This document shows positions 1 to 64,000 of a stretch of DNA of 64,000 nt, piece after piece. Under the pieces are notes generated by a model. It was not told the origin of the DNA. It made no database searches and worked only from the letters and a program-made list of their open reading frames with translations. The position numbers and the translations under genes were made by a program. This stretch comes from Heptranchias perlo (lineage: Eukaryota): contig NC_090358.1 of NCBI RefSeq assembly GCF_035084215.1, positions 8,494,001 through 8,558,000 on the forward strand, written 5' to 3'. How positions within the stretch are numbered: the stretch's first letter is position 1; each line of letters begins with the position of its first letter.

Positions 1-335
1 AATATATTGCTTTGTGGTTTTGCTGTATCAGATATAGCAGGAACATAATGCCACTTTAAATTTATTTTCAAATATCTGAATGCATCATCTAATTGAAATG
101 ACTTTTAAAAGTAGGATTAGATACAAAAATAGTCCCAAAAGTGAACAGATAAACAGCACTGCAGAACATTTACCACTGAATTCTGTTGCATAATACCATT
201 GGAGATTCTTGGAAAAAGTTAGCCAATCTTCTATGTGCTTCTGTACAATCTCAAGCGTCATCCCTTCTGGTGTACTTTTACCAATTCTCTTCCATTTATG
301 GTAAATCACTATTTGCTACCAATATTTAGGATCTT

Positions 336-392
336 TTAGAAAATGCTCCTCTTCTTCATTGAACCTTGTTTTAGATGATCACGTATTGAAGC
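336..392 (-). CDS. Candidate terminal exon of perilipin (ASIRDHLKQGSMKKRSIF*)
   Basis: Nearest plausible phase-0 acceptor (ttacatgcag) after the exon 8 donor; weak pyrimidine tract, no homology support; the true last exon may lie outside the window. Confidence 0.3.
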   Translation of the reverse strand, partial: ASIRDHLKQGSMKKRSIF

Positions 393-826
393 CTGCATGT
401 AACCAGCACTAATTATGTACCATTAGTCAGCAATTATTTTTACATAGAATTTACAGCAGAAACAGGCCATTTTCCCCAACTGGTCTATGCCGGTGTTTAT
501 GCTCCACACGGGCCTCCTCCCACCAACAACAGTTTGATGCCGTTTACATCACATGCCTAACCTGAGGGGACCCTACTGTAAATTAGAAGTCTCAATTAAA
601 TTGAGGTAGCGTGTGAAAATAAGAAATGTGGTGTCTAGTTTGTTAGTGTGTTTTTAAAAAAAAATGTATTGAGCAATTTTAAAAACTGAAAGGGGGTAAG
701 ACCCTTTTAAAAGATACCCGAAAGGATTCACTGGTAAACAGCTCCTGGAGTTGAGAAGTGAATCTACTTTCTAGTAATTTCCTCATGGTTTGCTGCAACA
801 GGTCTTGGGCTTTGAGAGGCACTTAC

Positions 827-1093
827 CAGTAAGTTATTGACAAGGTCACTTAGGACATCATCTTTCCTCACATGTAGGGTTTTCCATATATTCCACAACT
901 TTTCTTTTATTTGGGATACAAAATGGCTAGGGGAGATGGGAAGATCCATGGACCAAAGCTGGCTGTAGAACTTTTGTACAGTTTTGAAAGTTTGCTGCTT
1001 CTTCACCTGGACAACATTTGATACTTCATTCAGGTTGGCAACAATATAACTGAAGACATTTTGAAAGTTCTTGCGAAGACCAGGAACTGTAGG
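827..1093 (-). CDS. PLIN1: Perilipin exon 8 (PTVPGLRKNFQNVFSYIVANLNEV...DDVLSDLVNNLL)
   Basis: Acceptor tttttcttgttctgcag, donor gtaagt at 826, 267 nt open, phase 0/0; amphipathic helices; without splicing the frame continues to a stop at 764. Confidence 0.75.
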
Positions 1094-1429
1094 CTGCAGA
1101 ACAAGAAAAAAAGTTACATAGAGCTATTTTTTTTCAAAATTGACTGAAGTTACTTACTCATCTGAAATCTCTACCCAATGTGCCATTGGTTTGGCCAAAA
1201 CCAGGCTGATTTTCTCCCCTAATCTTCTACTCTCCCGACTGTTGCTCAGATAGTTTCACGAGCACCTTCTGGTTACCACACTCATGTGATATGTGAGTCA
1301 AGTGTTTGCAGGCAAGGTAACTCTGGGAGGCATCTCAGTCGAGCCTCATTGTGACGAGCGCTCCCTCTCCATAACCGGCAGAAACCCGGTGATAAGATGT
1401 GAAGTACTCGCGGTGTTGCTCTGCGTGGC

Positions 1430-2612
1430 CTAGGTCTGGCCCATTCCCTGCCAATCTGCCGTCACAGTCACCCGAGCTACCTTCCACTTTGTCTGGAACT
1501 CCAAGGTAGAATGCATCTGCAGGGACACCATGTACAAGCCCAGGTGGGGGGGTGGGGGGGGGGGGGGGGGGGGGGGGGGGAAGGGCGTCCCCAATGCCGC
1601 TCTGATCCTGATGGCCACCTCTGTGCGTGGCTGCCCCAGGATGTGTGTAGCGTCCCAGTACGCAAACACCAAATGCCACTACGTGCTGAGTTTCTACCTG
1701 TCCACTACACTGAGAAGACTGGATCTGGCCACTCTGGCCGAGCAGAAGCAAGACGTCCCATCCAGCTGGACCGTACCGTACCACCTGTCCCAGGTGGAGA
1801 AGTACCTGAGGAGGAACCCCTTCCACCACAAGGCCATCAGACAATAGTCGACACTAAACGTTCTGAGAGACCTGCAGTGAAAGGAGAGGGTGGATCCAAT
1901 CGGGCAGTTCCCCGACCAGACGGTTGACGCCATTGCCAGAACTGACCAACAGGCACCAGGATGTAGCCTAGATGATGGTGAAAAGAGCCCTCCCAGCACG
2001 GTCCTTCTAACACGCATGAAATCTCAGCACCATCACGAGATGCCCTCGAGGCTTCGGCGGGGATGAGACCGTCATTCACCTCCTGATGGACTGCCCCTTC
2101 GTGCAGGTGGTGTGGAGAGGGATGCTTTGTATCTGTCCCGGTTCATCCACAACAGTTCAGTAACACAGGACACTGTGCTCTACGGGTTGTTCCTCGGGAC
2201 GCAGACAGAGACATATCATCTGCTGCTGAAAAACCATCAACTCAGTGGAGGCCGCCCTTTGGTCCGAAACCTGTTGGTCTTCCAGCTTAAAAGGAGCTGT
2301 CCATGACCAAGTGTTGCCGACTGGCACAATCCAAGGTCCAGGAGTACGTGCTGCGGGATGCACTGAAGCGAGGTGCGACCCACGCAAAGGCTATATGGGG
2401 AATGGCCACCATGTAAGGCCACCCCACTTTGTATTGTACAGAATGTATTAGAAGATATGTACTGTGTTTTGAATTGTAAAATGAGATCATAGTGTGTACA
2501 ATCTGCATTGTATTGGTTTGAACTATGTTGCTTGAAATTGTGTCCTTTTACATTGAACTGTGTGTATCTTTAAATTTCATGAAATAAAGTATATTTTGAA
2601 ATATAAAGAAAA
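1430..2612 (+). mobile_element. L1/Tx1-clade non-LTR retrotransposon, 3' fragment, degenerate
   Basis: Frameshifted ORF2 C-terminus (ANTKCHYVLSFYLS, WTVPYHL, CPR...ETVIHLLMDCPF zinc knuckle), T-rich 3' UTR, aataaagtatattttg and an A-rich tail. Confidence 0.8.
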
Positions 2613-3770
2613 ACTTTATCCAATTTTCATACACTCACAACTTTAAACAAGGCTCTGGCTCATGAACGAGAATCCTGCCTGGTTTTTCCCCCCCCACCCC
2701 GTCCCAGTCCAGTCAACTGAGGGCGGTTGTAGTTTCTCTTCCCCCACCTGCCTCAATAGGAACCAGGAATGAAACCTGGTCTATTTGGCTTTATACCACA
2801 CTAAGAAGTGCATTTCCCCAATAGGCTATCAATGAAAACAGGCAAGTTTTGATTCAGCTTAAAGTGGGGGTACAAGCATATCTAAGTCAAATATTCCATA
2901 TACCATTGATAAAGCTACCAACTGGCCAACATTTTACCATCCCAAAATGCTTCCTAGTACTTTGCAGTCCCTGGGAAACAGGTTCATTGGACTGTTTGAA
3001 CTACAGCAGTTTGAAGTCCATTGACAGAATGTCACATTTATACCACCCACACCTTCCTTCAAGTAATTCTGGTTTTGTGTAAATTCACATGTTCAAATAT
3101 TTTCCTGAGTACCAAAAGCTCGTTTGATTTCAAAAGCTGTAGTTCCAACCTCCTTCAAACATCTTTCCTTGTTGCTGTGACATTATGCAAATACATAGCA
3201 ATTCTAGGTGAGAGGGGGGCAGGGAAGAAAAGGAGGATGAAGGAAATCGTCAATGAATGCAATCTCATGGCTTCAGAACAGAGATGGGAGCTAAAGAACA
3301 TTAGACACTTTCTTTCTTTCCGCTTGCTAACTTAGGGTGTGTTTCCATTAGTACTTCAGTCAGCGTGACAGTTTCCTCTTTGTACCAACAATACTTTGCA
3401 ACCATGAAGTGTTTAAATACAAATTATTTTCTTGGAAGCCAGTTTATGTAGGAGACATTTATTTGGTGGTTTGCAGGGTCTGTTTTGAAGTCGCCTTATG
3501 TGATCGAAGGGCCCATTTTACGAAATCATGCTCCTGACAAGAAGTCTAGCTTGCTAGGAATATAATCGGGAAATCGCAAGCACACTCCTCACTATTTCCA
3601 ATCCATTCATTTTAATACACAGAACCATGGGAAGCATGCCCACAATTTCATGACTTATGCCCCTAATGGGCAAGGCTCCACGCTCAGACTTCCCTTTGTA
3701 AATTCAGCCCTCTACCGTCTACTCAGCTCTGGTGAGATCTAATATTCCACTTCAGAAATGGGATGGTTTT

Positions 3771-3994
3771 TGTTCAAAGGTTATTTTTGTTAATTATATG
3801 ATTTATATCAATTAGTGGTAATTGTATTCAGGTGGTGGGTATCAGTTGGGGACCCTCTTGTATCCTTTTTGGAGGAGAGCTTCGCTGGGGAGTGGTGTGT
3901 GTGTAAGGGGAATCTTTGTGAATAAAGCTTGGAAACAACTAAAGACCAGGCTCTAGTATTCTATCCTTCACCACTGGGCTATCCAATTCTAACA
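3771..3994 (+). mobile_element. Solo LTR, 224 bp
   Basis: TGTT...AACA termini, 5-bp direct repeat GTTTT on both sides (3766-3770, 3995-3999), internal AATAAA. Confidence 0.7.
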
Positions 3995-4013
3995 GTTTTG
4001 TGGTCAAAGTTAC

Positions 4014-4145
4014 CTCCATGATTCCACCCTCCTCTTGCTCTCCTTCCGTGTTCTTAGCACGATAACTCAATACCCATCTGTTGATTAGATCCTGTACGTT
4101 CGCATTGCTGCTGGCAATATCCAGGTTTTCATTGGCTGAAGTTCT
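4014..4145 (-). CDS. PLIN1: Perilipin exon 7 (RTSANENLDIASSNANVQDLINRWVLSYRAKNTEGEQEEGGIME)
   Basis: Strong acceptor cttttctttttccag, donor gtaact, 132 nt, phase 0/0; short acidic stretch where PLIN1 has its acidic loop. Confidence 0.75.
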
Positions 4146-4289
4146 CTGGAAAAAGAAAAGTGTAAAGGGTTCTTGATCTGCTTTTGCTCAAATTTGCTTT
4201 CAAAAGGAAAAAATCCTTTTCCTCCAATTAAACATTGGGAAGATCGAAGCCATTCTTTGGCCCCCATTCCAAACTGTGTTCCCGAGCCA

Positions 4290-5056
4290 CCAATTCCATC
4301 CCCTTCCCTGGCCGCCATCTCAGGTTGAATCAGACCAGTCGCAACCTTGGCATCCTAATTTGACCTTGAGCTGAGCTTCCGACCCCATTTCCTCTCCATC
4401 ACAAAGGCTACGTACTTCCACCTTTGCAATATTGCCCTGCTCCGCCCTCTGTCTCAGCCTATCTGCTGCTGAAACCCTAATCCGTGCTTGTTACGTCCAG
4501 ACTCAACCATTCCAATGCTCTCCTTGCCGGCCTCCCATCTTCCACCCGCCATAAACTGAAGCACATCCAAAACTCTCCTGCTCATATCCTAACTCACACT
4601 TAGTCCCATTCACCCATCACCCCTGTCCTCGCTGATCCACATTGGCACCCATTCCACCAATGCCTCGATATTAAAATTCTCATCCTCGTGTTCAAATCCC
4701 TCGATAGTTTCACCCCTCTCTGGCTCTGTAATCTCCTCCAGCCCCACAACCATCCGAGAACTCTGCGTTCCTCCAACTCTGACCTCTAATGCATCCCCAC
4801 TTCCTTCGCCCCTCATTGGTGGTCGTGCCTTCAGCCGTCTAGGCACCAAGCTCTGAAGTTCCCTCCCTAAACATCTCTGCCTCTCTGTCCTCCTTTAAAG
4901 ACACTCCTTAAAAACTACCGCTTTGACCAAGCTTTTGATCACCTGTCGTAACGTCACATTCTTTGGCTCTGTGTTAGTTCTTGTCTGGTTACGCTCCTGT
5001 GAAGCACCTTAGGAGATTGTACTATGTTAAAGGTGCTATAGAAGTTGTTGTTGTTG
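4290..5056 (+). mobile_element. L2-clade LINE 3' fragment
   Basis: Degenerate RT C-terminus (HITPVLADPHW..., GGRAFS) and tail aaaggtgctatagaa(gtt)n; related copies near 27455, 47030 and 52490. Confidence 0.85.
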
Positions 5057-6084
5057 ATCTTAGTAAACTGTAGGGATTACATTTTCAGTCATGAACCCTT
5101 TACAGGTTTGTAGCAATGTATAGTGTGGTGTTCTTAAATTGAATAACTTTTGTACAAGAGTAAGATTCAATTGCAAGCTACCATTTCCTTCCCTTCTTCC
5201 AAAATCCTACTGAACATGGAAATAGTCAGCTTATTGAGAGATAAACAGTACATTATTGCATAGGGTGACAGCAAAGTGCTTTAGGATAAAGATTTCCCAG
5301 ATGGCAAGTTTCTAGTCTCAGCCGTCCTATCAAAGGGTGTAGGGGGTGGGAGGGATAAGGCAACATGCGGAAGGGTGCCTCCTATAGAAAAGGAATCTCA
5401 CTTCATCGGGCCCCGACCTGCATATTTAAACTAGATCCTGCTGCTTTCCTCCAGGTGTCCTGCTCTCAGATTAATATTGGGACATTGTGGAAAGGCAGCG
5501 GGTTCAGAGGAGATAAGTGACTGCCCTCATTTTAACTGCCCCCCCACCTGGTTTCTGCGAGGTGGGAAATTAAAATTGGGGCCTGTACAAAGTTAAGGGG
5601 AAACAGAATTTTGTCCAAGTCAAATGTTGTGGATCAACTGGTTAATTGTAGAATGGGATCAAGACATACAAACCAATTGCCACTTAAGTTAATGGTGCAT
5701 ACCAAAAGCAACATTCTGAATAAGTTTTAAACATGATCCAAATATAACCAAACCATGTCTGCAGTAGAAAGCCACTATGAACAAATCACCTTCTCTCAAA
5801 ATGGAACCAAATCAAAGATTAGTAACTTTCCTACATGTAACTAAAAATGGTCTGAAAGCAAGTATCACTTCAAGTTCAGGAAGTCCTTATGATCAGTTAC
5901 ATTACCCTTCATGAGAAGGTGTTGCCAGGGCCAGAAGATACCACACACGGAATTCACCATAGGTGAAGAGGCAATACAGGTTCAAGCCCCACTCCAAAGT
6001 TTCTGATCCCAGCTTTGGTCAACCTAAGGCCAGGAATATTCCAAGAGGGGAGAAAAAAATAGATGGAATTCACTGATCACAGAT

Positions 6085-6112
6085 TTCTCTCTCTCTCTCT
6101 CTCTCTATCTAT
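6085..6112. repeat. (CT)n microsatellite
   Basis: Direct reading. Confidence 0.9.
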
Positions 6113-7526
6113 CCTCCCCCTCCTCCAACTCTCCCTCTCCCCCAAAAGTAACTGTTGCAAATTTTAGGCCTGCACTAAACATCCTCTTCGGTTTAGCAGA
6201 TCCCATGTCCCTTACGATCAGGAGTTTACCTTTACTGCCCGATATCCAGTCACGCAACAGCATGACCCCAGGAGCCATAACAATAAAACTTCTCCTTATA
6301 TGAATGCATGGCCCCCCTCATGTGTATTTCTTATCTTCCAAAAGGCAAAGTGATGAACATTTTAGTGAGATAAGGCCAGTTTTAAAATAATAGGCTGATT
6401 TATTTTACAATATAATAAATTTTGATCTATTCTATAATGGTCCTCATAACATAGAAACTAACAAGGCCCACCACACTATCTCCGTTACTTTCTGGACCAA
6501 TCATTTCTCTGAAACTGGTTGGCGCTAAGCTTAAAAAGAGATTCCTCACTTAGTTTTTCCCTCCCTTACCTGCTCTGGGCAGATCTCCATAGGCTCTACT
6601 TGCATGTCTTTACTTTGCTGGACAGGAAGCCATAAGATTGACCTCTGATCCTTCCCCCAAGTCTCCATACTCGGGCATTGGCCAGTTGAGTACCATTCAA
6701 ACCAGCTAGCACCCTCCTAGGCAAGAGCTTCCCTGGCAGCACTCCCGCTCAGCTCGTGGGAAGGAAGAAGCCATTCCAACATTCGAGATCCAATTTCCTC
6801 CCTACGATGAGTTACCAAATCTCATTGTCGCAAATTGATGTGGGACGTGAGAAATACCATCTTGGATAGACACTTCGGGATAGATTTCCAACTGGCGTTG
6901 TGGGTCAGCTGCTCATTATAGAAACTGCCCAATTTACATTTCCATCCAAATTAATGGAAATGAAAATCAGTCGGCTGATCTGCAGCAGTAGTTTTACACC
7001 TGGGAAGCTAATTGAAAATCTACCCCTTCAACTGACTCTAAATTCCATTTGGGCTAAATTCAACTCCACGTTCTCAAAACCCGCATGTTGTAGATTTCAC
7101 CTCGGTTGAGCTAAATGTAGCAATATCTTAATATACAAGTAGGTAAAATCCCTTCTAATTGAAATAATCACATTGACAATAATTCAGCAACAAGCCACAT
7201 AGGGGAAGACTGAATGCCCCATTGGTCAATTATGAATATGTAGCTTCTAGAAGGCTGCACACTTCCCTTTACTCCAATTCCATTTGATTAAGAATCCATT
7301 AATCTTTTAATTTCTTGCAGTAAAACCAAGTTGGGGATTAGCCAGCTGCTAATTAGAGTTCAATTTCATAAAATAGTCAAACGCTTGTCAATTGTTTGTG
7401 GGATGTTGCTGGCACAAATAGCTACTGTGTTTATCCAATTAACAGTCACTGCACTTTATAATACAGTAGTTGCATTCAATGTCCCAACAACATTAACGTA
7501 ACCTCCACTGTTCACATGGAACTGAA

Positions 7527-7780
7527 TGTGAAACATACGAAAATGACGGGCAGGAAAATACCATTAAGCCTGCCCCACACTCATGATGGCTGAAGCATCA
7601 CGACTGGACAGCCTCCCCCCACTGCGTAATCTCCCAGGAGAGACAAAACATCAGAGAAAAGCCCAGAGCCAATAGGGGAAGATAAAAACTCTGGAAAATT
7701 CCCCTCCGACCCACTCAGGCAATCAAAAGTAGTCCAGGGGATCACGTGGGCCATGTGTTCGATATCGGTTAATCCAACAG
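7527..7780 (-). mobile_element. CR1-type 3' UTR fragment
   Basis: Begins with the reverse complement of a ttcgtatgtt tail; homologous to 60390-60632 in the opposite orientation. Confidence 0.6.
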
Positions 7781-8786
7781 TCGTACTTTGCAATAGTCAT
7801 CTAAGCGAGGCTTTAGCTGTTGCTCAAATATAGTTTACCGGTAGCACGCAAGTGGATTCTACACAACTTGTGATTACAGAATTCGCTCTACAAGCAGTCA
7901 ATATAGTTTATGATTGTGAATTCACAATGGTCCAATTTGGAATTACATAAACAGAGCATTAGAAGCATCATTGGTTAAAGCTACATCAGACTTGTACCAG
8001 GTTACTTAAAGACCTGTTCCACAATGTGCTGGTGGAGAACCTCTGGTACAATTCCACATGCATATCTTTGGGGAAATGAGATACTTCTTTACAAATCAAT
8101 TGTGGCAGCAATGGAATGAATTTTGCAAGAGAACACTTCAAAGTGCTTTGCTCATAGATCTGCTTGGCACAGCCACTCATCTTGCAGTGAGGCAATTTTG
8201 ATATTAATAATTGAGACGGCCAACTACACAGTTCTATTCTCGCAGCCTGTCCAAGACATTCTAGCCAGTTTGAAAGTACAGTCAACTCTCAGTCGAACAT
8301 GCTTTTTGCACAGTGATGCCAATTTTAGTCTCTTTACCGACTTCTTAAGTTTGTAAAAGTTCACTTTAATCCTCAAAGATAGTCTGTGCTAACAAAACAA
8401 TCATAAGACAGCTGCTTTTTCAAATTTGGAAAAGAAAAAAAGAGGGGGACTAGTTAGGAATGAGCCAAGTTGGGGTCCCCAAGTAAAGAATACCTTCAAA
8501 AAGAGAAATAATGGGATCAGTGAGGTAATTAAATAGATGGAATTGTAATAGGAATGGGTTGGTTTTGTAATACACAGTTTCACTACAAGATCAGTCTATC
8601 GCTACCCTTGTATTCAATCACTGCTATGAAGGGTTATTGGCAAGATTCATAAGCTGCAGCACAATGCTCTAATAGGCCAACTCAGTTCCCTTAATCTTTG
8701 TATTAAAACACAGGGGGATTTTTTTCACCTCTGTTTGGTAGTCAGTATAAGCTTACATTATTTTATACTTAAGCAAAGGTTAGGAT

Positions 8787-8852
8787 GATTGTAGGACTAT
8801 TCAGCTACGATTGGAGGACTATTCAGCTACGATTGGAGGACTATTCAGCTAC
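8787..8852. repeat. 22-bp tandem repeat x3 (gattggaggactattcagctac)
   Basis: Direct reading; one mismatch in the first unit. Confidence 0.9.
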
Positions 8853-10048
8853 ATTTTGAATTCCAAACGCCTTGGCCCTTGAATTTTCAAAAGGTTCTCC
8901 TGCTCTCCAGCTGCAGCTTCAGCAGAAGATCAGTGGAAACTCTGGAGAAATTATGTAAACAACCATCAGAGTCACTTCTCTGGGGGGTTCCACTTATCCC
9001 CCAGAATCGCTGGAGAAATTCCAGGCATCAGAGAATTGCAGCACCAGGAGTTTGATTAATCCGACATACAGACAACTAAAACTGCGCAGTCTTTTCTTGA
9101 AATTTCCTGGTAGAAGTATTACAGGGCCTTTGAATTTTGCACAACTGCATTGCCAGTAGTGGGTTACTACCCAGAGATGGTCCACCTACTTGTGTTTCAT
9201 GAATAGAGGGAGGATTGAAAACTCCAATCTACACTCAATCACTCCCCTACAAAAAGGAGTGAATTTATCAGCTTACTCCAATTAAAGAGGCATCTTCATT
9301 ATGAGCTTTTTCTGAATTTGTGTCAGACGCACATTATGACAATTCAGATGCCCTCTCCCAATGCGGCCATTACATTTATTCAGTTTTTCTTCTTGTTCCA
9401 AACGGTCACGCTATGTGATCTGCGGCCCCGTTTGCTTTGACCTGATTTCCTGTGAGCAAAGCTCTTACCCCTCAATGTGATTTTTCAAGCAAATATCTAA
9501 TTCTTCATCTATGTTACGGTGCGGTGGGACGCAGGTCTGTCTTACTTGAGCTGTGCTGCCAATCTCAGCTGGGCAGAGGCCATTTGTTTTCGCAGAGAGG
9601 GAGAGAAAAGAATTTAAGAAGGAAAAATACACAGGGATTAGTTTACAACTGCATTGGCCACTCTCCCAAAAAGCACATGACCTCATGAGACCCCAAAAAG
9701 GAGGCGGGGCTGAGTTAAAAAAAAGTAAATAGAAAAAGGTCAGTGTCTGGTCTTGCCTTCAAAATGAGTTTACAGTTAGCACTGTTGTTGATTCTACTAT
9801 TCCACAAGGAATTGCAGGAAACCCTTATTTTGTTCAATAAGCAATCCACACCATGCAAGATGCACGTACTACATTGAAATACGTGACCCAGTCCCACATC
9901 CCTTGCCGCTCTGTCACAATCCTGGTATCTCGCTATCAGATTGCTGGTTTGTTTTGATAATCTTAACTCAATACATAAAACTTGCCTCGGGGAACGAGGG
10001 GGAGGGAGGAGGGAGTAAGGGTGGGGGGAGGAGGAAAAGCAACTCCAT

Positions 10049-11780
10049 GGCCCCTATATTAGGAGGGAGGCGGGTTGGCAGCGGTGGGGGGGGGTCGACT
10101 GGGCACGTGGGTAACGTGCCCAGTGAAATCGGTGGGCTTGGCACGCGATCGTAAGTAAATTGAAGCCACTTACCTTGGCTTCTGGGTTTCGCGCTGGAAA
10201 GCTGCGCAGCAGGCGGACTGCGCACCCGCATCATAGGCTGTCAGCTGGAGGACTCCTTTTTAAAGGGGCAGTCCTCCACTGACTGATGCTGCAGAAAATA
10301 GGCAAAATTACAGCATGGAGCAGCCCAGCGGGAAGGCTGCTCCCAGGTTTAATGATGCCTCACTCCAGGTCTTACTAGATGGAGTGAGGAGGATGAGGGA
10401 GATCCCCCACCCGGCGGGCGGGAGGAAGCGGCCTGCCTCTGCCACCACGAAGGCCTGGCTCGAGGTGGCAGAGGAGGTCACCAGCACCACCAACATATCA
10501 TGCACCTGCATACAGTGCAGGAGGCGCTTCAATGACCTAACCAGGTCAACCGAAGTGAGTGCACTTACTCATTCCCCTACACTCCGTCTGCCACATCACC
10601 GCCCCCACCCCACATCTCCTTCTGCACTGCCAACACTACTCTATCACATCACTCCTCACACCCACTGAACCCTCATCCTCATCTTACCTGCACTTCCTCA
10701 CCTCCCCAGTACTCAACCCACCACTACCACTCAACCCAATCCTCATACATGGCTCTGTCTCATACTCACCCTCTCATGCATCTCTTTCACAGTCAGCCTC
10801 ACCCCACCCGCCACTACCTGTGCTGCAGCCACAGGGCATGCATCACGTATGTGTAGTAGGAAGCGCAAGGCAAACGTGTCATGAGCATGAAGGGGATGCA
10901 CAAGGGTGTTTGAGGGTTTGTCATTGTTTTTACTTATATTTGATTTCTGATCTACTCACATTACATATTATATTGTCACCACTACTGCCACGGCTTGGTC
11001 ATTCTTGACTGGCTTGTGCAATAAGGCCCTTTCATGAGGTTCTCCAAGAACACCCTTGATGCCATCCAATGGGTTACCCTACAGTGGGTGTATGTGTAGT
11101 TGCACGACTACTTTGTGCAGGTGCCTGTTGCGCAGCACTGTGTTGTGTAGCTCCAAGTGGCGGAGATGGACGGTGTGCCTGGCGAGGCTGGTGATGTTGC
11201 TCGTCCTCCAATGGAGTGATGAATGCAGCTACGGAACCCCCCCCACCCAATCCTGACGGTGTGAGTGTGAGGGGGTCCGCAAAGTAGGTAAATGTGTTTG
11301 GACAGCAGAGTTTAGGGTATGATGTAATAACTTTGAGTGTGGAGACAACGGTGTGGCAGGCCATACTTTGTCTGAGGTGTTAGAGTGCCCTGCTGCAATG
11401 AATGAGGTATTCCCCCCCATCTGTCAAGGAATCCTCTGCATCTCCCGATGGCTGCTGACTGAAACACATCTGCAACAACAGGGAATGTTTCCCACAGCAT
11501 GGGAAACACGCTGAGGAGAGTCCAAAATCACATCCCTGCTAAAATCTCTTCCCAATGAGGTCTGTCAACGACCTCAAGTACCTCCCTAACTATCTAAACT
11601 GTCCTCCCGCTGGCTCTAATTGCCGGTGGGAGTCCCACATGCGGGGGCTGCACGTGCACTGATTCGCGTCATTGGGGAACCCGGAAGTGGGGCGGGTTGG
11701 AGCCGGGCTCCGGGATTCCCCAATTTTAGGAACACCCCCCGCCACGAACACACCCGCTCAGCCATCCTAAAATTGACCCC
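10049..11780 (+). mobile_element. PIF/Harbinger-type DNA transposon, internally deleted; Myb/SANT-like ORF at 10315 (+) and convergent remnant ORF (-)
   Basis: APRFNDASLQVLLDGV...AWLEVAEEV...QCRRRFNDL Myb/SANT-like domain followed by gtgagt; degenerate ends ggcccctatatt / aaaattgacccc. Confidence 0.8.
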
Positions 11781-11984
11781 ATGTCTCCAACAAATCAGGA
11801 TATATATGAGATTCATGTGTTACCCATCCAAAATCAATGCAACATTTTACCCAAATTTGTCTCTGCCCTTTCTTCCTTTCTCCTCATCCCCTTCCCAAAA
11901 AGTTTTGGGCACAAATTGGATCTTGTCCATTCTGGCAATAACAAGTTAAACTTTACAATACATCAGAAGACATCTCAAATTCTT

Positions 11985-12516
11985 AAGCCCGGGTTTTAAC
12001 TCCCGAGCCTCCTCAGCATGGGCCCAGTCAGCCTCCCGCCTGAACCCAGCAGAAAGTGCTAGCTGGCCAGTGGGTGGAATCAGGATTTTGGGTGGCAGGA
12101 GGCCACTGCTGGGGATCTGAAGGAACGGTCTCTGACAATCAGATAAGTGCATAGGAGAGGGGGCGGGACAGTGCGATCGGGGGATGGGGAAGGAAGCTTG
12201 GGAATGTGTAGGCCCACAGTTTCCTCGTGGGGCTCCTCCTGATCCACAAGGAAATAAAAAAATATATTAAAAATGACGTACCTTTCTGAGCCTCTTCTGG
12301 TCCCGGATCCGCTTGCCGCCAGGTTGACCTAGCTTGGAAGCCACAATGACTTCCCCACACAGGCCTTGAGTTAAAATTGCAGTCAGGCCCCAAAGACATC
12401 AAAGCCTGATTGGCATATTTAAAGAAGGACCCCACTGCCTCCAGGTGAGTGTCCTTCTCACCTGCTCAAAACAACAGGTTAAAATTGCCCGAGCAGGCAG
12501 GGTTAAAATCCGCCCC
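11985..12516. mobile_element. Non-autonomous DNA transposon (MITE-like) remnant
   Basis: GC-rich island bounded by gggttttaac ... gttaaaatccgcccc, the same end style as the Harbinger-type elements here. Confidence 0.55.
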
Positions 12517-14038
12517 ACGTTTGCACAAGTTGACCAGTAGAATTTAGATAAGTTCAGTGATCCAGGCAGGAAAATTTCATTTAAAAAGTTGAGAGAAATT
12601 GCAACAGTTAAATCTAGAAATGGAGTTAAAATGAGCCAAAGAAATATTGCCTTTCATTGAGCCATCACCATACTAGACAAGGCTTTTTAATCAACATAAC
12701 TGCCAGAGGTTCAAAGTTTATATTTTTACACATCATCTCATCTAGTGGGCCTGTACAGTATTTGGAATCATGGTCATTACTTGGACTAATGTACAGCCTG
12801 GGGCTCAGTCAGCAGCCAAGATTAGATAGTCCAGCCTATGTCACAGATTTTAGAAAAAACACTTTGGACCATATAGCATGCCCAATCAAGTATTCCAACC
12901 CACAACAGCACTGAAACTTTATGCTACAACCTCATGTTTTTCTTCAAGTTATAGGAATTCACAATAAAATAAGCTATATAGGGAGACCAAAAGTAGTTTC
13001 ATATCAACTGCATATTGTAAAAGTGTTCACTAGCACAGGCAATCTGGTTTCACTACAGGTGAACCCATCACAGGACCTCAAGTATTCTCATGCCTCATCA
13101 CTGACAGCAATCCTTCTCAAAAAATACCCCTTAGGTGTACAGGTGCTATTAATTTGATGGGATGTAGTTTACCCAGATAAGCCACAACGCTGCACTTAAA
13201 ACAGGATTAGAACAGATATTTAGTAAAATTCCCAGATATTTCATGGTTCCCCATGACATGCGAAGATTTGTTGAGATTTCATAACTTGGAGGCCAATGGC
13301 AATGTTGTACAACTTCTAATTACTAGGGTTGAGATTATCACCATTTAATTTATTGATTTATTCTTGTACCAGAAAGATATTTAGTCATCTTCAGAGGTTA
13401 AATCATAAGTGAAATTCTGAGGTAACACCTGAACCCTTCTCCACCCTACCAAGTTTTAGAAAATGGATCTCAAGTTAGCTGACTCTAATGTGAAACATTC
13501 AGTGCAGGGAAACAGAGCAATATCTGTGTTGAGAATATAGGCCACTAGAGGAATGGTTTGTGGTAATGTGGAAGAATTTTGAGAAGCCCAAGTGAATGGC
13601 CAAGGCCCACAGTACATCAGCTATGTAAGAAACACGTAATACAATATTGAGTCATTGCTGGTATGTCACTTTTAACGTTGACTGGATAAAGGCATTTAAA
13701 TAGTAGCTGGAGCTTTGTTCCGTAGATGAAACGCAAGTGTATTCAAAATTTCGCAATGGTCTTAAAAACCTCACTATAGGTCCACAACTTCATGCTATAG
13801 TCATTTTGGGCCTATGTCCATGAAGGTAATTCATCTTACAAAGATGCTGCCCATCTCATGTCAAGACTTGAAGTGAAAAAAAATGGATTCATTGTTCTGT
13901 AAACTTATGCACAATGTTTAGGGATTTTATCACTAATACATGATATTTTATGGACTTCAGTGTTCACTTTGAGTATCATCTATGTTTAATATCAACAGGT
14001 AACACACTTCAAAAACAAGCAACACAGGGTGCACTTAC

Positions 14039-14232
14039 CACAAGCCAAACATCTGGTACCAATGCAGTTATTTCTTGCCCTTGCTTTTTAGCATTCTGAA
14101 TGAACATCAAAACATGTTTGTAGGCGTGGCTGTATAGTTTAGAGACCAAAAAATACACCCGCTTGTAGTTCCTATGTGGAGGTTTGGAAAGGCTGATGGT
14201 TTCTTCACCATTTAAATCTTCATCTACAGTTC
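14039..14232 (-). CDS. PLIN1: Perilipin exon 6 (GTVDEDLNGEETISLSKPPHRNYKRVYFLVSKLYSHAYKHVLMFIQNAKKQGQEITALVPDVWLV)
   Basis: Open 194-nt exon, ttttgcttag / gtaagt, phase 1/0; Y.R...L...L...AY...AK..GQE pattern of the perilipin helical region. Confidence 0.85.
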
Positions 14233-15309
14233 CTAAGCAAAAAAACAGTAAGTGAATATTCTGAACAACACGAAGCTACAGGTTTTGCTTTAATGATATT
14301 GTGGTAACACAAGTAGTGGACAATGGCCAGAATACAACTTTCCCCCAATTGAAGCCCTCTATATAACCATTTCCACTTTGTAGCTCCCAAGACAAAATTA
14401 TCTATGGTGCAATTGGGAAAGGGCAAGAAGAACTCAGCAATGCACAGTTTAGTTTGGATGGTTGCATTCCTGGTCTGAATCCCATCATCCCCAAAACCAA
14501 GGGGCTCACAAAATTATGGGTCTTGTCTTATATTTAAATTTTACCACTAAGGTCATTCAAATCTGATACTCAGTGAATAGTGCTGTTGTGAAATGTTCAG
14601 GAGCACAAAGCAACCTACAGGTGGTTTAGCATTTCTTGTGGCATTGATTTTACTGCAACTATAAGTTAGTCTAAGTCAGGTTTTGAGACAGTCTACGTAG
14701 CATATATAAAAGCTGATAGTTATGGCATTTGCAGAAGATGCCCATTGCCAACATATCCAAGTCATAAGTCAAAAGGTGTCCCTGTTCAAATCTAACGTTA
14801 AAAGAAGTTCCATTCATTCAGTATCCCCACCACCTTCCGTGAATAAGAAACAACTCTTGTTCACGTGATATCCGAGTTTCATGGGAATAGGACCGAAGAA
14901 TACTCCTGGTCATTCTCAAAGGTTTAGCACACCTAGTGACAGCTTCTTTCATTACGGGTTGGGGCTGGGGGGAGGAGGGGGGAATGATGAGATAAAGGGT
15001 GAACCTTTGCTCTTAGATTATCAACAAGATCTCATCAAGGTGCATCTGTCTTGCAACATATTACAGACAACTTATCGTCAGAAGATTTAAATTAATTGTT
15101 AGCGCTTTGCAGCAGATAGTGACAGTTCCTCCTGTGTGATAAAAATCACACGATTGGACAAAGCTGGGTCTAAATTTAACTTAATTACAGAGGAATATCA
15201 GGACTGATGAAGTAATGAAGGAATTTTGCACAGTAGTAATTTGCTGCAAGAGAAAAGAACATTTATCCCATTACCTTAGACACATAGTTCCAAAAATTGC
15301 TGTATCAGG

Positions 15310-16055
15310 CTAACGAACGGCACCCGGTTAGTTAGACTTGCCCGTTTAATGTCGGTGATATTTTGTCCTGCAAGTTGCTGGAAGTGGGAGATGGAAACAG
15401 CACGTCGCCCCCTGCAGGGCATCTGGGATCTAAGTGAACAGGGCAAGCAACTTTATATCTCCTTAACCAATCCTTAAGGATTGTTAAATCAACAGTGCAG
15501 GGACTGAACAAGGAAGTGTAAGTTGACATTGAATTAACCATTCTAAATCAGGTACAGAAAGAGAAATAAAGACTGGGAAGGAAAGATTGGATTAAGAGAG
15601 AGAGAAAAACAAGACAAAGAAAAAGTTTTTTAAAAATGTATTTAATTTTTTTTATTTTTAAAATCTCCAACAACAATTAAAACCTGAAAGAACGAGACTC
15701 CACACTTGTAATAGTTAATTTTCAATGCCAAAGAGGTTGACTGGCAGTAATTAACACTTATCACTCCGTTAAAAGGGTACTGAGACTGAAATGGACAAGC
15801 CCTAACTTTCTGTGGCGAGTTTAATTCGTATCTACCGTGCAAATACAGCAACTTTGCGTTGTTCAATGGGGACCCAGTCAGCAAGATGCCGTTTTCACGG
15901 AGCTAACGGTGGAGAGGTGCATCTCCAACAGCAACTTATCGATTTCCACGTTTAATGGCGCATCTGACCTCGCCTGAAGTTGCTGTGGCATTTGCACATA
16001 AATAATGGCGAGTGCTATTAGCCTCACCGTTATTATGACAGCAATTTTTGGGCCA
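15310..16055. mobile_element. Non-autonomous DNA transposon remnant
   Basis: CpG-richer block ending aatttttgggcc; no coding capacity; left end uncertain. Confidence 0.5.
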
Positions 16056-17280
16056 ATTAATTATAAATGCACTGTCGCTCCTTCAAGCAGACAATCATTT
16101 ATGTGTAATTGCAAATTCCATAGCAGAACATTTGAATTCTCAATCATTTGAAAATTAATAGCCTGGAAGATTCAGGTTGTGGTGCATACATACCATACAA
16201 TGGCCGGAAACCTGTCCAAGTTCAATATCAGCTGACATATCAAGAAGGCACAAGGAAAGATAGCCCCAATTATTTGCTGAACACAGAATATCCTCTCATC
16301 AGAAAGAACATTAAATCAGCCAGAATGTCTAGACAAACTGGGCAGAAGCACATATTTATTAAAATAAGTCTACTTTTTAAGTATACTTTGGAACAGCTTA
16401 GTTGATTTGGCTTCCAATCAGATAGGAGTGGAATGGAGCTTCAGGACAGCTCAACCAGGTCTTGTTTGGAGGGGAAATTTAATGCTTCTGCAATGGAGAG
16501 TTGTGGTGGACAACTGACCAGATTCTTTGTTGAGAGGGAGGGAAGGGAAGGAAAAGCAATATGCAATTGGGTCATCCATTTGCTAGTGAAAGTAAAGAAG
16601 CTACAAGCCCATATTTGCATGAGGTGGACAGTTGGGAACCAGTGGGATAAAATGAAAGCCAATTTTTTTTTTGGTATTCAGACGAGACTGTAAAACCGAG
16701 TCCAGTGAAAAAGCAGTCATTTATAATCGTGAGGCGTCCAGGTTCTGCAACATAAAGCACAACAATGTGTACTCTTTAACTGGGGATTTAGGACCTTTAA
16801 AAGCATAAAAGAACTGGCAGTACTTCAACACTTTCATGGCCGTGAAAGTTCAACGTCACACCTATATGGATTTAATGCTTGGAAGGTACAAACGGTCTCC
16901 GTTAACCTCACAGGTTAACACAATTGTGAAGATCTAAATGTTCTCTTCAGGCATCAGAGCAGGAAGGTGATGAATGTAATTTGCAAGCAAACACTCAAAG
17001 CAGCATGGCACAGCCAGCTCAATGCAAGATCAACTGGAAGCACACATTCCAACTGTTGCTCCACAATCCTATATGTTGACATCTGCCGCTTTCAAAACAA
17101 AATTGTCTGAAGCTTTATCAGAATGATACTCAACACAAATATTGTAGAAGTGGCCAATTTGCAGATTTCTCCATTTTTAATAGAAAAAGGCTGAACTGGT
17201 TAATATGGTGCCAGTAAGACTGGGTGTGTTAAGATTTCCAACTTCCGGAAGTCCAACACATCATTCCCCTCCTCTTAGTT

Positions 17281-18470
17281 GGCCTAGAAATTGCAGGAGT
17301 GGGGCATCTCACAGCGAGTGCCGTGAATTGGATTTTTTTTACCTTGCCCTTCAGATCATATCATTTTTGCGCTGCAAATGCAAATTGATAACAAGGTCAA
17401 TGGGGCACCTAGGATCTTGTGAACATTGGGTTCAATGGTCTATCTCTAACAAATGAAATTTAAGGATAGAAAAACTGAGTGATCGACGGAGAAGGAAATA
17501 GGTATCTAATAGCATCATTAGTTTGTCATGCAGAGTGTGTTTAGGGAAAGATTTCTGTGAGAACAAAAGAGGGGAAGATGGCCAAACACTCTGCGGAACG
17601 GATCCTCCAGCCTCACCAGTTGCAATGTTCCTGATGCGCCCCCCTGCCCACAATCTCCATGACTGCCTCTTCTAATTAAGAGAATTCTCCTCCTCCTGTC
17701 CATGCTTTCTCCCTACTGTTGTGTACCAACTTGTCCTGCAAGAAGGGAGGATGTGCGTTTGTGTATGGCTTGTTGTGAAGGTAGAGTAGTGTTGCTGGTG
17801 CAACAATGGCACAGGTGTGAGGACGCGAGGGAAGTAATCACGAGGACAGTAGCAGGTGCAGGAGGTTCAGCAAAGTGTGCTGTGGAAAGGGAAGGAAAAT
17901 GAGGCAGGGAAGGCTTGTGAGTACTGGGCCTAAGGAGAGAGTAAGAGAGATTCTAGTAGGTATCTTAACAACTCTGGTCAGATCATTGATTTTTTTTTTT
18001 TTAAATACTGTGCTCTGTTCCTCACATTCACTTGCTCTGCCACCTCTGACCACTGGTGCCAGGCAACTTGCCGTGGAACCCTTCTCCCATCGGCTGGAAA
18101 GAGCAGCTCCCTCGTCCTGGTCAGCTCCTCCACCAAAACTTTCAGGGCAGCGTCTGAAAAGCAGGAAGGCGTTCCTGCAACACCTCTGCCTGCCATTTCC
18201 AGCGTTGAACTACAATTCCGATGACGACAACCAAAGTGCGTCTCCCCTTGAGGAGGTGCACGCTACCTATAAATGGCATCAATGATGACCGATTCCCCAC
18301 CCCTAATGGTGAGCTGCCAATAAACAGCATGAGTAGCGCTGGCAGCCAGTCATAATAAAATGAGACATGCAGTCCAACGTGTCCCACGAGTCTCTCAGTG
18401 ACGTCATCGGGCGTCCTGCTCGTGTCTCTCATTTCATGCCGGAAACAGGCGCAAGTTGAATTTCTCCCCC
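17281..18470 (-). mobile_element. PIF/Harbinger-type DNA transposon remnant with a Myb/SANT-like ORF (18196 to about 17960, frameshifted)
   Basis: FSDAALKVLVEE...RELLFPADGRR...WSEVAEQV...KKINDLTR; inverted ends ggcctagaaatt / aatttctccccc. Confidence 0.75.
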
Positions 18471-18694
18471 AATGCTCCGTGGAGCAATTAGATCTTGTAC
18501 AAGTTCAACATTAGCATCTTGCCTTTGTACGCTATGCCTCTCAGCTATAAAACCAAGAATTTTGTTTGCCTTTTATGGCTTTATCTACTTGTGCTGCCAC
18601 CTTGTATGACCTGTATCTGTGCACCAAGATCTCACTACTCTTCTACTCCATTAAAAGTCTCATCTTTTAAAATATATTTCCTTTCCCTTTTTTT

Positions 18695-20340
18695 TTGGTT
18701 AAGGGATGTGGGCATCGCCGACAAGGCCAGCAGTTATTGCACATCCCTAATTGCCCTTGAGAAGGTGGTGGTGAGCCGCCTTCTTAAACTGCTGCAGTCC
18801 AGTCCGTGTGGTGAAGGTTCTCCCACAGTTAGGTAGGGGGTTCCAGGATTTTGACCCAGGGACGATGAAGGAACAGCGAATTATTTCCAAGTCGGGATGG
18901 TGTGTGACTTGGAGGGGAACATGCAGGTGGTGTTGGATCCCACGTCCCGGCTGCCCTTGTCCTTCAAGGTGGTCGAGGTCGCGGGTTTGGGAGGTGCTGT
19001 CGAAGAGGTGTTGGCGAGTTGCTGCAGTGCATCCAGTAGATGGTATACACTGCAGCCACGGTGCGCCCGGTGGTGAAGGGAATGGATGTTTAGGGTGGTG
19101 GATGGGGTGCCAATCAAGTGGGCTGCCTTGTCCTGGATGGTGTCGAGCTTCTTGAGTGTTGTTGGAGCTGCACTCATCCAAGCAAGTGGAGAGTATTCCA
19201 TCACACTCCTGACTTGTGCCTTGTAGATGGTGGAAAGGCTCTGGGGAGTCAGGAGGTGAGTCACTCACCACAGAATACCCAGCCTCTGACCTGCTCTTGT
19301 AGCCACAGTATTTATGTGGCTGGTCCAGTTAAGTTTCTGGTCAACGGTGACCCCCAGGATGTTGATGGTGGGGGATTCGGCAATGGTAATGCCATTGAAT
19401 GTCTAGGGGAGGTGGTTAGACTCTCTCTTGTTGGAGATAGTCATTGCCTGGCACGAATGTTACTTGCCACTTATCAGCCTTAGCCTGGATGTTGTCCAGG
19501 TCTTGCTGCACGCGGGCACAGACTGCTTCATTATTTGAGGCGTTCCGAATGGAACTGAACACTATGCAATCATCAGCAAACATCCCCATTTCTGACCTTA
19601 TGATGGAGGGAAGGTCATTGATAAAGTAGCTGAAGATGGTTGGGCCTAGGACACTGCCCTGAGGAACTCCTGCAGCAATGTCCTGGGGCTGAGATGATTG
19701 GCCTCAACTACCACTACCATCTTCCTTTTGCTAGGTATGACTCCAGCCATTGGAGAGTTTTCCCCCCTGATTCCCATTGGCTTCAGTTTTATTATGGCTC
19801 CTTGGTGCCACACTCAGTCAAATGCTGCCTTGATGTCAAGTGCAGTCACTCTCACCTCTGGAATTCAGCTCTTTTGTCCATGTTTGGACCAAGGCTGTAA
19901 TGAGGTCTGGAGCAGAGTGGTTCTGGCGGAACCCAAATTGAGTATTGGTGAGCAGGTTATTGGTGAGTGCAGCTTGATAGCACTGTCGACGAAACCTTCC
20001 ATCACTTTGCTGATGATTGAGAGTAGACTGATGGGGTGGTAATTGGCCGGGTTGGATTTGTCCTGCTTTTTGTGGACAGGACATACCTGGTCAATTTTCT
20101 ACTTTGTCGGGTAGATGATGGTGTTGCAGCTGTACTGGAACAGCTTGGCTAGAGGTGCGGCTAGTTCTGGAGCACAAATCTTCAGCACTACAGCCGTGAT
20201 GTTGTCGGGGCCCATAGCCTTTGCTGTATCCAGTGCACTCAGCTGTTTCTTGCTATCCCGTGGAGTGAATCAAATTGGCTGAAGAATGGCTTCTGTGATG
20301 GTGGGGATCTTGGGAGGAGGCCGAGATGGATCATCCACTC
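18695..20340 (-). mobile_element. CR1-group LINE, 5'-truncated copy of the family at 37061-40377
   Basis: Reverse complement aligns to about 38610-40370 (VTHLLTPQSLSTIYKAQVRSVMEYSPLAWM); poly-T at the left end. Confidence 0.92.
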
Positions 20341-20949
20341 ATTGCATTTATCCCCGGCTTCCATTGTTAATATTTAGTTCCATTGCCATTAATATTTAGT
20401 TCATTGTAAGGCTGTTTAATAAATAAATGAAAACAAAGTGGAAATTTCCATTATTTACTGAGCAGCTACCACCTGTTGTAGAGAAATCTGATGATGAAAA
20501 AGTCCCCACCAGATTTAAACTGCAAGTTAAAAACGCCATTGCTGTCTAGGTCATGTTCCTTTTCCTTCTTTCTCCGCAATACATCATGGTAGTAAACCCT
20601 TTAATCAACCAAATTAAAAGCTCTTCTATCCTGACATTTATGTTTGCCCTTCCTTTAGGCAGCTGTGGTATTGGATGACAAAAAGGCCAACATCACTCCG
20701 AAGACAAGGAAGATTGCTCAGTACCTGGACACATTTCTTTGAAGTGGCTCCTCCCCCACCCCGAGTTCACTACATGAGCAGTGAATTAAGACACTGGAAT
20801 TCTGCATATTAAATAGAATGTTCCGAAACCAGCACTGGGAATTTCCTTGGATGTTCTCCCAATCAGCGGCCGTAACTTCGGATAAAGAGCGGCGTAAACA
20901 GGGTTTCTGCTGAAGTTACAATGGCCGATCGAGAGACTCCACCCTCCCC

Positions 20950-21160
20950 AAGAGGAAATATATCGGCGTTCCTTCATTGTCGCTAGGTCAAAATCCTGGA
21001 ATTCCCTACCTAACAGCACTGTGGGAGAACCTTCACCACACGGACTGCAGCGATTCAAGAAGGCGGCTCACCACCACCTTCTCAAGGGCAATTAGGGATG
21101 GGCAGTAAATGCCGGCCTCGCCAGCGACACCCACATCCCATGAATGAATAATAAAAAAAG
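20950..21160 (+). mobile_element. 3' tail fragment of the same CR1-group LINE
   Basis: Near identical to 40180-40377, ending cccatgaatgaataataaaaaaa. Confidence 0.9.
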
Positions 21161-21224
21161 AAATTCCCATCGCTTGCACTTAACTGCATTTTAAGTCACT
21201 CTGGTTAAGTACCAGGTTAATTCT

Positions 21225-21627
21225 GTCAGCTTGGCAGCACTCTCACCCACAGTCACAGTCAAGAGCCCAACTCCAGGACTAGACCATATAATCTAGACTG
21301 ATACTCCAATGCAGTACTGAGATAGCTTTGCATTGTAGGAGATTCGGTCTTTTAGATGAGATGCTGAACCAAGGCTCCCATTTTCCTGTTCAGGTGAACG
21401 TAAAAGATTCTATGGCACGAGTGAAAGAGATTCTCCTGGTAACTGGCCACCATTCATCCCTTAATCATCAAAACTGATTACTGGTCATTAATTTCACTGC
21501 CTTTTATGGGTTCTTGCAGTGCACAAATTGGTTGCCACATTTGCCTACAAAACTTGATTGAACTTAAAAGTAATTCATTGGCTATGAAGGGCTTTGAGAC
21601 ATCCTGAGGATGTGAAATGCACTATAA
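21225..21627 (+). mobile_element. DeuSINE-like tRNA-derived SINE, near full length, degenerate
   Basis: tRNA-like head, central gatgagatgctgaaccaagg...gtaaaagat..atggcac block, L2-like tail. Confidence 0.7.
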
Positions 21628-22679
21628 TCCTATGATATTGCTCATTCACAATCACATAATCCAAATCTGAAAGAAAACTGAAGCCTGCAATTTTATTCTG
21701 ATTAGAACCAAGTTAAGGGAACATTGACCAGTCTTGTTGCTCCTTCTAAGCTGCAAATACAGTATTCAACATCCTTCCTCCTTGCTGCAATTAAATCTAG
21801 ACTCATTGGGCTGTTTCCTACTTTAACACATGTTTTTCCAGGACCTCAAAATTGTAACTTCTTACCTCCCTCAGGCTTTCCCTTCTCCTACAATCTACAA
21901 CCATTGAAAAAAAGAATCAATGCTTTGCTTTACTGAATCACCAATTCCTGATTTACCTCACTTCCTCTTCCATCTTGACACTTTCTTGCACCATCTACCT
22001 CGACTCTTCAGCCAAGTTTCTTATTTTAAAAATAAGAGCATGGTCAAAATGTTTCTTTCAAATCAGCTCCTATCACAGGATCTTGTTAAGGAGGACATCA
22101 TCCTCTAGGATACATAAGTCTCAGGCTTAAGGATCCTCTAATAAGCTGGTCAAGCCTGGGCTTCAGTTGTTTGCAAGCTTGCCAACTCCCCACATTTAGT
22201 GTCGCTGCAGTTTGTGTTTTGTACGATGCCAGTATTTTACTGCTGTTTTCACTGTCAGTAGTGCAGGATGGATAGCCCTTCCTGATTGTACTGAACAGAG
22301 TGTACGGTTCTGTTGGTTCCATTGCAAGTTGTAAATTTAAATAGTTTTCGCACAGGGCGATCCCCTTTCATGTTGAAGAACTAATGGCACTCAGTCCTCA
22401 AGGAACTGCTTCAAGAGGACTCTGCCTGACACACTGAACTATATTGAAGGTTACAGTGACTTTTAGGCTGCACTTATTTTTCCACCCCATTAAAATGAAA
22501 TGCCTTATAAATGCTGAGTCTGTGTTTCATTTGGACAAATTGTCTATCCCTTCACAATAAACTAGAGATTTAACGATGTTGAAAGACATTACATTTTTTC
22601 CATTGCCCACTATTGAATTAGAACTAGTTTCTGGTTTTGTTTTATTTTCTGAAATAAAATGAACAATGAGTTTATGTAG

Positions 22680-23045
22680 CACCCTCTCCCTTCATTCTCA
22701 GGATGCGTTACAAGTCATGGATTACTTTTGAAATGTAGGCAAACACAGCAGCCAATTGGCGACTTCCCAAAAAACAGCAAATTGAATGAATGACTGGATA
22801 AACTATTTTTGGTGACGTTGATGAGGGAGGAACATTGGTCAGGACACTGGGAGAACCCTTCTTCTTCAATTACGACGACGTGATCTTACATCCACCTAAA
22901 CAGAGACGGCCTCGGTTTAATGTCAAGTTCAAAGGACAGCACTTCCAACAATTCAGCAGTTTCTCATTGTCATACCGAAAGGTCGGCTTGGATTATTTGT
23001 TCAAATCCGCAGCGAGTCCTGAGCCTACAACCTCCGACAGTCTCA
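22680..23045 (-). mobile_element. DeuSINE-like SINE, degenerate
   Basis: Reverse-complement similarity to 29783-30095. Confidence 0.6.
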
Positions 23046-24898
23046 GCAGTGTGGCATTTTAACAATGGTGATTTAGATTGAGCCACCACCTCCCTGCCTC
23101 AACTCTGACCCTGTCTCACTGAGTGGAGAAGTCACATTACATCAGCCTACAGCAGTAAATCGAACTGCAGTGAGTGACACACATTTCTGCACAGTGCAGA
23201 CATTTCTGGTGTTTGTACTTCTGATTAAAAAAAACTGTTGAAAATTTTGCTTTGTACATTTGAGTGAGCCATGGTTGTCCCAATGCAACCACCCAGTGGG
23301 GTCTTTGACTGGACAAGCACTCAGGTTATGTGCTACACACATCAAGGCAGAACGTACCTTATAAATGCTACTGGGTAAAATCTGTAAGGAGAAAGTTGTG
23401 AATGTCGAATGCTCATTTTGCCCACATGTAATTACAGGAACGGTTGGGACATTTGTGTTTAGATGAAAAAAAATCAGTTAGTCCATACAGATTAGACTTG
23501 ATTCCTGAAAGACAGCATCCTCTAGTGGAAGATAAAGAGATTTTTCTTCTCCCAGTTTTATGATAAAGATACAAGAGGCATGGATTGAAATGCTACATGT
23601 GTCAAATGAGGAAAAAAAAATCGTTCAGCATGACCCAACCACTATTCTACCTCAAGACCGCCTGTCTCTATCAAAACATCCAGCATCTAATTCATTTTGA
23701 ATGCTTCAAAAAGGTGAGTCAATATTTACTACATGGGTGGCAGTCTATTACATTAATCAGCATCACATTTGATGTTATTCCTCAAGTTTAACTGCTTGAT
23801 CAGCTGGTTCTACCCCAATTTTGGATAAAATCACCAACATTTTTTAAAAGTGAGAATGCAAATTTTTCCTTAGCTCATCGACCTAAGATCTAAGATTTTT
23901 CTTGTCCTTCACAAAATCCTTTCCACTTCCTCTCATCTGAAGGACAATATTCCACATGCAATTATCTAGGATGCTTTATACCAGTCTTCTATAGGTCTAT
24001 ATACACACCAACATTTGTTTTTTCAAATGATGCTCCATTATGAACACATTGCGTGATAGACAGTGTAGCATCCATAGGGATAATTATATATTCACATAGA
24101 TAAATATATGGGCAAGAAAGTATGTTGAGTGTGAAGATTACTAAAGCCAATATATATATATATATATAATAGGGGTAATTATAGATCCCACAGCATATCA
24201 CCATTTCAATACATTGCTGCAGTGTACTGGGATTCCGTAGAAAGCAAACTGCTTCATTTACATAATTTAAAATGTCTATTGAACATCGTAGAATGTTACA
24301 CCGTAGAAACAGGCCATTCAGCCCATCAAGTAAGCACTACTGCTCCCCCTCCCTCTCCCTCTCCATACAGTCTAATTCCACTCCACCTCACAACCATTAA
24401 TAATCTTTTTATTCAAGCAGCTAATTTGCTTCAACAACAGTTTGTGGCAGAGATGTTTACATTCTAACTACACTTATGAAATAATATTTTTCTAACCACC
24501 CTTTAATTCTTTGCGCATTTCATCTTAAACCTGTGCCTTATTGCTGACCAGTGGAAATGTTTACTATTGCCCTCATTGTATTCCTTAAAATATTGGGCCT
24601 AACTTAGGTCTTGGACAAGCTCAACATTAATTCCTTGCTTTTGTATGCTATACAGCTAGGCAAAAAAATAATTTTTTTTCTTGTTTTATGAAGGCTTATA
24701 CTTGTGCTGGAACCTTTAGTGAGCCATGTATCTGAACACCAAGGTCCCTGTGGTCCTCTATCCCATAAAATATTAATATTTAAAAAGTTATTTCCTTTCC
24801 ATTTTTTACATTACAAGTGCACACAAGAGCAAAAAAAAAAGGAAAAAGGGGAAAAAGAGAAAGAGAAGGAAAGAAAGAGAAAAGAGAACTTGCATTTA

Positions 24899-26281
24899 AG
24901 AACATAAGAAACAAGAGCAGGAGTAGGCCAATCGGCCCCTCGAGCCTGCTCTGCCATTCAACAAGATCATGGCTGATCTGATCCTAACCTCAAATCTAAA
25001 TTCATGTCCAATTTCCTGCCCGCTCCCCGTAACCCCTAATTCCCTTTACTTCTAGGAAACTGTATTTCGGTTTTAAATTTATTTAATGATGTAGCTTCCT
25101 GGGGCAGCAAATTCCACAGACCTACCACCCTCAGTGAAGAAGTTTCCCCTCATCTCAGTTTTGAAAGAGCAGCTCCTTATTCTAAGATTATGCCCCCTAG
25201 TTCTCGTTTCACCCATCCTTGGGAACATCCTCACCGCATCCACCTGATCAAGCCCCTTCACAATCTTATATGTTTCAATAAGATCGCCTCTCATTCTTCT
25301 GAACTCCAATGAGTAGAGTCCCAATCTACTCAACCTTTCCTCATATGTCCGCCCCCTCATCCCCGGGATTAACCGAGTGAACCTTCTTTGTACTGCCTCG
25401 AGAGCAAGTATGTCTTTTCTTAAGTATGGACACCAAAACTGTATGCAGTATTCCAGGTGCGGTCTCACCAATACCTTATATAACTGCAGCAATACCTCCC
25501 TGTTTTTATATTCTATCCCCCTAGCAATAAAAGCCAACATTCCGTTGGCTTTCTTGATCACCTGCTGCACCTGCATACTAACTTTTTGATTTTCTTGCAC
25601 TCGGACCCCCAGATCCCTTTGTACTGCAGTACTTTCCAGTTTCTCGCCATTAAGATAATAACTTGCTCTCTGATTTTTCCTGCCAAAGTGCATAACCTCA
25701 CATTTTCCAATATTGTATTGCGTCTGCCAAATCTCCACCCACTCACCCAGCCTGTCTATATCCCCCTGTAGGTTTTTTATGTCCTCCTCACTCTCCACTT
25801 TCCCTCCCATCTTTGTATCATCTGCAAACTTTGATATGTTACACTTGGTCCCCTCCTCCAAATCGTTAATATAGATTGTAAAGAGTTGGGGACCCAGCAC
25901 CGACCCCTGCGGAACACCACTGGCTACTGGTTGCCAGTCCAAGAATGAACCATTTATCCCAACTCTCTGCTTCCGGTTAGATAACCAATCTTCCACCCAT
26001 GCCAGAATATTACCCCCAATCCAGTGATTCTTTATCTTGAGCAATAATCTTTTATGTGGCACCTTGTCGAATGCCTTCTGGAAGTCTAAATACACTACGT
26101 CCACTGGTTCCCCTTTATCCACCCTGTACGTATGTCCTCAAAGAACTCAAGCAAATTTGTCAGACATGACTTCCCCTTCGTAAAGCCATGCTGACTTTGT
26201 CCTATTAAATTATGATTATCCAAATGTTCCGCTACTGTCTCCTTAATAATAGACTCCAAACTTTTACCCACCACAGATGTT
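24899..26281 (-). mobile_element. CR1 LINE, 5'-truncated, relatively young; RT ORF remnant 25079-26122
   Basis: VDVVYLDFQKAFDKVPH, SGVPQGSVLGP, KFADDTK motifs and a ttcttatgtt-type tail; interrupts a SINE/L2 tail (aacttgcattta | tatagcatcttt). Confidence 0.95.
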
Positions 26282-26480
26282 ATATAGCATCTTTCTGTTA
26301 ACACTACTGTGAAGCATCTTGGCACATTTTACTACATTAAAAGGTGCTATTTAAATGCAAGTAGCTATTAGGCCATTCTGCTGAGCCTTCTAGCAGCCAA
26401 GGTCTAGGAGTGAGTCATCTGTGTATCACATGTAAGGAAACAGTGACCAAAATTTTTTTTAAAAAAAAGAGGATTCTTAC

Positions 26481-26649
26481 CATTCTCGTTTTCATTTGGT
26501 AGATAAGAGTCAACTAAACCTTTAGTTTTCTCAAGTCTGTAGGTCACCACATTTATTGCTTTGTCAGAGACATGAAGGATAGGAATGGTGACTTTATCTG
26601 TTATGTTCTTCACTTTCATAACTGCCATTTGTTTCACATCTGATGCAAT
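26481..26649 (-). CDS. PLIN1: Perilipin exon 5, 11-mer repeat region (IASDVKQMAVMKVKNITDKVTIPILHVSDKAINVVTYRLEKTKGLVDSYLPNENEN)
   Basis: Starts IAS, contains PI...SDK and ends V..YLP, resembling PLIN1; tctttgcag / gtaaga, 169 nt, phase 0/1. Confidence 0.9.
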
Positions 26650-27454
26650 CTGCAAAGACATCAGTACAGATATTACTACATTGTAAATACAAGTTAATGC
26701 CTTTATTGGATAAATGAAGGACTATTTGAATTAACCTGGCACTAACCCTACTTAAAATACAAGTTTTTAAATTTTCTAAAAATGGTATGTTACACAACCC
26801 TTCTACTCTCTGCGCCACAAGCTAAATCCAAATATCATGTTGTATAAAACACAAGGGAAACTGAAGCAAGAAAAGGGTCAATCAAGCCCACTCTGTTCTA
26901 GCAAAAGACTGTTTCAATTTCCAGCATTTGTATTAAAAGAAATTGCTCGAAATGCAGAAGAAATCCATCAGTGTCTACAGAAAAAGAACTAAAAGGGTTA
27001 TATCCAAAAAAATGTCTTTTCCCTTTGCAGATGCTGACAAGCCTATTCTGTATTCCCAGTATTTTCTATCATGGGCCCTTTCTCCCTACTCCTACTTATT
27101 GATCCTCTGCATTGCAGAATTCCAAACTCCTCCCCCAACCCTCTCAAAAATCAATGCTGTTGATATCTGTATTCTTCCAATCTTCCTTTTGCAACAGATG
27201 TATTCTTATTAAGTGCAGAAAAGATGCATTTTTCTTCTGACTGAATTGATTATAATGGGACTCATTTGACCAAAGTGTATGTTCATCTCGAGCATGACGT
27301 CAAACCTGCAACCCTTCCCAGTTTCAGTATATACAATGCTTTTGAAGTGTACCATGATCCAAATAGGAGCACTAAAAAGGAAAGACCTTTAGTAAAACCC
27401 TTGTACATCAATGGAAACCTTTTTTACTCCCCAGCAGCAGTTTTATTTTTTATC

Positions 27455-27782
27455 TCTGTAACCTCCTTCAAGCCCTACATCCCTCCGAGATCTCTGCGCT
27501 CCTCCAATTCTGGCCTCTTGTGCATCCCCGATTTTCATCGCTCCACCATTGGCGGCTGTGCCTTCAGCTGCCTAGGCCCTAAGCTCTGGAAGTCCCTCCC
27601 TAAACCTCTCATTTCCTTTAAGATGCTCCTTAAAACCTACCTCTATGACCAACCTTTTGGTCACCTGTCCTAATATCCCCTTATGTGGCTTGGTGTCAAA
27701 TTTTGTTTGATAATGCTCTTGTGAAGCACCTTGGGATGTTTTACTATGTTAAAGGCGCTATATAAAAATATATAAGTTGTTG
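27455..27782 (+). mobile_element. L2 3' fragment
   Basis: LRSSNSGLL.IP...RSTIGG.AFS and tail aaaggcgctatata. Confidence 0.85.
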
Positions 27783-27832
27783 ATATTTTTAAACCCGTGA
27801 CCATGATGGCAGACAGACAGACACAAACTCAC

Positions 27833-27915
27833 TTTTATGGAGTCCTCATGAAGTGCAGGAAACTTCTCCTCCAGATAGTCAAGTCCTTTACAGGCATAGA
27901 CATTGGCAACTGCAA
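27833..27915 (-). CDS. PLIN1: Perilipin exon 4 (IAVANVYACKGLDYLEEKFPALHEDSIK)
   Basis: Perilipin AN.YAC.GLD.LEEK.P.L motif; 83-nt exon, cttacag / gtgagt, phase 1/0. Confidence 0.95.
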
Positions 27916-29199
27916 CTGTAAGCCATAATATTCCTGGTCATCACATGAGTGGAACAACTTGAACAACCATATACCAAAGTGCTTTGGACACTTCAGTAAA
28001 TGCCTGGTAATGCTTACTGGCACATATCAAAGACCGGCACTGTAGGCTCTCATTCTGCAATTTTTGTAGCACAACAAATTTGGACTTGGAAGATTAAATC
28101 ATGTACTTCTCATTTTCAGAAACATGATATTTACAAGACAATTACCATATAAATTTTTTTTAGAAAGTGTTGATGATATTGGGGATTTTATCTTGAACAA
28201 GTTGAATGAGGGAGCAGACTTTTTACAATGGTGATTAACACAACAATACAGTGTGAAGAGTTTTGCCTACTGTGACGGTTTTTTTTAAAAAAAAGGGGAA
28301 ATAAGACTGATAAATTTATCAATAGCTACAGGCCTTGCAACATAGAAGTAGAATTCATCTATAGTTAAACAATCTGGAAGCCAAGAACTAAACTTTAGGA
28401 GGGATGTCAGAGGGAAAAACTTAGTCTTGGGCTACTCTTCCACATGCTACATTGGGTTGGTATATAATTATACTGGCAGATACATGAGCAGGCCACAAAC
28501 CAGTCCACTTAACTGAGGAATGTTTATATAAATGGTACCGAAACAAGGTCTGTACAATTGGCTCTTTACTAGAAAGTTACTGGGCAACTTTTCAGTACAC
28601 TTTAGTCAAGTAAGCTGAAGTATTGGAAGATAATCCATTTATTATTGGTCATTACTAAGTTACCAAAGTGCACTACTGGAGTCAAAACTAGGAGTGGAGG
28701 TAACAGTCAGTTTAAAGCGTCAAACAGAATTATTTTTGTGCTTGCTTCCATTTTTTTTAGAAAAAGTTCCCACACTGCCAATCTCTCCCATGAGGCAACT
28801 CTACATTAACCTCAGAGGAATAAAAATCTGTGTCTGATCCCATAATATTAATATAGATACATTATACACTTTTAGAGTATGAAACTGAAAACCTTTTAGC
28901 AGTACAGCAACTATCGATTTGGAGGAGATGGATGTACAATTGAACACCAAGCACTTCATAGTAGCTGCAGTACTCCTTCTAGCCAGAGAAGGTTCCAGAA
29001 CCAAGCTAAGTACAGTAGGTAAAGATTTTGCTCAGCGCCATTTTTCAGATTTCCTGCCACGAGATTACAGTACGCTTGGCTTAAATATGGCTTCCAAAGT
29101 TTACAAACTGATCAGAAGGTGCACAGGTTGGAACCATTTAGAAAATCTTTGACTTTTGAAGCTGAATTTGGCAGTTTTAGGTGCAGCTGTCTTAAATAA

Positions 29200-29625
29200 G
29201 TGCGGCTGCAGAATGTACAATCTACAGATGCACTGCAGCAACTCACTAAGGTTACTTCAACAGTATTTCCCTGCCCTTGGACATTTGGCACCAAGAAGGA
29301 CAAGAGCTGCAATGTTGTGAGAACACCATCATCTCCAAGTCACACACATCCTGACTTGGACATATATAGTCATTCCTTCATCGCTGCTGGGTCAGAAACC
29401 TGGAAATCTCTATGTAACACTATTGTGGGAGCACCATCGTCACAAGGACTGCAGCAGTTCAAGGAGAAGGATCACCACCACACTCAGGGCAACTAGGGAT
29501 GGGCAATAAATGCCAGCCTTGCCCACATACTACAACAGACTACATTTTGAAAAAAAGTACTTAATTGGCTGTAAAGCACTTTGGGATGGCATGAGATTGT
29601 GAAAGGCACTATATAAATGCAAGAA
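29200..29625 (+). mobile_element. Old CR1-group LINE tail joined to a DeuSINE-like tail
   Basis: Similarity to 40110-40350, followed by aaaagtacttaattggctgtaaagcactttggg...aaaggcactatataaatgcaag. Confidence 0.7.
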
Positions 29626-29782
29626 TTTCTATTTTTATATACTGAACAGAAAAGGGCACTGATTCAATTACAGGTTATGTCAGTACATCAGTGTGTTGAA
29701 GCTCCAATGAATTGCAGCACATACCTACAATTCCCCACACTGAGTTTTTCCGGACCTCAAAACTGTGAAACTTATTGCTCAT

Positions 29783-30095
29783 CTTTCGGATGAGATGTTA
29801 AACTGAAGCCCCGTCTGTCCTCTCAAGTGAATGTAAACGATCCCATGGCACTATTTTGAAGAAGAGCAGGGGAGATCTTTTTGGTGTCGTGGCCAATATT
29901 TATCCCTCTACCAAACATCACTAAAACAGATCTTCTGGTCGTTATCACATTGCTGTTTGTGGGACCTAGCTATGGGCAAATTGGCTGTCGCATTTCCTAC
30001 ATTAGAACAGTGACTACACTTCAAAAGTATCTCATTGGCTGTAAAGCTCTTTGGGACATCTTGACATCGTGAAAGGCACTATATAAATGCAAATC
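29783..30095 (+). mobile_element. DeuSINE-like SINE (central domain and tail)
   Basis: ctttcggatgagatgttaaactgaagcccc...gatcccatggcactattttgaagaagagcagggg central block; L2-like tail. Confidence 0.8.
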
Positions 30096-30981
30096 TTTCT
30101 CTCTATCTGGCTTTCCTCTTTCCTACGATTTCTAGGCCTTACAGCTAAAGCTTGGGTGTCAATCACTACTTCTGCATTTACCTCACTCCCCAGAAACCAG
30201 CTATAGTGACACTGGACAGATTACTTTCTCTCAGGTCTCTCCTACCTGGGGATGGGGAAGGGATTGACCACTTGATATTTTTGAAGCTTCCATTGTTTTG
30301 ACATTTGATAATGGTTTAAAACCTTGAAACATTTAGAATTTTTTTTTTTTAAAAAGGAACAATGGAACCTTATTCCAAAAAAAATGTTCTTTAGCATTTG
30401 GAAAGATTTTGAAAAAAAGGAAAGCAAATTAATATCTTTAATGCCCTTCAAGTGCACTTTCTGGTAGATGCAAATTTCATCTAAATCAGACATTTTCCTC
30501 ATATAAAATAGTACCAAATTAAGTCAATGTAGTGTGGGCGATCCATCATTAAACTACACTATCTTAAAATGGCACAAACACAACCCAATGAAGCCAAATT
30601 ATGCAAATATCCTGACCCTAAATAACATTATTAGACAAAGAAAAGTTACATTCAAGAAAGGCCTGCCACGTCATTAATCATCCAGCTACTGCATCCTTGG
30701 TTTTGCTTTTCTAAGTCCCAGTAATGTTCCGTTTCAGTGAGTTATTGCTGGACTTTTTGACTGGCTTTGTCATCTGGTGATGCTGGCCATGTCCTGATAG
30801 TTAAGTTCAGCCTAAGCCAACAGAACAGCAAATGGACCAATATCTATGTCTGAAGTCAGAGGCAGATGACATGCTGAAGCCAAGCATCAGTGTGGAAGAA
30901 TGAGATGGAAAGCAAGACAATAAATGTAGGCATATTCACATACTGAGCCCAAGGTTAACACCACAACTAGTAGGTCCTTAC

Positions 30982-31180
30982 TTTGAGGCTGTAGTTTCTG
31001 AAGAACTGGCTGCATGCTCTTCACAGCCAGAGCAGTAGTTATTTTTATTCCTCTCTCAGAAACCTCACAAACTGATGCGACTACAGGATATTTGTCCTTG
31101 GTGTGGTTATAAGCATTGTAGAAGATGTCACAAGTGGAACTTACTGCCAGCAGGCTGCTGAACCTCTTTATGAAGTTCTC
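30982..31180 (-). CDS. PLIN1: Perilipin exon 3, PAT domain (ENFIKRFSSLLAVSSTCDIFYNAYNHTKDKYPVVASVCEVSERGIKITTALAVKSMQPVLQKLQPQ)
   Basis: Hand translation gives the perilipin PAT signature (Y..TK..YP.VASVCE..E.G); ttttatag acceptor, gtaag donor; 199 nt, phase 0/1. Confidence 0.93.
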
Positions 31181-31461
31181 CTATAAAAGTAATGAAATAC
31201 AAGTTATACTTGGATACGCAAATAAATTGCCATTCGCACTTCAACATCTGTCAACGATACATGTAGTCATTTTCAACTGGCTCTTGGTTATCGTTTACCA
31301 TGTATAGTTCACCAATGCCTGTTACCAGATTCCCATTGTACTGCAAGCTATTATTAAAGTGGCATAAACAAGCTCCCTGGTTAAGAGTCAGTGCTGATCC
31401 AATAGTCTATCCTTTCCCTTCCATCCATTAACATTGTAGCTTGTATTGTGTTCTTCCTTAC

Positions 31462-31500
31462 CTTACTTTCAGTGTAACTGCACTGCCTGTCTTCTGTCAT
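31462..31500 (-). CDS. PLIN1: Perilipin (PLIN1-like) first coding exon (exon 2), MTEDRQCSYTESK
   Basis: Acceptor aatatttacag, 9 nt of UTR, ATG at 31500, donor gtaagg; phase 0, in frame with the next exon; short start exon as in PLIN1. Confidence 0.75.
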
Positions 31501-31984
31501 TACGACAACCTGTAAATATTAAGTGCACACCCATGTAAGTCTACGCCCGGTCATCAACTTCAGAAGCAAAAAAATGTTACTAGAAGTATTAATACTATTA
31601 CATCCTCAGAAGGCAACACTACAGCAGTGAGATATAGTGTAGGACTGCTCGGTAGGAGGAGATAAAGATTTTGCAGAGGCAGACACCCAAAATGAGAAAG
31701 CAGGTAAAGCAAATAAAGGCATGGCACTCAAGGGTGAAATGGTACAGGTAAAGAAAAAGTAGGATATCATAGGCAATCCATTGTAATTGGTGACTCTGTA
31801 GGGAGATTTGTGGATAGCAAGTTGTGCAGGGATAACAGCAAGGAATGATTTGATTTTTCCTATTACTAAGGGCTATAGCTCATCAATCTGTTTTCAATCA
31901 GACAGATGGGCAGAGGATGAGAAAGCAGCAGAAAAGGGGGACAGCCAATAGCGGAATTACAGGTGGGAATGGAGCGATCAGGAG

Positions 31985-32080
31985 TAGAAGAAAGATCATC
32001 GACCTGAAACATTAACTGTTTCTTTCTCCACAGATGCTGCCTGATTTGCTGAGTATTTCCAGCATTTTCTATTTTTAAAT
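31985..32080 (+). mobile_element. Old Penelope-like terminal repeat fragment
   Basis: tcatcgacctgaaacattaactg...cacagatgctgcctgatttgctgagtatttccagcattttc; more decayed copies near 27000-27070 and 62790-62860. Confidence 0.6.
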
Positions 32081-33809
32081 TTAGAAGAAGAACGGTGAGT
32101 AAGCTTAAAGCAGAGTGCAGGAGGGCATGTTATCTAGGCTTCTTCCATCATCTAGAGAAAGAATGAGCAAGATCATTAATTTCAAACGAATCATTGGTTA
32201 TGAAACACTGGAGTATCCAGAGATACATGATAAGGTACTATGTGAATGCAACTTCTTTCAATAGATGGAGCACTGTTGACAAAACAAAATTGGGATTTAT
32301 TTAAAATAAATTTGAAAGGAAGGGTCTAGTACTTCAGTAAGCAGATGAGCAAATGGTCACCAAGGAGAGGAGAAGCAGTCAAGCAAGAAAATTCAAATAG
32401 GATTACAGTATTAATTATTACATTTAAATGCATTAGTACTAATCATCTATTGGAATTGAGATAAACAGGCAAAGGCACAGATATTGATATCATGGAACCA
32501 ACTTCAAACAGAATATGGACAAGACATGTTAAACACATTTAAAACTGAAAGGCATTAAGCTAAATGAAGGTGTGGTAATATTGGTGCAGGGGACAGGTTA
32601 CTGTGGAGCACAACAGAAATGCTTCAACATATTGAACCATGATTGTCCAGCAAGTAAAGAGTATTAGGTTGTTCATAAGATTCTATTTTTAAGAAGTCAA
32701 TTTAAGCATAATCTCCAGAACCCATAAATATTGCAAACTGAAGATGGAGAGAATGCAGTCAAGGTGATTTTGTACTATTGTATTTGCTGAGATGCACAGT
32801 ATTAGCACCAGGAAACTAACTCTTCCAGGTGAGCTCAATATTGCTGCCAATTTGAGATCACTCCACTATACACTCGGTAGCAGTGTCATACTGCCTCATG
32901 TACTACACTTCAAGCCAAAAGGGCAGCAAAACTGTGCCATTACAACTAGTTGTTGATGGATGTCTCCATTTGAGGTAATAGTCCTCTCTATTTTATTAGA
33001 CTAAAAGATAGCTTTAAGTCTGCATACAAGCCAATGTACTTTATTTTATCAGCTAATTGGAAGAGTTTACTAACACCCACTTGAAATCGGTTACTGCAGA
33101 ACTGTCAAAGAAGCTTCCCCTCCAATATTTGTGCCAGTCAGAAAAGCGGTGGCCAAAGGACGGGAGAAAATGGAATGTTAGCTAATGAGGAATGCAATAA
33201 AAAGGAATAGGCAATAGCCAAGCAGAGACATCTGTTAAGAAGTTTGATTCAAGAAAGATCAATACGCATTTGGGGAAATAAACTCATTTTTCATTAAATT
33301 TGATAGTTTTAAAAATGAGCCTTCTTGCAAGTTAAGCACTGCAAAAAGTTGTAGATCAAAGATCAACAATTGCATGCAGTCAGCAAGATTGACCCTTCCA
33401 AAACATACTGAAGAGGGAATGAAATATTCCAGCCTTGCAAGCTGAGCCACATTACACTCTTTGGCATGGGAAAGGAAATAAACTCTTGCACAAGTCTAGG
33501 ACAAATCACTGTGACCCAGTGCTGAGGGGCTGACTGATTGACCCTGGAAGGAAATAAACTAATTATATTTTAAAGGTGGACTTTAAAAAAAGCTGCAATT
33601 ATTTCCTCCTGTTTTTAAAAGCCAAAAACACCGGTGCAAATCAAAGACCTTTCATTGCACGACAAAACCATCATATACAATGGAAAGAGCAACATCTATT
33701 CTGAAAGGCATTGACTGAGGTCTTTGCCCTGTAGGTTCACTACCAATCCAATTATTTAGTGACTAAACTATTAGACAACATACAAATCATATGCAAATAC
33801 AAGACTGGC

Positions 33810-34078
33810 AGGGTTATCGGTACAAGAATATTCAGAGAGGATTTTTCAGTCCTCCTCAGAGATTATGATCTGGAGTGCACTGCCAGAGAGGGTAGTGGAA
33901 GCAGATTTAATAATAACTTTCAAAAAGGAATTGGATAAATACTTGAAGGGGAGAAAATTGCAGGACTATGGGGAAAGAGCAGAGGCATGGGACTAATTGG
34001 ATAGCTCTTTCAAAGAGCCAGCACAGGTACGATGGGTTGAGTGGCCTTCTTCTGTGCTGTAAGATTCTATGATTATGA
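33810..34078 (+). mobile_element. CR1 3' end fragment
   Basis: Remnant of W..LP..VVEA....FK..LD followed by a 3' UTR ending ttctatgatt. Confidence 0.75.
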
Positions 34079-34596
34079 ACAGGATATCAGCAGACCCATC
34101 TCCACAGAAAACCTTCATACAATATTACACTACAGAAGCAAACCATTAAGCCCATTTCACCTGTGCCATCTTCTTGAAAAAGCGATCGCCTTAGTCCCAT
34201 TCCCCTGCCATTTCCTTTTTTAAAATATTTATTCTTTTTCCTTTTAAAAGTAGTTAGAAATGTTGCTGCCAGCGCTGGCAATGCCAATGGATTTTGTGCA
34301 TTGTTTCATTAAATTCAACACATTTTCATTCACACCTTTAATATGATCATCACCAAATGGGTTGCAATAACCAGCAAAAAAAGTCTGAGATCATGTGCTG
34401 ATTTGCTGACTCTTTTATTGAGAGGAAGGGAAAGAGGAAAGAAAGAAAGAACAGCAGGAAAATAAGAGAGAAAAAGATCATCTATTCAAGACTAGCCAGA
34501 AATAACTTGTACAGACTATTTGTTTACCAAGAGCCTCAAAAGTTCAGGTTGCAAAGAGGTATAAGAAAAGGTGCCAGACCTCAATCATCTGGAGTG

Positions 34597-34722
34597 AGAT
34601 GTACTTATTTAATGTCACTTATTCCACCCATCTCATTCTTGAAATATGAGTTTGCAACCTTTTGCAAACTCATATTTCAAGAATGAGATGGGTGGAATAA
34701 GTGACATTAAATAAGTACATCT
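34597..34722. repeat. Perfect inverted repeat, 61-bp arms, 4-nt spacer (cctt)
   Basis: 34597-34657 is the exact reverse complement of 34662-34722. Confidence 0.97.
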
Positions 34723-35275
34723 TTTGATCATAAATCTCCACCTCTAACACTTCCCCCTTGGTAATGTTTTTAAAAAGGTATAGCAACATTGCCTAAAGAG
34801 CAGTCGCTGCACTCCAAATCTAATTCATTGTAGGGACCACATTGAGACCTTTTGATTTCGATAAGGCGCCATGTAACTACAAAACATAATTATCTGTAAG
34901 CGTTAGAGGAAATTAAGCTAATAAAAAGTTTGTCCCGAAAGGAAATCCCCATTGATAGACCGCTAGAGCCTTTTAACGCCCAGGTGAAGCCTATCAATCA
35001 CGACAGGTGTTAGTGGGGTTGGACTAAAATTGTACAGTCCCGCAAAATAAAAACAGACCTGGGATTCTTTAGTTATAGCTACCTCGCTAGCCATTAAAAG
35101 AAGTTATGCCACTCTTGTTAATTTGCAAAGCCCTTTCAAACAAATTGCAATTTAGAAAAATACACAGCTGTACTTAGACTACTCCACTAAGTACTGGGAC
35201 AGAAGGGCTGAACCCGAGCGGTTTATACGTGCTACAGTTTTGCTGTAAAAAAGCGTTACAGCCCCAGGTACTCAC

Positions 35276-35340
35276 AGCAGACCGGTTCCTCCCGAGTAAT
35301 AACAATCAAACTCTGCCCAGGATCCAGAAACTGAACAACT
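35276..35340 (-). other. PLIN1: Putative non-coding exon 1 of perilipin
   Basis: Donor gtgagt at 35275, downstream of TATA-like, GC and CCAAT boxes; 5' end estimated from TATA spacing. Confidence 0.55.
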
Positions 35341-35359
35341 CCCGAGTTTAGCTCCATCC

Positions 35360-35405
35360 TGAAATTAAATAGCATGTGGAGCCCACCCCTCCACGCCCAT
35401 TGGAC
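35360..35405 (-). promoter_or_regulatory. Putative perilipin core promoter
   Basis: On the minus strand: CCAAT (35399-35403), GGGCGTGG and GGGGTGGGC boxes (35381-35398), TATTTAA (35365-35371), in canonical order. Confidence 0.55.
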
Positions 35406-36310
35406 AGCACCGTCAACTCTTCCTCTTGCTAGAACTGTTACCCAACAGTGTAATCAATAGCTATTGTGGTTTTATCTTTCTGTTGGGCCGTATGTAGAAG
35501 GGTGAAGCTGTGCAATGTGCAGCACACTGGGTTCACAATGCATTGTATTAAAACAGTGGGGGCCGGTGAACAGGTTCCTTCTATTGTGCCTAGGCGAGTT
35601 CCAGACTTCAGTTACCCTGGTGTGGGAAAGTGGAAGGCAAAGCAAAGGGGGAAAAAGGAAAATCAGAGGGAGCATCATCATAATTATCAGACTCATCTTG
35701 TCCACATCCTAGCAGCCCAGCTCAGAGCAACATTGTCAGAGGGTTTGGAGTATGATATCCAACTACACTCTCAACCACATGGCCATCCTGATAGTTGCAA
35801 GAGCAACAGACTAAGACTTTTTCAAACTTGAAGTACCCGAGTAAGTAGGAGAATAATGCTGATGAAAATATGGGGCAAAATAGGAGGGAAGAAATTACAG
35901 AAAGAGTTTTTTTTTAAATCAAGTATTTTGGAAAAGATTGACAAGATTTAGGAGTAATTCAAATCAGACGTGTAAACTCCAGTATAAAGGCAGGACTAAA
36001 CAATCATTTGGCCCCACCATAGTCATATATGGAAAAAACTCAAGGAATTTGATCCAAGCAATTTTCCAGATGGTAGACATGCTAAATTAAGGTGGATGTT
36101 CACCCTGAACATTAGTATCCAACCAAATCATGAATTTCAAGGCACCAAATTATACTAAGAATTGAAAGGCATTTAAAATGGTGTCTTTCCAAGATGTATC
36201 CAAAAGCTAAGCAGGAGCAATCACTGCTCAGGCGGAGGTTGAGAATGCTGTCTTAAGGGCGATCGGAGCCACAAACAATAGAAAATTGGAACCACACCAA
36301 CCTTCAGACT

Positions 36311-36706
36311 AGGGGATCTGGGTGGTACTGTGGGTTAGAAACTGGCCTTTCACCTCTGGGACCTGGGTTAAAATCCAGCTCAGACTGATGGGATGAAAGG
36401 CTGCTCTGTCCATTGGTTGTGAGGGTTCTGTTGGGGTCTCAATCCAGCCTCTAGTGGGTATAATAGCACAAAACCACATCTAAGTTGGCATTAATTGGCA
36501 ATGCCACTTATCCACCTAAGGATGGTTGGTGTGGGAATTAGAAATAAATGTCACATTGGTGGGTTGGAGTTGCTGTTCTGAGTTTTCAGCTGAAGTGCAT
36601 TGTTGGGACAGAGTAGAGGGACCTCTAATCTGCATCTACCTGACAGTGCTTGCTGTTAATGCTGGGTGCCATTCCCCAACACTTACCTAATTGAGCACCA
36701 AAAAAA
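36311..36706 (+). mobile_element. LF-SINE-like tRNA-derived SINE
   Basis: Blocks gcctttcacctct.gg, aatccagc.cag, gttgg.gtctca.tccag..ctagtgg, cacaaaaccac, ttggca.taattggca and gagcac.aaaa resemble the recalled LF-SINE consensus. Confidence 0.65.
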
Positions 36707-39700
36707 CCTTCAGGTACTCAAAAAGAAGTCCAATGACTTCATAAAGAACACCCCAGGAGGAAAGGATTTTAATTATTAGCTATGTTCCCACTGAGTGATA
36801 AGAAACTTGGGGTTTATATGTTGACCTCAAAGTTAACAAATACCAGACCGTTAAGAAATCTTTGATACGGTTATGGTTAAAGTCAACAAACAAGCATATG
36901 AGTGAAAAAATGGCCTAACCATAAGAAATTCTAGATACGATGCCTTGATGTTGCCATTAAGTAAAAGAAACAGCATCATATCACACAATTTAGAAATGTC
37001 TCAAATTGCTTTGCATACACTGCTTTACTTTGTTGTGCATTGACTGTTATGTGGGAAAATGTGGTAGCATAGTGGTTATATTACTGGACTAGTAATCCAG
37101 AGTCATGAGTTCAAATCCCGCCATGGCAGCTGGGGAATTTAAATTCAATTAAATAAAATCTGGAATTAAAATACTAGTGTCAGTAATGGTGGCCATGAAA
37201 CTACCGGATTGTTTTTTAAAAACCCATCTGGTTCACTAATGCCCTTTAGGGAAGGAAACCTGCCGTCCTTACCCAGTCTGGCCTATATGTGACTCCAGAC
37301 CCACAGCAATGTGGTTGATTCTTAATTGCCCTCTGAAATGGCCTAGCAAGCCACTCAGTTGTAAAATCTCACTAAAAGAAGTCATAATAAGAATAAAACC
37401 GGACGGACCACTAGGCACCGGACAGGACAAAGGCAAACCAAGCCCAGTTGACCCTGCAAAGTCCAAAATTGGGAGAGCTGTCCCACAGACTAGTCAAGCA
37501 ACAGCCTGACATAGCCATACTCACAGAATCATACCTTTCAGCCAACGTCCCAGACTCTTCCATCACCATCCCTGGGTATGTCCTGTCCCACCGGCAGGAC
37601 AGACCGACCAGAGGTGGCGGTACAGTGATATACAGTCAGGAGGGAGTGGCCCTGGGAGTCCTCAACATTGACTCTAGACCTCATGGCATCAGGTCAAACA
37701 TGGGCAAGGAAACCTCCTGCTGATTACCACCTACCGCTCTCCCTCAGCTGATGAATCAGTCCTCCTCCATGTTGAACACTACTTGGAGGAAGCACTGAGG
37801 GTAGCAAGGGCACAGAATGTACTCTGGGTGGGGGACTTCAATAATCATCACAAAGAGTAGCTCGGTAGCACCACTGCTGGCCGAGTCCTGAAGGACAGAG
37901 CTGCCAGACTGGGCCTGCGGCAGGTGGTGAGCGAACCAACACGAGGGAAAAACTTACTTGACCTCATCCTCGCCAATCTACCTGTCGCAGATGCATCTGT
38001 CCATGACAGTATTGGTAGGAGTGACCACCGCACAGTCCTCGTGGAGATGACGTCCCGTCTTAGCACTGAGGACACCATCCAACGTGTTGTGTGGCACCAC
38101 CACCGTGCTAAATGGGATAGATTCAGAACAGATCTAGCAGCTCAAAACTGGGCATTCATGAGGCGCTCTGGGCCATCAGCAGCAGCAGAATTGTATTCCA
38201 GCACAATCTGTAACCTCATGGCCCGGCATATTCCTCACTCTACCATTACCAACAAGCCAGGGGATCAACCCTGGTTCAATGAGGAGTGTAGAAGAGCATG
38301 CCAGGAGCAGCACCAGCCGTACCTAAAAATGAGGTGTCAACCTGGTGAAGCGACAACTCAGGACTACATGCATGCTAAACAGCGGAAGCAACATTCTATA
38401 GACAGAGCTAAGCGATTCCACAACCAACGGATCAGATCAAAGCTCTGCGGTCCTGCCACATCCAGTCGTGAATGGTGGTGGACAATTAAACAACTAACGG
38501 GAGGAGGAGGCTCTGCAAACATCCCCATCCTCAATGATGGCGGAATCCAGCACGTAAGTGTAAAAGACAAGGCTGAAGCGTTTGCAACCATCTTCAGCCA
38601 GAAGTGCCGAGTGGATGATCCATTTCGGCCTCCTCCCGATATCCCCACCATCACAGAAGCCAGTCTTCAGCCAATTCGATTCACTCCACGTGATATCAAG
38701 AAACGGCTGAGTGCACTGGATACAGCAAAGGCTATGTGCCCTGACAACATCCCTACTGTAGTGCTGAAGTATTGTGCTCCAGAACTAGCTGCGCCTCTAG
38801 CCAAGCTGTTCCAGTAGAGCTACAACACTGGCATCTACCCGACAATGTGGAAAATTGCCCAGGTATGTCCTGCCCACAAAAAGCAGGATCAAATCAATCC
38901 GGCCAATTAGCGCCCCATCAGTCTAATCTCGATCATCAGCAGAGTGATGGAAGGTATCGTCGACAGTGCTATCAAGCAGCACTTACTCACCAACAACCTG
39001 CTCACCAATGCTCAGTTTGGGTTCCACCAGGACCACTCGGCTCCAGACCTCATTACAGCCTTGGTCTAAACATGGACAAAAGAGCTGAATTCCAGAGGTG
39101 AGTTGAGAGTGACTGCCGTTGACATCAAGGCAGCATTTGACCGAGTGTGGCACCAAGGAGCCCTGGTAAAATCAAAGTCAATGGGAATCAGGGGGAAAAC
39201 TCTTCAGTGGCTGGAGTCATACCTAGCACAAAGGACGATGGTAGTGGTTGTTGGAGGCCAATCATCTCAGCCCCAGGGCATTGCTGCAGGAGTTCCTCAG
39301 GGCAGTGTCGTAAGCCCAACCATCTTCAGCTGCTTCATCAATGACCTTCCCTCCATCATAAGGTCAGAAATGGGGATGTTCGCTGATGATTGCATTGTGT
39401 TCAGTTCCATTCGCAACCCCTCAAATAATGAAGCAGTCCGAGCCCGCAAGCAGCAAGACCTGGACAACATCCAGGCTTGGGCTGATAAGTGGCAAGTAAC
39501 ATTCGCGCCAGACAAGTGTCAGGCAATGACCATCTCCAACAAGAGAGAGTCTAACCATCTCCCCTTGACATTCAACGGCATTACCATCGCCGAATCCCCC
39601 ACCATCAACATCCTGGGGGTGTGACCAGAAACTTAACTGGACCAGCCATATAAATACTGTGGCTACAAGAGCAGGTCAGAGGCTGGGTATTCTGCGGCGA

Positions 39701-40006
39701 GTGACTCACCTCCTGACTCCCCAAAGCCTTTCCACCATCTACAAGGCACAAGTCAGGAGTGTGATGGAATACTCTCCACTTGCCTGGATGAGTGCAGCTC
39801 CAACAACACTCAAGAAGCTCGACACCATCCTGGACAAAGCAGCCCGCTTGATTGGCACCCCATCCACCACCCTAAACATCACTCCCTTCACCACTGGCGC
39901 ACAGTGGCTGCAGTGTGTACCATCCACAGGATGCACTGCAGCAACTCACCAAGGCTTCTCTGACAGCACCTCCCAAACCCGCGACCTCTACTACTTAGAA
40001 GGAAAA

Positions 40007-40099
40007 ATAGTAGAGTTCACCTGACGAAGGAGGAAGCCTCCGAAAGCTTGTGAATTTAAAATAAAATTGCTGGACTATAACTTGGTGTTGTAAAATTGT
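40007..40099 (+). mobile_element. Short Penelope-like terminal-repeat insert nested in the LINE
   Basis: Absent from the paralogous LINE copy near 18960; flanked by the duplication ttagaaggaaaa; nearly identical to the insert at 61336-61478. Confidence 0.85.
40016..40054 (+). ncRNA. Minimal type I hammerhead ribozyme motif
   Basis: ttcac-CTGACGA-a-ggagg(aag)cctcc-GAAA-gc-tt-gtgaa: stem I ttcac/gtgaa, stem II ggagg/cctcc, palindromic AAGCTT in place of stem III. Confidence 0.75.
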
Positions 40100-43000
40100 T
40101 TAGAAGGAAAAGAGCAGCAGGTACATGGGAACAACACCACCTGCACGTTACCCTCCAAGTCACACACCATCCCGACTTGGAAATATATCGCCGTTCCTTC
40201 ATCGTTGCTGGGTCAAAATCCTGGAACTCCCTTCCTAACAGCACTGTGGGAGAACCTGCATCAGACGGACTGCGGCGGTTCAAAAAGGCGGCTTATTACT
40301 GCCTTCTCAATTAGGGATGGGCAATAAATGCCGGCCTCGCCAGCGAAGCCCATATCCCATGAACGAATAAAAAAAAACATGAATGACTAGGTTCTTTTTG
40401 ACATTGGGAGATGGAGGAATGTTGGCCAGGACATTGGGAGAACTCGCTGCCAAACATCAATAACTCTCTAAATATAGTAAAAAAAATAAAAGTACTGGAT
40501 ATAATAACTGGTCATTGTCATGTCGAGATTTGTGTGAAATTGTGATTGATTTTAACAAAATGTTGTGAGTAATATCTCAATATGGAAAACAAATTGGGTC
40601 ATTAATCAATCCAACAGTTTATTCTTAGCAAAAGTAGTAAAATATATGTAATCATGAGAATTTACAAACACATGAAAGTCCTTTAATGGTTACTACACAT
40701 TCAGATACTTTGAGAATGGATGGTTGCTTCAATAAGGGGACTTGTATATGTATCCGCCCAATTGCATGGGGCAGTTGTGTTAACGTACACAGTTCAAATG
40801 ACACAATCACTAAAGTATTCTGGGTTAATGATTATATCTTTGCCGACATTAGTTCAACTCCCTCACACTTTGAGTAAATAATCCCTTAAGGTCAGTTACT
40901 TAATTATATCACTGTTTAAATATAAATATTCTGAAAAAAATCAATAGACAGAAAATAAACAAACCAAAATGATAAAAGTTTATAGTAATCCTTTGTAACT
41001 GTTTCATTTTTCAAAAGGTTACTGAACTTGTTTATAATGTTTCAAAAAGCAAATAACATGCATAAAAGCAAAATCCTATGAAGAGAATGCATTCTCCTTT
41101 ACTATTGTCATACTATAAGTCACAACAGAAATAGATAACAGGTACCAGGATACCATGTGAAAACGGATTGCTTTTCATTCACCTAAGAGAAGGCATTGAC
41201 TAGCATGCAACATTGGCGAGCAGGGCTGAGGTGCTGTCAGATTCAATGGGTAATTGTCTCAGGCAGCTTTCCCCACGGGATTAAATTTGAATGTATGACC
41301 AGGAAAGTCAGATGACAGGGCAAATGGCTGCTGATTAGTTGGCGATTTTCCGTGGATTCAACATAGAAGTCTTCTATGTAATGGAGAAGCCCAAGAAATG
41401 GATTGGATGAAGCACTTGTAGTTTGTCCCTGGTGACAGATGATTCACAGGTCAGGAGAGCTTGTCCCATGACTGCTTGTCTTCACATACAAAAACCAAAT
41501 TGGCACTGGCTGTTTTGCACTAAGATGAAGACAAATTATATTTGCACAGATCTCTGTGTTTGGCATTGGTGGAGGCCCATGAGAAAGTCTTCTGCCTGCC
41601 CCCTCAGGCCACAGGTAGCTGGTAGTGTTGGGAGACCAGAGAACTAGGGAGGAAATACAGAGATATCACACCTCCACACAGAATAGAAAACAAAATGATG
41701 AAGCATCGATTTTTATAAAGGATCCTTTTGCAGACACATTTTAGAGTGGTGAATGTCTTTAAAAACATACTGTTATTGCCAAATTGATCATTGAAAGAAG
41801 GACTTGCATCTTAACATGTGTCTGAAACATCTTGACGTATAATTAATTACTTTGAATCACAGTGACTGTTATTAATATGCAAAATACAGCAGATATGATG
41901 TACTCATACACATGGGGGTAGACATTGGTCCTTTTTGCGCCTGTTTCAAGCCTATAAAAACGCCCGCAGTTTCTGCACGGAGTACCAGTATTAGAAATTT
42001 AGGTCTGCCATACATACCTTCTCAGGTTCAATGACGTCAGTCACTCCCATAATACTTCTAATGGGAGTTGACTCGCAACCTGGGGGTGTAACAATAATGC
42101 CCCCTTATGACATGAATGTTGGTGTCTTTTGCACACGTACTCCTTCAATCTCTTCAAAGGTAGACACAACAGGTGTGAGGTGTGTTGTTTTTTTGATTAC
42201 TTAGGCAAGCCAACAAATCGCTTAATATTGTGTCTCTGGAGGAAACAACTTCCATTTAGCGTATGCACCACTTTTCATCTAGGTGTGTTTCTTAAAAGTT
42301 GTGAGAATACACTTTGCTTAAAAATCCCACCATTAAAAGTAACTTTTTATTTCAATTTTTTTCTGTGGAAAATAGTCAAGAAATCCTGAAAAATGACAGT
42401 CAGCTAAATTGTATCATCGGATCCTGGAATGGGGCTCGAACCCACAACCTTCTGACTCAGAAACAAAATTGCTACTGCACCTACTGATAGCAAAAATCTG
42501 CACTAAATACTAATGGTACGGCTTCAGGCATGGCTTCTCCTGCCTGTGGAATTCTCTCTCAGTGACGTCACCTGGAACTTTATCCATTTTGCAAAAGAGT
42601 TCTAGAGACAGAGTTAACCATCACTTGCTGAACTATAGCTGTTGAGCACGTATGAGACTATTGCAAAACCCAAGTAATCTATTTCAGAGCCTTTCTGCAC
42701 TCTCAGTAAGCACTAGGATCAAATTAATCAGACCTCTGTCCTTGTTACTGTTGCCTCTGGCTGTACCTTGGTTACTATGCTGTTTAAAAATACATAGAAA
42801 CAAAACAAAATAAGTAAAAGTGGTCTAATGTTTACAAATTGTTACAGACTTTGTCAAACAGCAGTTGCTTCAATGATGTTATGACTGGGCTTCTGTTGAC
42901 CAGTTGGACTCTATTGTATGATCTGCCATCCATCAAAACAACAGAGGAGCCAGTTTCCATGGAGATTTCCACTTGGGACATGACATGGAATGCAAGCATG

Positions 43001-43264
43001 GAAGGTATGCTAAGCAGCCTAGAACCTGGGACATATACAGATATGTGAGCTGAAGGTTAAGTGAATGTAATGTTTAACTTAAATGAATCCACTTATTGAA
43101 AGGCTGCAAGCTGTAAACAAAAATCATTTTTTCCCATTAAATATTTGACTTTGGAAACCAGGGCTCTGTGCTTTGCACTAGTTCACCTCTGGTACATGTA
43201 GACACTGCACAGCATTTTACTAAGGAGATTTTAAAAATTATTTTAGTGAAGAAAATATAAGCAT

Positions 43265-44456
43265 GTGAAAGGGGGATGGGGGGAATTGCAGTGGATGTCA
43301 TGTACCCAGATTTGCAGAGAGTCTTTGAAAGTACCACAGCGAAGATTACTGGAGAAAATTAAGGCTTATGGCATCAGGGTGAAGGCAGCAAACTGGATTA
43401 AAAAACGGTTAGAAGTGTGGAAACAGAGAGTAGGAGTTAAGCACAGTTTCTCAAAGTGGTTGGAACTAAGTAGCTGTGTCCCACAGTGTTCTGTTTTGGA
43501 CCACTTTTGTTCACTGTGTACATCAATAATTTGAATGTAGGGCAAGAGGGAGAATGGTGTCCAAATTTTCAGATGATACTAAAATATGAGGCATGGTAAA
43601 TAATTTTGAGGACCAAAAGGAAGATACAAGGGGATATTGATAAGTTGGTGGAATGGCCAAAAAGTGGCAGTTGTAATGCAACGTCAGTAAATGTGAGATG
43701 GTATACTTTGGTAAAAATAAATAATAATTATACTTTGAATGGGGGAAGGCTTGTTGATGTGGAAGAGAAAAGGGATGTGGGGGTTTAGGTTCACAAGACA
43801 TTAAATGGAGCACTTCAAATGAATAAGGTCATAAAGAAAGCTAATACTGAGTTTCATGGCAAGAAAGAGAGTATAAAAATCAAGATCTAATGATGAATTA
43901 TATAAAACCTTGGTAAGATCATAGTTGGAGTACTGTGTGCTATTTTGGACTCCATACTATAGGAAGCATGTTGAAGCAAGAGAGAGGGTACAGCACAGAT
44001 TCACTAGGATGCTGCCTGGTATGAGGAAATACAAAGACTTGAAAAATTGGGGCTGTTTATATTGGAATGGAGCAGATTAAGGGGTGATTTTCTGAAGGTG
44101 TTTAAAATGATAAAGGGGTGAGACAGATTAGATGGAAATAGATTGTTTCAAGTGATTGAGGGGAGATAGATACAAGATTAAACATAAGAGATTTAAGATA
44201 TAGAGTTGGAGAATTTTTGTTCACACAGGGGGTTGTGAGGCTGTGGGATTCATTAACAGGGTTAGTGATTGAAGCAGAGATCATGTCAACATTTAAGATA
44301 GGTTGGATAGGTAGTTGAAGGAAAGGGGAATAAAGGGAGATGAAAACAAAGCAAGTAAATGGGATTAGGACTACTACTCATGTGGAGGAAAAACACCAAC
44401 ATGAATTGGTTGGTTCGAATGGCCTGTTTCCATGTTATAATTTCTATGTAATTCTA
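43265..44456 (+). mobile_element. CR1 LINE, old 5'-truncated copy
   Basis: KVPQRRLLEKIKAYGI, VPQCSVL, SKFSDDTK remnants; tail ttctatgtaattcta. Confidence 0.9.
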
Positions 44457-44479
44457 CTTTGCTGTTTTTAATTCTAAAG

Positions 44480-45460
44480 GCTTAAACTGTTGGATTTTCC
44501 CCTTCCTGGGTGGTATTTGGGTGGGTGGAGATGGAAATTGAAGCAGGAGTCCTTTACCTTGAATTCCCATCCACTTTAGCACCTATCCAATTTTATGTTG
44601 ACATTTCCAGTGCAAGTTTTAAACGCCCGCACTAAAACTGGTGGGTATATTTAAATGAGGGTAATGACATGGTGCTGTCATACATTCCATCATTACCACC
44701 TCATTCATACTCAGTGCTCATTAAGCCTACATATAACTGGTATTCAGGATTACTAAGCATTGGGGAAAAGGCAGAACACAAGAGCCAACCACAGATATTT
44801 GAAAGCTTTGCAGAATTCTTATTTCTGCACTGATAAAATTAGTTTGTTTTCCTGTCAACAAATTTAACATCTGCCTCCTTCTTTAGACAGGACACAAAAT
44901 GGGTTTTCCATTGGAGACTCCGCTCTACCTTTGCTTCCTGAAGAGAGAGGAGAAGCAATGCTGGAAGGCCAGGCTGGGGAGATTGCACTGGAGATGCATG
45001 AAAGCTATCTGCTGGAACACCCACACTAGAGGATACAAGCAGAAACATTCCTATCTGCATTTGTATAAGGAGCAACAGCAGTCTGAAAATGATGTGGAGG
45101 ATATCCATTACCTGGTTGCAAGGCACATTCATGCCAAACTGACTTAGCAGCCCTTGTCTTGACTATCACATTTGGCCACTGGATGAACAGTCTTGTGTAC
45201 ATCTTCACCCTTTCCCATCACTTACAAGAACTTTCATTTGTGTGCATCGCTTCACGCAGTTCCCATTTATACCAACTCATCAAAGCCGTTTACAAACCTT
45301 GCTAAGAACGATGTATACACACACAACTTTAGTACAATCACAATTCTAATCAAAAGCTATAGTGTGTGTATGTGGGGTTAATGTGCACCTAGTACTTCTT
45401 ATCCTTGTGCTTACCATTGGCGCCATTGTATGACGTGCGTGATCCTATAAATTTTGGCCG
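44480..45460 (+). mobile_element. Degenerate Harbinger-type element with a possible transposase N-terminal remnant
   Basis: RGYKQKHSYLHLYKEQ...VEDIHYLV (in ORF 44899-45147) resembles the Harbinger transposase N-terminus; right end aaattttggcc. Confidence 0.45.
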
Positions 45461-45665
45461 GGACACCAAGAGAACTCTCCTGATCCGAGAGGGCAGATAA
45501 GGCCCTAGTTAATGCTGCATCTGAAATATGGCACCTCCAACACTCCCTCAGTATTGCACTGAAATATCAGCTTAGATTATGTGGTCAAGTATCTAGCATG
45601 GGGCTTTAACCTGTAATTTTCTGACTCAGGGATGAGTACTACCACTGAACCCAGGCTGACACTTA
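45460..45665 (-). mobile_element. DeuSINE-like SINE 5' half
   Basis: Reverse-complement tRNA-like head (ttctgactcag...taccactga) and central block. Confidence 0.6.
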
Positions 45666-47029
45666 ACAGCAGTGGAGCGTGCCAGGAAAAATTGATAGAA
45701 CCATTCCTCCCCAACATAAGTACATGGCCCAAAATTGTATTGTCAGTACCTTTCAATGTGTCTGTAGCCAAAATCATCTTACCCTATTAAAAAGAAAAGA
45801 ATCTGCACAACATCAGATCTCTTTATTTTCTCTGGTCCACTTAAGGCCTGTGACTCAAAGATTTACCTGTTACCAAGCTTCTACCATTGCAGCTTGGAAT
45901 CATATAAGTCTTTCAGACTGGCTCTTCCTCATCCCATTTCCCAGCTCCACATATGGAGTAGCCATCAGGCCTGTATTCTTGGCCTTACCAAGTAGAACAG
46001 CTGAGATCAGGAACGCAGTAGAGTGGAAGAGATGAAACCTGCATCCTCACTGCCATAGTTCAAACTCTGAAATTTCTAATCTACTTTGAATGTTTATTCT
46101 CTAAGGGCAAAGCAAATCACCCTTGTCAACATATTCTTTCGACATTCGTAGCTGTTCTTTAGTAAATGCCAAAATGTAGCATCAAAGTCCTTATTATGAA
46201 CTGAATTGACATCCTCATCTGTCAATGATGTTGAGATATGTTTGTCATGATCAAAGGCTGATGGTCAAATACAAGAGCTGTCTACTGTCTGGCAGTGGGA
46301 TTAGGATTATCAGAATTATACCCTGCAAAGCGTGTATTGCATTACATTACATAGCCTGGATCGAGAATATGACAGCATATAGGAGCACTCAGATCACAAC
46401 ACATTGAGGCAATTTGCAACAAAAATTGACCAGGAGCTTATTTACCAACTTATTGAATGAGGATTTAGAGCTTCGGAGAAACTTAATTAATGGGGGAGAT
46501 GCTATTGTTGTTCCTAATAGTTGAACCATCAAAATAATCTTTGTTTTTCAAAAGCCTGCTGGATGCACATTGTGTCAGAATTAGCAAATCCTGGGGGTTA
46601 CTGTCAATCAATATGATTTTCAAGCCATCCCTTGTCTTTGTGTCTGTTTTTGATGGGCAGTTCGATCTCCAAGGGCAGGGCAAGCTATGTGCAAACGTGA
46701 CAGCTGTTGGCGGTTGCTTCAGTTCACTTGTAGACTGCGCAGCCAAGCCTCAGCAGCGAGCAATTACTTCAGAACAGTTTCTCACATATAACTTAGCAAA
46801 GACACATGGACCAATGAGAATCACTAAGAATTGAGAGTTTTTATAGCTTTGGAACACATGCTGTGATTTATCTTTTGTGGCTTTTATTCTGTTAACTGTA
46901 CCTCTTATAAACTTTATTCAGTTTTCACATGATCTGTCAATGTGGTACTTTCCACCGATTTCAAGGCGCTCAGCAGTACATGGTGGGATCCTGCACTACT
47001 TGTATTGCATACTTCAATGGTATCCTAAT

Positions 47030-47478
47030 TTTCACCAAGCCTGTTCACCCATCACCAGTGTTTGCTGACCTACATTAGCTCCCGATCCAACAAAGCCTCG
47101 GTTTTTAAATTCTAATCCTAGTTTTCAAATCCCTCCATGGCCTCGCCCCTCCCTATCTCTGTAAACTCCTCCAGCCTTACAACCCTCCTAGATCTCTGCG
47201 CTTCTCCAATTCTGGCCTATTGCACACCTCCAATTTTCTTCGCTCCACCATTGGCGGCCGTGCCTTCTGCTGCCTAGGCCCTAAGCTCTGGATCTCCTTC
47301 CCTAAATCTCTCCGCTTCCCTCTCCTCCTTAAAACCTACCTCTTTGACCAAGCTTTTGGTCACCTGTCCTAATATGTCCTTACGTGGCTCGGTGTCAAAT
47401 TTTGTCTGATAATTGCTCCTGTGAAGCACCTAGGGATGTTTTACTACATTAAAGGCACTTTATAAACGCAAGTTGTAG
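47030..47478 (+). mobile_element. L2 3' fragment
   Basis: Homologous to 4600-5056. Confidence 0.85.
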
Positions 47479-49334
47479 TAAAAGGGTTCACTGCACACAA
47501 AGGCCGACTACCCTAAATACAGTCCGCACAAGGTCCAGTTTTGGTTCATAGCTTGTACTTGCATATTGAAGATGACTTCGTGATAAGTTTGAATAAAAAG
47601 TAGTGGGAGAGAAATATCATGAAACAGCCCAAATTAAAATGGCTGTCCACATAAAAACAAGTGGCTGTCAGGCTTGCTTACACATATTTATTGAACTTGA
47701 AAGTAATTCATTATATGTGAAACAGTTGGAAGTGTTTAAGAAATGCGATCAGGTGCTCAAGGAATGCAAGTTTTTCTTTTTAAAAATCAATGGGCAGAAC
47801 TTCAGCTTCACAAAACTAACAGTGCTATTAAAATATTTATAATTTAAAAATATTTAAGTATTTAGTCTACTCAATATTTTTCCAATGTTTAATACTAACT
47901 TTCACATATATTCAGGGCTGGGCTAAGCTACGAATTTGCTGTCCTCCAAGCCTTTCCTCCTCCATGCATCCCTACTATGCTCAGAACAAAATTTATGGTA
48001 CGGTCTCCTACTCTGTCTCATTTTTTTGCAGAACTTTAAAACTGTGGAACTCCTTACATCCCTTAGCCTCCCTTTCCTCCTTAAACCTACAGGCTTTTAA
48101 AATCCAAGCTTAGAGTCATCTAACCACCACTTCTTTATATCATCTTCTCTCCTACGCTCTACAACTTTTGGTGGTGTCTTTCTTTTTGGTCTTTTCTCAA
48201 TACAACAATTACACTTCTATAGCGCTCATGTAAGGAAAATGGCTTGGCACTTTAGAAGGAATACAAAAACTAGACACCAAAGAGAGAAAGAAAAACAAGT
48301 TTAGGGTATATTAGGTTAAGGATTTTGAGAAGGCTTTGAAAGCAAAGAGGGGTTTTGGGAAACAGGACATATTGGTCGAAAGAACAGTGGCTTTTGGTAG
48401 AGTAGCAGAGAACTAGGAGTAAACTAGTGTTGGAGTGTTCTAAAATATCTGTAAATGCGATATGATTGAATGCATTTCAAATAGAAATATAAAATAAAGC
48501 AGCACAATTTTATAATGAATATATTAGTTTATGAGAGCAACAAATACTTAACAGTAAAATTATTTCAGTTCTTTGAGTACAGCAGCATTGGTTTGCAGCA
48601 CAGTCAGTCACTGAAAATTAGTAGTTTCCTAATTTAGGATACAGAAAGTTAATTTCTCAAATATTGCTTTGTAGGGTAAATTTTGGAGAGAGGGACTCTT
48701 GATGTTCAGTCACGCTAGATGGGAACATGAGTTACAGAATCAGTCCTACAGTGTTTTAACCCCATCTATCTCTGACCCATGTTCCTTTCAAGCAAGGCTC
48801 CGTGCCAGGAGCTTCCCATCACAAAATTTCCTTTTATATCTTTAATCTAATGTTAAAAACATTAGACATTTTTTGCATAGTTTTTTTTCAGTAAACAAAG
48901 ATTGTTCAGTAAACACGTTTTCTGAAGATTCTAAATTCAAATGCATCACTTCTCATTAGAGCCCCTAAAACAAAAATGTTCAACTCACAAATATATTTGT
49001 ATTTTCATAAAAGGTTTTACCACTCTTAATAGAAAGCCACAAGGCTCAGAAAAATTATACATTATCCAGCCCCTTACTGGAGGTCAAAAATTTAAAATAT
49101 TAAATAGAAAACTTAACTGCAGAAGTTATCTTATTTCTCAAAAAAATGTTCCGCATTGCATACAGGTTGTAGCACGAGACTTCCCTGCATTTGTTTGTGC
49201 AACGCTACAACTCTGAAAACAACGTGGAGTCCTAGACAATGAATCCTGACTCGAGAGTGGAGCGGAGTGCTGGTTGCAAATGACATTTTATTTGCAGACG
49301 ATACTACCCTCCCAGTGATGCGTAATAGTAATTG

Positions 49335-49590
49335 CTCCCCAATACCTCAGTGGGTAAGTGCACTGTGCCATACAAAACCCAAGTTCAATTCTCAAACTGT
49401 GCTGTGTAAGCCGATCTCAATATTGAGGATATTGTAACTGGGTTTTATGTCCTCAGGTTAAGAAGGAAGGGGCAAAATATAATCAGCCAGAGTTCATGCT
49501 CTTGATCGTTATCCAGTGAGCGCTGCTGGAAAGTGGATGTCTGGTGAAGGGAGGAGCCGGTTCAGCTGTGATGCCCTCCCCCTCCACAAT
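49335..49590 (+). mobile_element. tRNA-derived SINE (family also at 58210-58620 and 63140-63260)
   Basis: Shared ctgtgctg.gt(t)agc.gat.tcag block after a B-box-like segment. Confidence 0.6.
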
Positions 49591-51647
49591 CTGAACTTTT
49601 AGGACATCACGGTGAGGAAGGTGCGGGAGGACTGCCAGAGAACAATACTCCAGTACATCACCACTTCATGAGAGAAAGAAAAAATATAGAGGGAAAAAGA
49701 AATTAGTGTAAACCTAATGTCTGCACGACAAGATAGCATACACCAAAGTAACATTTTATTTGCAGCCAACAGTGGCATCAGGAGCAAGTCAAGATTCTGC
49801 ACCCAGCTCTCATCTGTGAGAGTTACAGCAGTCTGATTAAGAGTTTGGGTATCATCTATAGCTATGATCATCTGGAAGAGTCAAAATAAAATAACATTCT
49901 GCAGGTAGGTTTAAAAGTTTTAATTTTTGGTTTTAGAAAATTTTAGTGGGACAAGCCTGACAAATCCCTGATAAAACTTCCCGAGTCTAAGTACTTTCCT
50001 TCTGGGATCCAAGAAACACTTCTTAGACTGTCCTTGTGAGATGGACACACATCTTGGTTCTTAACTCTGTTGACTGCCCATTCCAGGGAGATAGCCAAGA
50101 ATAATCACCTGAGCCACAGGCTAGAAAGTAATTGTCGTCGGGATTGAGCCAGATATGAAACGCAGTGAAAAATTCTGTAAATTTTCCCTGAATTATTCAG
50201 TTTGTTTTGAAATGCCCAATAAATTAAAATAGTTTATAAAGCACCACAACCTCTATTAAATTACTTGTAAGTCACACAAAACTCAGATTCTCAAAAGAAA
50301 ATATTTAAATTAATGTTTTCTGAGGATATATAATTGATAGAGAAATGAGTTTGTGATGAAGTTCAGATCTTCACGAAATTCCTTCACCCTCGACCAACTT
50401 CAATCACCGAAGTGGCCAATCTTCACTCGTGAGCAGAGAGAGAGTTTTAGCTGACTAATTAACCATGAAGGATCACAAAAGAGCCTAAACCTACCCTCAC
50501 CCAATGTCCGTGGAGGCACATTTTCTAGCTGAACTCAAAGTACAGTCTACTTTTAATTCAAAGTAGTTTAATTCAAATTAACCATCAATTCAGATTTTTT
50601 GATCGCATTAAAAAGGTAAATGCTATTTCTTAATTCAAATTATTAACTCATTTATGGTGCAAAAAAATGGCAGAGTTAACAGGAATAGCCTGTATACTGG
50701 ATCACAAGCAGAAACTGTGGGACTGAATATGGCATCTTCTCGCCTATATGGCTGAATACCACACCAAATAGCGCATTTGGGCACTAAAACATTGGGAGGA
50801 GGAGTTTAAAATACTCTCTTCAGCAAGGGTAAAGTTATGGGCAGATTTCAGTTTGGAATAATCAACTGTTTGATTACCTCGAGTTGTTTTCTGAGATGGT
50901 TTGAATCATGGAAATTACACCACAGCAGGAGTCCACTCAGCCCATTGTACCTGTGCCAGTATTCAACTGGAGCTCATATCCTTCTATATTTTTCCTTTTC
51001 AGACACCTATCCCAATTCCCTTTAAAATGTTACAGTCTCTGCCTCACTAACCACCTGAGCTAAGCATTCCTAAAATTTCTTTCCCCCCCCCCCACCACAA
51101 TCGCTCTTCAAGTGATAATTCTGAATCTGTAACATAGTTACCAAATATCTAAGCCAGTGGAAATAATCTTTCATCACTTACCCTCGAGATGGGTATTAAA
51201 AGAAAAAAAAAACAGAAAAAAATACTGGGGAAGGGGCACACCACCATGTTCAACATGGATAAAGGAGCTGACGTTATGGAACTCGAGTTAAGAGAGTCAG
51301 ATATTTACTTGTATGTGTTATGATGTCATAGCGTCTTAGTCAGGATGTAAACACAAATCGGTATGCTTTTGGTCTGCTTTCGTACCCAAATGGCATGCGG
51401 CCAACCTGACCCCAACACGGCAACAGATCATAATTGAACTATTTGCACAGGGCAGTATGATGGCAGATTTCAATTTTAAAAAAGGGTTCAAAGTTCATAA
51501 GCAACAGGACACGTTGGAAGTCATTGCATTAACCTTTTGCTCTCAAAGATACAGCAAGAACATAATTGAAGGAAAACAGTTTGTGTTGAGAGCAAAACAT
51601 ATATCAGAGAAGGAATAAGATTGTTGTTCAGAGAGAACACGGTTTGC

Positions 51648-52225
51648 TCATGGTCTCAATTTTAGTGCTGGGTGCGTCAAAGTTAGAATTGAGAGAATGG
51701 AGGAAACAAGACCACAGAGACCCACCACGCCAGGATTGGTTTTGTAAATGCCTAGTTTGTCTAATGGAATGGTGAGGTCACAGAGATTTTTAACAATGTC
51801 GAGTAGTACAGGAGGATTGCTCTTAAGGCTTTGAAAAAGCAGTATGAAGAAAGCTTCAGTCTTGACCCTTGCTGTCCAGACAAACTCTCTCTGCATGTGA
51901 TTATTTTCCAGGTGGTTTATGGATTTGCACTGTTGTTCCTTCTGGGCGAGTGCTTCTTCTTTCAGGAGCTGGACAATCTCATAGACATCTCTGCTCAGGT
52001 TGATAATCAACGAGAAGAAATAGTAGTGGTTGCACCGCTTGTTCCATTTCTCCTTGTCTATATCACTAAGCCCCACCACTCCCACCCAGAGGATATTATC
52101 ACAGATGAAGTACAGAGCCCGACTGAGAGGAACGACTGTGAGATAAAAACGAAGCACTGGGTCTGAGAGCTGAACGTTCCTTCTGGCTGTCTGAACTGCA
52201 TCGAATGTGTTACCTAACCGGAATA
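51648..52225 (-). CDS. PEX11A: PEX11A exon 3 (LFRLGN...HPALKLRP*), peroxisomal membrane protein 11A, 249 aa in total
   Basis: FRLGN, RALYFICDNILW, P.LLD.VKNLCD..IPLDKLG and a C-terminal hydrophobic segment; 56+116+578=750 nt; three-exon structure and position between PLIN1 and WDR93 indicate the A paralogue. Confidence 0.95.
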
Positions 52226-52489
52226 CTGAAATAAAGCAGAGAGGATTTAATACAGCACAAGCCTTTACCAGTTGGCAATGACAAACATAAAAATAAAATG
52301 ATTCTGGGTGAGGCACTAACAATTTAAATAAAGGCAGGTTTTCTCTGGTTGAGCTTTCAGAAGCTAAATCTCTTCCACCTGCAGTACCATACATTAGAGG
52401 CCGTTTATATATTAGTAACTACTTACTAGCCAGTTTTATCATTTGACCATAAGAGAGAGAATGTCAGTGTTGATTACAGGTTGAAATCT

Positions 52490-52746
52490 CTGTGCTCTTC
52501 TTGCGCATCCCCGATTTTCATCGGTCCACCACTGGCAGCCGAGCCTTCAGCTGCCTATGTCCCAAGCTCTGGAATTCCCTCCTCCTTTAAGACACTCCTT
52601 AAAACCTACCTCTCTGACCAAGCTTTTGGTCATCTGTCCTAATACCTCTTGATGTGGCTTGGTGTGAAATTTTGTTTGACAACGCTCCTGTAAAACTCCG
52701 AGACATTTTACTATGTTAAAGGCACTATATAAATGCAAGTTGTTGC
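52490..52746 (+). mobile_element. L2 3' fragment in PEX11A intron 2
   Basis: Same tail, aaaggcactatataaatgcaagttgttg. Confidence 0.85.
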
Positions 52747-52781
52747 TGATTTTTTCCCTGCAGAGTTGATTGTATACTTAC

Positions 52782-52897
52782 ACTTACGTCCTGCACTCAT
52801 GTTAGACTCCAACTGTTTAAGCTTTGCAGCCAGCTCCTTGTTGCTACCATTCTTGTGAATTAGATAATTAAGTAACGTGCATGCATACTGAGTGGTT
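52782..52897 (-). CDS. PEX11A: PEX11A exon 2 (TTQYACTLLNYLIHKNGSNKELAAKLKQLESNMSAGRK)
   Basis: QYAC.LL and L..LES..S.GRK PEX11 motifs; 116 nt, ttctttcag / gtaagt. Confidence 0.95.
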
Positions 52898-53289
52898 CTG
52901 AAAGAAAACAAAATACAAGAAGCACAGAGCTTATTTCCTGCTACATGTAACAATTACAGTGCCTAATGTTTATGGCAAACGCACGATCTTTAACAAATGT
53001 GTAGGGATCAAAAAGATACTACGATATGTCATCTTAACTAATTGTAGAAGCATTAGACACTATACTATTCATTTCACATAGCACCATTACAGCAGCAGAG
53101 AGAAAGGATTTTCACCACTCAGCCTGGGCTGGAATTCAAAATCGGGTCCCAGAGGTGAAAGGACAGTAAGCAACTGGTCTATCTTCACAGGTATTACAGG
53201 ATCTATGGAGAGGTTTTTGCATGAATTATTAAGGTTCAGCAGAAATCCTAAATTAAAGTTTTGTCATTTCTGTGTTTTTTCAAAGTCAC

Positions 53290-53855
53290 CAATTTAAGAG
53301 AGTGAGGAGAGGTAAGGAGAAATGTATTTACATAGAGTTGTTGCAACAGAGAAGTTTTGCCCCAGGCAGAAAGTGTCATAAATATAAGATAGATAGTCAC
53401 TCATAAATTCAATAAGGAATTCAGGAGAAACTTCTTTACCCAGAGAGTGGTTAGAATATGGAACTTGCTACCACATGGTGTAGTTGTGGCAAATAGCATA
53501 GATGCATTTCATGGAGAGGCTAGTTAAGTATGTGAGGAAGAAAGGAATAGAAGGGTATGGTGATAGGGTTAGATGAAGTAGGGTGGGAGGAGGCTCGAGT
53601 GAAGTATAAACACCGGCACAGACTAGATGGGCTGAATGGCCTGTTTCTGTGTTGTAAATTCTATGTAATTTTATGAGGCAGACATCATTGCACCTTGTAA
53701 GGGGGAAAAAAGTGGCTAGATATTGAAGCAGAGGAAGATACAGGCCTATTGGAGAGAGCAGGACTATGGGATTAGTCTTTGAATTGCTCCAGCAAAGTTA
53801 AGGCACAGATGCAATCAGCTAAAATTGCCCCTTCTGTGCTGTAAACTCCTATGGT
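53290..53855 (+). mobile_element. Nested CR1 3' end fragments
   Basis: aggagaaacttctttacccagagagtggttagaatatggaac (FFTQRVV..WN) and ttctatgtaa tail inside an older CR1 end. Confidence 0.75.
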
Positions 53856-56627
53856 TCGATGGTCACGTACAACATCTGATAATCTACAATAGAATAATGA
53901 CAAAGATTCAATGGAAATACACAGGAAATCATATACTGGCGTCACTCCCAAAAACAAAGCAATGAACTAGGACATTTAAATTGCTCTTCCGGCACATACA
54001 TAGACCTGTACCATAAAGTAGAAATTGAGGGATTCTTCCATAGCAATCAGTGAGAATGTAAAGTTATGCAAACCTATCAATCGATGCAGCTTCTTCCTCA
54101 TAATATAATGATTAGGAAAAGCAGTTTACAAAGCGTGGTATCTCGTGACAAATCCTACATCTTGCAAGATAAAGGCGGCAACTTTCTGTGCCAGCTGATT
54201 TGCTTCACGAGTACTGCAAATTTTTCCCTCTTTCACACCTGTCCATGCCATCATTTTTTATGCTGCATATCAAAATTGTACTCCCAGCCAGCCCTAAGTT
54301 AAAAAGGTGTGGGACTCCCATATATTTTGAATATTCAAGTAATGGTGAAAAATACAAAAATTCATTTTGAATTTTTGTACTAATCCCTACCAATACTTTT
54401 CTTAGCAATTGGGCAGATGAAATGCAAATGTCACACACATACATGTACAGTTCCAGTCAACTTTCTCCATTATAAATGCCTATGTTCACACTTATAATGG
54501 GAACTGCCCCTATAAAACATCACGCTGTAATTTAATTTGCCCACCAATGGTGTCGCTGCAGTACTGCAGTTTTGTGTCTCTTACCTCTTCATCCTATATT
54601 GCAGACACAATCCTGTGTGCCAACCAACTCTGCTTCGCAAATTGACAAGTTTTGTTACTTGACTATCATTAGTAATATCAATTGATTTCCTTTGGCACAC
54701 AGGGAGTCAAGACCAAATTTGGCCTTCAGCTGAAGTGGAATCAGAGAGTGGGGAATAATTGGACCAGTGTGTGCAGTCACAATTCAGTCCCCATTTTACA
54801 CAATCATACATTCTGCTGTTATTTTTATAATTCTGTTATAAATTCCTACATTCACATTTATAATGGAAAATACTTATATAAACTTGTCACATTGTAATGG
54901 CACCCTCCTGCCAGTGGTGACATTGTAGCACCTCTATTGGGAGTGGAGATGGGTGAACTTATTTACAGTATGCAAGTCGGCATTGGCAGTTTCCATGATA
55001 AATGTTGACATAGGAATTTATAATGGAAGAAGTTGACAGAAACTGCATGCAGATATAAGATTTTTAATATGTAAAACAAGTATAGACACAATGTATGACA
55101 TTTAAATGGAGACAGCATTACATTCAATTATCCACTGCCCTCTAATCACACTTCACCTGCAGACAACATTTAGTCTCAACTCCCCACAGAAGATTGAAAA
55201 TATTTTAATTTACTGCTCCTTGGGCGAGAGCCTCAGCCTGCAGTATGTGTGAAAAACATATGGCAGGTTGGGGGTGTAAACTGTGATGCATCTCTACTCC
55301 AAGCAGGATGATGTTCCAGCAGCTGTCATTCTGGATCAGAAAATGTAGTCTTGACCACTAATGGCTTACTCAGAAGCTGCTGATGTGTGGAAGCAACAGT
55401 GGGGAAGGGTTTCTGGGAGGAAACAGGTAAATTGGAAGGAATGGGATGCTGGAGATTGATATATTAAAATTGGATTGGGTGAGTCTCATTTCAAATGAAT
55501 GCGATTAGACAAGTCTGACACACTCAAGCTGCATTTACATTGCTTGGTTCCCACCTGCCTGGAACGTTTATGGTCCTATTGAGGAGAAAGTTCTGTACAT
55601 ACCTGGATAAACCACGTACTGAAGTCTCTTCCAACAGTTAGAAATGTAAATGCTTTGGAAGCAGGAAGGACAGTCCCCAGTTCCCCATTCACTACAATTT
55701 AAGTTGGAGGTACTTGACAGTCTAATGGATCCTAATGAACAGTTTCCAAACCAAGCATGACACTGCACTGGATTATACCCCATGCAATGTAAAACTACAT
55801 TCTCCACTTCACTTGAATCCAGTCAGGTCCCAACTGTGGGTTTACACTGCAAGTTTGGCCTCAGTGCAAAGCCATAATCACTTAGCACTGACACTGAACT
55901 TGCAGTGTAAAAGCACAGAGGCACAAGCACCAACTATCCAGAAATATAATTGTCTAGCATCTCATCCACAGATATTCAGAATATTTTAATTTTCCTCAAA
56001 ATCAAACTGGACTCTAAATTTACACAAATATTAATATCCAGACTTTAGCCTACATTAGCATAATCCTAGATTAAAGCAATTTATGTACAACATGGAAAAT
56101 ATACAAGACTCACCTGGTAGCATTATACACACATTTTAACTCCAATTCTGTCCCCCACCAATAAACGTATGGCTAAAATGTCTTGGCGCAACAAAACATG
56201 ATGCTAAAATTTTCAGTTGTTTAAAGTAAGAAAAGCTATTTAAATAAATGCACGTTAGCCAGTTGGATACCCAAGAGGATAATTAATGAGAGAACCTTTG
56301 AGATAATGAAACTGAACAGAAAAAAGTGAAATCCTTCAGACACCAGGCCTCAATTTGCACATTGCGTCATGATATGCAAAGACAATTCATGCGAAAATAA
56401 TTTTTGCTTTTGGTTGCAACGTGGAAAAATATTTTGATTATAAGCGAGATTAAATACAGATGTCAAAAAGTAAAGCTAGACCTGCAACTGAGCAAAAAAA
56501 AAAGCTAACTATAAATGAAAATGCAATGACCATAAAAGTAGTTTTACTGCTATGCACGCTATTAGAAATTGTACCTGAGAGGTTTAGGTTGAAAGTCAGT
56601 GTGAAGGTATCATTAGAGAAAACTCAC

Positions 56628-56683
56628 CTGAAGATTCTTTCCCTTCCTTGGCTGAGGGAAGTGAATTTCACAAAAGAATCCAT
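56628..56683 (-). CDS. PEX11A: PEX11A exon 1 (MDSFVKFTSLSQGRERIFR)
   Basis: PEX11 N-terminal motif F..F...QGR.R.FR; ccATGG context; 56 nt, donor gtgagt. Confidence 0.95.
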
Positions 56684-56699
56684 GGGGAGGAATCCGAGG

Positions 56700-57400
56700 C
56701 AGCGAAGAGCAGAGTTTATTGGAGCTTGCGGTTGTGAAAGGGAACCTTTGAACCCAGAGGGGAATGACTCAAAACTCAAGCTTCTCCACTGCAGCCAGAG
56801 CCTCGAGCTTCAAAAAATAAAAATAAAAAAGGAAATCCAACGAAAAGAGAGAAATTAAAAAAAGACAAAACTCAGAGTTCTCCCTCTCACCTTCAAAATC
56901 TATTAACAATTTCTGATTCTACCGCATTGCTGCCTCAGGCTGCACTCACGTTATGGTTTAAATTAAACTAATTTTGTTTATTTTCCTCCTTTCTTTAAAC
57001 TGTATTTCTGTTTGAGGCCTGAGGCCTCACTCGCTCCTGAAACTCTTTGAGGTCTCCATAGTAATAGGGAACCTTATCCTCCACAAACTTCGATTTTTAA
57101 CGTATTCGAATGGGAGAAGGGCGGTTCTTCACAAATAAACAAAATGAGTTAAAATATATATATTTTGAACGGATACAATTACTCAAATAAAACATATAAG
57201 TTAAATAATTTTAAGGGCTTCCCGCAGAAAGAACCGGCGGACATTTTAAAACGACAGACAGTACTTCCGGTAGCGGTATCCTAGCAACCAGCGGCCCAAC
57301 GGCATCAATAATCTGGAGCCTGAGTAGAAGGGAATTTATTTCATTCTCGGAAATCTTGTAACGTCTCAACAAACTCGAGCGTGTGTAGGGCGGATTCATT
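56700..57400. promoter_or_regulatory. Bidirectional promoter region PEX11A / WDR93
   Basis: Head-to-head genes, locally raised CpG, ETS-type ACTTCCGGT (57263-57271), RFX X-box-like GTATCCTAGCAAC (57276-57288) and GTCTCCATAGTAAT (57052-57065). Confidence 0.7.
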
Positions 57401-57552
57401 TTTCTGTGAAAATTTCTCCCTCCCCTCTTCAGGAAAAATATTTGAATATTTTTTCCCCCATCTGAAGGCGGAGAGGGCGAAGCAATAGCACCAACTGTCA
57501 GGCTGCTTCAGTTTCTGAACCTGTGGCTTTGTAGATTTGACTTTGGGAAAGT
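57290..57552 (+). other. WDR93: Putative non-coding exon 1 of WDR93
   Basis: Donor gtaagt at 57553 downstream of the ETS/X-box cluster; start approximate. Confidence 0.45.
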
Positions 57553-58209
57553 GTAAGTATTTTTTTTCAGGATGTTGTTTGAACTCGATCTTTATTCCAC
57601 TGGCGAAGGAGACCGTGGAATGACGGTCGATGCCTGTCCCGTTTGGCAGTATGATGTCTGGAAATATGTAAACTGGACACTAAAATTCTATTTTCTCTTC
57701 CACTTGTTTCTTAGTTATTAAAATTCACAACGAATTTTCATTAGCAGCAAAGGAAACGGCATCAACGCCTCGATCCTTTTCCTGTGCCATTTGTACTACA
57801 GGAGGTGGCACTTCTATACATAATTCAAGAATACTATTGCCACCTTTTGCTGCACCCTTAGTTGCAGACTCTCTATCAATGATGTATCAGGGGTGACTTA
57901 AAAATATAGCAAAGCCAAAAAGTTTCCAAATCTACAGCTGCCCTGGTACAGAATCTTGAGGGATCATTGTGAGCTTTATTATCTTCCATATACCACCCGT
58001 CATTGGGACACTAAGATAACATTGGGAATACTAGTGCTACGGTTCCACGAGTAAACTAAGATAAAATTAACTTCTGCTTTGTTTGTTTAAACAAAACAAA
58101 CTTTTAATGTACAGTTTACATTTGAGATACTTGAAGGAGCTGACATATATTCGTGAGATCCTTTCCCTTGCTATATAACCCCAGGGCACTGTCGTAAACA
58201 TCCCCGAAT

Positions 58210-58620
58210 GGCTCAATGGATAGTTGCAGCATCTAATGCGGAGATGATTACCCATACGGATATGGAAGACTCCAGGTTCAACCTTTGGTCTGTGCTGAGT
58301 TAGCTGATTTCAGCCAGGGTAGCAGTTGGAGTGCTATAGTTGGTGTTAGACCTTCTGGGCTAAGGACGGGCAAATCATCCAAACGGCAAATTATCACGGT
58401 TTCCACTTGATTGCTACCTAGTGACCCTATTTGAAAGTGTGTGTTAATGGACATTAGGTGAGTAAAGGATTGGGCTTGAGTATGTTGTCTCATATGGCTG
58501 CGTAGCCTATTGACTCTAACTCTCTAGGCTAGATGTAGAATGACCATTTGTATAATGTACCAGAAGATGACCAGTGCCTGTGAAATATTACCCAAGCAAA
58601 AGTCTGCATTGCATCTTCAA
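58210..58620 (+). mobile_element. tRNA-derived SINE
   Basis: A-box-like tggctcaatgg, B-box-like ggttcaacc; body shared with 49335-49590. Confidence 0.6.
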
Positions 58621-59079
58621 GAGAGGAGGGAAAATATTAGGTTGAACAAAAAAATATCAATTCTGGCAAACTAAATTTGTTTATTATGATTGAACATGGT
58701 TTGTTTTTGATTTAAGGCTAGGATAAACATATCAGCAACATTGAAGACTGCTGCAGGTTGATTTACTCCATAACTTATGATGTTGATCCAGTAACACTTT
58801 GAATAACTTTTTTCTCTTCTGTAATTGTAATTAGATAATGTGGGTCTTAATGCTCCCTACTGACTGTTACCAACTGACAGAATTTTTAATAAAATTATTT
58901 TTGCTTGTATGAGAAGCAGAAACTGACTGCACCAAACTCAGTTAGCCCTTAAGATGCCCTTTTCGTATTGCGAAGCCAAAGTGAAGGTTGTGCCTCATAG
59001 CGCTGGGCAAATTCAGAGTTGAACAGAGTAGGAGAAAGAAAGTAAATCAAGTGGTCAAATTTCTTCCTGTGAATTTTGT

Positions 59080-59482
59080 ACTCAAGGTGAGGGACACTGG
59101 TCATCAGGAACAGCACACTTTCTGTTGCATCGTTAGTATCATGCACTGCCACGTCAGGTAGAGCATAATTTGATGCAGAGTAAAGGTCCATTTAAATTGT
59201 CCAAACAATATACCTCAATTCCAGCCTCAAAAGAACACCCCAACATCATCAGTGTGACATTTTTCAACTTTCCACACTGGCCATTTTGTGGCCTCTCTGA
59301 GTGAGATTGCTAATTTGACATAAACTAGGAGCACTTTTGTTCTATGGACCCTTAACCACTAAGAACGAGATTGAGACTGTCCAAACTCATTTCAGCTAGG
59401 ACTCTTACAGCCAGCAGACAGAAGAGACTTTTCGTTCTGTCTGTCTAGGCTGGATTGAACCCAGATCTCAGAGAGGAAAGTT
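59080..59482 (-). mobile_element. LF-SINE-like SINE in WDR93 intron 1
   Basis: Reverse complement reads ctgggttcaatccagcc...tgaaatgagtttgg..gtctcaatc..gttcttagtgg...cagagaggcca; homologous to 36311-36706. Confidence 0.65.
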
Positions 59483-59782
59483 CAATGTTTAAAGCTTGTT
59501 TTTTTAGAAGCCTGTTTACTGTAGAAGGGAGAGAAGTCTGGAAAAGACAAGGAGTTCCGCAATTATGAGGTCCCGGGGAAGAATGAGTTAGAGTTTCAAA
59601 TGGTGGGATGAGTTCTGAATTCAACAGAGTGCGAATACGGAGCGGAGGTTGAAAATGCAGGATTTGATTCTTGGATGGAACAAGAGAAGACAGGCTGAAA
59701 AATTCTCTGGGGTGACCACTAAAATGGTTTTGGTCACGTTTCAGAGTGTTGAAGGACTGTGAGGCTGTGGAAATTAAAGAGA

Positions 59783-60043
59783 ATGCTAGACTACCTTAAG
59801 AAATCTCTGGAAGTTCCAACTTCTTCTGAACATAATTGGAGTGACGATGACGAAAATGACTATTATCTGAAGGATCCAGATCAGAGGCTTGATGAGTTGC
59901 CCCAACCTTTCAGGATGATTGATAAATTAATCAGCTGCATCATAGAGAGTGCTTTTGAAAGCATTGAAGAACGTGAAGCAAAAAGAAAAGCCGAAAGAGT
60001 AAAGATAAAACCACCTACTCGTGAATCATCAGAGGAAATTCAG
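59783..60043 (+). CDS. WDR93: WDR93 first coding exon (MLDYLKKSLEVPTSSEHNWSDDDENDYYLKDPDQRLDELPQPFRMIDKL...EEIQ)
   Basis: LEVP...W..DD..DY..KDPDQ.LD.LPQP.RMI.KL matches the WDR93 N-terminus; acceptor at 59744, donor gtgggt, phase 0. Confidence 0.92.
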
Positions 60044-60389
60044 GTGGGTGAGTGTGTGCGGTAATCTTGCAAACTTCATTGTTCAATTGTGCATACTAAT
60101 CATAGAATGTTACAACACAAAAACAAGCCATTTGGCTCATCAAGTCTACTTCAGTTTTAATCTCAACATGAGCCACCTAATCCCACTCTCCTCGCTCCCC
60201 ATATGACTTAATATTTGTTTTTTTCACATTCTTTTTCTTTTATATTATTTTCTCCCCTACTTAAAAGACGCTGGCTGTTGCTGGGATACAGCTCCATGGG
60301 CACCAGCAGCCCTACAGTACCTCACCCAAATGTCTGTTTGTTACATGTGAGGTAGATAAGGGGTAGCTGTAATTATTAATGTTACTTAT

Positions 60390-60632
60390 TGCAGTCTCCT
60401 GGCACTTACTTGATTGCCTTTGAGGGTGGAAGAGGAATTTCCCAAAGTTCTCTTCCTAAATTGGCCAAAGGATTTTTCTTCTTTTTTTTTAGTCTCTTCC
60501 AGGAGATTGTGTGAATGTGGTGTGGGGGGACCGAGGTGTGGGGAGAGGTTGCTGGTGCATGGGGACTGCACCATAACTGTATGGGACAGGCTTGATGGAC
60601 CAATTGGTCTTTTCCTGACCGTTTTCATATGT
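60390..60632 (+). mobile_element. CR1-type 3' UTR fragment
   Basis: Ends ggcttgatggacc...ttcatatgtt; homologous to 7527-7780. Confidence 0.6.
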
Positions 60633-60889
60633 TCCTGGCTGATCTAAAAAATACAATTTTAAAATATTTTTTGATGAATTGTTTTTAGAATTGTCAATTT
60701 GAAGCGATGCCATTGCTGGAGAGTAGGGCAGGTTGGAGTTCACATTGTAACTTTGGATCCTGCTGCTGATTTATGCTATAATGAAAACACCTTTGGCCAG
60801 AAATTAAGGGTACCGCTCCATTACTGTTCAGTACTGGTCTTGGCCATTGTTAGATTATCTGATCTCTATCTCCTTTACTTTTTGAACAG

Positions 60890-61091
60890 CTTCCTAGCAA
60901 TTTAAACTGTCTAGCAAATTTTGTGGCTGAAAGTTCTATCTTTGCTGGTCTGTCTGATGGAGTGGCAGCTCTGAACATGAAGGATCATACAGTTACTTCA
61001 GTTTGGAAGGAGGAAGGTGTTGAGATTGTTGCACTTCAAGTAACGCACGCTGGAGGTCAGCTTTGTCTGCACGCTGCTGTGGATGACATGG
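60890..61091 (+). CDS. WDR93: WDR93 next exon (LPSNLNCLANFVAESSIFAGLSDG...AAVDDM)
   Basis: ctttttgaacag acceptor, gtattt donor, 202 nt, phase 0/1; WD-like strands ending VDDMG. Confidence 0.88.
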
Positions 61092-61335
61092 GTATTTATC
61101 TGAAAATATTTATTATGTAATTGTATTTTTTCCCCCAAGATTTCTCTCCTTCTGTTTGCAAGGCTCTGATTCCTTGCTGGCTTCTGTTTACTTTGTCGTT
61201 CTTAATGTGCAAATTTATGCAGTGAGTATCAGCAGGCCATTTACTTGCAAGGGGTATCATAGCTAAACCTGATCCTGCCCCTACCTGATAGCCACACAAA
61301 TGCACTTTCCAACAGGAGTCACTGTATTATTAGAA

Positions 61336-61478
61336 TGATGTGGAGATGCCGGTGATGGACTGGGGTTGACAATTGTAAACAATTTTACAACACCAAGTTA
61401 TAGTCCAGCAATTTTATTTTAAATTCACAAGCTTTCGGAGACTTCCTCCTTCCTCAGGTAAATGTTCAGGTCAGGTTA
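61336..61478 (-). mobile_element. Short Penelope-like terminal-repeat insert in a WDR93 intron
   Basis: Flanked by the 12-bp duplication gtattattagaa (61324-61335, 61479-61490); about 85 bp nearly identical to 40016-40102. Confidence 0.85.
61424..61462 (-). ncRNA. Minimal type I hammerhead ribozyme motif, second copy
   Basis: Minus strand tttac-CTGAGGA-a-ggagg(aag)tctcc-GAAA-gc-tt-gtgaa; differences from copy 1 fall at the free N7 position or give G-U wobbles. Confidence 0.72.
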
Positions 61479-63016
61479 GTATTATTAGAAGGGGAACCTT
61501 GGCTGCATTTTCCCATCCCAGTCCCAAGAGCATAGAGGACAACTGTAATGCCTTAACTTCTGCTGCAACCAATATTAGCTAACTCAGCACAAACCTTCCT
61601 GGTTTGTAAGGATAGACGGTATTTATCTTAAATCAAGGATACCATTAATTTCATGGGGAAGCGGCTGTTTCTCTTGCAATAGTCTATTGACAATATGATT
61701 TGAGGTACAAGTGCAATTGCCCATTATACAAATGGTGCAACTTGTTTAGCTGTCCCTCTCTCTTGCATTAGGGAAGCATATTTTTGTACCATGCTACAAA
61801 GAATGGGCTGAGCGGTGGTAATGTGGGCCCTGAAGTATGCTGTAGTCATTTTATTAGAATTGAGGAGGAGCACTATTGTCCATCCCTGCCATCTACATGA
61901 CACTTAGGAACATTCTACAAGTGCTGCAGTTTTCAGACAATGTCCACACTGAGATGCAGTGCCAGGTGTGAATAGTCAGTTTCATCAAATTTACACCCAG
62001 ATTTCAAAACTGAAATTGCAAATAAATAAATTGCTGATTTTTAAAAATATCTATCTGCTTCTGTACCAAGTTTTGTAATTAACAAAGTTTTGGAGCACAG
62101 CAACATAGTCTGCTTGGAGCTCCAGGCCAAAACTGCAACTATGTTAGTTTTTTGTGTGTTTCAGAGCACTAATTAGATAGAAATTGTGTTTCCTCCACAT
62201 GTATCTCTCTAAATGTTCTGTTAATAGCAAGTTTATTCATTTATTTGCTTGGGTCTTTTTCAAAGCTCCACTAAAGCAGCACTGTTTGAGATAAGAGAAT
62301 GCCTAATTGGTAACCCCTGGGGCTTGTTATGCATACAGGGTATGATAGGGTATTTGTTCATCTTTTCCCGTCATTGGCTCTGCACTCTTAAATTGTAAAA
62401 TGACATTTCTAGTGACAGCTAATTACTCCCCATGAATTATCGTGCCATTCGTGAAGCGTTTGCTACAACAGATCATCCTTGTGCATCCTGGAACAACTCC
62501 ATTATTGCATTCCCAGCCTATAGCATGATTTCCGGAGGTCTGGTGGCTCCAGAGTGTCACCAGAGCAGTCCAAAGTCATACTTTCCTTACTGTTGTTTGC
62601 AACGGAGCTGCGCTAGGACACTCCCCATAATGGGAGCAACCTAGCACGTGGGGAGATCTCACTCAAGGGTCCCCAGTTCGGTGCTAAAATAGCAATTTAA
62701 AACGAAACATCAAATAAGAATATAATTGTAATAAAGATGGACTATTTTGAATGCAAATATATTTTCTTACCATTTATCTTTTCTTTATCTTTCAGATACT
62801 GACTGACCTGCTGTGCATTTTCCAGCATTTTCTGTTTTCATTGTAGACTTCCAGCATTCACACTTTCTTTTTATTCTGCATCCTTTACATTACAAAGGAA
62901 TTTATAATACATTATTCTAGTGCTTCACTCCCACCATACACATCTTTTTCTCTTCAAGAATTACTTCATTTGTATTTTGTGACTTAATCCCTTGTTTCTC
63001 TCCTTTTGTATTTTAG

Positions 63017-63081
63017 GTGTTGCACGTCTCTTTTTTTCTTATGGTGACATTTTTTCCTTGGTAAAAGTTCTCAATGCATTT
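63017..63081 (+). CDS. WDR93: WDR93 next exon (GVARLFFSYGDIFSLVKVLNAF); gene continues beyond the window
   Basis: ttttgtattttag / gtaagt, 65 nt, phase 1/0; G..RLF and LVK..N pattern. Confidence 0.85.
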
Positions 63082-64000
63082 GTAAGTAATATTCTATCAT
63101 GTGAACCATGGGTTTAGAAAGAATAAATCATATATTTTTAATGAGCCATACAGATCAGGAAGATCCCAGGTTTGATCACTGATCTGTGCTTAGTTAGCTG
63201 AATCCAGCTGAGGCACTACAATTGGCCTTAGCAACTCTGCATTAGCAGGGTGGAAGTGAGTTTCTTGGGCTTTTGAGGGTTGGATTTCTAGGGCTCAGGC
63301 CTACAGGTTGAACTTCCTTCCATGCTCAGTGCTAACACTGAAGCTAGATCTTGTGCTGAGCCGTAATGCCAACAAAAATGAGGCACAGCAGGACTTCTAC
63401 CTTACATGAGGATATGCCCCTCACCCTGGCTGAGTTTCCAATTTGAGGGTCATTTGAATAATTTTGGTGGGCTACCCTGGCCTTGAGGCGAGACAGACAC
63501 TTGCCTCAACAGGCCTTCACAGTGCAGTGTGCCCATTGGTCTCTGTGCTGCTCAAGATTTGAAATAATAATCATCGTTTTAAGAAAGGCTCCTAAGTGTC
63601 CACAATATTCAATTGATTGCACAGTCTTCAACCTAAATCGCCCCTCCATGCATAGTGATGCTGGATGCCAAGGATAAACAGGCATCTGTTGTGCTGTGAC
63701 GCCACTGAGAAGATATGTCGGATTTCTGTCATTTCCACGTTATTACAATACTCCAGCCTAAACAGGTGGATGCATTGTACATTACCTGTCATTTCCAGCA
63801 CAAAATCAGACCCATTTCCCTGCCCACTCAGTTCTGCTGAAAAAAAAATTGGCAAAGGAGGTGTGGAAAATCTTAGGCCTGTCCAAAATAATAGCCTTCC
63901 ATATCCCAGTGTCGCATTCTCACCTTCACTGGCGTAAAAAGTTCAGCAAAAACAATGTAATGGGACTATGTGTGCATTGTATGAAACAGTTGAGGATAGC

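What the first reader, a model, noticed from the sequence alone, without database searches (positions are those of the whole stretch)
40007..40111. Hammerhead ribozyme carried by a tiny Penelope-derived insert nested in a LINE
Seen: a roughly 93-bp insert between 12-bp duplications, largely a hammerhead: stem I ttcac/gtgaa, core CUGACGA plus an extra A, 5-bp stem II, GAAA, and palindromic AAGCUU replacing stem III. Established: Penelope-like elements carry minimal type I hammerheads with a palindromic stem III that are thought to cleave as dimers. Inference: this is a young, very short, non-autonomous ribozyme-bearing retro-unit or a heavily truncated pLTR, and it could cleave host transcripts that read through it.
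Basis: partly seen in the sequence, partly recalled or inferred. Interest (0 to 1): 0.8.

Follow-up and report, generated by a model that had tools for sequence, protein, structure and literature searches.

The report
Penelope retroelement end fragment with hammerhead
This is one of tens of thousands of short, near-identical end pieces of a young Penelope-type jumping gene, each carrying its small hammerhead ribozyme motif; the motif is a known feature of these elements, but where the pieces begin suggests they are copies of the very front of the element's RNA.

Summary
In detail: 93 bp between 12-bp duplications in a LINE copy, with a minimal type I hammerhead (40015-40055). It is not a unique or independent unit. 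Bases 40015-40102 are identical over 88 nt to the 3' pLTR of a full-length element with an intact 902-aa RT/GIY-YIG-type ORF (Neptune-like linker). A 31-mer of the motif occurs 42,858 times in the 3.25-Gb genome, the ORF start 833 times. 3' ends fall at two sites about 38 nt apart (the known PLE 'tail'). 5' ends pile up just upstream of the hammerhead, about 30 nt behind a TATA box, and the pile shifts with the TATA box between two subfamilies. Best reading: cDNA primed internally near the front of the element's mRNA and run off its 5' end; stalling at the ribozyme fold is the rival. Such solo minimal hammerheads in PLE fragments are published; cleavage was not tested. The motif is antisense to both neighbouring genes, so cleavage of host RNA here is unsupported. 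The scan noted the 5' pile-up before in another genome (e1-7858714). New here: master elements, TATA-linked shift, 18 of 18 asymmetric head-to-head pairs, a step at the cut site.

The parts
37063..40379 (+). Host LINE copy (RT fragments, frameshifted; A-rich 3' end); 5' limit approximate
   Evidence: RVT_1 on 39070-39621, E 1.9e-26; blastn to sister copies, mostly 86-95% identity; a 31-nt pattern of the empty site occurs 21,891 times
39986..39993 (+). Flank stretch copied in inverted form into the 5' junction
   Evidence: inverted pair I3; carries a T where 12 of 12 sister LINEs have C, and the filler copy has the same T
39995..40006 (+). Left target-site duplication, 12 bp
   Evidence: family D5; single in sister LINEs
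40007..40014 (+). 5' junction filler, templated from the flank, not element sequence
40015..40102 (+). Element-derived piece (pLTR, subfamily A), 88 nt identical to the 3' pLTR of the full-length element in L072; ends at 3' site 1, lacks the tail
40015..40055 (+). Minimal type I hammerhead motif; core 40021-40027 and 40042-40045, stem II 40029-40041, palindrome 40044-40049, predicted cut after 40049
40060..40065 (+). AATAAA, followed by a G/T-rich stretch near 40082-40092: poly(A)-signal-like (inference)
   Evidence: sequence; use as a signal not tested
40100..40111 (+). Right target-site duplication; first 3 nt also match the element (microhomology at the priming junction)
61335..61470 (-). 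Second short copy of the same family (subfamily B), with tail, between 12-bp duplications (61479-61490, 61324-61335) and with about 8 nt of filler
   Evidence: 99.3% over 137 nt to L070

Best explanation
The insert is a by-product of a young, probably still active endonuclease-positive Penelope-like element (most likely Neptune clade; unit about 3.08 kb, 902-aa ORF). Shown: it is the pLTR sequence of that element; the family has tens of thousands of short copies with duplications of about 9-15 bp, two 3' end sites about 38 nt apart and 5' ends piled 20-39 nt upstream of the anchor (anchor 0 = window 40040). Inferred: (1) a TATA promoter in the upstream pLTR starts the mRNA a few to a dozen bases before the hammerhead; (2) the RT-endonuclease nicks the target and primes inside the RNA at site 1 or site 2 (site 2 = the start codon), as shown in vitro for the anole element; (3) because these sites also lie near the front of the mRNA, priming there gives a 90-140 nt cDNA that runs off the RNA's 5' end, like a strong-stop product; (4) the 5' end is joined by microhomology or a short flank-templated patch, as here. 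The hammerhead rides along uncut, lacks its promoter and a partner, and is probably inert at this locus; its work, if any, is in the tandem master transcript, as a dimer or with the element's protein. Identity as a PLE piece is near certain (about 0.97); the run-off step is about 0.65.
For: 88/88 nt identity to L072, whose ORF is 902 aa with RVT_1 E 2.8e-10. Intact 902-aa ORFs at 7 of 8 start-codon contexts in 6 loci, which I picked for their 3.08-kb spacing. Exact counts: ORF start 833, -120 region 15,412, hammerhead 3' half 42,858, +32..+59 64,954. First 100 anchor matches on contig C1: 47 end at +62..+75, 45 at +99..+113, 6 run on into the ORF, 2 end earlier. After removing 5 duplicates, 44 of 89 copies at risk end within -20..-39 (2.5% per nt) against 5 of 36 within -60..-199 (0.1% per nt). 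TATA T at -65/-66 in subfamily A and -58/-59 in B in all 34 long copies. Short ends at -33..-37 versus -27..-30: A 10 vs 1, B 5 vs 10, Fisher p 0.005. Hand tally of independent listings: A 33 of 70 usable rows at -33..-36 and 10 at -26..-29 (30 of 100 rows left out as long copies, other families or ambiguous); B 36 of 60 at -26..-29 and about 5 at -33..-36 (40 of 100 rows left out as long copies). Head-to-head pairs: 18 of 20 have both ends free, and all 18 have one arm at site 1 and one at site 2. Internal RT starts that define the tail, and uncut RNA as the main template: PMC11167929.
Against: No RNA 5'-end data were obtained, so the start site is inferred from DNA ends only. The rank test on the same short ends shows no shift (Mann-Whitney p 0.36), and the Fisher bins were chosen after seeing the data. 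The pile is broad: this insert starts at -25, 11 nt short of the A edge, and 13 of 70 A rows start at -24/-25, the foot of stem I, which suits a structure effect. 9 of 60 B rows start at -36..-39, upstream of a single predicted B start. The samples come from the first megabases of one contig, count both arms of a pair, and were selected on exact patterns of unequal length. The D. virilis Penelope promoter is internal and TATA-less (PMC2377424). Pfam did not detect GIY-YIG in the ORF; no tree was built for the clade.
Confidence: 0.65

Rival explanations
1. Ordinary 5' truncation with a structural hot spot: reverse transcription primes in the 3' pLTR of a long transcript and stalls or switches template just after it has copied the hammerhead fold, for instance because the new cDNA folds back on the two arms of stem I.
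For: Many ends at -24/-25, including this insert; many of these are inverted junctions; ends are also raised over +10..+17, exactly the 3' strand of stem I. Single motifs were ascribed to truncated PLEs in PMC4209133.
Against: The main edge moves about 7 nt between subfamilies whose hammerheads sit at the same place, in step with the TATA box; the commonest A ends lie 8-11 nt beyond the fold; the rate falls about 25-fold upstream of -60.
Confidence: 0.25
2. A self-propagating non-autonomous unit (retrozyme- or SINE-like): short hammerhead RNAs, from mini-inserts or from solo pLTRs that keep the TATA box, are cut, perhaps circularised, and copied in trans.
For: Short copies outnumber ORF starts about 50-fold. 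About 15,000 copies reach upstream of the TATA box and could be promoters. Subfamily A gives more short copies per long copy than B (8 of 31 versus 26 of 53 extend beyond 70 nt). A 404-bp tandem array holding the ORF start exists on C2. Retrozymes were linked to pLTRs in bioRxiv 2026.07.22.740005.
Against: This copy is a monomer. Among 40 scored best matches only the window itself carries its 5' filler. Copies span the predicted cut site rather than start or end there (749 matches versus 42,858). Hammerhead variants of short copies mirror those of full-length elements. In the anole element the RNA needed the first 172 nt of the ORF, which the short copies lack.
Confidence: 0.08
3. The insert is a working cis-acting ribozyme that cuts a host transcript at this locus.
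For: The core is intact; stems I and II form with probability about 0.5 in 300 nt of + strand context.
Against: Antisense to the flanking Perilipin and PEX11 exons; sense only to a frameshifted LINE copy; no second motif nearby on the same strand; a single published minimal motif did not cleave; the insert is young and unconserved.
Confidence: 0.02

Closest known systems
[quoted passage not shown]
   Same: No helix III, palindromic 15.2-16.2 positions, extra nucleotide between 9 and 10.1, G10.1-C11.1 pair, location in pLTRs, mostly found as single motifs thought to be truncated PLEs
   Different: Stem II is 5 bp (7-8 bp in the Schistosoma families); exact copies number above 40,000 here versus about 4,000 and 9,000 reported for coelacanth and Xenopus; low sequence variability, as in the invading D. 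virilis family
Poseidon of Anolis carolinensis, PAc (Frangieh et al. 2024, PMC11167929)
   Same: Tandem units, two 3' end sites that bound a 30-40 nt tail, hammerhead spanned uncut by genomic copies
   Different: In PAc the hammerhead overlaps the start codon and RT starts over 100 nt into the ORF; here the motif lies wholly in the 5' UTR, site 2 is at the start codon and the protein has a CX2-5CxxC linker. The parts of that paper I read do not describe a pile-up of 5' ends
Neptune/Nematis-type EN+ Penelope-like elements (as summarised in Craig et al. 2021, PMC8557442)
   Same: Single ORF with RT and C-terminal GIY-YIG with two cysteines between the motifs, extra Zn-finger-like linker, partial tandems, inverted 5' copy, tail at one end only
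   Different: Clade not tested by phylogeny; a TATA/Inr-like promoter is inferred (suggested for a rotifer pLTR in PMC3846280), whereas D. virilis Penelope is TATA-less (PMC2377424)
Animal non-LTR retrozymes (bioRxiv 10.64898/2026.07.22.740005)
   Same: Type I hammerhead, pLTR ancestry, dispersed monomers
   Different: Defined as tandem arrays with a motif in each unit; this copy is a TSD-flanked monomer whose ends are those of the autonomous element

Membership tests
Minimal type I hammerhead of PLEs | Core CUGANGA, GAAA, UH in order with stems I and II | tested here: met
Minimal type I hammerhead of PLEs | Extra nucleotide 9/10.1, G10.1-C11.1, palindromic 15.2-16.2 | tested here: met
   A40028, G40029-C40041, AGCU 40045-40048; features from PMC4209133
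Minimal type I hammerhead of PLEs | Stem covariation across copies | tested here: met
   29 of 42 distinct motifs aligned (left out: those with flank-derived stem I, one 42-nt variant, near-duplicates): 93.9% of cells paired, 10 of 13 pairs with a change on both sides, slid controls 30-54%. The descriptor demanded core and stems, and 3 rows of a second family carry much of the signal, so this leans towards the model. Less biased: in copies found by the downstream 28-mer, stem II's closing pair runs G-C, G-U, A-U between subfamilies, but 5 rows change C11.1 to U and one breaks GAAA
Minimal type I hammerhead of PLEs | Self-cleavage as dimer or with protein | not testable with these tools
   The two-strand MFE was an intermolecular stem exchange, not the palindrome-paired dimer; no assay
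EN+ Penelope-like element | Single ORF with RT, flanked by pLTRs in tandem | tested here: met
   902-aa ORFs between motifs about 3.08 kb apart; RVT_1
EN+ Penelope-like element | C-terminal GIY-YIG with two Cys between the motifs | tested here: met
   Motif VYLIRCRKGCPRAWYIG at 807 of P0001; Atlas lead, third row, PF01541 on 13% of members, score 0.96; Pfam scan itself negative
EN+ Penelope-like element | 30-40 nt tail at one end, inverted 5' copies, variable TSD | tested here: met
   two end sites about 38 nt apart; duplications of 9-15 bp in 18 of 18 pairs, 8 bp or more in 13 of 28 unpaired short copies
Neptune clade | CX2-5CxxC linker between RT and EN | tested here: met
   CHGNLCKTC at 769 of P0001; feature from PMC8557442; shared with Nematis
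Neptune clade | RT phylogeny | not tested
Non-LTR retrozyme | Tandem repeats with a motif in at least two consecutive units | tested here: not met
   single unit at this locus
Non-LTR retrozyme | Circular or unit-length RNA | not testable with these tools
   no run on record as RNA

The most novel reading that the evidence does not exclude
This pLTR is laid out like a retroviral U3-R-U5 (TATA, start, hammerhead, AATAAA, priming sites). Most genomic copies are strong-stop-like run-offs from the front of the mRNA, head-to-head copies come from one dimeric enzyme priming both nicked strands at the two sites, and a minority class (a few percent) starts at the ribozyme's cut site, which would be a genomic footprint of in vivo cleavage by a minimal PLE hammerhead. 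For the last point: starts at +6..+9 are depleted (9 of 80, 28 expected, p 1e-6) and +10, the cut site, is raised (11 versus 4.8, p 0.008), but +10 is not clearly above +11..+17 (p 0.06), so stalling in stem I fits as well (20 palindromic rows left out). The run-off part alone is about 0.65; all parts together about 0.25.
Probability: 0.25. Interest if true: 0.6.

Novelty: new member of a known kind. Interest (0 to 1): 0.33.

Why it matters
The insert itself is ordinary: one of very many fragments of a known class with a known motif. Its value is as a marker for a young vertebrate PLE family with intact ORFs and tens of thousands of near-identical insertions, which make two open questions testable from sequence plus one RNA experiment: why PLE copies are so often tiny, and whether their minimal hammerheads ever cut in vivo. 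A Neptune-type element would also complement the one Poseidon element studied in vitro.

Tried and rejected
Rfam scan of 38000-42000: no hammerhead family matched. DNA search with the tail of the second copy returned nothing, the tool skipping very common words; patterns were used instead. L013's upstream extension gave 9 matches and led to the pLTR. Sequencing runs: no RNA holder listed; the four guessed-RNA contig sets from one sample were laid on L072 and showed no start or end places; they may be DNA and differ in sequence from this family, so I draw nothing from them. PDB sequence search of the ORF: 0 matches. The hazard table undercounts long copies (my duplicate filter merged them at the 800-nt cap), so only its end list and variants were used. 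An extra G at 5' junctions, a possible sign of the cap, was considered; many such G's belong to the inverted arm, so it was not counted. A splice acceptor at the 5' edge was rejected because copies share no upstream exon. A pattern scan for the first PEX11 exon found none, so it is open whether the second copy lies in that gene's intron. Supplement text of PMC11167929 had none of five search terms; its figure S2 on genomic copy ends was not visible and may bear on novelty.

Full report
Observation. The 12-bp direct repeat (39995-40006, 40100-40111) and the 93 bp between are there. Twelve sister copies of the host LINE have the site once (12 of 12), and the duplication carries this locus's own substitutions, so it arose at insertion. 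The hammerhead is as described; 40012-40058 folds into stems I and II better than 200 of 200 shuffles, and a descriptor finds 2 motifs in the window and none in 150 simulated windows. Rfam has no match. The element-derived part is 40015-40102; the first 8 nt are filler, an inverted copy of the flank 39986-39993, a junction patch of a kind I recall from microhomology-mediated repair.

Family. The window lies on contig C37 of a 3.25-Gb assembly. Of 40 scored matches, 18 others are 100% identical over 86 nt. Exact counts: 42,858 for the motif's 3' half, 64,954 for the next 28 nt, 15,412 for a 24-mer about 120 nt upstream, 833 for the ORF start; the patterns differ in length and in the subfamilies they cover, so only the orders of magnitude compare. 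A second copy lies in the window at 61335-61470 on the minus strand. That the host is a cartilaginous fish is my recall of these repeats, not a tool result.

Master elements. Motifs about 3.08 kb apart flank long ORFs. Seven 902-aa ORFs were intact in six loci chosen for that spacing. They carry RVT_1, a CX2-5CxxC linker and a GIY-YIG-type motif with two cysteines, which PMC8557442 gives as marks of Neptune/Nematis and of PLE endonucleases; bioRxiv 2026.07.22.740005 found only Neptune and Poseidon in its vertebrates. Pfam missed the endonuclease; the Atlas gave GIY-YIG as a lead. Two subfamilies share 98% in the ORF and about 71% in the 260 nt upstream of the anchor. The insert is identical over 88 nt to the subfamily A element in L072, while its LINE host is about 5-10% from its sisters: the insert is young.

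3' ends. With window 40040 as position 0, the first 100 matches on C1 end at +62..+75 (47) or +99..+113 (45); 6 run into the ORF and 2 end earlier. The second site is the start codon. This is the PLE tail, which PMC11167929 traced to two internal RT start sites. The insert ends at site 1 with 3 nt of microhomology. Of 20 head-to-head pairs, 18 have both ends free, and all 18 combine site 1 with site 2, with duplications of 9-15 bp; unpaired copies split 29 to 26. That fits one dimeric enzyme priming both strands (inference); a tail at one end only is already described.

5' ends. Among 95 deduplicated copies, 44 of 89 at risk end in -20..-39 and 5 of 36 in -60..-199. A TATA box lies at -65/-66 in A and -58/-59 in B; by the textbook spacing of about 30 nt (recalled) starts are expected near -36 and -29. 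Observed: A 10 vs 1 and B 5 vs 10 in bins -33..-37 and -27..-30 (Fisher p 0.005, bins chosen after the fact; Mann-Whitney p 0.36). Hand tallies of two further listings agree: A 33 of 70 usable rows at -33..-36, 6 further up; B 36 of 60 at -26..-29, but 9 at -36..-39 (30 and 40 rows left out). I read this as run-off from the mRNA's 5' end after internal priming near its front. The insert, at -25, belongs to the downstream shoulder, where stalling at stem I would fit too.

The ribozyme. Variation between subfamilies and a second family keeps the stems and swaps the palindrome's centre from GC to CG, with the biases given in the membership table. Most copies span the cut site, as expected if uncut RNA is the main template. 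A filtered search for copies starting between +6 and +17 found 749; starts are rare at +6..+9 and step up at +10, the predicted cut (the script reproduced my hand tally for the 30 rows it could read). Cleavage or stalling within stem I both explain the step. Published tests found no cleavage by a single minimal motif and low cleavage by dimers, and protein-assisted cleavage in the anole element, with no reads ending at the site.

Host effect. Pfam places Perilipin-family exons at 27761-27937 and 30890-31180 and PEX11 exons at 51651-52953, all on the minus strand (120 ORFs scanned, 117 of the 139 listed plus 3 others). The insert lies between them on the plus strand, so their transcripts would carry the antisense. 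No RNA evidence was obtained.

What is known. Solo minimal hammerheads in truncated PLEs are published (PMC4209133: parts 1-2 of 4 read). PMC11167929: parts 1-2 of 4 read, supplement text searched without hits. bioRxiv 2026.07.22.740005: part 1 of 5 and passages; supplements closed. PMC8557442: introduction and passages. PMC3846280, PMC2377424, PMC6155905: passages only. Six searches listed no paper on PLE hammerheads in sharks, and what I read did not describe a 5' pile-up at a start site; subscription papers such as Arkhipova 2006 were not searchable. Earlier notes of this scan saw the pile-up and the fold-back copies in other genomes; I looked at them after my own analysis, and they are not independent support.

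Verdict. Real feature, new member of a known kind, interest 0.33. The insert is ordinary; the family's end pattern offers a testable account of why PLE copies are tiny and a weak hint of cleavage in vivo.

Noticed in passing
window 61335-61470 (-): Second short copy of the same family (subfamily B, with tail, 12-bp duplication), sense to PEX11; whether it is inside that gene is open
   Followed up: partly
window 51651-52953 (-) and 27761-31180 (-): PEX11 and Perilipin-family exons; the order recalls the human PEX11A-PLIN1 neighbourhood (recalled, not tested)
   Followed up: partly
L008:1350-1390 (+), L045:2132-2172 (-), L161:2644-2684 (+): A second, unrelated-looking minimal hammerhead family with different stems and the palindrome centre CG instead of GC
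   Followed up: partly
L072 versus L070: Subfamilies A and B share 98% in the ORF but only about 71% in the 3' UTR/promoter part, which suggests replacement or fast change of the promoter region; hybrid A/B hammerheads occur
   Followed up: partly
G000:C2:21273053-21276316: At least nine copies of the ORF-start pattern 404 bp apart: a short tandem array, possibly retrozyme-like
   Followed up: no
G000:C1:4459500-4469400 (L068) and C1:188733849-188740046: Head-to-tail runs of three units about 3.08 kb apart; L068 holds two intact ORFs
   Followed up: partly
listing, e.g. L145-L150: 20 of 100 rows are perfect fold-back junctions centred on the AAATTT-like palindrome just before AATAAA
   Followed up: no
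window 10264-10665 (+), 1403-1924 (+), 18747-19483 (-), 25079-26137 (-): Other mobile-element remains: a weak Myb/SANT-like hit (E 0.00024), an unassigned ORF, a second copy of the host LINE type and another LINE-like RT ORF
   Followed up: no
window 35475-35708 (-): 78-aa frame with a hydrophobic stretch after a Met; no Pfam match; unexplained
   Followed up: no

What the first reader, a model, noticed from the sequence alone, without database searches (positions are those of the whole stretch)
61324..61490. Second hammerhead-bearing insert, with structure-preserving substitutions, antisense in a WDR93 intron
Seen: an independent copy on the minus strand. Its three differences from copy 1 within the motif are C to G at the variable N7 position and two C to U changes that leave G-U pairs in stems I and II, so the fold is retained. 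It has an extra roughly 40 nt (acaattgtcaaccccagtccatcaccggcatctccacatc). Inference: compatible with structural constraint in the source elements. The antisense orientation spares WDR93 pre-mRNA, as purifying selection against sense insertions would predict.
Basis: partly seen in the sequence, partly recalled or inferred. Interest (0 to 1): 0.7.

Follow-up and report, generated by a model that had tools for sequence, protein, structure and literature searches.

The report
Penelope retrotransposon fragment with hammerhead ribozyme
This is one of tens of thousands of short leftovers of an intact Penelope-type jumping gene; it carries a known minimal self-cutting RNA motif that is likely inert here, and a small sample of introns shows no significant preference for the antisense direction, so it is ordinary.

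Summary
61336-61470 (-) is a 135-nt insertion between 12-bp target-site duplications, antisense in a WDR93 intron. It matches, but for one gap in 136 columns, the terminal repeat (pLTR) of an intact Neptune-type Penelope-like element with a 902-aa RT/GIY-YIG frame. The hammerhead is the published minimal PLE motif; the extra ~40 nt is the published 'tail' between two 3' end sites (65 of 68 pieces end at one of them). Copy 2's exact motif occurs 2,921 times, so its differences are inherited from source elements. Constraint on sources is supported: 0 of 12 recurrent but 11 of 14 rare alleles break the fold; true covariation is essentially one pair. In 1.75 Mb inside four large genes, intact hammerheads were 16 sense and 22 antisense (p = 0.42): no strong bias, a weak one not excluded. 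No piece starts at the cleavage site (0 of 68). Cleavage itself was not testable. New member of a known kind.

The parts
61336..61470 (-). solo pLTR plus tail of a Neptune-type Penelope-like element, 135 nt, ending on the A of the element's start codon (that A could also be target-derived)
   Evidence: 135 of 136 columns identical to the pLTR in front of an intact 902-aa frame at L226
61423..61463 (-). minimal type I hammerhead motif: stem I 6 bp, CUGAGGA (C3 at 61457), bulged A, stem II 5 bp, GAAA, palindromic GC in place of helix III, UU; predicted cut between 61429 and 61428
   Evidence: architecture as in PMC4209133
61413..61418 (-). AATAAA hexamer of the pLTR (possible poly(A) signal, untested)
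   Evidence: sequence; position -82 from the ATG
61336..61372 (-). the ~37-nt 'tail' between the two preferred 3' end sites; absent from copy 1
   Evidence: bimodal 3' ends, 33 and 32 of 68 pieces; PMC11167929
61471..61478 (-). 8-nt junction filler between target duplication and element, not in the source-type pLTR
61324..61335 (.). target-site duplication, 12 bp (3' side of the element)
61479..61490 (.). target-site duplication, 12 bp (5' side of the element)
61092..63016 (+). WDR93 intron that holds the insertion, 1925 nt, GT..AG
   Evidence: spliced contig in run X3; splice sites
60890..61091 (+). WDR93 coding exon upstream of the insertion
   Evidence: Pfam PF21030, E 2.6e-6
40007..40099 (+). 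copy 1: tail-less solo pLTR of another subfamily, between 12-bp duplications (39995-40006, 40100-40111), inserted into a copy of a longer repeat whose sister copy at 18828-20340 shows the empty site

Best explanation
This is a 135-nt solo terminal repeat of an intact Penelope-like retrotransposon family, likely inserted by that element's own enzyme and likely a neutral, promoter-less passenger whose hammerhead motif is predicted not to cut WDR93 RNA. Shown: identity to the pLTR of a full-length element with RT and GIY-YIG; 12-bp target duplication; tens of thousands of motif copies; two preferred 3' ends, 37 nt apart, the second at the start codon; 5' ends piled 15-50 nt behind a TATA-like box that the solo copies lack; none at the hammerhead cut site. 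Inferred: full-length tandem elements are transcribed from just behind that TATA box; the endonuclease nicks the target with about a 12-nt stagger; reverse transcription starts internally at one of the two sites in the first pLTR of the uncut RNA and runs to the RNA's 5' end, so the commonest product is this short piece, with the tail (copy 2) or without (copy 1). The hammerhead fold is under selection in the replicating source elements, where tandem units and the element's protein would allow cutting; after insertion it decays. On the WDR93 transcript the insertion reads as the reverse complement, so no hammerhead is present there.
For: Source element: L226 pLTR 99.3% over 136 columns, 902-aa frame directly behind the tail; tandem pLTR-ORF-pLTR units of about 3.08 kb at L061, L062; RVT_1 E 3.3e-10, GIY-YIG E 3.5e-4, 21.2 bits, just under the 22.6 cut-off. 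Copy number: 29,804 matches of a 32-nt motif pattern, 14,742 of the tail 30-mer, 2,921 of copy 2's exact motif, 0 for the reversed controls; counts include both halves of inverted pairs. Ends: 3' ends at -45..-30 in 33 and at -6..+2 in 32 of 68 pieces; 5' ends at -145..-115 in 43 of 68, 2 of 68 at -169..-146, 0 of 68 at the cut site; TATA-like box at -157 to -168 in 7 of 8 reference pLTRs. Duplications of 7-16 bp found at 29 of 42 insertions, 12 of them 12 bp. Constraint. Orientation. Literature: internal initiation at two sites bounding the tail, uncut RNA as main substrate, protein-assisted cleavage (PMC11167929); no cleavage by a single minimal motif (PMC4209133).
Against: The transcription start is inferred from a TATA-like box and the pile-up of 5' ends; no RNA ends could be read (only contigs). 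5' ends spread over 30 nt and 13 of 68 are shorter, 10 of 68 much longer, so ordinary truncation also occurs. The orientation sample leans antisense (58% of intact motifs; 95% interval 41-74%), and both pLTR pieces found in WDR93 introns are antisense, so a weak bias is not excluded. The biochemical model comes from a Poseidon-clade element whose hammerhead and tail lie inside the ORF; here they lie upstream of it.
Confidence: 0.85

Rival explanations
1. One reading: the motif cuts pre-mRNA when sense, so sense intronic insertions are purged and the surviving antisense copy reflects host selection.
For: This copy and a second fragment in WDR93 are antisense; intact motifs lean antisense, 22 of 38, and 5 of 6 unpaired ones in the C5 gene.
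Against: 16 intact sense motifs, 7 without an inverted partner, sit in introns of four genes; p 0.42 and 0.63; the C3 gene has 4 sense, 3 antisense unpaired. The second WDR93 fragment lacks the CUGA box, so its direction cannot be due to cleavage. Single minimal motifs did not cleave in vitro (PMC4209133). Introns cut by a slow hammerhead were still spliced, as reported second-hand in PMC2995048. The AATAAA in the same piece would give an antisense lean without any ribozyme (inference).
Confidence: 0.12
2. Same element, but solo copies are just extreme 5' truncations of cDNA begun at a downstream unit, with no role for the RNA's 5' end.
For: Longer truncated copies exist: 7 ORF pieces in 1.6 Mb and 10 of 68 pieces reaching beyond -170; heavy 5' truncation is the standard description of PLEs (PMC8557442).
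Against: 43 of 68 5' ends fall in a 31-nt window behind the TATA-like box and only 2 in the 24 nt before it. A stop of the polymerase at the hammerhead's stem I could give a similar pile-up and was not excluded.
Confidence: 0.25
3. A self-propagating non-autonomous element (retrozyme or SINE-like) that replicates through hammerhead-cut monomers or circles.
For: Very high copy number and discrete subfamilies; PLE-derived retrozymes are reported in vertebrates (bioRxiv 10.64898/2026.07.22.740005).
Against: No piece starts at the cut site (0 of 68); no tandem arrays of the short unit in the 42 insertions; the solo copy lacks the TATA-like box and matches the pLTR of an intact element but for one gap; no helix III.
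Confidence: 0.04

Closest known systems
Minimal type I hammerheads of metazoan Penelope-like elements (Cervera and De la Pena 2014, PMC4209133)
   Same: In the pLTR; no helix III, palindromic 15.2-16.2; unpaired base between positions 9 and 10.1; G10.1-C11.1 pair; thousands of dispersed single copies and close inverted pairs; subfamilies with compensatory changes.
   Different: Copy number here (about 30,000 for one pattern) is above the 4,000 and 9,000 quoted for coelacanth and Xenopus; sequence variation here is low.
Poseidon element of Anolis, PAc (Frangieh et al. 2024, PMC11167929)
   Same: Two initiation sites 30-40 nt apart bounding the tail; insertions end at either; no RNA or insertion ends at the hammerhead cut site.
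   Different: In PAc the ORF starts inside the hammerhead and the tail lies within the ORF; here the cut site is 92 nt upstream of the ATG and the tail ends at the ATG. The protein here has the CX2-5CxxC linker that Penelope/Poseidon lack.
Neptune-type EN+ PLEs (Craig et al. 2021, PMC8557442)
   Same: Single ORF, RT then C-terminal GIY-YIG with two cysteines between the motifs, CX2-5CxxC linker, partial tandems, inverted 5' copies, 30-40 bp tail.
   Different: Clade placement rests on motifs only; no tree with reference PLEs was built.
Non-LTR retrozymes of animals (bioRxiv 10.64898/2026.07.22.740005)
   Same: Hammerhead-bearing, pLTR-related, non-coding, dispersed monomers known.
   Different: Retrozymes are tandem units; this piece is single, bounded by target duplications and not by cut sites.

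Membership tests
EN+ Penelope-like element (source family) | single ORF with RT domain | tested here: met
   902-aa frame, RVT_1 E 3.3e-10, over cut-off
EN+ Penelope-like element (source family) | [quoted passage not shown] | tested here: met
   PF01541 E 3.5e-4, 21.2 bits against cut-off 22.6; motif with both cysteines read directly
EN+ Penelope-like element (source family) | pLTRs from partial tandems; inverted 5' copies | tested here: met
   L061, L062, L226; 25 of 42 insertions carry both orientations
EN+ Penelope-like element (source family) | optional 30-40 bp tail | tested here: met
   33 and 32 of 68 3' ends at two sites about 37 nt apart
EN+ Penelope-like element (source family) | target-site duplication | tested here: met
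   12 bp at both window copies; 29 of 42 insertions
Neptune group | CX2-5CxxC linker before the endonuclease | tested here: met
   one such motif at residue 753; feature from PMC8557442
Neptune group | RT phylogeny with reference Neptune elements | not tested
   no reference PLE proteins were fetched
Minimal type I hammerhead | intact core boxes, stems I and II, palindromic 15.2-16.2, U-H cut site | tested here: met
Minimal type I hammerhead | covariation in the helices | tested here: inconclusive
   92.3% of cells paired, 15 cells changed on both sides (0 of 500 shuffles), but 12 of the 15 at one pair; pairs with double change 3, reached by 153 of 500 shuffles
Minimal type I hammerhead | self-cleavage | not testable with these tools
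   only contigs were available, which cannot show RNA ends
Non-LTR retrozyme | tandem units delimited by the hammerhead cut site | tested here: not met
   0 of 68 pieces start at the cut site; no tandem array of the short unit among 42 insertions

The most novel reading that the evidence does not exclude
Tens of thousands of intronic copies form a genome-wide set of latent cut sites: sense copies are silent alone but are cleaved when active PLE RNA or protein supplies the dimer partner, so transposon activity would clip host pre-mRNAs and leave the mild antisense excess seen here (22 against 16).
Probability: 0.1. Interest if true: 0.6.

Novelty: new member of a known kind. Interest (0 to 1): 0.2.

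Why it matters
As a single insertion it does not matter: it is one of thousands of identical copies. The family is of modest use to specialists: a young, very abundant PLE with intact frames, whose insertion ends fit the internal-initiation model in a second clade and in a different layout (tail ending at the start codon, 5' ends behind a TATA-like box, none at the ribozyme cut). With an annotation, its copy number would allow a well-powered test of whether PLE hammerheads ever cut host transcripts, an open question; six paper searches listed no paper reporting such a sense/antisense test.

Tried and rejected
Rfam scan of the whole window: no match at gathering threshold; the motif was identified by anatomy. 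RNA evidence for cleavage: no RNA holder on record listed; four runs of one sample, RNA only by guess, kept as contigs; these cannot show ends or strand, so nothing is concluded from depth or from the empty table of ends. Earlier findings of the scan: none by sequence. Pfam gave no hit for the first coding exon candidate (59783-60046) or the exon at 63017; the latter is tied in by the spliced contig. The atlas look-up of the endonuclease part returned no result. A first count of 5' ends against one reference was biased by subfamily divergence (29 starts at -122) and was redone with eight references. Whether copy 1 is intronic could not be settled: it lies between the PEX11 exon at 51648-52418 (-) and the first Perilipin-domain exon at 30983-31180 (-). 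R-scape was not available; stands in. No structure prediction or tree was run. Supplements of PMC4209133 and of the preprint were not read; they may list this or a related family.

Full report
Observation. The minus strand at 61463-61423 carries a minimal type I hammerhead motif, and the window holds only one other, at 40015-40055 on +. Rfam finds neither. All are compatible with the fold; by my weighting the chance is 2-5% for three and 0.7-2% for four. Copy 2 is the weaker fold, no better than shuffles (z -0.51 against -3.31). Each copy lies between 12-bp duplications, and copy 1's empty site is visible in a sister repeat. The host is WDR93 on +: Pfam hit on the upstream exon, further exons in order downstream, and a contig that splices out 61092-63016. 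So the insertion is intronic and antisense.

What it is. The genome (3.25 Gb) holds 29,804 matches to a pattern covering both motifs, 14,742 to the tail ending in ATG and 2,921 to copy 2's exact 41-nt motif. Of the first 30 tail loci, five or six continue into shared sequence. [quoted passage not shown] By the features given in PMC8557442 (passages) this is an EN+ Penelope-like element of Neptune type; no tree was built. One full-length element, L226, has a pLTR that matches the window insert in 135 of 136 columns and a frame 9 residues different from that of L061. The insert is therefore a solo pLTR, and its substitutions come from a source subfamily.

The extra 40 nt. In 175 stretches of 10 kb chosen without regard to the element, 68 pLTR pieces ended either at -45..-30 (33) or at -6..+2 (32) relative to the start codon; 3 ended elsewhere. 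Copy 1 ends at the first site, copy 2 at the second. This is the PLE tail; PMC11167929 (first two of four parts read) showed in vitro that it is the stretch between two internal start sites of reverse transcription. 5' ends fell at -145..-115 in 43 of 68, at -169..-146 in 2, further upstream in 10, further downstream in 13, and at the hammerhead cut site in none; 7 of 8 reference pLTRs have a TATA-like box at -157 to -168. I infer that most insertions are copies from an internal start site to the 5' end of an uncut transcript, which leaves the promoter behind. Stalling at the hammerhead stem is an untested alternative.

Structural constraint. From 132 motif rows, 7 duplicates and 16 junction, chimeric or indel rows were dropped, leaving 109. 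In the 35 inner columns, none of 12 alleles seen in three or more copies breaks the core or inner stems, while 11 of 14 alleles seen once or twice do (p 5e-5). Caveats: opening of the loop-closing pair was counted as tolerated (13 copies); part of the sample was chosen by similarity to the query; recurrent alleles are inherited, so each counts as about one event. On 45 of the 68 distinct haplotypes (23 with junctions or an indel left out), 92.3% of cells pair, but double-sided change is concentrated at one pair (G-C 26, A-U 10, C-G 2) and the number of such pairs does not beat shuffles (153 of 500). The constraint acts on replicating sources; inserted copies decay.

Orientation. I took 1.75 Mb lying between same-strand CUB-domain exons in four large genes (the names CSMD-like and cubilin-like are recalled from architecture; nested genes not excluded; T-A skew is +0.022 to +0.033 on the assumed sense strand in all four). 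In the first 1.6 Mb, 42 insertions were 8 sense only, 9 antisense only and 25 both. In the full set, motifs were 26 sense and 31 antisense; intact ones 16 and 22 (p 0.42; antisense share 41-74%); intact without inverted partner 7 and 10 (p 0.63; 33-82%). Strong purging is excluded, a weak lean is not. A weak lean would not single out the ribozyme, since the piece also carries AATAAA. PMC4209133 (first two of four parts read) reports no cleavage by a single minimal motif; PMC11167929 reports protein-assisted cleavage and no RNA ends at the cut site; PMC2995048 (passages) relays that introns cut by a slow hammerhead were still spliced. The retrozyme preprint (abstract, part 1 of results, discussion) reports depletion from introns but, in what I read, no strand test. 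PMC3846280 (passages) describes solo pLTRs, tails, duplications and a TATA box in rotifer PLEs.

Verdict. Real, well explained, ordinary: a new member of a known element class with a known ribozyme motif. Cleavage activity and the transcription start remain untested.

Noticed in passing
L063:8019-8135 (-), about 8 kb beyond the window end: A third pLTR piece between WDR93 exons, antisense, lacking the CUGA box.
   Followed up: partly
G000:C43:5444372-5444584 (-): A second WDR93-family match that scores better than the window's own exon: a paralogue or duplicate.
   Followed up: no
window 18828-20340 and 38609-40239: Two inverted copies, 86-97% alike, of a longer LINE-like repeat (label recalled, not tested); copy 1 of the pLTR is inserted in the second.
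   Followed up: partly
window 34597-34722: Perfect 61-bp inverted repeat with 4 nt between the arms.
   Followed up: no
window 51648-52418 (-) and 30983-31180 (-): PEX11 and Perilipin exons upstream of WDR93 on the opposite strand.
   Followed up: partly
L061:1254-3992: A rearranged element in which an inverted 5' part gives a 912-codon open frame with a different N-terminus.
   Followed up: no
L048-L051: Several pLTR insertions sit in a tandem, AG-rich satellite-like repeat on contig C1.
   Followed up: no
G000:C12:5.38-7.30 Mb (-): Seven similar half-CUB exons spaced about 300 kb apart, perhaps a very large tandem duplication.
   Followed up: no
L206-L225 (C2 gene): G-C skew of +0.13 on the sense strand, against about 0 in the other three genes; unexplained, possibly a skewed repeat.
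   Followed up: no
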